Shown: positions 1 through 25,714 of the stretch, piece by piece
Numbering within the stretch: the first letter of the stretch is position 1
Layout: the number at the start of each line of letters is the position of its first letter
Assembly (NCBI GenBank): GCA_965215885.1
Contig: CBDCEW010000076.1
Coordinates: 1 to 25,714, forward strand
Direction of reading: 5' to 3'
From: Candidatus Moanibacter sp.
GTDB lineage: Bacteria; Verrucomicrobiota; Verrucomicrobiia; Opitutales; UBA2987
Length of the DNA stretch: 25,714 nucleotides
Notes under the pieces: model-generated
What the model was told of the DNA's origin: nothing
What the model saw: only the letters and a program-made list of their open reading frames with translations
The model's database searches: none
Translations under genes and position numbers: made by a program

Positions 1-44
1 TCATCCCCTGGTGCTTTTTTCTCTGAGCTTCAAAGCGGTCAGAT

Positions 45-1595
45 TCAGGCTGCCTGTTCCAGTTCCTCCCCTCGGCGTTTCTTCATCAGTATGATGCGGC
101 AGAAGTTGTAGGCCAGAACCTTCTCGAGCAGTTCATCGCCTACCGCATCGATGCCGCGGCGGCCGAGTTCGCCAAAGGCAAATCCATCTTTAATCGTGAA
201 CATCAGCGACTCCACTGCGGAGCGATCGCGGCGTGCCTCGCGATACGCCTCGCTCTCCCAGTCCTCGGGGGTGGTCAACTTCTTGCCCTTCGCCCCACTG
301 ATACTGATCTGCTTTACCCCCATGCCCAGCACCTCCTTGCGTCCCTTCGCCGAAGCATATCCGTCATCGGTGCTGACCAGTTCAGCAATGACACCGGTGC
401 GCTTGATCGAATCGCCGATGGCCGGCGCCAGCTCAATGGAGTCTGCCGCGTTGCCTTGCGGTACGATCAGGCTGGTGACAAAACCGTTTTCGCTGCGAAC
501 CAGTTGTGGCTTGTACCCGATCACTGGATTGCGGCTGCCCTTCTTGATGTAGGCCGCCGATCCGTCCGAGAGGCTCAGGACCTTCTGTGTGGACGGTAGC
601 TTCTTTTCGTGAAACACCCGATCATGAGCATACTCAACAACCCGCTTGGCGTCGGCAATATCGCCCCTGATCTGGCTCAATGCCCGCTCCAGAAGCTCCC
701 GGCGAGTGGGAGGCAGTGAATCCATCGACAGGCCCTCTTCAAGATGGCTCAGTTCCCCCGTTAGTGAGTCGGCCGCCTTGCGGCCCCGCTTGAGCAACCG
801 CCGGTAGTGTTTCTTCAGCTTGCCCTTCGACTTCGGTTTGCCCGCGGCCAGACAAATCTGAAACTCCAGCTTGTCCATTTCCTCCAGCCAACGCCCAACC
901 CATCCCTTGCGAAAATCCTCCAGCCCGAAGACATGCAACTTCTGACCCAAACGATTGGCCCGCATCAAAAGACCGCTCAGAATCTTCCCATCGGTGGGCC
1001 AGCAGCTGTTTGCTTTCACCGAGGTGCTGTCGATCGTCAGCTTCCCGAAATCGTCCCATTGCTCCTGGAGGATAAACCCAATCTGTTTATCAAAGATCAA
1101 CTCGCGGGTCGTATGGCTGACCAGGTTCACGTTCTCCAGAATCGTCGTCACCGCCGGCATTCTCAGTCCCCCGCTCTGCAAAAATCCGTACAAGCTCATC
1201 GACTCGCGCACAAACCGCCGTGCCGGTTTCGTGGTCAACGAACCCAGAAACCCTCGAAGCATCACGAACACGTATACCGCATAAGCCGGCATCCGCGGCC
1301 GGCCTGCCCCAAGATTCAATTCAGCAGCCAGAATATTCTCCTCCTCGATGTCCAGCTCCGGCAGCTCCGCTGTGCGCCCTTCAAAGAACCTGCGATCTTC
1401 CAATCGAAGTTTCTTCTTCTCACGCGCATGGGCGTCCAGATCCTTCTCGATCGCCTCGATGATTTGCGCCGCGAACCCGGCCAATTCTTCAACTTTATCC
1501 AGAAAATCACGGAAATCCGTGTCTGGAACCGGCAGAATGAGGTTGCTAAGGGGCGTCTTATCGCTTTTGTTCTCCTCTGTCGCACATGTTGGCAT
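45..1595 (-). CDS. DDE transposase (IS5/ISNCY-like), about 516 aa
   Basis: Motifs LTIDSTSVKAN, VSTDDGY and RSAVESLM give the D-D-E triad. ATG at 1595 follows AGAAAGGAG and is preferred over the ORF-track start at 1715. Confidence 0.9.
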   Translation of the reverse strand: MPTCATEENKSDKTPLSNLILPVPDTDFRDFLDKVEELAGFAAQIIEAIEKDLDAHAREKKKLRLEDRRFFEGRTAELPELDIEEENILAAELNLGAGRPRMPAYAVYVFVMLRGFLGSLTTKPARRFVRESMSLYGFLQSGGLRMPAVTTILENVNLVSHTTRELIFDKQIGFILQEQWDDFGKLTIDSTSVKANSCWPTDGKILSGLLMRANRLGQKLHVFGLEDFRKGWVGRWLEEMDKLEFQICLAAGKPKSKGKLKKHYRRLLKRGRKAADSLTGELSHLEEGLSMDSLPPTRRELLERALSQIRGDIADAKRVVEYAHDRVFHEKKLPSTQKVLSLSDGSAAYIKKGSRNPVIGYKPQLVRSENGFVTSLIVPQGNAADSIELAPAIGDSIKRTGVIAELVSTDDGYASAKGRKEVLGMGVKQISISGAKGKKLTTPEDWESEAYREARRDRSAVESLMFTIKDGFAFGELGRRGIDAVGDELLEKVLAYNFCRIILMKKRRGEELEQAA

Positions 1596-1627
1596 GTTTA
1601 ACTCCTTTCTTAATCTTAGGTTGTTAA

Positions 1628-1657
1628 ACACTAGCATGTTGCGACACTTTTTATCAA
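1628..1657 (-). promoter_or_regulatory. Putative sigma70 promoter of transposase copy 1
   Basis: Minus strand reads TTGATA-N18-TAGTGT with a TG extended -10, upstream of the RBS and ATG 1595. Confidence 0.4.
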
Positions 1658-1784
1658 GCCAAAAAATGATTTTTCTCAAGTTTTTCTTGCGCCTTTTGCG
1701 CCTCTTTGCGGCCAATCAGTAGCTTTTCGGATAAGGTCTTGCTATTACCCCCCGAAGGAGTCAGAAGGAAAAACCTACTTAAAA

Positions 1785-3863
1785 GTGGACGGTTTCGAAT
1801 CGACCGGTGACAATATTAGAATCGCAACGAGAAACAAAGAAGGACCGGCTCCCGGAAAAAATAAGCGACTTACACGGATAGTTCTGGCATTCGTCTTTAG
1901 CGCTTTTCTGACGACGGTTGTCATTCATTGGTCGTTTGACAGCGGCAGGTTGTCGCAGGATGCAGGATTCGACGACGTTACCTACCTGACAGACGGCCTG
2001 CAGAGGCTCCAGCTTCTATATGAGAAAGGGGTTGGAGCCTACCTCGCCGACTGGGTCATTCATCCGGCTCACAGCCCGCTCACTTCTCTGTTCGTTACCA
2101 TCTCGATGGCAATCTTTGGGGTCTACGATTGGTCACCCTACATTTTGAACGGCCTGATTCTGGCTCTCTTATTAATTCATGTCCTACGAGAGGGGGAGCG
2201 TCTGCACCTCTCCTGGTCGGTCATGGCTTCTATATTCGTATTATCCTTTCCGTTTTCTTCATACCTCATTCACGAATTAAGACCGGACCTGAGCTGCGCC
2301 GTATTCACGGGAATTGCGAGCTATTCCATTTTGATCGGGACCGACGATAGAGGAAAACGCCGGCGACTGTTTGCAGGCGGGTTACTGTTCACACTGGCTC
2401 TCTTGAGTAAACCTACGATTTTCCCTCACACTTTTTCACTGTTCGGTGCGTGTATAATCCTTCGCTTAGGCAGGAATTTCTTCGAATGCGATGATGCTGA
2501 TTCCGCATTTCTCAAACGAATTAACGCTAAAGAGATTCTTCCGATCGTGAGCCCGGTTCTGTTGATCGGTGGACCTCTCCTCGCTTTCTGTATGAAGGAG
2601 GCTGTGGCCTATTTCTTTTACCACACTTTTGGAGCGCAGGGTGGGCTGTGGGAAATACAGGGTGGGTTGGTCGAGTCAGCGACGTTCTTTCTCACAAAGG
2701 CCTATAACATGCTTATGGGAGTTCACGGGATCGCGCTCTTCATAATCATAATAACTGCACTGCTTCTAACGGCTTACAGGCGCGATAAGGCGGAGGGTTG
2801 GAACCTGTTTAGCTTACTTTTTCTTTCTCTGTTATCCTTTTCAATATTCGCGGCAGGAAGAGTGGGGATGGATTTTTTTGGTGCATTCTACATCATCTTT
2901 CTGATCCTTACTTTTGTAAGATCCTTATACTATATTGCGGATTTTTCTTATTCGTTTCCCCGACTGAAGTGGGTCTTCGCATTCATAGCAATTGGCCTCC
3001 TGTTTCTCAACGTTTCAGTCCACCGACTCGACGCTTTATGGGAACACAATCCGAGGGAAAATAGGAACCTCGTCTTAAAGGGTAATAGCGTAAACGAGCA
3101 GATAATTTCAAGATTAGCTTCCGATCCCATAACGAGTCGATCTTCCAACCTCCGTGTCTTTGTGACTTTCGCGGGCCTGGTTAACGAGTGGACTCTCGAC
3201 TGGTTGGCAATGAAGAGAGAACTGCCCGTCGAATTCTTCGATCACCAGCTCCTCAAAGACCATTCTTTATACAGGAAATCGATTGAGGAAAGCCCCCTGA
3301 TTCTTTATGCCGGTGACAATACAGTCGGAATTTACGAGTGGTTACCCTCCTGGGAGATTCGTCAGGAAATAGGAGCGATTCTTCAGGACCCAAGATACAG
3401 ACTGATCGAGCAATTCCAGTCTCCCGGCCCCGGAAGTTTTAAGCTCTACATGAACCGGGAATTGATCGAACAGCGCCATGGATTATTTGGCCAATTTGAC
3501 AAATGGACCGGGTTTCTCCCCTCCGAAGGTCCCTCCCCCCAGTGGAACTTGGGAATTGTCAGATGGGGCCTCTGGCCGCAAAGCAATGTTGACGCTAATC
3601 TTGTGGGAGAGTGGGAAGTTGCCCTGGGCATCAGCCTTCGATCTCCAGTTGACCAGATGGTAATTATTTCCACCAATGGAGAACCCATTAGAGAAATTGA
3701 GATTCCAGCTGGCGATTCATTTAGCTCCTTTGACATCCCGCTGGGTCGACGGAAAGGTCAGATAAATCTTGTCCTTGATTACAGTACAAAACCAGGGGAA
3801 GACATCGACGGATTCCTTCGCGCAGCGCTATTTCGACGTTTAGAGCTGATCAGAAACAGGTGA
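1785..3863 (+). CDS. Multi-pass membrane GT-C-like (ArnT/PMT, family 39-like) glycosyltransferase with a soluble C-terminal domain
   Basis: N-terminal TM followed by an acidic loop (GFDDVTY), ELRPD and LSKP motifs, roughly a dozen hydrophobic segments, then a soluble tail. More AT-rich than the flanking IS copies. Start codon uncertain. Confidence 0.7.
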   Translation: MDGFESTGDNIRIATRNKEGPAPGKNKRLTRIVLAFVFSAFLTTVVIHWSFDSGRLSQDAGFDDVTYLTDGLQRLQLLYEKGVGAYLADWVIHPAHSPLTSLFVTISMAIFGVYDWSPYILNGLILALLLIHVLREGERLHLSWSVMASIFVLSFPFSSYLIHELRPDLSCAVFTGIASYSILIGTDDRGKRRRLFAGGLLFTLALLSKPTIFPHTFSLFGACIILRLGRNFFECDDADSAFLKRINAKEILPIVSPVLLIGGPLLAFCMKEAVAYFFYHTFGAQGGLWEIQGGLVESATFFLTKAYNMLMGVHGIALFIIIITALLLTAYRRDKAEGWNLFSLLFLSLLSFSIFAAGRVGMDFFGAFYIIFLILTFVRSLYYIADFSYSFPRLKWVFAFIAIGLLFLNVSVHRLDALWEHNPRENRNLVLKGNSVNEQIISRLASDPITSRSSNLRVFVTFAGLVNEWTLDWLAMKRELPVEFFDHQLLKDHSLYRKSIEESPLILYAGDNTVGIYEWLPSWEIRQEIGAILQDPRYRLIEQFQSPGPGSFKLYMNRELIEQRHGLFGQFDKWTGFLPSEGPSPQWNLGIVRWGLWPQSNVDANLVGEWEVALGISLRSPVDQMVIISTNGEPIREIEIPAGDSFSSFDIPLGRRKGQINLVLDYSTKPGEDIDGFLRAALFRRLELIRNR

Positions 3864-4091
3864 TTGTTAATCCGGAATTCAGAATTACTTAACAATTCTC
3901 TTGCATGCCATTCGATAAACAGCTCTCATCCATCCAAGAAGCCTCTCAATGCAGACACCCCCTTGGGATGGATGAAGAGAGTATTCCTAGTCGAAGACAA
4001 CAGGGATAACGCTGACTTGGTAGAAGACTTCCTTTGTGAAGCTTACGAAGTTTCCTGGTTTGAAGACGGACCAAAGCTGCTCTCCTCACTA

Positions 4092-6008
4092 GACCCCATT
4101 CGAAAAGCCTTTCGAGCGGGCGGTTTAAGGTTCTCCGCCACGGGCGGACCAGCCTATGGCTGGCAGGTTTCGGGTTTTAGGCTGCCGGCGCTGCCGATGA
4201 GCAGGTATTGAGCGGCCATCGGCGTGGCTTGCTGCACAATACGTATATTTGCCGCTGTCTGGAGGCATACTCATCCCGTGGTGCTTTTTTCTCTGAGCTT
4301 CAAAGCGGTCAGATTCAGGCTGCCTGTTCCAGTTCCTCCCCTCGGCGTTTCTTCATCAGTATGATGCGGCAGAAGTTGTAGGCCAGAACCTTCTCGAGCA
4401 GTTCATCGCCTACCGCATCGATGCCGCGGCGGCCGAGTTCGCCAAAGGCAAATCCATCTTTAATCGTGAACATCAGCGACTCCACTGCGGAGCGATCGCG
4501 GCGTGCCTCGCGATACGCCTCGCTCTCCCAGTCCTCGGGGGTGGTCAACTTCTTGCCCTTCGCCCCACTGATACTGATCTGCTTTACCCCCATGCTCAGC
4601 ACCTCCTTGCGTCCCTTCGCCGAAGCATATCCGTCATCGGTGCTGACCAGTTCAGCAATGACACCGGTGCGCTTGATCGAATCGCCGATGGCCGGCGCCA
4701 GCTCAATGGAGTCTGCCGCGTTGCCTTGCGGTACGATCAGGCTGGTGACAAAACCGTTTTCGCTGCGAACCAGTTGTGGCTTGTACCCGATCACTGGATT
4801 GCGGCTGCCCTTCTTGATGTAGGCCGCCGATCCGTCCGAGAGGCTCAGGACCTTCTGTGTGGACGGTAGCTTCTTTTCGTGAAACACCCGATCATGAGCA
4901 TACTCAACAACCCGCTTGGCGTCGGCAATATCGCCCCTGATCTGGCTCAATGCCCGCTCCAGAAGCTCCCGGCGAGTGGGAGGCAGTGAATCCATCGACA
5001 GGCCCTCTTCAAGGTGGCTCAGTTCCCCCGTTAGTGAGTCGGCCGCCTTGCGGCCCCGCTTGAGCAACCGCCGGTAGTGTTTCTTCAGCTTGCCCTTCGA
5101 CTTCGGTTTGCCCGCGGCCAGACAAATCTGAAACTCCAGCTTGTCCATTTCCTCCAGCCAACGCCCAACCCATCCCTTGCGAAAATCCTCCAGCCCGAAG
5201 ACATGCAACTTCTGACCCAAACGATTGGCCCGCATCAAAAGACCGCTCAGAATCTTCCCATCGGTGGGCCAGCAGCTGTTTGCTTTCACCGAGGTGCTGT
5301 CGATCGTCAGCTTCCCGAAATCGTCCCATTGCTCCTGGAGGATAAACCCAATCTGTTTATCAAAGATCAACTCGCGGGTCGTATGGCTGACCAGGTTCAC
5401 GTTCTCCAGAATCGTCGTCACCGCCGGCATTCTCAGTCCCCCGCTCTGCAAAAATCCGTACAAGCTCATCGACTCGCGCACAAACCGCCGTGCCGGTTTC
5501 GTGGTCAACGAACCCAGAAACCCTCGAAGCATCACGAACACGTATACCGCATAAGCCGGCATCCGCGGCCGGCCTGCCCCAAGATTCAATTCAGCAGCCA
5601 GAATATTCTCCTCCTCGATGTCCAGCTCCGGCAGCTCCGCTGTGCGCCCTTCAAAGAACCTGCGATCTTCCAATCGAAGTTTCTTCTTCTCACGTGCATG
5701 GGCGTCCAGATCCTTCTCGATCGCCTCGATGATTTGCGCCGCGAACCCGGCCAATTCTTCAACTTCATCCAGAAAATCACGGAAATCCGTGTCTGGAACC
5801 GGCAGAATGAGGTTGCTAAGGGGCGTCTTATCGCTTTTGTTCTCCTCTGTCGCACATGTTGGCATGTTTAACTCCTTTCTTAATCTTAGGTTGTTAAATA
5901 CTAGCATGTTGCGACACTTTTTATCAAGCCAAAAAATGATTTTTCTCAAGTTTTTCTTGCGCCTTTTGCGCCTCTTTGCGGCCAATCAGTAGCTTTTCGG
6001 ATAAGGTC
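4092..6008 (-). mobile_element. Insertion sequence copy 2, complete, 1917 bp
   Basis: Imperfect TIRs GACCCCATTCGAAAAGC / GACCTTATCCGAAAAGC. Flanked by direct repeat TCACTA at 4086-4091 and 6009-6014 (or 4-bp CACT if the ends are one base longer). Confidence 0.95.
4315..5865 (-). CDS. DDE transposase (IS5/ISNCY-like), second copy
   Basis: Same protein as 45..1595 except K/E and G/S substitutions. Same RBS and start. Confidence 0.9.
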   Translation of the reverse strand: MPTCATEENKSDKTPLSNLILPVPDTDFRDFLDEVEELAGFAAQIIEAIEKDLDAHAREKKKLRLEDRRFFEGRTAELPELDIEEENILAAELNLGAGRPRMPAYAVYVFVMLRGFLGSLTTKPARRFVRESMSLYGFLQSGGLRMPAVTTILENVNLVSHTTRELIFDKQIGFILQEQWDDFGKLTIDSTSVKANSCWPTDGKILSGLLMRANRLGQKLHVFGLEDFRKGWVGRWLEEMDKLEFQICLAAGKPKSKGKLKKHYRRLLKRGRKAADSLTGELSHLEEGLSMDSLPPTRRELLERALSQIRGDIADAKRVVEYAHDRVFHEKKLPSTQKVLSLSDGSAAYIKKGSRNPVIGYKPQLVRSENGFVTSLIVPQGNAADSIELAPAIGDSIKRTGVIAELVSTDDGYASAKGRKEVLSMGVKQISISGAKGKKLTTPEDWESEAYREARRDRSAVESLMFTIKDGFAFGELGRRGIDAVGDELLEKVLAYNFCRIILMKKRRGEELEQAA

Positions 6009-6408
6009 TCACTAGAGGAATCTGCCATAGAGCCACCTGGCCTTTTTCTCCTGGACATCGGCTTGCCGGGAATGGATGGGGTCGAGCTGCTCGGAAAAAT
6101 CAAAGAAATTGATGGATATCAAAACATCCCTAGCATTGCCCTGACGGCTCACGCAATGGTTGGTGACGAGCCGAAATTCCGGGAGGCAGGATTCAATGGC
6201 TACGTGAGCAAACCGATTACTGATGAAGAGACGTTAGTAAATGAGATTGAGAGGCTTTTAGTTTGAAGGTGGCAGCCAGGTTATATGGTGGATGGCGCTT
6301 AAGAGGGACAAGTAATCTATACTCTAATCGCCACATTCCCGCAACTCACCAGCTTCACACCAGCAAGAAATTCGTCGTTTCCTTTGTAAGCTCTCCCTTT
6401 TAAATCCT

Positions 6409-8706
6409 TTACTCCCCGCCTCTGACCTCTTGCTCGGCCTCGCGCTCAAGGATGTCCTCCATCAACCTGTTTGCCTGCGCGTGTTTCGGTTCCCAGGCCA
6501 GCGTGTAGACAAGCTTGGCTTTGGCAGCTTCGTATTCCTGCAGGAAATAGTGGACGTATGCGAGCACGAAGTGGGCCTGATAGTCGCGCGGATGCTCCGT
6601 GACCCATTTCTTCAACCTCTCGAAGTGTACGCCAAACACATCGGGATCGTCGTATATTTCCCCCATGTTAAACTCGACCCTGCCCCAGTCCGGGATCAAC
6701 TCCATGCCGTGGACGAGGTCGTCATAAGCCGAGCGGTAGTCGCCCACGGCAATATAAACGTGGCCCCGGGCGAGATAGAGCAGCCCGTCCTCGGGCGCCT
6801 CGTCAATGGCCGCGTTAAACTCCACCAGCGCACGGTAATAACGCCCATTCTCGAATGCCGCGTAGGCCTTGCTGAGATGGTCATTCGCTTCGAATATATT
6901 GACCGGTTCGGCCTCATAGCGCGACTGCCGGTCGTAAACATAATGCGGCACGTGACGCGTCTCGTACCGGCCCAAATCGATAAAAAAGTAGAAGTTGCTC
7001 ATCCGATTGCGTATATAAGAGCGCCGCGGATAGATGTGCCACCTGTCGCGGTAGAAATAGTGCCCGCAGCCGTCACGGTGGGCGTGGTGAGAATGGCCGC
7101 TCACATACCACCTCACACCGTCGTAGAGGTGACCGCAGGTCGCCGAATGAACATGGGTTTCCGGGAAGTCATGCCACCCTCCGCGGAAGTGAAAATGCCC
7201 GCAACCATGGAAATGGACGTGCCCCCGGGAGTGGTTGTGCCAGAGGCCGTCATAGAAATAATGGCCGCAGCCGGGAGCGTGTCGGTGGTGATAACCCGCA
7301 TGGGAGAGCCAGACACCGCCATTACGGAAATGACCACAACCGGGCCCGTGGGCATGGCCGATGGCAAACGAAATCCAGCTTCCGTTGACAAAATGATGCC
7401 CGCAGCGAGGGCCGTGAACGTGGTGGCTCGGGTAATCATGCCAGCGACCGCCATGGTGGTAATGGCCGCATTGTGGCCCGTGGACATGGCCGAAATGCAG
7501 ATCGATGTTCACGTCCAATTTCTTCGTCTGTCGATGATGTCCGCCGCCCTGTCCAGCGTTATCCCTTCGCACGCTATTCCCTCTCGTCCCGGCTTCTTCG
7601 ATTAGTGACGCCGGTCGGAGACCTGTAACACCGCGGACACCCTTGCTCGCAACGATGGCGTCGATGGCCACACGCATCTGCTTCTCCCTCCGCACGCGTG
7701 TTTCACGATCGATCCCTTCCTGAAGCCCGCTGTAGCTGAATTGGGAATCCGACCGAGTCTGTTTATAGACCTTCGAGGGACGGGAAATCACATCAACGGG
7801 CGCTTTAAGGAGAGTCTCATTCGACCGGTCGGATGCAGCGGATCTCTGCCCAACCACCGAAACTGAGGATCCCGTGCCCGCTCGTTCATACCGCCGGATT
7901 TTGCCATACCACCGGTTGCGGGTGGCATTGTTGTCGCTCACCTCACCGCTTCGGCCGCGTCCCGTAGAAGGACCTTCGCGACTGATCCTGGGCTGCACGG
8001 AGCGCCGTTTGCCCGCTTCCCGATTCAATGGGCCACGAGCGCGACTGGCATCAGGCCGGCGGTGGGTGCGGGTCAAATCCTGTGTGGTTGTGGAACCGCT
8101 TTGGTGTTCATTTCGGTGAACTGAATGGGAGCGAGAACGCCCCGTGCGGCCGGTCGCCTCAGCGGCCGGGACCCCCCGCCCAATTGACGATTGGTTGGCT
8201 GAAGAGGATTCGGAGGAGGAGCGACGTTTCGCAAGTGATTGAGCCGGGGAGGAGCGGCCGTGGAGGGATCGCGCAGGGGACGATCTTTCCCTTGGGATAA
8301 CAGCGGCTCGATGCCTCATGGCTGAGCTGGAGGTTGGTTCCGTCCGAGACCTCGATCCGCCTGTCCTTCTTGAGGCTCTGCTAACGGAGGACTGTGATCT
8401 GCCTCGACCGGCCGATCTTTCCCTTGAAGAGTGATATTCCCGGCTCGGCGAGCGGTTCACCGTTTCGGAACGGCTCCGCGCCTTTTTCGTTTCCGGTTCC
8501 CTGCCATCATCCTCGCCTCTGAGATCGAACCCAGGACCCGCCAGTAACCACAAAACCGATACGGTGGTCCAAATCACGATCTTTCGATTCAGTTTCATCA
8601 CACGCTCATCTTTCCCCCTGGGAATCTGTTGGACCCTAAGGCCGACGGATTCCTGGCCCCTGCATTTCACAAGCCACCGGCTGCCACGGCGGATCTCATT
8701 GCCCAT
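6409..8706 (-). CDS. Probable exported protein: hydrophobic leader, Arg/Ser-rich low-complexity region, 7x HxHxxxCGH repeats, C-terminal TPRs
   Basis: MKLNRKIVIWTTVSVLWLLAG is signal-peptide-like (alternative start 8598; ATG 8706 has AGGAG upstream). TPR-like helices AYAAFENGRYYRALVEFNAAI, LARGHVYIAVGDYRSAY, FVLAYVHYFLQEYEAA. Confidence 0.85.
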   Translation of the reverse strand: MGNEIRRGSRWLVKCRGQESVGLRVQQIPRGKDERVMKLNRKIVIWTTVSVLWLLAGPGFDLRGEDDGREPETKKARSRSETVNRSPSREYHSSRERSAGRGRSQSSVSRASRRTGGSRSRTEPTSSSAMRHRAAVIPRERSSPARSLHGRSSPAQSLAKRRSSSESSSANQSSIGRGVPAAEATGRTGRSRSHSVHRNEHQSGSTTTQDLTRTHRRPDASRARGPLNREAGKRRSVQPRISREGPSTGRGRSGEVSDNNATRNRWYGKIRRYERAGTGSSVSVVGQRSAASDRSNETLLKAPVDVISRPSKVYKQTRSDSQFSYSGLQEGIDRETRVRREKQMRVAIDAIVASKGVRGVTGLRPASLIEEAGTRGNSVRRDNAGQGGGHHRQTKKLDVNIDLHFGHVHGPQCGHYHHGGRWHDYPSHHVHGPRCGHHFVNGSWISFAIGHAHGPGCGHFRNGGVWLSHAGYHHRHAPGCGHYFYDGLWHNHSRGHVHFHGCGHFHFRGGWHDFPETHVHSATCGHLYDGVRWYVSGHSHHAHRDGCGHYFYRDRWHIYPRRSYIRNRMSNFYFFIDLGRYETRHVPHYVYDRQSRYEAEPVNIFEANDHLSKAYAAFENGRYYRALVEFNAAIDEAPEDGLLYLARGHVYIAVGDYRSAYDDLVHGMELIPDWGRVEFNMGEIYDDPDVFGVHFERLKKWVTEHPRDYQAHFVLAYVHYFLQEYEAAKAKLVYTLAWEPKHAQANRLMEDILEREAEQEVRGGE
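7039..7488 (-). repeat. Seven tandem ~22-aa coding repeats, consensus HxHxxxCGH[FYHL]xxxxxW
   Basis: HVHGPQCGH, HVHGPRCGH, HAHGPGCGH, HRHAPGCGH, HVHFHGCGH, HVHSATCGH, HAHRDGCGH, each followed by W seven residues later. Confidence 0.95.
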
Positions 8707-8747
8707 GAAGGTCTTCTCCTGTCAGCTGACTTTGGTGCTCTACTATA

Positions 8748-8775
8748 TAAGACGCGTGGATATTGGATTTATTCA
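8748..8775 (-). promoter_or_regulatory. Possible ECF-sigma promoter upstream of the His-repeat gene
   Basis: Minus strand TGAATA-N15-CGTCTTA resembles ECF-type GAAx...CGTC promoters and lies about 40 bp before ATG 8706. Confidence 0.35.
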
Positions 8776-9100
8776 TATTCTTTCTTGCGCTATCGATCCG
8801 CCGGATTCATACTCACTTTCGCGGAAGCTTCATCCAATATTACTGTGATGCGACGATGAAGTTGGCGACCGCGCGCAATCCCGTCATTCGCATGGAGGGA
8901 GGTTCGCTTTCAATCACTATCAGAATGTCTTTGCCGCCGGACGGCCCACGTGCATGACCAGTCCATGCAACGCAAAACGCGCCTGCCTGTCGTCAATCTT
9001 GCCGGGCGCTGCGAGCATTTTACAGACCGCCACCAGCTTGGCGCCCGGATAGGAAAGGTGGTAGTTTCGCTAAGCAATACCAACCACGCTTTCATGCGCT

Positions 9101-9212
9101 GAGCGAAGCGAAGACTGACCTGTCACGGCGAAGCGGAAGCGAAGCTGGACCGTTACTTTCAATCCTTGGTTTGCGAGCCATTCATCCTTCATCATTCAGC
9201 TTTCATCCTTCT
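9101..9212. repeat. Intergenic short repeats (GCGAAG array; TTCATCCTTC repeats)
   Basis: GCGAAGCGAAGACTGA...GGCGAAGCGGAAGCGAAGCTGGA at 9103-9149. TTCATCCTTC occurs at 9181 and 9202. Confidence 0.45.
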
Positions 9213-9231
9213 CTTTCCCCCCTCGTCCAGT

Positions 9232-11661
9232 TCAAGCTGCCTTCTCTATCGATTTTGAAAGCGAAAAGCCGGCTGCGAGGTAGATCGGAATGGCGGCCAG
9301 AAAAAGGGCATTGATCCCCCAGGTCAACGAGAAGGCAACGCTCAACAATGGTGCGAGAACCGAAAAGATCCCGTTGATACCCCATGCCCAGGGAGTGAAA
9401 TCGGCCGCGCTGCGTTTGAGCTGATCCAGCCCGGTGGGAAGAAAGACGCCGAGGACGAGCCCAAGTGGAGCAATGAGGAGCGTGACAAGCAGCACCTTGA
9501 GGAGCCAGGACCAGACGATCAGGTCGGAAAGCAGGGGAAAGACGAGGAAGCGTTCGAATGCGATTAGGGCGGCCAGCAAAAGGGCAGCGGAACGCACGCC
9601 GCCGAGGAAAGAGAGTATTGACTGCGAAAACAGCGAGCCGATTCCAGAGGAAAACAAAAGCACGGCGAGAACCACCGAAAGGGAAAAGTTGGGGTGCCCG
9701 AGAAAAAGCCCGAATTTCTGCAGAAGGGCAATTTCAACGGCGAGATATCCGAGCCCCAGACTGGAAAAGTAGTATATGTAGTAACGGTAGCCGGATATCC
9801 GCCTGTCCTTACGGGTAAGGAATCGAAGTGGAAGGAAAATACATAGCAGGACAGCCAGGACGATCGTCAGGAGAAGGATCAGAATGCTGTACTCCATGAA
9901 GGGAGCCGCCACCTTGACAGTGGGCCAGGCGTGCCACCAGTAGGAAAATCGGAAGAAAAAGGGGCGATCATCGCCGACCGGCGCGACATCGTAAGGATAA
10001 CGTTCCAACAGTCCCTCGCGAAACTTCTCATTCGGCATGCTCAAGTAAATCTGATAGAGATTGCTGTAAGCCTTGTTCAGGTCCGGCCCCGCGCTCAGCT
10101 CGAAGAAGGCCGAGCGCTCACACCAGTCGACAGCTTTCCGCATCTCTTCGTCGGTAAAGGGAGTTTACTTCAAAAGGAGTGCACTCAAGCCTCCGTCAAG
10201 CGCTGAAATCATGATAATGTGCCTTGCAGGATCTTCCATCCCCGCATTCTTGAGGGCTCTGAATCCCGTAATCAGCGCGCGAAACATGGGCCGGGGGGGA
10301 TCATGCTCAAGGCGCATCAGATTGAGGATCCCATCATCAGTCAGCCTGGATAAGAAGAGCTCAAAAGCTTCCAGGGTATAGAGATAATTCTCCGAGAAGA
10401 CGTGTGCGGATGCAACCGTCCCGCTGAATGTGTCGACGCCGGAAAGTTGAATAACGTCATAGCGCCGGTCGATTTGGGAGAGGTAATCCCGACCCTCGGA
10501 AAGCACCAGATTTACCCGCGGGTCACTTACCCAGTTCGCAAAATAGTCACCGTAGGTGTCCGTAAGGATTCTGTAGGTAGCTGCATTGATCTCCACCCCG
10601 GTAACTTCGCGGGCTCCATAGGCCAATGCGGTGAGCATATCGAAGCCTCCGCCCACCCCGATTGCTACGGCCCGGAGCTTCTGCACCGAAGAGATCTCGT
10701 AAGCCGCCGCGTAGAGAGTTTCCCCGATCCCTTGCAGGGACTCCGGTTTCCCAGCGTAGTCCAGGGCGTAGGTAAATGCAAAGTTATTCTGCGTCAGCAT
10801 GCGTTCAAACTGCTGCAGGAATTCCCGATCGCTACCGATGAGGGCGGGATAGCGGAAATTCTCCGGATCCGGAACCGGAATGCGCGAGACCTCGATCCTG
10901 GCGACGGGATCCCAGGCCACGTGCTCGACTCCAAACGGTGCATCCAGTTTCTCGATCTGAGCCAACATTGATCCCGAAGCATAACGCATTCGAAAGAGCC
11001 TCTCGGAGTAGAGAAATGCAAAAACGAGGGCCAGTAGAGTGAGCCCGGAGAGGAGGCGCACACTCCATTTTCGCGGCATGAAGAGGACCAGGTTCCCAAC
11101 AAGGAGCAGCGCGCAGGCAAAAAGGCAGCTGTTCTCAACCCCTATCCATGCCAGGCCCGGGATGACCGCAAACGCACCCAGGGCCGAGCCGAGCAAATCG
11201 TAGAAGTAGATTCTGCGGGTGGGAAACTCGGGAGCTGTGAGGAGAATACCGAGGATCAGTCCCGAAAAAGTGAATGGTAGGGCAAAGACAAGGGCAAAGG
11301 GAATGGTTCTCAGGAAGACCAGAAGGTAGCCCGACCTCGAGACATGATAATTCGCTTCGACATCCGCATGATAAAGCAGCGCCGCTCCGCCCAGAAGAGT
11401 GCCCACGAAAAGACCGGAAAAAACAGCTATGGATTCACGTATGTTGCGTATATAGCTCTCCAGGTATCGAGTCAGGATAACCCCGGAAAAAGCAAATCCA
11501 AGCATCGTAAGGGAAATCACCACAAAGGCGTAGTTATTGAGGAACTTCGCCGACACCATGCGGTGCACGAGAATCTGCGCGGTGAGCGTGACGGCGGCCG
11601 TGAGAAAAGCGGATCCCGCCGTTGCTCTTGCGATGCCTTTTTCTTTGCGGGTCAACGTCAC
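9232..11661 (-). pseudogene. Membrane-bound spermidine-synthase-like SAM-dependent transferase, split by one in-frame TAA
   Basis: TM block, then IGVGGG / VEIN / YDVIQLSGVDT class I SAM fold, then DDRPFFF and a second TM block. The two ORFs are in the same frame: TTG AAG TAA ACT CCC TTT ACC GAC GAA GAG ATG, stop at 10165-10167. Confidence 0.88.
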
Positions 11662-11965
11662 TTTATTAACGCCCCGTTCGAATCCGCATTATTGAATGGG
11701 CAACAAGGAGGCCGGGTTCACACCTGATACGAGAACCGTTATGAGTTAGAATGGGACAGGTTGTGCCTTGCGATCTGCATTGATGGAAAATTAGTATTAC
11801 TCTGTCGAATAGGTCTCATAATTTCCTTTAGTAACGGATTTGCATAAGAATACGTTAGGAATGACTCCAAGATAAATTTGGGAATTCGTGGTTTGCAACT
11901 CGACCTTCCTTCCTTGAAACGGCTGAACAGTCTCGAAAGAAAGTCGTTGAACAATTCCCCTACAA

Positions 11966-12129
11966 AAAAGTTATTCAAAAGCAAATACTGTTTCTTCAAA
12001 AATCCGCAAAATCTCACCCCCACCCAACAGATCCGCCTCAAGGAGGTGCTCCAATACGACCCCTACATCTCACCCCCACCCAACAGATCGCGCCTCAAGG
12101 AGGTGCTCCAATACGATCTGAAGAGCGTT
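11966..12129 (+). pseudogene. ISL3-family transposase remnant with an internal tandem duplication
   Basis: KSKYCFFKNPQNLTPTQQIRLKEVLQYDLKSV resembles the ISL3 'LLKxxENLTxxQxxxLxxLL' segment. No start codon or ends seen. Confidence 0.65.
12011..12116 (+). repeat. Tandem duplication of about 49 bp
   Basis: ATCTCACCCCCACCCAACAGATC(G)CGCCTCAAGGAGGTGCTCCAATACGA at 12011-12059 and 12067-12116, separated by CCCCTAC. Confidence 0.95.
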
Positions 12130-12272
12130 TTTAAATGCATTCACCTTTTACCCCATTAAGGGTAGAGAAAGTTCCCATCAGGATTATTATAAAAAAAGTC
12201 CTATTCGCTACAGGTTATATCGCTGGAATTGTGGTCGTGATCAACGATTGAAAGAAATTTGGGGAGATAAGG

Positions 12273-12490
12273 CAACGCATTGAGCCAGCGTTCAAAATAA
12301 CTCGACGAAAGGTAAAACGCCGGGTCGAGACGCTCGATGTAGTCCCGCATACCGCGAGGTATAAGCATAAACGTCGCTCGGCTGATCCCCAATACCCGAC
12401 CCTCCCAGGGTTCGTGGAAAACGGGTTCATCCTTCTCGCGTTCGATCTTCCCGAACCCGTACATTTTCCCATGTCGTGAATACCGTCCAT
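12273..12490 (-). pseudogene. nthB: Nitrile hydratase beta-subunit N-terminal fragment, frameshifted and truncated
   Basis: MDGIHDMG in one frame, then MYGFGKIEREKDEPVFHEPWEGRVLG...IERLDPAFYLSSSYFERWL in another. One base is missing near 12465-12469. Similarity ends near 12273. Confidence 0.85.
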
Positions 12491-12513
12491 AATCTGGTGA
12501 ATTTGTATTTAGC

Positions 12514-14277
12514 TCAAAAATCCATTTCAATACCTATCAGCGGGTCGACAGCCAAATCCTGGATCCGCACCATGCGCGTGTACATGCCGTTGGCCGCAAT
12601 CAATTCGTCGTGGGTTCCGATCTCGGTGATACGGCCCCGATCCAGGACGATGATTCGATCAGCGTTTCGCACGGTGGAGAGGCGGTGCGCGATGACCAGG
12701 GTAGTTCGGTTATGCATCAACCGGGATATGGCCTCCTGGATGAGCAACTCCGTGTGGGTGTCCACTGCCGAGGTGGCCTCATCCAGGATCAGGATGGGGG
12801 CATTCTTGAGCACTGCCCGGGCGATTGACAGGCGCTGTTTCTGACCACCCGAGAGACGCACTCCGCGTTCTCCGATGATGGTATCGTAGCCCTTCGGAAG
12901 CTCCCGTATATATTCCTCGGCATTGGCCGCGCGCGCGGCCTCGAGGACCTCCTCCTCGGTCGCGTCGGGCCGTCCGAAGAGCAGATTCTCTCGTACCGTC
13001 CCGTGGAAGAGAAAGACGTCTTGCGGGACTGAGGAGATGTGGTTCCGCAAGAAGTGCAATGGCAAACAGCGTATGTCGCATCCGCCGATAAGAATCGCGC
13101 CCTTCTGGGGATCATAGTAACGCGGAACCAGGTGGGAGATGGTGGTCTTCCCCGCTCCCGTTGGCCCCACCAGGGCGGCGATCTCACCGACACCCACCTC
13201 GAATTCGACATCATGAAGGACCGGTCCATCGCCGTCATAGGAAAAGCTGAGATTTGATAAACGGAGGTTCCAGTCGATGTGCAAAGGTACTGCCGCATCC
13301 GGTGCATCGACAATATCCGGTTCGATGGCGAGCAGTTCGAAGATGCGTTCCGTGCTGACGGAGGCCTTCTGGAGGACATCATTGATCGTCGCGAGTTGGA
13401 GAAACGGCTGGTAGATATGACCCAGGTAGACGATGAACAGGAACAGATCCGCGACCGAAATCTCCCCATTCAGCGCTCCCGTCCCTCCGCTCCAAATTAC
13501 CAGAATGATTCCCAGACCGCCTGCGCCCTCGATCAATCCCGCGGGAATGAGGGAAATTGCGTTGGCCTCGATCGAACTGTCACGGAAGCGCCGGCTGCGG
13601 GCTTCAATCTGCTCGGCACATTGTGGTTCGCGAACGAAGGATTTGATTACCGAGATACCCGAGAAGTTATCCTGGATCTGGGCTACGACCTCCGCCAGGC
13701 GGTTACGGACGGAACGCCAGATCTTTCGCACCCGGGAGACGTAGCGGAAAACGAGATATGCGGTCAGGGGGATGGGCAGGAGGGTGATCAGGGCCAGTTT
13801 GCTATTGACCGCGAAGAGCACCACCATCATGGCGGCGGGAATGATAAAGGCCAACACGGTCTCCGGGATTCCATGGGCAATGAAGTCCTCCACGGCTTCG
13901 ACGTCATTGACCGAACGCGAGATCAGGTTCCCGGTGCGCTCTCTGTTAAAGAACCGATGCGGCAGGCGCTGGATGTGGCGGTAAACCCGGCCCATCAGGT
14001 CGTGCATCACCTCGTAGGCGGCCACGTGCGAGAAACGGCCGTATCCGTAGCGCGTGATTCCTCTGAAGAAGTATACGCCAATCAGCATCAGGGTGAGACG
14101 GCGGAGGCCCGACGCATCTCCCCCGCCTTCCGTGAGCCACTGGATCAGTTCGCGGATGATTAGGGCCGGCAGCAGGTTGGACGCGGCAAAGAGGAGCCCG
14201 CAGCCAATGGAAAGGAGGATCAGTAGCCGCCGATCGCGGATAATGTCGTAAAACTGTTTTAGACCGAGATTTCCCAT
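12514..14277 (-). CDS. ABC exporter, fused permease and ATP-binding domains (MsbA/MdlAB-like)
   Basis: N-terminal TM domain, Walker A GPTGAGKT, Q-loop VPQD, signature LSGGQKQR, Walker B ILILDEATSAVD, H-loop IAHRLST. Confidence 0.96.
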   Translation of the reverse strand: MGNLGLKQFYDIIRDRRLLILLSIGCGLLFAASNLLPALIIRELIQWLTEGGGDASGLRRLTLMLIGVYFFRGITRYGYGRFSHVAAYEVMHDLMGRVYRHIQRLPHRFFNRERTGNLISRSVNDVEAVEDFIAHGIPETVLAFIIPAAMMVVLFAVNSKLALITLLPIPLTAYLVFRYVSRVRKIWRSVRNRLAEVVAQIQDNFSGISVIKSFVREPQCAEQIEARSRRFRDSSIEANAISLIPAGLIEGAGGLGIILVIWSGGTGALNGEISVADLFLFIVYLGHIYQPFLQLATINDVLQKASVSTERIFELLAIEPDIVDAPDAAVPLHIDWNLRLSNLSFSYDGDGPVLHDVEFEVGVGEIAALVGPTGAGKTTISHLVPRYYDPQKGAILIGGCDIRCLPLHFLRNHISSVPQDVFLFHGTVRENLLFGRPDATEEEVLEAARAANAEEYIRELPKGYDTIIGERGVRLSGGQKQRLSIARAVLKNAPILILDEATSAVDTHTELLIQEAISRLMHNRTTLVIAHRLSTVRNADRIIVLDRGRITEIGTHDELIAANGMYTRMVRIQDLAVDPLIGIEMDF

Positions 14278-14624
14278 ATGATGGGTTTGAATCGTTGAAA
14301 TTATCGAGCTCTGGAGTTTTCGAGCGTATTTTACTCCTTTCGATACGCTTCGGCAATTGTTTTTTCCTGGTATCTGCCAGTTGCATAGGCGGTAATTACT
14401 ATTCGTTGTGGATTTGGCCGTTGTTCGGAGAAAACTGAGGCAGGGGGGAAATGGGGAGCTCGGCTCACTTGAGCTTCGCCGAGCGAATGTAACTTGGTAC
14501 GGTGGCGGGCGGGTCAGAATTAGCCCGAAATTTCAAGAAGGGGGTATCCCTACCTAAGCAATTTTGGTGGCTTTCGATTCTTCAATCATAGTTGGTAGAA
14601 ATGGCGCCGCATAATAAGCACATG

Positions 14625-14636
14625 CAGTCGGACCCC
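14625..14636 (+). repeat. Empty copy of the IS4/MITE target motif, CAGTCGGACCCC
   Basis: First 11 bp are identical to the left flank of the MITE (18438-18448). An inverted partial partner GGGTCAGAAT lies at 14511. Confidence 0.6.
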
Positions 14637-14652
14637 ACCCACCCCGTCTTTT

Positions 14653-15507
14653 TCAGACAGCGCCGGCTTCTGAACCGATGTGCTCTTCGAGCCAGGTCTT
14701 CAGGGGTACATCGGCTGGCGTGGGAGAAGTGAACCCGCGCCCCCCCGAATGCGTAACGCCGAGAAGCTGTCGACGAATCGGCCCGCATCTGTCGAGATAG
14801 TGGTCGATCGTCATGTCGTCCCGCGGACGAAGCCAGCGGTATGAATAACCGTAGAAAAGGACGCGTCGTGGCTGGTTCCAGTAATTTGCACTCGCCGAGT
14901 GCCAGAGACGGCGATCAAAAACCACCGCCGATCCCGCCGGCGCAAGAACCGCTACCGCGCCTTCCACGAGTTTTTTGCGATCGGAGCCGGGAAAATCATA
15001 GTGCTGCTGGCTGCCCGGCAGGACAAAGAAATTACCCCGCCCAGGGATTGATGTATCAGTCAGAAAAAAAGCCACCTTGACCGATATCATCGGGCGCGGT
15101 TCGCTTTCCAGGTCGCGATTCAGCTGCCCGCTATCCTGGTGCCATCCCAGCCCAAGCCCGTCTTTCTCCAGGGATCGCCCCACCGGCTCCGGTGGCGTAC
15201 AGGTCATGTGCGAGTGGTAAAGCTGGATGTGCCAGCCGAGCAGACCCCAGACCTTGGGGAACGTCCTGCAATGATCGAGCAACTCGAGGAAAGCAGCGTC
15301 TTTACCGATGAAGTCGAAATGATTGATTCGATCCCTCGGCCCATGTCCGAGGCGAGCGCGCTCCTCCCCGTCGACGCGGTCGACGATATCGACGAGATCA
15401 GCGACGTGGTCCGGCTCGAGCACATTTTCGAGCATGAGGTAACCGCGGTCACGAAATTGAATTCGTTCCGCTTCCCTCAGCTGATTGTCGAGACACCGTG
15501 GATCCAT
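14653..15507 (-). CDS. Phytanoyl-CoA dioxygenase (PhyH) family Fe(II)/2-oxoglutarate dioxygenase
   Basis: FRDRGYLMLENVL, GWHQD (HxD), VLPGS, AGSAVVFDRRLWHSASAN and the conserved Arg in PRRVL. GAGGA upstream of the start. Confidence 0.92.
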   Translation of the reverse strand: MDPRCLDNQLREAERIQFRDRGYLMLENVLEPDHVADLVDIVDRVDGEERARLGHGPRDRINHFDFIGKDAAFLELLDHCRTFPKVWGLLGWHIQLYHSHMTCTPPEPVGRSLEKDGLGLGWHQDSGQLNRDLESEPRPMISVKVAFFLTDTSIPGRGNFFVLPGSQQHYDFPGSDRKKLVEGAVAVLAPAGSAVVFDRRLWHSASANYWNQPRRVLFYGYSYRWLRPRDDMTIDHYLDRCGPIRRQLLGVTHSGGRGFTSPTPADVPLKTWLEEHIGSEAGAV

Positions 15508-15519
15508 GGAATCATTCCT

Positions 15520-16014
15520 CTACTCTTCGTTCAGCCCGCCAATCCATCCGAGCTCGGCGCTCCAAAGGTAACACAGTGCTAATGTCGCCTTGACGTCATC
15601 GTAAATCTCGGGGTCGTCTGAAGCAGGGGGACCCGCCACATTCAGGATGCTGATCTTGTGTCGCCGGATAAATTTCGCGATATCAGTCGCAGCGGAATAC
15701 TCACCTTTTTCCATATGCAGCACCGGTTTTCCCATTTTTTTCGCCAGCTCCATTGTATATTTGGTTCCATTGGTGAGCGGGCTCTTGGAGAATATCAGAG
15801 TCCCGTCGGAGTCCTGGATGTTGAGGCGGGTTCGCTCCCGGTAGTCGGCGCTCTTAGTCTCTTTCAAGTTGTAGAGCTTGGGAATCCTGCCATCCTCGGC
15901 TTTCCTTCCTTTCGGACACCATCCACCGTGCGCAATTCCATTCTCCATAGCCCAGTCAAGGGCTGCGCGATCGGCGCCAGTCTGGCCACCGGAAATGAAC
16001 GTGATGTCTGACAT
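15520..16014 (-). CDS. Putative molybdenum carrier / YpsA-like SLOG family protein
   Basis: ISGGQTGADRAALD, GGWCPKGRKAEDG, RTRLNIQDSDGTL and LNVAGP motifs. Confidence 0.9.
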   Translation of the reverse strand: MSDITFISGGQTGADRAALDWAMENGIAHGGWCPKGRKAEDGRIPKLYNLKETKSADYRERTRLNIQDSDGTLIFSKSPLTNGTKYTMELAKKMGKPVLHMEKGEYSAATDIAKFIRRHKISILNVAGPPASDDPEIYDDVKATLALCYLWSAELGWIGGLNEE

Positions 16015-16248
16015 ATTTGTTTGTAGTTATTTCTTCCTGTAGTCTCTTGCGAATTTGAAGTCGCTGCGCGATTGGGTAACGATGCTGATAATCGGCGAAG
16101 AAGGCTATAGAACTCCTCCTGAATCTCCCTCACCGTCAAGATTGACAGCTGATTCTAATCCACGCGAGGTCAAAACTCAACCCATGCCACTCTGACCCGA
16201 ATGGCGATAAGATAAGCCAAAAATAATTGTAAAAAATATGTAAAAAGC

Positions 16249-16277
16249 TTGTACTATGACCGTTAGTAGGCTAATCT
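16249..16277 (+). promoter_or_regulatory. Putative sigma70 promoter for the IS4 transposase, probably leaderless
   Basis: TTGTAC-N17-TAATCT ends 6 nt before ATG 16284. No Shine-Dalgarno sequence seen. Confidence 0.5.
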
Positions 16278-16283
16278 TGTTGT

Positions 16284-17747
16284 ATGAAAAATATGACAAG
16301 ATTCCTGCCTGGGTTTAATCACATTCTATGCGGTCGCCCGCCTAAGTCGGCCCTGGCACAATTAAAGCAAAAACTGGCTCATCTAAGAGAGTCAACTCTA
16401 TCGGAGTTGTCGGATCTGTTTGATCGGTGGATTCCTCTGGGAGTTTTGCAACCCAAGAGCGAAAAAGAAAACAGCCGGGAACGAGTCTACTCACTCAGAA
16501 CGACCTTCTGGGGCTTTCTGTTCCAGGTGCTCTCCCCGCAGACAGCCTGCCGGGAGGTCGTCAGAAAGGTGCAGAGCTACTGTAGTGAGCGGGAGTTGAA
16601 CCTGCCCAGTTCCTCCACCTCGGCCTATTGCCAGGCACGTCAGCGCATAGGTATAGAGGACTTACAAAAGATCGGTGAAGAGGTCAGCGAGCAGATACAC
16701 AAGGAGGTAAGGCAAGCGCAGCGGTGGAAGGGGCACGAGGTCAGAGTGATAGACGGTACTGGGATCAGTATGCCCGATACCGAGCAGAACCAGAGGGCCT
16801 TTCCCCAACCCGGGGGGCAGAAAGAGGGGTGCGGATTTCCCGTCATGCTTCTGGTGGGCTGTTTCTGTTTGGCCAGCGGGGCCTTGCTGCACTGTGTCGA
16901 GACCACCTTAAAAAACCATGAAAGCGGCATTTTGCGCAAATTCGTTGGGTATTTGAAAAAAGCAGAGGTGGTTCTGTGCGACCGCGGTTATTGCTCTTAT
17001 GCCAATCTGGGGCTGCTTCTAAACCATCAAATGGACGCGGTCATGCGCCTGCACCAAAGGCGCAAATGCGACTTCCGTAGCGGCCAAACACTGGGCCGAT
17101 ACGATCGGCTGGTGACCTGGAAAAAACCGCAGAGACAGCACGCGTTCAGCCCGGAAGAATGGGCTCAATTACCGGCCGAACTGACTCTGCGAATGGTGCG
17201 TTTCTTCGTTCAGCTCAAAGGCTTCCGTACCCGAAAGATCGATCTTGTGACCACCTTTACCGACCCCCTCCAATACACCGTAGAGGATCTGGCCGATCTC
17301 TACTTCCGCCGCTGGTCAGTGGAACTGTTTTTTCGCGACATTAAAACGACTATGAAGATGGAAACGGTACGCTGCCTTACTCCCGAAATGGTGCGTAAGG
17401 AAATCCAGCTGTTCTTTATCGCCTATAATCTCATCCGCGCCCTCATGCAACACCCCGCCACCCTCTATCAGCGTGACCTGCATCGGCTCAGCTTCAAGAG
17501 CACGGTCGACACCGTTCGGCAGTACTGCACCGCTCTGAACGCCACCCGCAAGCAACCTCGAAAGCAACAACGCATCATTGACGAGATGGTTCTGATTATT
17601 GCCGAGGAGACTGTTCCACTACGAGAACACCGCAGCGAACCACGAGCGGTCAAACGAAGACCGAAACCTTACCAATTACTAACGAAGCCGCGAGGGAAAA
17701 TGAAAGTCTCGCGCTCGCGCAGAAACAAAGGCAAAAATCGTCGTTAA
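16284..17747 (+). CDS. IS4 family transposase
   Basis: SAYCQARQR, VIDGT, LCDRGY and the YREK signature YFRRWSVELFFRDIK, plus C-terminal EPRAVKRRPK. Confidence 0.97.
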   Translation: MKNMTRFLPGFNHILCGRPPKSALAQLKQKLAHLRESTLSELSDLFDRWIPLGVLQPKSEKENSRERVYSLRTTFWGFLFQVLSPQTACREVVRKVQSYCSERELNLPSSSTSAYCQARQRIGIEDLQKIGEEVSEQIHKEVRQAQRWKGHEVRVIDGTGISMPDTEQNQRAFPQPGGQKEGCGFPVMLLVGCFCLASGALLHCVETTLKNHESGILRKFVGYLKKAEVVLCDRGYCSYANLGLLLNHQMDAVMRLHQRRKCDFRSGQTLGRYDRLVTWKKPQRQHAFSPEEWAQLPAELTLRMVRFFVQLKGFRTRKIDLVTTFTDPLQYTVEDLADLYFRRWSVELFFRDIKTTMKMETVRCLTPEMVRKEIQLFFIAYNLIRALMQHPATLYQRDLHRLSFKSTVDTVRQYCTALNATRKQPRKQQRIIDEMVLIIAEETVPLREHRSEPRAVKRRPKPYQLLTKPRGKMKVSRSRRNKGKNRR

Positions 17748-17864
17748 TCGGGCTTATCTTAGCGCCATTCCACTCTGACCCTCTATTCTCTCCGCCCTCC
17801 TCGCTTCGTCTGAAATCGCGAGTCGCCGAACAGGCGAGTTGAGTTTATGCCATTGTCGAGGAAC

Positions 17865-18020
17865 TCACTCATTCCTCCACGGGAAGGACTCGATTCGCCG
17901 GGAGCGGTTTTCCAAGGGAAGCGACACCGCGGCCCCCTCCCTCGCACTGGACTCATGGATGGCGAATCCAATTTCAGTGGTGCGGCGGGCGTGCTCGATG
18001 TCATCAATTCCGTCGCCAAC
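17865..18020 (-). pseudogene. Probable orphan C-terminal fragment of a Gfo/Idh/MocA oxidoreductase
   Basis: DDIEHARRTTEIGFAIHESSAREGAAVSLPLENRSRRIESFPW resembles the family's final 'A..E...AI.ES...G..V.LPL' helix-strand. No N-terminal Rossmann domain upstream. Confidence 0.5.
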
Positions 18021-18448
18021 CCGGCGGAGGGTGTAGGGAGTTTTACTCTTCACGAGGAGTTGGGAATAGGAGATAAAATTGCAGAGGGAGCGATTCCAGT
18101 TGTGCTGCAAGCGTTACTTATTTTAAGCGACCACGAACCGCAGTGTGGGATTAACTGTACGGGGGAACGGTACTGAGCGGCGGTCAGAGGGTGTCAGATT
18201 GGAAATTCTTAGATTTTCCTCAGGGAATTATAGGATTTACTGTTTTATCCTCTGCCCGCGTTGATCTGCACTAATTCAGTGAAAAGGCAATGGTTACTTT
18301 CCATTCCCCTGAATTTCTGTCTCTTTCAATATCCCTCTTGATCTTTTCCCAGGCAAATTCCCGAACAGATCCCCCAATCCAGCTCCTTGAGCTCTCGTGG
18401 TGCTATAGCCTCATTGGATTCTCAATCCCTCATTTCGCAGTCGGACCC

Positions 18449-18587
18449 GAATGGCGCTAAGATAAGGGGCAATAACGGTAAATCCTGCCGCGGTCCGTTT
18501 CGGCCGCAAGCGGCCTTCCTACAGCAATTTGTGCAACTCGTAGGAAGCTCGCTCGCGAGCGATACGCCCCTTATCTTAGCGCCATTC
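18449..18587. mobile_element. 139-bp MITE with IS4-type ends
   Basis: Perfect 22-bp TIR GAATGGCGCTAAGATAAGGGGC, whose first 18 nt match the right end of the neighbouring IS4 element. 11-bp flanks CAGTCGGACCC / CAGTCTGACCC (10/11). Confidence 0.93.
18500..18562. repeat. Divergent pair of GTAG-type REP palindromes inside the MITE
   Basis: Minus strand 18500-18522 GTAGGAAGGCCGCTTGCGGCCGA; plus strand 18540-18562 GTAGGAAGCTCGCTCGCGAGCGA. Confidence 0.8.
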
Positions 18588-18872
18588 CAGTCTGACCCCA
18601 TGCCTCCCCGCCATGCCTCCCCGAGATCAGGTGGGTGTCCTGAATCGTGTTTTCCGCCCCAGGCTTCGTGAAACAACGGCCAGATCCTCAACGAATAGCG
18701 ATTACCTCCTATTCAACCTCAGAGGCCCGAAAAGACAATTGCCAAAGGGTCTTGAAAGGACAAAACTGCTCGCGAAAGTTTCATAGGTCGAAAATTCAGA
18801 CGATGCGTATTTGCCATATGGGAAACTCCAATTATTGGTCATTTCGTGTCGGTTCCTAGTCTAGTGTGCTGT

Positions 18873-21581
18873 ATGAATACCCAGAAAACAAAGAAGATCG
18901 CTCTCAAATTTGACTGTAAGCCTGTTATGAGCGGCAGGCATTTCTTTCTTACCCAGGGCATCCCGTTTGGCGATAGGGAGATTGCCAATGGAGCTGCGTG
19001 TCGAATTGTCGATGAAGACGGCAATGCCTATCCGACTCAAGGCACCACGCTCGCAACCTGGGCAAAGGATTTATCTTTTGTAAAGTGGTTGCTCGTGGAC
19101 GCGGAGCTTCCGGCGAGCGTGTCGCGAAAAGATGAATTGTTTCTGGAATACGGTCCAGATGTGCAGAATGTATTACCTGAATATCCATTATCGTACGATT
19201 TTTACGACGGCAGATTCGCAGGACCGAAAACTGTTTACAATGAACTATTCGAAATAGGATTCGTTGACGCCGCTGAGGCACAGAACGGTGAGTTCATACG
19301 CACCTTTCGTGTTCGATCTGAAGATGGATGGGCCGATCTTACCGCGGGCAAGGCATTTCCCATACTATCCATCCGCGATGCAAACGGCGCGGAATACAAT
19401 TCCGTAGAAAACGCGCTGCCTCCAAAGATAACGATCGAGGACAGGGGTCCGATTAGAGGAAGTATCTGCATCCGCGGTGCTCATGCCGACGCCCACGGAA
19501 AAATCGTGCTCCCGTATATTCTTCGGCTGCACTTCTATTGCAGTGGGGACCGTATAAGGTTGTTTCACACCTTTATCTTCGATCAAAATCCGGACCGATT
19601 CAAAATCGCCGAAATCAAGATGCGGTTTCCCTGGAATGTCGGCGAGATCGTCGAGACGGCTGTTGCCGGAGAGTGCGATGCCGGGGAAGGCGCGGGAACG
19701 TTTCACACGTTTCCCGGACCGGCTTCCTATTTACAGATAGACGATCAGAGGTTTCAGATCGAGTCCGAAGACGCTCCAGCCGTTAGCGGAAACCGGTCCG
19801 ACGGATGTGTATTCGTTGAGGGCAAGGCCTGCGCCGTTGCGGTGGTGCTTCGCGATTCGTGGAGGGAATATCCCAAGGGCGTCACCGTGCGAAAAACCGG
19901 TGAAATGGATATCGAGCTTTGGCCGTCCAGGAGCGGAAAAATCCTCGATCTCGAAGTGCCGTGGAAAGAGGAATTCATCCATTGCAGCCGGTGCGCGAAG
20001 ACCGAGGAAGAGCTCTTGGCACAGATGTCTGAACGACCCACGGCCCCAGTGAATTTTAAGGGATTTTTCGGCACATCAGATGCCCCCTACAGCGCAAAGG
20101 AGGGAGACCTGCAATCCATTCGCGAAGCCCGCGCGTTTGCCGAAAATCGACTGGGTGGCAGGCGGTTTGTCGTGGGCGACGTCCACGCCGTCGGCAAGGC
20201 CGTCGGATTGGCAAAGTCTCATGAGTTGTGGATCGCGTTCGGCTCAAATTCAAGCAGCGAGCCAAACCCGTTCAGCGCAGCCGATGCGGCCGACCTGGCA
20301 AGAACCGTTCAAATCCCACCGCTCGCCCTTCCGGGACCGAAGTACATAGAGGGAACCAAGGTATTGAGGCTCGTTCACGGATACGAACCGGAAAAGTTTC
20401 CCGAGCTCGAGAAGAGCCTCGAGCTGCTTTTCGACAGTATTTTCGACGGTCCTGTGGAGAACGACCGCCTCTATGGGATGATCGACTACGGTGATCTGCT
20501 CAACGCGCACGGTCGAGCACACGGCTTCACCTATCGCGTATTCAAGGATTTTCCCGGCAAACGCATTACCGATCTCATCGGCTGGTTCAACAACGAGTGT
20601 TTCGATCATCTCTACAATCAGTGGATAAATTATCTGCGAACGGGAAAGCGCAAGTGCTGGCGGCTTGCCGAGGCATACGCAGAACATTTGGAAGACGTCG
20701 ACATCATCCACTTCGATCCCATACATCCCGAGAACGTCGGGCTAATTCATTACCACAACATCCTCCATTGGAGCGGCAGTCCAAACCCCTCGCACACACA
20801 GATACAGGGGTGGCTTATTCACTACTTTCTCACGGGCAACAGACGGGCGTTTGAGGTTGCCAGGGAAGCTGCGGATCATTTTGTCGAAACACAGGAGCCG
20901 GCCGGAGTCGTTTCGAATCGATCGATCGCTATGCGGCGCGAGTTCGTGGGACCGATGTCGACATTATGGTTCTTCTACCATGCGTCGTGGGAACAAAAAT
21001 ACGTGGACTGTGTGAGCCGGTCGATGAGCAGTCATTTGAGCACGCAATTTGACAACGGATTTTTTCCGGGAGACATTTTTACCGCGGGCGCGTTGGGAGA
21101 GAAACTGACAACTTCGGACGAAACTACGGCATCGAGTGCGGGGTACCACGAGATGTGCATGTTCTATGACATGTATCTGGAATCGAAAGACCCGAAGATA
21201 AGAGATCTTGTGCTTCGTGCGGCGAATACGCTCGTTGCAAAATTCAAAGCATTCGAGCCGGACGAACTGGCAGAGCTGAGGGGCGATACATTCTACATTC
21301 GCGAACGACCGTTTCCATTATTGCTGGCGTTTGCCCACCAACTGGAACCGGATGAAAAGTACATAGAACCGCTGCGAGAATTTATTGATGAGCTGCCGAA
21401 AATGGCCGAGGCATGGGCACAGTTTGACAAACATGTACCGATTATGTCCGCAGCTCATGTTCTCCACGAGGCAGCCATCGCGATGGCTGCCGTCGACGCT
21501 CACGATAACCTGCCGGATCGTAACAATGATCTCGCTGAAAAATCCCCACGTTCTCAGGAACGCGGCTACAAAGTTTCGTAA
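18873..21581 (+). CDS. PcRGLX/YetA-like (PL26 exo-rhamnogalacturonan lyase-like) large protein
   Basis: N-terminal TQGIPF...PTQ...LATW...SFVKWLLVD, central RGPIR and ELWP, C-terminal helical barrel with YGMIDYGD, WFNNE, YLRTG and HLEDVD. ATG 18873 preferred over GTG 18846. No signal peptide seen. Substrate unknown. Confidence 0.75.
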   Translation: MNTQKTKKIALKFDCKPVMSGRHFFLTQGIPFGDREIANGAACRIVDEDGNAYPTQGTTLATWAKDLSFVKWLLVDAELPASVSRKDELFLEYGPDVQNVLPEYPLSYDFYDGRFAGPKTVYNELFEIGFVDAAEAQNGEFIRTFRVRSEDGWADLTAGKAFPILSIRDANGAEYNSVENALPPKITIEDRGPIRGSICIRGAHADAHGKIVLPYILRLHFYCSGDRIRLFHTFIFDQNPDRFKIAEIKMRFPWNVGEIVETAVAGECDAGEGAGTFHTFPGPASYLQIDDQRFQIESEDAPAVSGNRSDGCVFVEGKACAVAVVLRDSWREYPKGVTVRKTGEMDIELWPSRSGKILDLEVPWKEEFIHCSRCAKTEEELLAQMSERPTAPVNFKGFFGTSDAPYSAKEGDLQSIREARAFAENRLGGRRFVVGDVHAVGKAVGLAKSHELWIAFGSNSSSEPNPFSAADAADLARTVQIPPLALPGPKYIEGTKVLRLVHGYEPEKFPELEKSLELLFDSIFDGPVENDRLYGMIDYGDLLNAHGRAHGFTYRVFKDFPGKRITDLIGWFNNECFDHLYNQWINYLRTGKRKCWRLAEAYAEHLEDVDIIHFDPIHPENVGLIHYHNILHWSGSPNPSHTQIQGWLIHYFLTGNRRAFEVAREAADHFVETQEPAGVVSNRSIAMRREFVGPMSTLWFFYHASWEQKYVDCVSRSMSSHLSTQFDNGFFPGDIFTAGALGEKLTTSDETTASSAGYHEMCMFYDMYLESKDPKIRDLVLRAANTLVAKFKAFEPDELAELRGDTFYIRERPFPLLLAFAHQLEPDEKYIEPLREFIDELPKMAEAWAQFDKHVPIMSAAHVLHEAAIAMAAVDAHDNLPDRNNDLAEKSPRSQERGYKVS

Positions 21582-21618
21582 GTCGTTGATATTTGTAGCC
21601 ACTTTCATCTGAAAGTGG
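21546..21618. repeat. Divergent pair of GTAG-type REP palindromes overlapping the lyase stop codon
   Basis: Minus strand 21546-21569 GTAG-CCGCGTTC-CTGA-GAACGTGG; plus strand 21595-21618 GTAG-CCACTTTC-ATCT-GAAAGTGG. Confidence 0.75.
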
Positions 21619-21712
21619 ACACGGTAGTCGAAATCACGAATTCTTCAGCAGAATCAAAAATGTTGGCGGACTGGTTGTCGAATCTGCCGATGAACGATAG
21701 GAGGGAGCGACG

Positions 21713-23449
21713 ATGGTACGCGAAAAGGGCAAGTCGATCGTATATGTCGAAAACGGACAGGTAACCGACGAGCTCTTCTCTACGGCAAAGGTAGAGCTGG
21801 AAAATGACAGAGTGCGTCTGCTTCGCGGACGTCCAATGGCATTCGCGAGAAGAGAGATCGGTCGAGGTGATTTTTATATCACCGCCGAGCTTTGCTTAAT
21901 CGATAAGGCGATCGGCCCGAGAGGAGAAAAGGCGCGCTATCTCTACATTGCCGATCCGGCGTTTCTATTCAGCGGAGAATCGAGCTGGGTAGACGGGGAA
22001 ATAGATCTCAGAACGAGCGCATACATACCCGAGCCGGTGCGCAAGTACAATACGTTTTCATTTTCTACCCGTGGCTACTACAGACTAAAAGGACCGATAA
22101 TCGGTAATTTCCAGAAAGATATAATCCGAAAGAAGAACTCGTTGCTCGAAGGTGAGTATTTCACCTTCGAAGCGATTCGCGAAGGCAATACGCTTACGTT
22201 CATTGTTAACGGTGATGAGATTTATACAGTGCCGTACTCCAATTCGACGTTCGGCAAATTCGGCTTCTCAAGCCTCGGAAACCACGAAGTCAATTTGAGA
22301 TCCTTCAAGGCAACTGCGTCGGATTTTCAAGACTGGCTGACTCCTCCCGCCCCAACGAAGTATTCACCGGGATACGATGTTCCGGTAATCGATCTTACCG
22401 GCAGGGACAGGTACTCGATAGTGGCGCCGGGAGACGATGTGTTTGCCTATACGAAGGGTGATGAGAAATTCGAAACCAGTGGAGGCTTTCAGCATCCCAA
22501 TACGCTTCTGGCCGACGACGGGGAATCGATGTTCTGTGTGTTTACCGTCGGTCACGGCGGGCGATGCGGTCCGATGAAGGTGAGTCGAGACAGTGGAGTT
22601 AAGTGGGAATGGATTCAATCTCCCGTGCAGTGGCACGAGGCCTGCAACTGTCCCTGTATTCACGCGTTTACCTGCCCGGAGGGAATGAGGAGATATATCG
22701 TTTTCGCAAGTTCCTTCAGCGGCAACATGGTTCAGTCAGTATCACTCGATGAAGGAAGAACCTGGGCGCCTTTTTCGGAGAACGGATTACGCTGCATAGT
22801 GCCGATGATTTCGATACACAGAATTTCCCCCGGGCATTACATCACAATCTACGACAATCCCGAAAAGGGCATCGCAACCGCGAAAACGTGGGACGGTGGA
22901 ATCACCTGGCACGACGAAACTCAGGTGTTTGATCCGCGGTACCCGTTGTACGAACCGTGCATCGTTCCATCGCCGAACGGCGACCGATTACTCGTAATGC
23001 TCCGCGAAAACTCTTTCTGGTACAACTCCTACGCAATCTTCAGCGACGACGGTGGTGAGACGTGGAGCGAACCGTATGAGCTGCCAGGGTCCGTAACCGG
23101 TCACCGGCATCTGGCAAAGTACGATGACGACGGACGTATAGTCATGGTGTTCCGCGATATGGCCCGGGGTACGAAAACCCCGGCGGATTTCGTGGCATGG
23201 GTGGGAACATTCGATGATCTCATTAACGCGAAGGAGGGGCAATATCGAATCCGCCTGATCGACAACAGCACCCACTCACCGGATCAGCCAGGAAACACCG
23301 GCTACGCGGGACTCGAACGGCTTTCCGACGGCACGTTCGTCGCAACGACCTACGCAGTAGTGACACCGGGAGACCGTGCATCGATAGTCTCCACGCGATT
23401 TACGCTTTCAGAAGTAGATGCGTGTTTTCGGAGCGGGCGGTTCTTATAG
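21713..23449 (+). CDS. Sialidase-like BNR/Asp-box beta-propeller protein with an N-terminal beta-rich domain
   Basis: Asp boxes SRDSGVKW, SLDEGRTW, TWDGGITW and SDDGGETW, plus EP and GY motifs. AGGAGG upstream of the start. Confidence 0.85.
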   Translation: MVREKGKSIVYVENGQVTDELFSTAKVELENDRVRLLRGRPMAFARREIGRGDFYITAELCLIDKAIGPRGEKARYLYIADPAFLFSGESSWVDGEIDLRTSAYIPEPVRKYNTFSFSTRGYYRLKGPIIGNFQKDIIRKKNSLLEGEYFTFEAIREGNTLTFIVNGDEIYTVPYSNSTFGKFGFSSLGNHEVNLRSFKATASDFQDWLTPPAPTKYSPGYDVPVIDLTGRDRYSIVAPGDDVFAYTKGDEKFETSGGFQHPNTLLADDGESMFCVFTVGHGGRCGPMKVSRDSGVKWEWIQSPVQWHEACNCPCIHAFTCPEGMRRYIVFASSFSGNMVQSVSLDEGRTWAPFSENGLRCIVPMISIHRISPGHYITIYDNPEKGIATAKTWDGGITWHDETQVFDPRYPLYEPCIVPSPNGDRLLVMLRENSFWYNSYAIFSDDGGETWSEPYELPGSVTGHRHLAKYDDDGRIVMVFRDMARGTKTPADFVAWVGTFDDLINAKEGQYRIRLIDNSTHSPDQPGNTGYAGLERLSDGTFVATTYAVVTPGDRASIVSTRFTLSEVDACFRSGRFL

Positions 23450-24040
23450 TTCTACGAGAGATTCAATATCACGTCTGCATCGTTCTGCGTCAGTAAACAG
23501 AAAAGCGTGTATTCCGATTTCTCTGGCGGCCTCTACATTTCCAGCCTTGTCATCAAAAAACAGGGCTTGCCCCGGCTCAAGGCCGAGCTTCTCGAGGGTA
23601 TAACGAAATATCTCAATGTCCGGCTTTCCAAGCCCGAGTTGGTACGATACAAAGCACTCTTCAAACAGATCGGATAGTGTGTATGTGCTGGCCAGGCCCT
23701 CGAACAGCGGCCGTCCCATATTGGAAAGGCAATGCACCGGGAGCCCTAAATCTCTCAAGTGGGTAATGAGCGCTATTGTATCGTGATCCGGCCTAAACGC
23801 GTTCCCCAGCGAACCTACGATATCCATAACGAGGGATTCCTCAACGCCCGCACGTAAGGCCGCATTCCGAGCCAGTTCTTTCGGTTCTATAGTCCCAAGG
23901 TCGAATCGATGCCAGTCGGGGTGATCGGTCAGTGCCCTTCGAATTCTCATGGATAAGTCATCGTCGTGAGTGAATGATTGAATCTCACTCATGGGATTCC
24001 ATGTGAATACTACATTGCCGAGATCGAAGATAAAATGCAT
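23444..24040 (-). CDS. HAD-superfamily phosphatase (YihX-like)
   Basis: Motif I FIFDLGNV, motif II LSN, motif III KP, motif IV FFDDKAGN. Confidence 0.92.
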   Translation of the reverse strand: MHFIFDLGNVVFTWNPMSEIQSFTHDDDLSMRIRRALTDHPDWHRFDLGTIEPKELARNAALRAGVEESLVMDIVGSLGNAFRPDHDTIALITHLRDLGLPVHCLSNMGRPLFEGLASTYTLSDLFEECFVSYQLGLGKPDIEIFRYTLEKLGLEPGQALFFDDKAGNVEAAREIGIHAFLFTDAERCRRDIESLVEL

Positions 24041-24428
24041 AATGCTCGGCCTAAAAGCGTTTTCTGAAGAGCAAGTCCTTCAAAAGCTTAATGTCTCAAG
24101 GAAGTTACTCAAAGGTCAACCGCTTTCGGTACTGAAACCCGACCTACTTAAATCGCAACTTAACTTCAACGAACTCCGTCATTGACACCCGACAAAAGTG
24201 TCATGACGAATAATACCTGTTGGAATGCACAGATATCATGCCTCGTGTCCAAGCTAAAGTCGTACGTGATAGTCGAGTGCTGATGGTCGGCATCGAGGAT
24301 TTCCTTTCCGAAGTCCAGAGTTGGAGAAGCAACACAAGCTACCCCGGAGAGGACGATTCCAACAAGACGGCTGGACATGCAATACGATCTATGGAAGAAC
24401 ACACTAGTGAGCCGAAGGAGGGCCGAAC

Positions 24429-25583
24429 ATGCCTATCGAGAAAGTGACCGTGTCACGGGACGACGATGTCTACGAGCTGTTGCCCGACGTGGCCCGCATG
24501 CCCAGCGGCAAGCTAGTCTGCATCTACCGCGAAAGTGACGGACATACGGTCCGCCATTTCTCGAGCGTGGCCACGCGTACGAGCGTTGACGACGGACACA
24601 CCTGGTCCCCGCGCCGCTCCATCGTCGAAGCCCGTCCGGACAAGGATGGCGTGGTCCTCAAGTGGAACCTGCCCCACATCCAGAGGCTAATGGATGGCCG
24701 TCTCCTCGCCCTGTGCGATGTGTTCCCCTCTCCTCCGGACGAGAACACTGATTTAACCAATTCTCACATCGTCTTCTGGTGGAGCGAAGACGAGGGCGAG
24801 AGCTGGTCGAAGCCGGAACACTCATCAGTCTTCGGCATCTGTCCTGACCGTATCGTCGAGCTGCCCTCAGGAGCATGGCTGCTAGGGACGACCGTCCGCA
24901 TGAAGGAGGACCACTACGACCGTGAAGGCTGGGGCACCCAGATCGTCCACCGCTCAGAGGACCAGGGAAAGACATGGCAGGGCCCCTATATTGTGGGCCA
25001 TGACGAACGCTACGAACTGAGTGAAGGGTGCATTCTGCTCCTGCCCGACGGCGAACTGGTCTGCTATATTCGGGAGGACTCCGGGCTCGGCGGGACTCAT
25101 GCCGCGCGCGGGCTGTCTGCCTTCAAGGCCTTCTCGAACGACGAGGGGCGCACCTGGGAAGGCCTCTACGAGACGCCCATGGATGGCGCACACGACCCCG
25201 TGGCTGGGCTCCTTCCCAGCGGCAAGGTCATGGTCACCTACCGCTATCAGCAGGCCGGGACCTTGGGTGCACCCGGGCCTTGGACCAAGAGTCAACTGGA
25301 GGAATTGTCAACGACATCGAGCCAGTCGCAGGGCGACATCTCTCACTGGGCCCGCAATACCATGGCCTACCTGGAGACGGTCGAGAGCGCCAAGGCACGA
25401 GAGCTGAGACGGCAGGGAGGAATCATCATGCCCCTCGACCACGACCGCAGCCCACGTTCCGACGGGGGCTACACCGGCTGGGTTGTGCTCGATGACGAGC
25501 GTATCTTCTGCGTCAACTACATCGTCGATGACGCGCCCATGGCCCAGATACGTGGCTACTGGTTCGACGAAAACGACTTCTAA
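24429..25583 (+). CDS. Sialidase-like BNR/Asp-box beta-propeller protein
   Basis: Asp boxes SVDDGHTW, SEDEGESW, SEDQGKTW and SNDEGRTW, plus DGGY. AAGGAGG RBS. No signal peptide seen. Confidence 0.88.
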   Translation: MPIEKVTVSRDDDVYELLPDVARMPSGKLVCIYRESDGHTVRHFSSVATRTSVDDGHTWSPRRSIVEARPDKDGVVLKWNLPHIQRLMDGRLLALCDVFPSPPDENTDLTNSHIVFWWSEDEGESWSKPEHSSVFGICPDRIVELPSGAWLLGTTVRMKEDHYDREGWGTQIVHRSEDQGKTWQGPYIVGHDERYELSEGCILLLPDGELVCYIREDSGLGGTHAARGLSAFKAFSNDEGRTWEGLYETPMDGAHDPVAGLLPSGKVMVTYRYQQAGTLGAPGPWTKSQLEELSTTSSQSQGDISHWARNTMAYLETVESAKARELRRQGGIIMPLDHDRSPRSDGGYTGWVVLDDERIFCVNYIVDDAPMAQIRGYWFDENDF

Positions 25584-25714
25584 AGCCCGGACATTTCACA
25601 CACATCGTAGCGAGACGGCGTAGGTTGCTGCGGATCAAGATCTTTTCGCAGTCCGGCGGGCGACAGTGTGTTGGAACTCTATGAGGTCGCCGGACAAGAG
25701 AAGGCCTTGAGGCG

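Follow-up and report, generated by a model that had tools for sequence, protein, structure and literature searches.

In the window, the whole stretch of 25,714 nucleotides from Candidatus Moanibacter sp. analysed here, an insertion sequence (IS) of the IS4 family and a MITE that shares its ends occupy similar sites: both insert, with an 11-bp duplication, at a polar word, GGGTC(A/T)G-NNNN, which the transposase probably reads directly. The word matches the published tip (GGGGWSAS) of the inverted repeats (TIRs) of TIRtrons, i.e., TIR-associated tyrosine-transposase elements. This TIR motif comes from Di Nocera et al. (2013, PMC3733652) and is also found in Quentin et al. (2018, PMC6006769), where TIRtrons are equated with TnpA-Y1 subclass 2.1. 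Direct reading would account for the share of TIRtron ends, the best intergenic matches to the word, among the surviving insertions (about 40%).

The IS (16199..17770, plus strand, 1572 bp) is a member of the IS4 family, subgroup IS4. About 19 copies are present genome-wide, mostly with identities above 98.5%, and the set as a whole is very young (about 99% identity). The element is bounded by inverted repeats of 20 bp, of which the left one (16199..16218, plus strand) differs from the other copies by one substitution and the right one lies at 17751..17770 (minus strand). Its single ORF encodes a 487-aa DDE transposase (16284..17747, plus strand) that scores 205 bits against the IS4 equivalog NF033592 (cutoff 115). 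The catalytic triad D157, D233 and E347 has spacers of 75 and 113 residues (D-75-D-113-E), as in the family pattern D(60-110)D(100-150)E, and the Y(2)R(3)E(6)K motif is complete (Y340-R343-E347-K354, YFRRWSVELFFRDIK at 340-354). Terminal inverted repeats and a duplication of about one helix turn are likewise those of the family, and the GAATGG ends (-AATR), the length and the 11-bp duplication agree with subgroup IS4, for which Table 1 of De Palmenaer et al. (2008, PMC2266710) gives -AATR ends, 1400-1650 bp and direct repeats of 10-13 bp. An AlphaFold model of the transposase (pLDDT 83) retrieved Tn5 transposase as the closest solved fold (E 8e-10, with a modest TM of ~0.4), a match without the power to pinpoint target-reading residues; a search of solved structures by sequence gave no match, and the fold search results included no target-bound structure of an IS4/Tn5-type enzyme. 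At E<=1e-60 the transposase was present in only 3 of 60 related genomes searched. A guide RNA for targeting was rejected, as the non-coding DNA of the IS (85 nt 5' and 23 nt 3' of the gene) leaves no room for one and Rfam gave no match.

On both sides of the IS stands the exact 11-bp duplication CACTCTGACCC (16188..16198 and 17771..17781), whose minus-strand sequence is GGGTCAGAGTG. This site occurs only once, a genome search finding no second copy, and is not demonstrably a TIRtron end; that it is not a recognisable TIR counts against the explanation preferred here. Genome-wide we identified 18 left and 17 right IS ends (35 ends), with an exact 11-bp duplication in 10 of the 15 pairs that share a contig and with two flank pairs swapped between copies, as after recombination or mis-assembly. 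After exclusion of the left 11-mer of one copy (C101), which is offset by one base, before the matrices were built, 19 distinct oriented 11-mers gave GGGTC(A/T)G and, after it, four less constrained bases, with about 11.7 bits in total; conservation is confined to the seven bases beside one end and the other four are variable. The initial annotation had proposed sequence-specific targeting and a logo of the genomic flanks as its check: all 19 11-mers share the bias, and the outcome that would speak against targeting, unrelated flanks at the other copies, was absent. It had also described the sites as oriented the same way, which holds inside the window and not across the genome, where the GGG side lies at the left inverted repeat in 10 cases and at the right one in 7, with 3 ties, nor among relatives (see below). 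A perfect GGGW on at least one side occurs at 14 of the 19 sites, where a symmetric model predicts 7.1 (0 of 10000 permutations), and the word is therefore polar; a symmetric palindromic target model was ruled out by the same permutation. Symmetric DDE dimers seldom have targets of such perfect polarity, which counts against the preferred explanation. The genome contains GGGTCAG 765 times and GGGACAG 709 times, and despite these 709 words and at least six GGGACAG-type TIRtron ends, none of the 19 IS sites (0/19) uses GGGACAG.

The MITE (18449..18587, 139 bp) has perfect terminal repeats of 22 bp, the first 18 bp of which are those of the IS ends. Its flanks, CAGTCGGACCC on the left (18438..18448) and CAGTCTGACCC on the right (18588..18598), differ from each other by one mismatch and match the IS target at 9/11 and 10/11 positions, so that the shared target noticed by the initial annotation is borne out, and chance is a poor explanation of it (P(>=9/11) ~2.6e-4). 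The MITE landed in one tip of an internally deleted, non-autonomous TIRtron of about 260 bp (18189..18448, minus strand). This element consists of a degenerate terminal repeat (18189..18215, plus strand; 85% to the C92 TIR over 40 nt) at the 3' end of a TIRYT remnant, the broken C-terminal remnant of the TIRYT (Y1 HUH) gene itself (18197..18366, minus strand; tblastn E 5e-6 to the TIRYT of C87), and a second terminal repeat (18424..18448, minus strand; 20/24 to reference TIRs), whose outer 11 bp double as the MITE's left target copy. Shared inverted repeats, lack of an ORF, multiple copies and an equal duplication length all identify the 139-bp element as a MITE. Genome-wide, 27 short elements have paired IS4-type ends, and in 12 of them the 11-bp flanks show at most one mismatch; 21/27 carry two inverted GTAG REP-like units, which in the window lie at 18499..18522 (minus strand) and 18540..18562 (plus strand), and 3/27 pass the TIR criterion. 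REPs as the target were rejected, these units being internal to the MITE and absent from its flanks, i.e., cargo only. The window MITE, whose nearest copy is only 94% identical, stems from a burst that preceded the current one of the IS; the one mismatch between its target copies would fit that age, and the MITE may have borrowed the same transposase or an earlier relative of that enzyme.

Several IS sites extend into a longer conserved arm, which occurs at 20 places in the genome (<=4 mismatches), often as inverted pairs, and the inverted pair at C87 flanks a RAYT-type Y1/HUH gene. Three Y1 genes (C87, C89 and C30) score above the PF01797 cutoff and have HYH/HFH, HLNP and TIRs; their assignment to the subclass-2.1 type, as against 2.3, is judged from motifs and length. 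A Y1/HUH gene, the Y---NP signature, a C-terminal extension and GGGGWSAS inverted repeats, the defining traits of TIRtrons, are thus all found in the genome, with only the deleted remnant in the window. Under fixed criteria, with an inverted-partner threshold of 18/24 (15/22 was too loose), 8 of the 19 inner IS ends are TIRs, and a ninth site (C27) lies within a 21-copy nested repeat with GGGGTCA motifs, a related repeat that fails the TIR criteria. Free matching sites are TIRs in 10/764 genic and 56/227 intergenic cases (66/991 in total), so that the enrichment at IS sites is strong against all free sites (Fisher, p 2e-5) and not against intergenic ones (p 0.11).

A dedicated homing, in which the TIRYT protein (bound or nicking) or a longer TIR structure recruits the transposase and the non-TIR sites are relics or errors, would account for a polar target in constant register with the TIR tip: at TIR sites the duplication begins at the GGG of the GGGG-WCAG tip. 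A polar target is equally predicted by TIR-assisted capture, which counts against direct reading. Homing would also fit the occupancy by IS4-type ends of 4 of the 8 subclass-2.1-type TIRYT 3' ends at which a GGGTCAG-type TIR is visible, the two target variants of the IS clade, GGGTCAG and GGGACAG, which are the two TIR variants observed upstream of Y1 genes, and the depletion of genic insertions. We nevertheless consider it unlikely. The TIR criteria are failed by 11/19 sites (C27 among them), and of 10 reconstructed empty sites no fewer than 3 (C72, C94 and C39) fall within long ORFs. These intragenic sites keep the GTC-W-GAC core (C72, C94) or the full GGGTCAG (C39), from which we infer that the middle bases of the target are read. 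At C31 the IS has entered an unrelated ISNCY-like element at its end, which is one of only 4 among 122 such ends to read GGGTCTG, and the GGGACAG TIRtrons of the same genome remain unused. When genomic sites were weighted by matrices built from the 11 non-TIR IS sites or from 52 relative sites, the predicted TIR share among non-genic sites was 0.32 or 0.47, respectively, and the observed 8/16 (p 0.18 and 0.81) does not exceed the share expected from the 11-bp preference, a comparison of low power (16 sites) in which the sites behind both matrices may themselves be TIR relics. Given the genic copies, the copy on an unrelated IS end and this TIR share, strict homing to the repeat is not supported.

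What the initial annotation had pictured as homing to an intergenic repeat as a safe haven therefore survives in part. Sequence-specific targeting and the link to a repeat stand, the repeat being the TIR of TIRtrons and neither a REP nor a local palindrome. The safe haven holds as an outcome, the same matrices predicting 69% genic hits against 3/19 observed (p ~2e-6; a fourth, single-ended copy, C86, may be genic), with gene calls from a custom hexamer gene finder that scores 77% of the genome as coding; dedicated homing to the repeat gains no support, the TIR share being that predicted from sequence. The scarcity of genic copies may stem from purifying selection or from a preference in the target arms. 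All evidence on insertion comes from surviving insertions.

The same target is found far beyond this genome. A scan with an alignment of 35 sequences yielded 498 relatives, of which the best 80 were used together with five further loci from the search of 60 related genomes, giving 85 loci from many phyla, nearly all with GAATGGC ends. Among 104 unique flanking 11-mers from these best 80 of 498 plus five loci, with no rows dropped and a few evidently mis-placed ends included, GGGWSWS is matched at 7/7 positions in 48 and at six or more in 83, compared with 0.21% and 2.5% of background 11-mers. The GGG side is again split between orientations (59:45), a perfect GGGW on at least one side occurs in 64/104 against 36.7 expected, and the arms are A-rich outside (A at -2 to -5, 51-62%) and T-rich inside (T at +14 to +18, 42-56%). 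Target preference is kept among enzymes 35-60% identical to the window transposase. On a quick IQ-TREE phylogeny of 53 transposases, for which only loci having a long ORF and an unambiguous target type were used, the variant GGGT/GGGA requires 5 changes against 14.6 when shuffled and groups hosts of different phyla, which shows that target preference travels with the enzyme; on co-evolution with TIRtrons this quick tree is silent. Of the 60 paired relatives in this set of the best 80 of 498 plus five, 17 are longer than 1800 bp, and most of the 17 have a divergent small ORF (three were tested, all DUF6788). An accessory protein as targeting factor was rejected, for long and short relatives target alike and the window element has no small ORF.

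A further reading would make this cross-phylum IS4 clade a specialised hyperparasite of TIRtrons, its word having co-evolved with the GGGTCAG and GGGACAG TIRs and its capture being aided by a TIRYT-bound or nicked end, so that a DDE transposase would piggyback on a HUH element. We hold this to be doubtful. The TIR link itself has some support among the relatives: 6 of the 85 loci (the best 80 of 498 plus five) have a class-2 Y1 gene no more than 300 nt from an IS end, and the roughly 245 kb of flank from this set gave Y1 matches at only one further locus. In 11 other genomes with multiple copies the same target words recur (73/151 end matches), with no inverted partner within 1.5 kb of the inner IS ends (0/40) and a Y1 gene within 300 nt at only 4/40; the TIR link in these genomes therefore rests largely on the motif, and the result weakens a strict homing reading. 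Seven of the 11 genomes yielded 57 Y1 genes, of which 48 were examined after removal of nine C-terminal fragments, IS200-type genes being retained: GGG(T/A)CAG lies 78-115 nt upstream in 12/48, and the scanned flank of 3 includes an IS4-type end. One recurring target word, found 89 nt upstream of one of the Y1 genes, occurs in free inverted pairs as well. We know of no demonstration that the TIRtron HUH element is itself mobile.

Alternatively, the enzyme might have only a loose, symmetric GGG-N5-CCC preference; selection would then have given the consensus its sharp polarity and produced the link to TIRs, because TIR ends are the harmless matches that survive. The precedent is IS231A (IS4 family, subgroup IS231), with the target GGGNNNNNCCC and an 11-bp duplication in Table 1 of PMC2577343, and the strong genic depletion also fits. 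The core or full word kept at the intragenic sites C72, C94 and C39, the very young age of the IS copies and the T/A variant at position 4 that tracks the enzyme all argue in the other direction and make this explanation improbable. Recognition of a stem-loop or palindrome arm, as by REP-targeting ISs, is largely refuted and highly improbable: some TIR dimers are self-complementary (PMC3733652) and both this genome and others contain free inverted TIR pairs, whereas a nearby partner is absent at most sites, the MITE carries the GTAG REP units as cargo and does not target them, and the degenerate palindrome claimed at 16166..16198 has a 5-bp stem whose folding is no stronger than that of shuffled sequences (z = -0.05 and +0.62), its supposed left arm (16166..16177, plus strand) being a chance-level match outside the system.

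Direct reading of the word, our preferred explanation, could operate as follows, by analogy with IS4/Tn5 enzymes. A transposase dimer would pair the two inverted repeats, excise the element and attack the target with an 11-bp stagger in a cut-and-paste reaction. One full GGGW half with the central C-W-G would be enough for capture, with the A-rich outer and T-rich inner arms helping. At a TIRtron end the duplication would rebuild the TIR tip on both sides of the element and spare the TIRYT stop codon, and with the tip rebuilt on both sides the site could be hit again.

A literature search for a link between IS4 elements and TIRtron ends found none; the consensus may be on record in sources beyond its coverage, which are ISfinder, the majority of subscription journals, and the supplements and Fig. 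3 of PMC2266710, and searching by sequence words returned only unrelated primer matches. The text of PMC2266710, which describes elements of the same size range, -AATR ends, YREK motif and 10-13 bp duplication as the window IS, notes that in the arms of their targets some subgroup-IS4 members have 'spectacular apparent insertion specificity'; neither the GGG(T/A)CAG consensus nor a TIRtron link was found in that text, and its Fig. 3 could show the consensus for a named member. The string 'IS4' is absent from the main text of both PMC3733652 and PMC6006769, which describe the target and not an IS4 element: their GGGGWSAS motif for TIRtrons (TIRYT subclass 2.1) is the target of the window IS, and genes of this kind with such ends, as well as derivatives with deletions, occur in the genome and in the window.

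The natural one-base switch between GGGT and GGGA, following the enzyme tree, offers a comparative set for studying target choice in IS4/Tn5-type transposases. DDE transposases with so tight a protein-read target (~12 bits) are uncommon. The target word also explains why mobile DNA is repeatedly found nested at TGACCCC motifs. It connects a common clade of ISs with TIRtrons, which have remained almost unstudied.

Landing in the ends of another mobile element is already known in principle, for a few insertion sequences; IS231A, for one, prefers the terminal repeats of Tn4430. With the window IS it shares the 11-bp duplication, the GGG edge and a short word in the ends of another element, and it differs in subgroup and in its CAT ends; the window IS has instead a polar word whose middle bases are read, and its host element is a Y1/HUH TIRtron rather than a Tn3-family transposon. 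IS4321 and IS5075 of the IS1111 group, which target the terminal repeats of Tn21 according to PMC11187229, similarly land in terminal inverted repeats of another mobile element; they use an RNA-guided DEDD recombinase, whereas the window IS encodes a DDE enzyme, and the combination that marks the RNA-guided IS110/IS1111 type, a DEDD recombinase and a non-coding guide region, is lacking in it. ISRm22, as described by Tobes and Pareja (2006, PMC1525189), has 100% of its copies in REPs, at the palindrome axis and with a 6-bp repeat, and is, like the window IS, an IS4-family element with a constant position in an intergenic repeat and with flanks recombined between copies. The window IS is found in TIRs in about 40% of cases, at their tip, and needs no hairpin. 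Measured against the type 1 REP-targeting ISs of those authors, it shows the fixed register at TIR sites and not the REP, its target being a TIR tip at 8/19 sites; the likeness to REP-homing ISs drawn by the initial annotation fails on this occupancy, such ISs being defined by 100%. In the way it works the window IS resembles IS231A and ISRm22, yet it falls short of the complete residence in REPs that characterises the latter.

In relatives of the IS4 element that reach 1850-1960 bp in other genomes (loci L001, L002, L003, L007, L013, L025-L027, L037, L044, L051 and L073), the transposase gene is preceded by a divergent ORF of ~110 aa, which was assigned to DUF6788, above cutoff, in the three tested. 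This ORF is a conserved accessory gene within IS4 elements and is dispensable for their target preference.

Within the genome itself, a short duplication comprising the target and the first eight bases of the terminal inverted repeat (IR) precedes an IS4-type end at two TIRYT 3' ends (C30:14560-14597 and C37:55841-55876), and is possibly the footprint of repeated insertion or excision at these sites. Four IS copies, on contigs C31, C72, C87 and C101, have their transposase frame split identically near an A-run, reflecting either a shared frameshift or a long-read error. Another lineage of MITEs, with GAATGGCACTAACTTAAG ends, was observed on several contigs, among them C26, C97 and C98. Since the targets of these MITEs are often of the GGGTCAAG type, a sister enzyme with a shifted target preference is suggested to stand behind them; an IS4 transposase that is 39% identical is encoded on contig C3.

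Among the intergenic repeats of the genome, a nested one of ~130 nt occurs in 21 copies; it contains the motif GGGGTCA three times as well as hairpin inserts that vary, and the IS4 copy of contig C27 sits within it. An inverted intergenic repeat is found in the window at 14270-14425 and 18672-18825 (74% identical), with further copies on C95 and C32. Just past the stop of the PhyH gene, at ~14625-14637, lies GCAGTCGGACCCC, an unoccupied relic resembling the tip of a TIR.

Elements of other families are present as well. An ISNCY-like transposase gene, scoring below the NF033593 cutoff, is present twice in the window, at 45-1715 and 4315-5985, the second copy splitting an ORF named by inspection as response-regulator-like (3864-4211 and 5976-6266); the end of this element occurs 122 times genome-wide, and in most cases a target of the CTAG type comes next. 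An ISL3-like element, its family assigned by inspection, is located on C105 (290532-292211) between two inverted GGGGTCAGGCTTATTATT repeats and therefore lies inside a TIR dimer. A fragment of an ISL3-like transposase in the window (11878-12159) contains an internal 26-bp duplication.

The 139-bp MITE whose ends match the IS4 element carries as its cargo, at 18499-18562, a conserved pair of GTAG REP-like units in inverted orientation. Genome-wide, an IS4-type end is found at most 130 nt away from 27 of the 69 copies of one unit and from 29 of the 47 copies of the other, and because of this proximity we consider that a REPIN-like doublet may be spread in this genome by an IS4 enzyme instead of by a RAYT.

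Follow-up and report, generated by a model that had tools for sequence, protein, structure and literature searches.

REP hairpin repeats are usually spread by an enzyme other than that of the transposon. Within the 25,714-nucleotide stretch of DNA analysed here (the window), a 139-bp element holds two such repeats between ends that match a nearby IS4-family element, raising the question of which enzyme moved the pair, whether the composite itself is the unit of spread, and what keeps the repeats intact once they are in place.

The 139-bp element and the neighbouring IS4-family element

The element lies at positions 18449-18587, where the initial annotation had described 139 bp with perfect 22-bp TIRs, and it has the features of a MITE: it is short, non-coding and bounded by terminal inverted repeats. 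From left to right it consists of the left TIR (18449..18470, + strand), the outer 18 nt of which are those of the IS4 right end; a left arm (18471..18499, + strand) that is constant in length, variable in sequence and similar over its first ~7 nt to the subterminal sequence of the IS right end; a GTAG REP unit of type A (unit A; 18500..18522, - strand); an unstranded 17-bp linker (18523..18539); a GTAG REP unit of type B (unit B; 18540..18562, + strand); and the right TIR (18566..18587, - strand). An 11-bp TSD had been claimed for the flanks (18438..18448 and 18588..18598, both unstranded), and a direct repeat is indeed present there, but it is imperfect, the left copy having one mismatch to the right copy (10/11).

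Units A and B are divergent, with their GTAG tags on the inside around the linker, and differ at five positions, four of which form reciprocal changes in stem pairs 9-20 and 10-19 while the fifth is in the loop. The stem changes are therefore compensatory, as first described; they did not arise in the window copy, however, and instead represent a fixed, genome-wide difference between type A and type B. The element strand folds with z = -7.8 (0 of 200 shuffles were equally good), and this value, together with the multi-copy family to which the element belongs, indicates that it is not a product of chance. Rfam contained no family that reached its gathering score with the MITE, just two sub-threshold chance matches being returned.

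At 16199..17770 (+ strand), 678 bp away, is an autonomous IS4-family element of 1572 bp that is the candidate helper and is flanked by a perfect 11-bp TSD (16188-16198 / 17771-17781). Its right end is identical to the outer 18 nt of the MITE, bearing out the match to an IS4 element ~680 bp distant, and its left end has one mismatch to the MITE's first 18 nt. The 487-aa DDE transposase (16284..17747, + strand) contains PF01609, scores 205 bits against NF033592 (cut-off 115) and has a YREK motif at residues 340-354 (Y340-R343-E347-K354). Subgroup IS4, as defined by De Palmenaer et al. (2008; PMC2266710, Table 1), is characterised by -AATR ends, direct repeats of 10-13 bp, a length of 1400-1650 bp and YREK, each of which the helper IS has, and the MITE shares the ends and TSDs of the subgroup; the main text of that paper does not use the term MITE, and its passages on the subgroup describe no REP cargo, which the window element carries. 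The source genome contains 12 uninterrupted copies of this IS with ~99% identity, 7 interrupted or partial copies and one 90% relative, and perfect TSDs border 10 of the 14 paired copies. The proposal that the MITE interior is not a deletion derivative of the IS holds for the core but not for the ends, which are IS-derived, the left one resembling the IS right end to about nucleotide 29.

Other features of the window and of the IS copies were also recorded. Near-identical copies of another DDE transposase gene (45-1715 and 4315-5985) flank a membrane-protein gene and split a response-regulator-like frame, and a 765-aa ORF (6409-8706) has a long low-complexity N-terminal part with tandem His/Cys/Gly-rich repeats followed by a helical C-terminal part. 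The source genome is very IS-rich, with some 16-mers present in more than 120 copies. Three IS4 copies are interrupted by an element of ~110-135 bp (C94:69400-69270, C96:48071 and C41:36690-36800), the ends of which resemble those flanking the genome's IS200-type tnpA copies.

Copies, target sites and REP cargo in the source genome

An HMM built from 13 copies produced 48 non-overlapping nhmmer matches above 40 bits, of which 46 reach an element end and 31 have both ends, corresponding to a family of ~45 copies. The window element is thus not single-copy, the 31 both-ended copies occupying distinct loci with distinct TSDs. Subfamily I (139 bp) has IS-like ends, subfamily II (138 bp) has ends that differ at 3 of 18 positions, and two copies are apparent chimeras. 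Flanking direct-repeat identity peaks at 11 bp (0.69, versus 0.16-0.29 at 8-10 and 12-14 bp). TSDs matching at 9 or more of 11 positions were found for 16 of the 31 both-ended copies, compared with 4.6% of cross-paired flanks, and 0 of 20,000 permutations gave as high a value; the match is 11/11 in 7 copies and 8/11 or lower in 15. Using a target matrix from 10 IS TSDs, 24 of 31 MITE right flanks scored above the 99th percentile of random 11-mers, and one MITE abuts an IS copy over a single common 11-mer (C97:103496-103506). The 11-bp TSDs and common target are marks of an IS4-type DDE reaction, and an enzyme of this kind would have inserted the MITE copies. Helical phasing of element length was also considered and is not supported, as copies of 114-142 bp have perfect TSDs.

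Subfamily I ends match the IS right end at 18 of 18 positions, and the transposase encoded at 16284-17747 may well mobilise the MITE. Six of the seven copies with perfect TSDs have subfamily II TIRs, which are 3/18 positions removed from the window IS, and ends of this type predominate among the youngest copies. The source assembly, which is 90% complete, yielded no autonomous element of subfamily II; a candidate end of such an element on contig C77 was rejected, as the sequence there is a MITE into which another IS, of 2.4 kb, has inserted. Because median pairwise identity among the MITEs is 70% (99.3% for the closest pair) and the IS copies are ~99% identical, the present IS burst is not the source of most MITE copies.

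The internal units also occur well beyond the window. With up to 4 mismatches allowed, there are 137 A/B units in the genome, arranged in 79 clusters: 49 dimers (34 tail-to-tail and 15 head-to-head), 3 arrays and 27 singles. Tail-to-tail doublets are mostly inside IS4 ends, with traces of the TIRs lying at constant offsets (51 and 25 bp), and the 17-bp linker is present in 26 of the 34. TIR traces are missing from two doublets whose linker, at 47-48 bp, is of the free-array type. That long linker also occurs in one copy with TIRs (C75:57386), a hint of exchange with free arrays. The 15 head-to-head doublets are free, none having a TIR match better than 7 mismatches in 18 within 90 bp, and their spacers of 22 bp are unlike the MITE cargo. 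When elements were sought by TIR similarity alone, independently of REPs, 23 short elements were recovered, of which 21 contain A/B units (one having lost most of A), one contains another REP pair and one is a deletion remnant. The REP pair is therefore kept by other MITE copies, and none of the 23 TIR-only pairs is an empty MITE. Together, the TIR offsets of the tail-to-tail doublets, the TIR-less head-to-head doublets and the lack of empty pairs indicate that it is the composite that spreads; about two-thirds of the source genome's doublets of the A/B REP family are attributable to it.

The units are GTAG REPs by their structure and distribution, with a GTAG tag followed by a short stem-loop with a covarying stem, and with dispersed, multi-copy, mainly intergenic and often dimeric occurrence. 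Both variable pairs are Watson-Crick in 77 of 86 units with intact tag and core, in four pair combinations, a count that includes related and hence non-independent copies. According to a rough ORF call in which ORFs make up 79% of the genome, 3 of the 31 MITE copies lie inside ORFs, as do 3 of the 17 free clusters.

A joint removing the window copy was sought in the contigs of 4 of the 23 listed runs and was not found there. Two low-depth read joints skip part of the interior and one goes back 163 bp; their sides are short, other copies may be their source, and they were set aside. A search of 40 relatives (8 of the same family, none of the same genus) did not recover the element, and the REP pattern had one match only among 400 genomes of the order, leaving no orthologous empty sites for comparison.

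Two further sets of observations concern the REP loops and the target sequence. About two dozen REP loops contain 26-40-bp insertions at the same loop point (e.g., C79:65127, C101:92122, C11:800 and C91:82421); they affect A as well as B units, both subfamilies and the free doublets, similar ones are present in genome G401 (L165, L167), and one type has a constant 8-nt head and a variable hairpin. These insertions look like a third, site-specific small mobile element. The IS/MITE target consensus resembles the GGGGWSAS motif given in the text of PMC3733652 for TIRs that flank Y1 "TIRYT" genes, and window positions 18184-18222 are a decayed example of such a target site. An IS4 end is beside 6 of 8 copies of one TIRYT-type end repeat, and a MITE on contig C30 is at the stop codon of a TIRYT-like gene.

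The REP family and the IS4-type ends elsewhere

The A/B REP pattern is present at at least 95 loci in the genome collection, and nearly all of the 80 matches listed are from Verrucomicrobiota. Among the outside matches listed, 58 have a head-to-head partner and 9 a tail-to-tail partner, and none has an IS4 end when up to 4 mismatches are allowed; no RAYT was found within 1.2 kb at 95 outside REP loci, from at least 95 matches. A search for a RAYT flanked by the same REP had been suggested as a check, and the family does flank RAYT genes on both sides in two other genomes (L385 and L389, among 28 RAYT-model loci from 5 genomes), where the REPs have the same 8-nt head and core with sister stem types, the exact A and B stems not being seen at those loci. 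In the source assembly, by contrast, none of the 22 Y1/RAYT loci is A/B-flanked, an absence that the 90% completeness of the assembly leaves short of proof, and the closest RAYT homolog (36-40% identity) is a broken gene on contig C16 with other REPs. We infer that the cognate RAYT has been lost from the source genome. With no cognate RAYT in the assembly, and with a mobile unit that includes TIRs and makes 11-bp TSDs, the MITE-borne pair differs from a REPIN/RAYT system, and the DDE route would account for most of the A/B doublets in this genome.

RAYT-like genes, each with its own repeat family, are present in the source genome at C105:427587-428159, C93:78750-79253, C96:31861-32229 and C16:7962-8464; the array linkers of the broken C16 gene resemble those of the free A/B arrays.

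The IS4-type ends are also found around other cargo. A second MITE family in the source genome has IS4-like ends and a head-to-head GTAG REP pair, C/D (C47:5947-6072, C34:8995, C68:~37950 and C98:25754), and there are two A/B-C/D hybrids (C32:~10350-10530 and C96:123423). A free C/D dimer was seen on contig C52. The 16-nt TIR core was detected in 55 of 401 phylum genomes, a reversed control giving at most 2 matches per genome. A survey of 185 outside loci (131 metagenome matches to the end of subfamily II, 30 loci from the phylum, 7 from G401 and 17 regions selected for having a close TIR pair) yielded 68 distinct short elements, and TSDs of at least 10/11 were present in 34 of the 66 that could be scored. 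Ten of the 68 contain an inverted tagged hairpin pair, compared with 0.8 expected from shuffles, although several belong to one 115-bp family; 35 fold at z <= -2, and others carry hexamer arrays or no evident structure. Six distinct autonomous IS4 elements, with 31-42% identity to the window transposase, have ends of the subfamily II type, and these are confined to metagenome loci. The window MITE is one case of IS4-ended MITEs with varied cargo, among which REP pairs are a minority. At L205, L206, L210 and L358, the same ends surround two tandem hexamer arrays that vary in length and are inverted relative to each other.

The REP family is also present within a different repeat in G401, where an unrelated TIR element of ~125 bp carries a head-to-head dimer (38 end matches versus 1 in the control; L083, L111, L131, L133, L134 and L155-L184). 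No transposase for this element was found among 7 DDE loci.

Maintenance of the REP units and models of spread

Divergence from the subfamily consensus in 29 of the 31 copies (the two chimeras were omitted) is 2.3% for the REPs (30/1314) and 13.8% for the TIRs (144/1044), while spacers diverge by 26% in subfamily I and 11% in subfamily II. HMM columns for the REPs weigh most and could inflate their conservation, but the 21 TIR-ascertained copies show the same pattern. As a proxy for change after insertion, we counted private letters, those in one copy alone: 15/1314 in the REPs (1.1%), 49/1044 in the TIRs (4.7%) and 78/1618 in the spacers (4.8%), the sites and copies in these counts being non-independent, so that Fisher P values overstate the difference. 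TIRs thus drift like neutral DNA after insertion and REPs do not, indicating that the REPs are maintained in place, about four times better than TIRs and spacers. In 13 copies with poor TSDs, REP distance is 0.04-0.05 and TIR distance 0.39. Selection for transposition alone cannot explain this conservation, whereas it can be accounted for by host selection or by homogenisation of REP copies with one another, and one of these would be its cause.

These data make it probable that the element is a non-autonomous MITE of the IS4 subgroup with a captured tail-to-tail REP heterodimer, spread by an IS4 transposase, whose REPs were later kept; the hybrid proposed at the outset, a REP doublet within an IS4-ended MITE, is supported by these sequence signatures. 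A RAYT-served REP pair would have become enclosed by IS4 ends on one occasion, having inserted into an IS or MITE the remaining interior of which was subsequently lost. That both subfamilies have the same fixed TIR-to-REP offsets (51 and 25 bp) suggests a single capture, and the insertion-then-deletion route is visible in the IS copies on contigs C94 and C96, which hold a small foreign element, ~540 bp beside it having been lost from the C96 copy. An IS4 transposase acting in trans would then have copied the composite to dozens of sites, giving 11-bp TSDs at the IS target consensus. Thereafter TIRs and spacers drift equally, and the REPs would be kept by host selection or homogenisation. For transposition the REPs are most likely passengers.

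Conservation of the REPs could instead mean that bending of the element by the hairpins, or by a host protein that binds them, allows the IS4 ends to pair, such that REP-keeping lineages transpose better. The REPs are the best-kept part (2.3% versus 13.8% for TIRs), spacer lengths are nearly fixed, the source genome has no empty version and has a second REP pair in the same ends, and the folding of 35 of the 68 outside elements is in keeping with such a role. However, REPs are intact where TIRs and TSDs have decayed (0.04-0.05 versus 0.39) and private substitutions are also suppressed, neither of which is predicted by selection for transposition alone; one copy, C97:302, has a perfect TSD despite losing most of unit A; and 58 of the 68 outside elements lack a tagged inverted pair. 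We consider a structural role of this kind unlikely.

HUH transposition is not known to make TSDs. The 11-bp TSDs with the IS target consensus at many distinct loci, and the lack of an A/B-flanked RAYT among the 22 Y1/RAYT loci, therefore argue against an extended REPIN moved by an HUH enzyme with IS4-like ends as incidental remnants, and we regard this explanation as quite improbable, even though conserved REPs with variable, fixed-length spacers are the REPIN pattern (as outlined in PMC3116915) and a clean loss of one end is seen in some copies (C16, C100). Repeated, independent landing of REP doublets in existing MITEs via RAYT, in which case the composite would not be the unit of spread, has precedent in REP dimers within other palindromes (among those described in PMC3733652), in the same REP family within other repeats in other genomes, and in the free doublets and arrays of the source genome. 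It is nonetheless already largely refuted, and very improbable, given the 0/23 empty TIR pairs, the identical offsets in both subfamilies, the nearly identical composites (95-98%) that occupy separate sites, each with its own perfect TSD (C26, C41, C96), and the free doublets, which are head-to-head with 22-bp spacers and so unlike the cargo.

We offer tentatively, and consider rather doubtful, a broader proposal: that in many bacteria the ends of this IS4 clade are a general carrier for small palindromic repeats belonging to other systems, and that a RAYT-less REP family can survive and spread by switching to a DDE enzyme while its hairpins are kept by the host or by gene conversion. If true, this would explain how REP families can be retained in genomes that lack a RAYT and would make REP function testable apart from RAYT. 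REP persistence and host benefit are an open question that is difficult to disentangle from replication by RAYTs. In the source genome, dozens of REP pairs have been placed by what would be a different enzyme, with TSDs, TIRs and spacers as built-in neutral references, allowing a within-genome measure of REP maintenance. Conservation of the REPs in place while the transposon parts decay is the unexpected part of our results and is worth following.

A REP-carrying MITE has already been published, and the composite is not a new kind of element. QMITE2 of Coxiella burnetii (Wachter et al. 2018, PMC5896051) resembles the window MITE in having TIRs, direct repeats and an internal GTAG REP; it is 150-190 bp long with unique 7-11-nt direct repeats, and free REP-only versions are present in the same genome. 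The available text of that report names no mobilising transposase and takes the free REPs as truncated MITEs, whereas the window MITE has an identified autonomous IS4 partner with a common target consensus, its REP family is linked to RAYT genes, and its cargo is a heterodimer arranged tail to tail. The REPs surveyed by Di Nocera et al. (2013, PMC3733652) resemble A/B in their GTAG tag and 6-bp stem and in forming HH and TT dimers and heterodimers. The GTAG-15 dimers of A. variabilis and the CGTC-1 dimers of H. neapolitanus lie regularly within long palindromes, with no empty copies found, and the portions of that paper describing them assign neither transposase nor TSD, in contrast to the IS4-type ends and TSDs of the window family. 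The O. terrae families GTAG-17, 19 and 20, the consensus of which is given in a figure of the same paper, may include A/B. An IS4-ended MITE with a REP doublet was not found in full-text literature, a corpus mostly without subscription journals and supplements, in which figures may list the REP family.

The free head-to-head doublets of the source genome fit the REPINs of Bertels and Rainey (2011, PMC3116915), which in the sections defining them are inverted REP pairs with conserved REPs and a variable, fixed-length spacer. The window cargo differs from these in its tail-to-tail arrangement and in having DDE ends and TSDs on either side. The accessible part of a preprint (bioRxiv 10.1101/2021.07.10.451892) presents MITEs, which are fast and short-lived, and REPINs, which are slow and long-lived, as distinct classes. 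The window element combines features of both, suggesting that MITEs and REP doublets, which are usually kept apart as classes, are able to merge and to switch mobilising enzyme.
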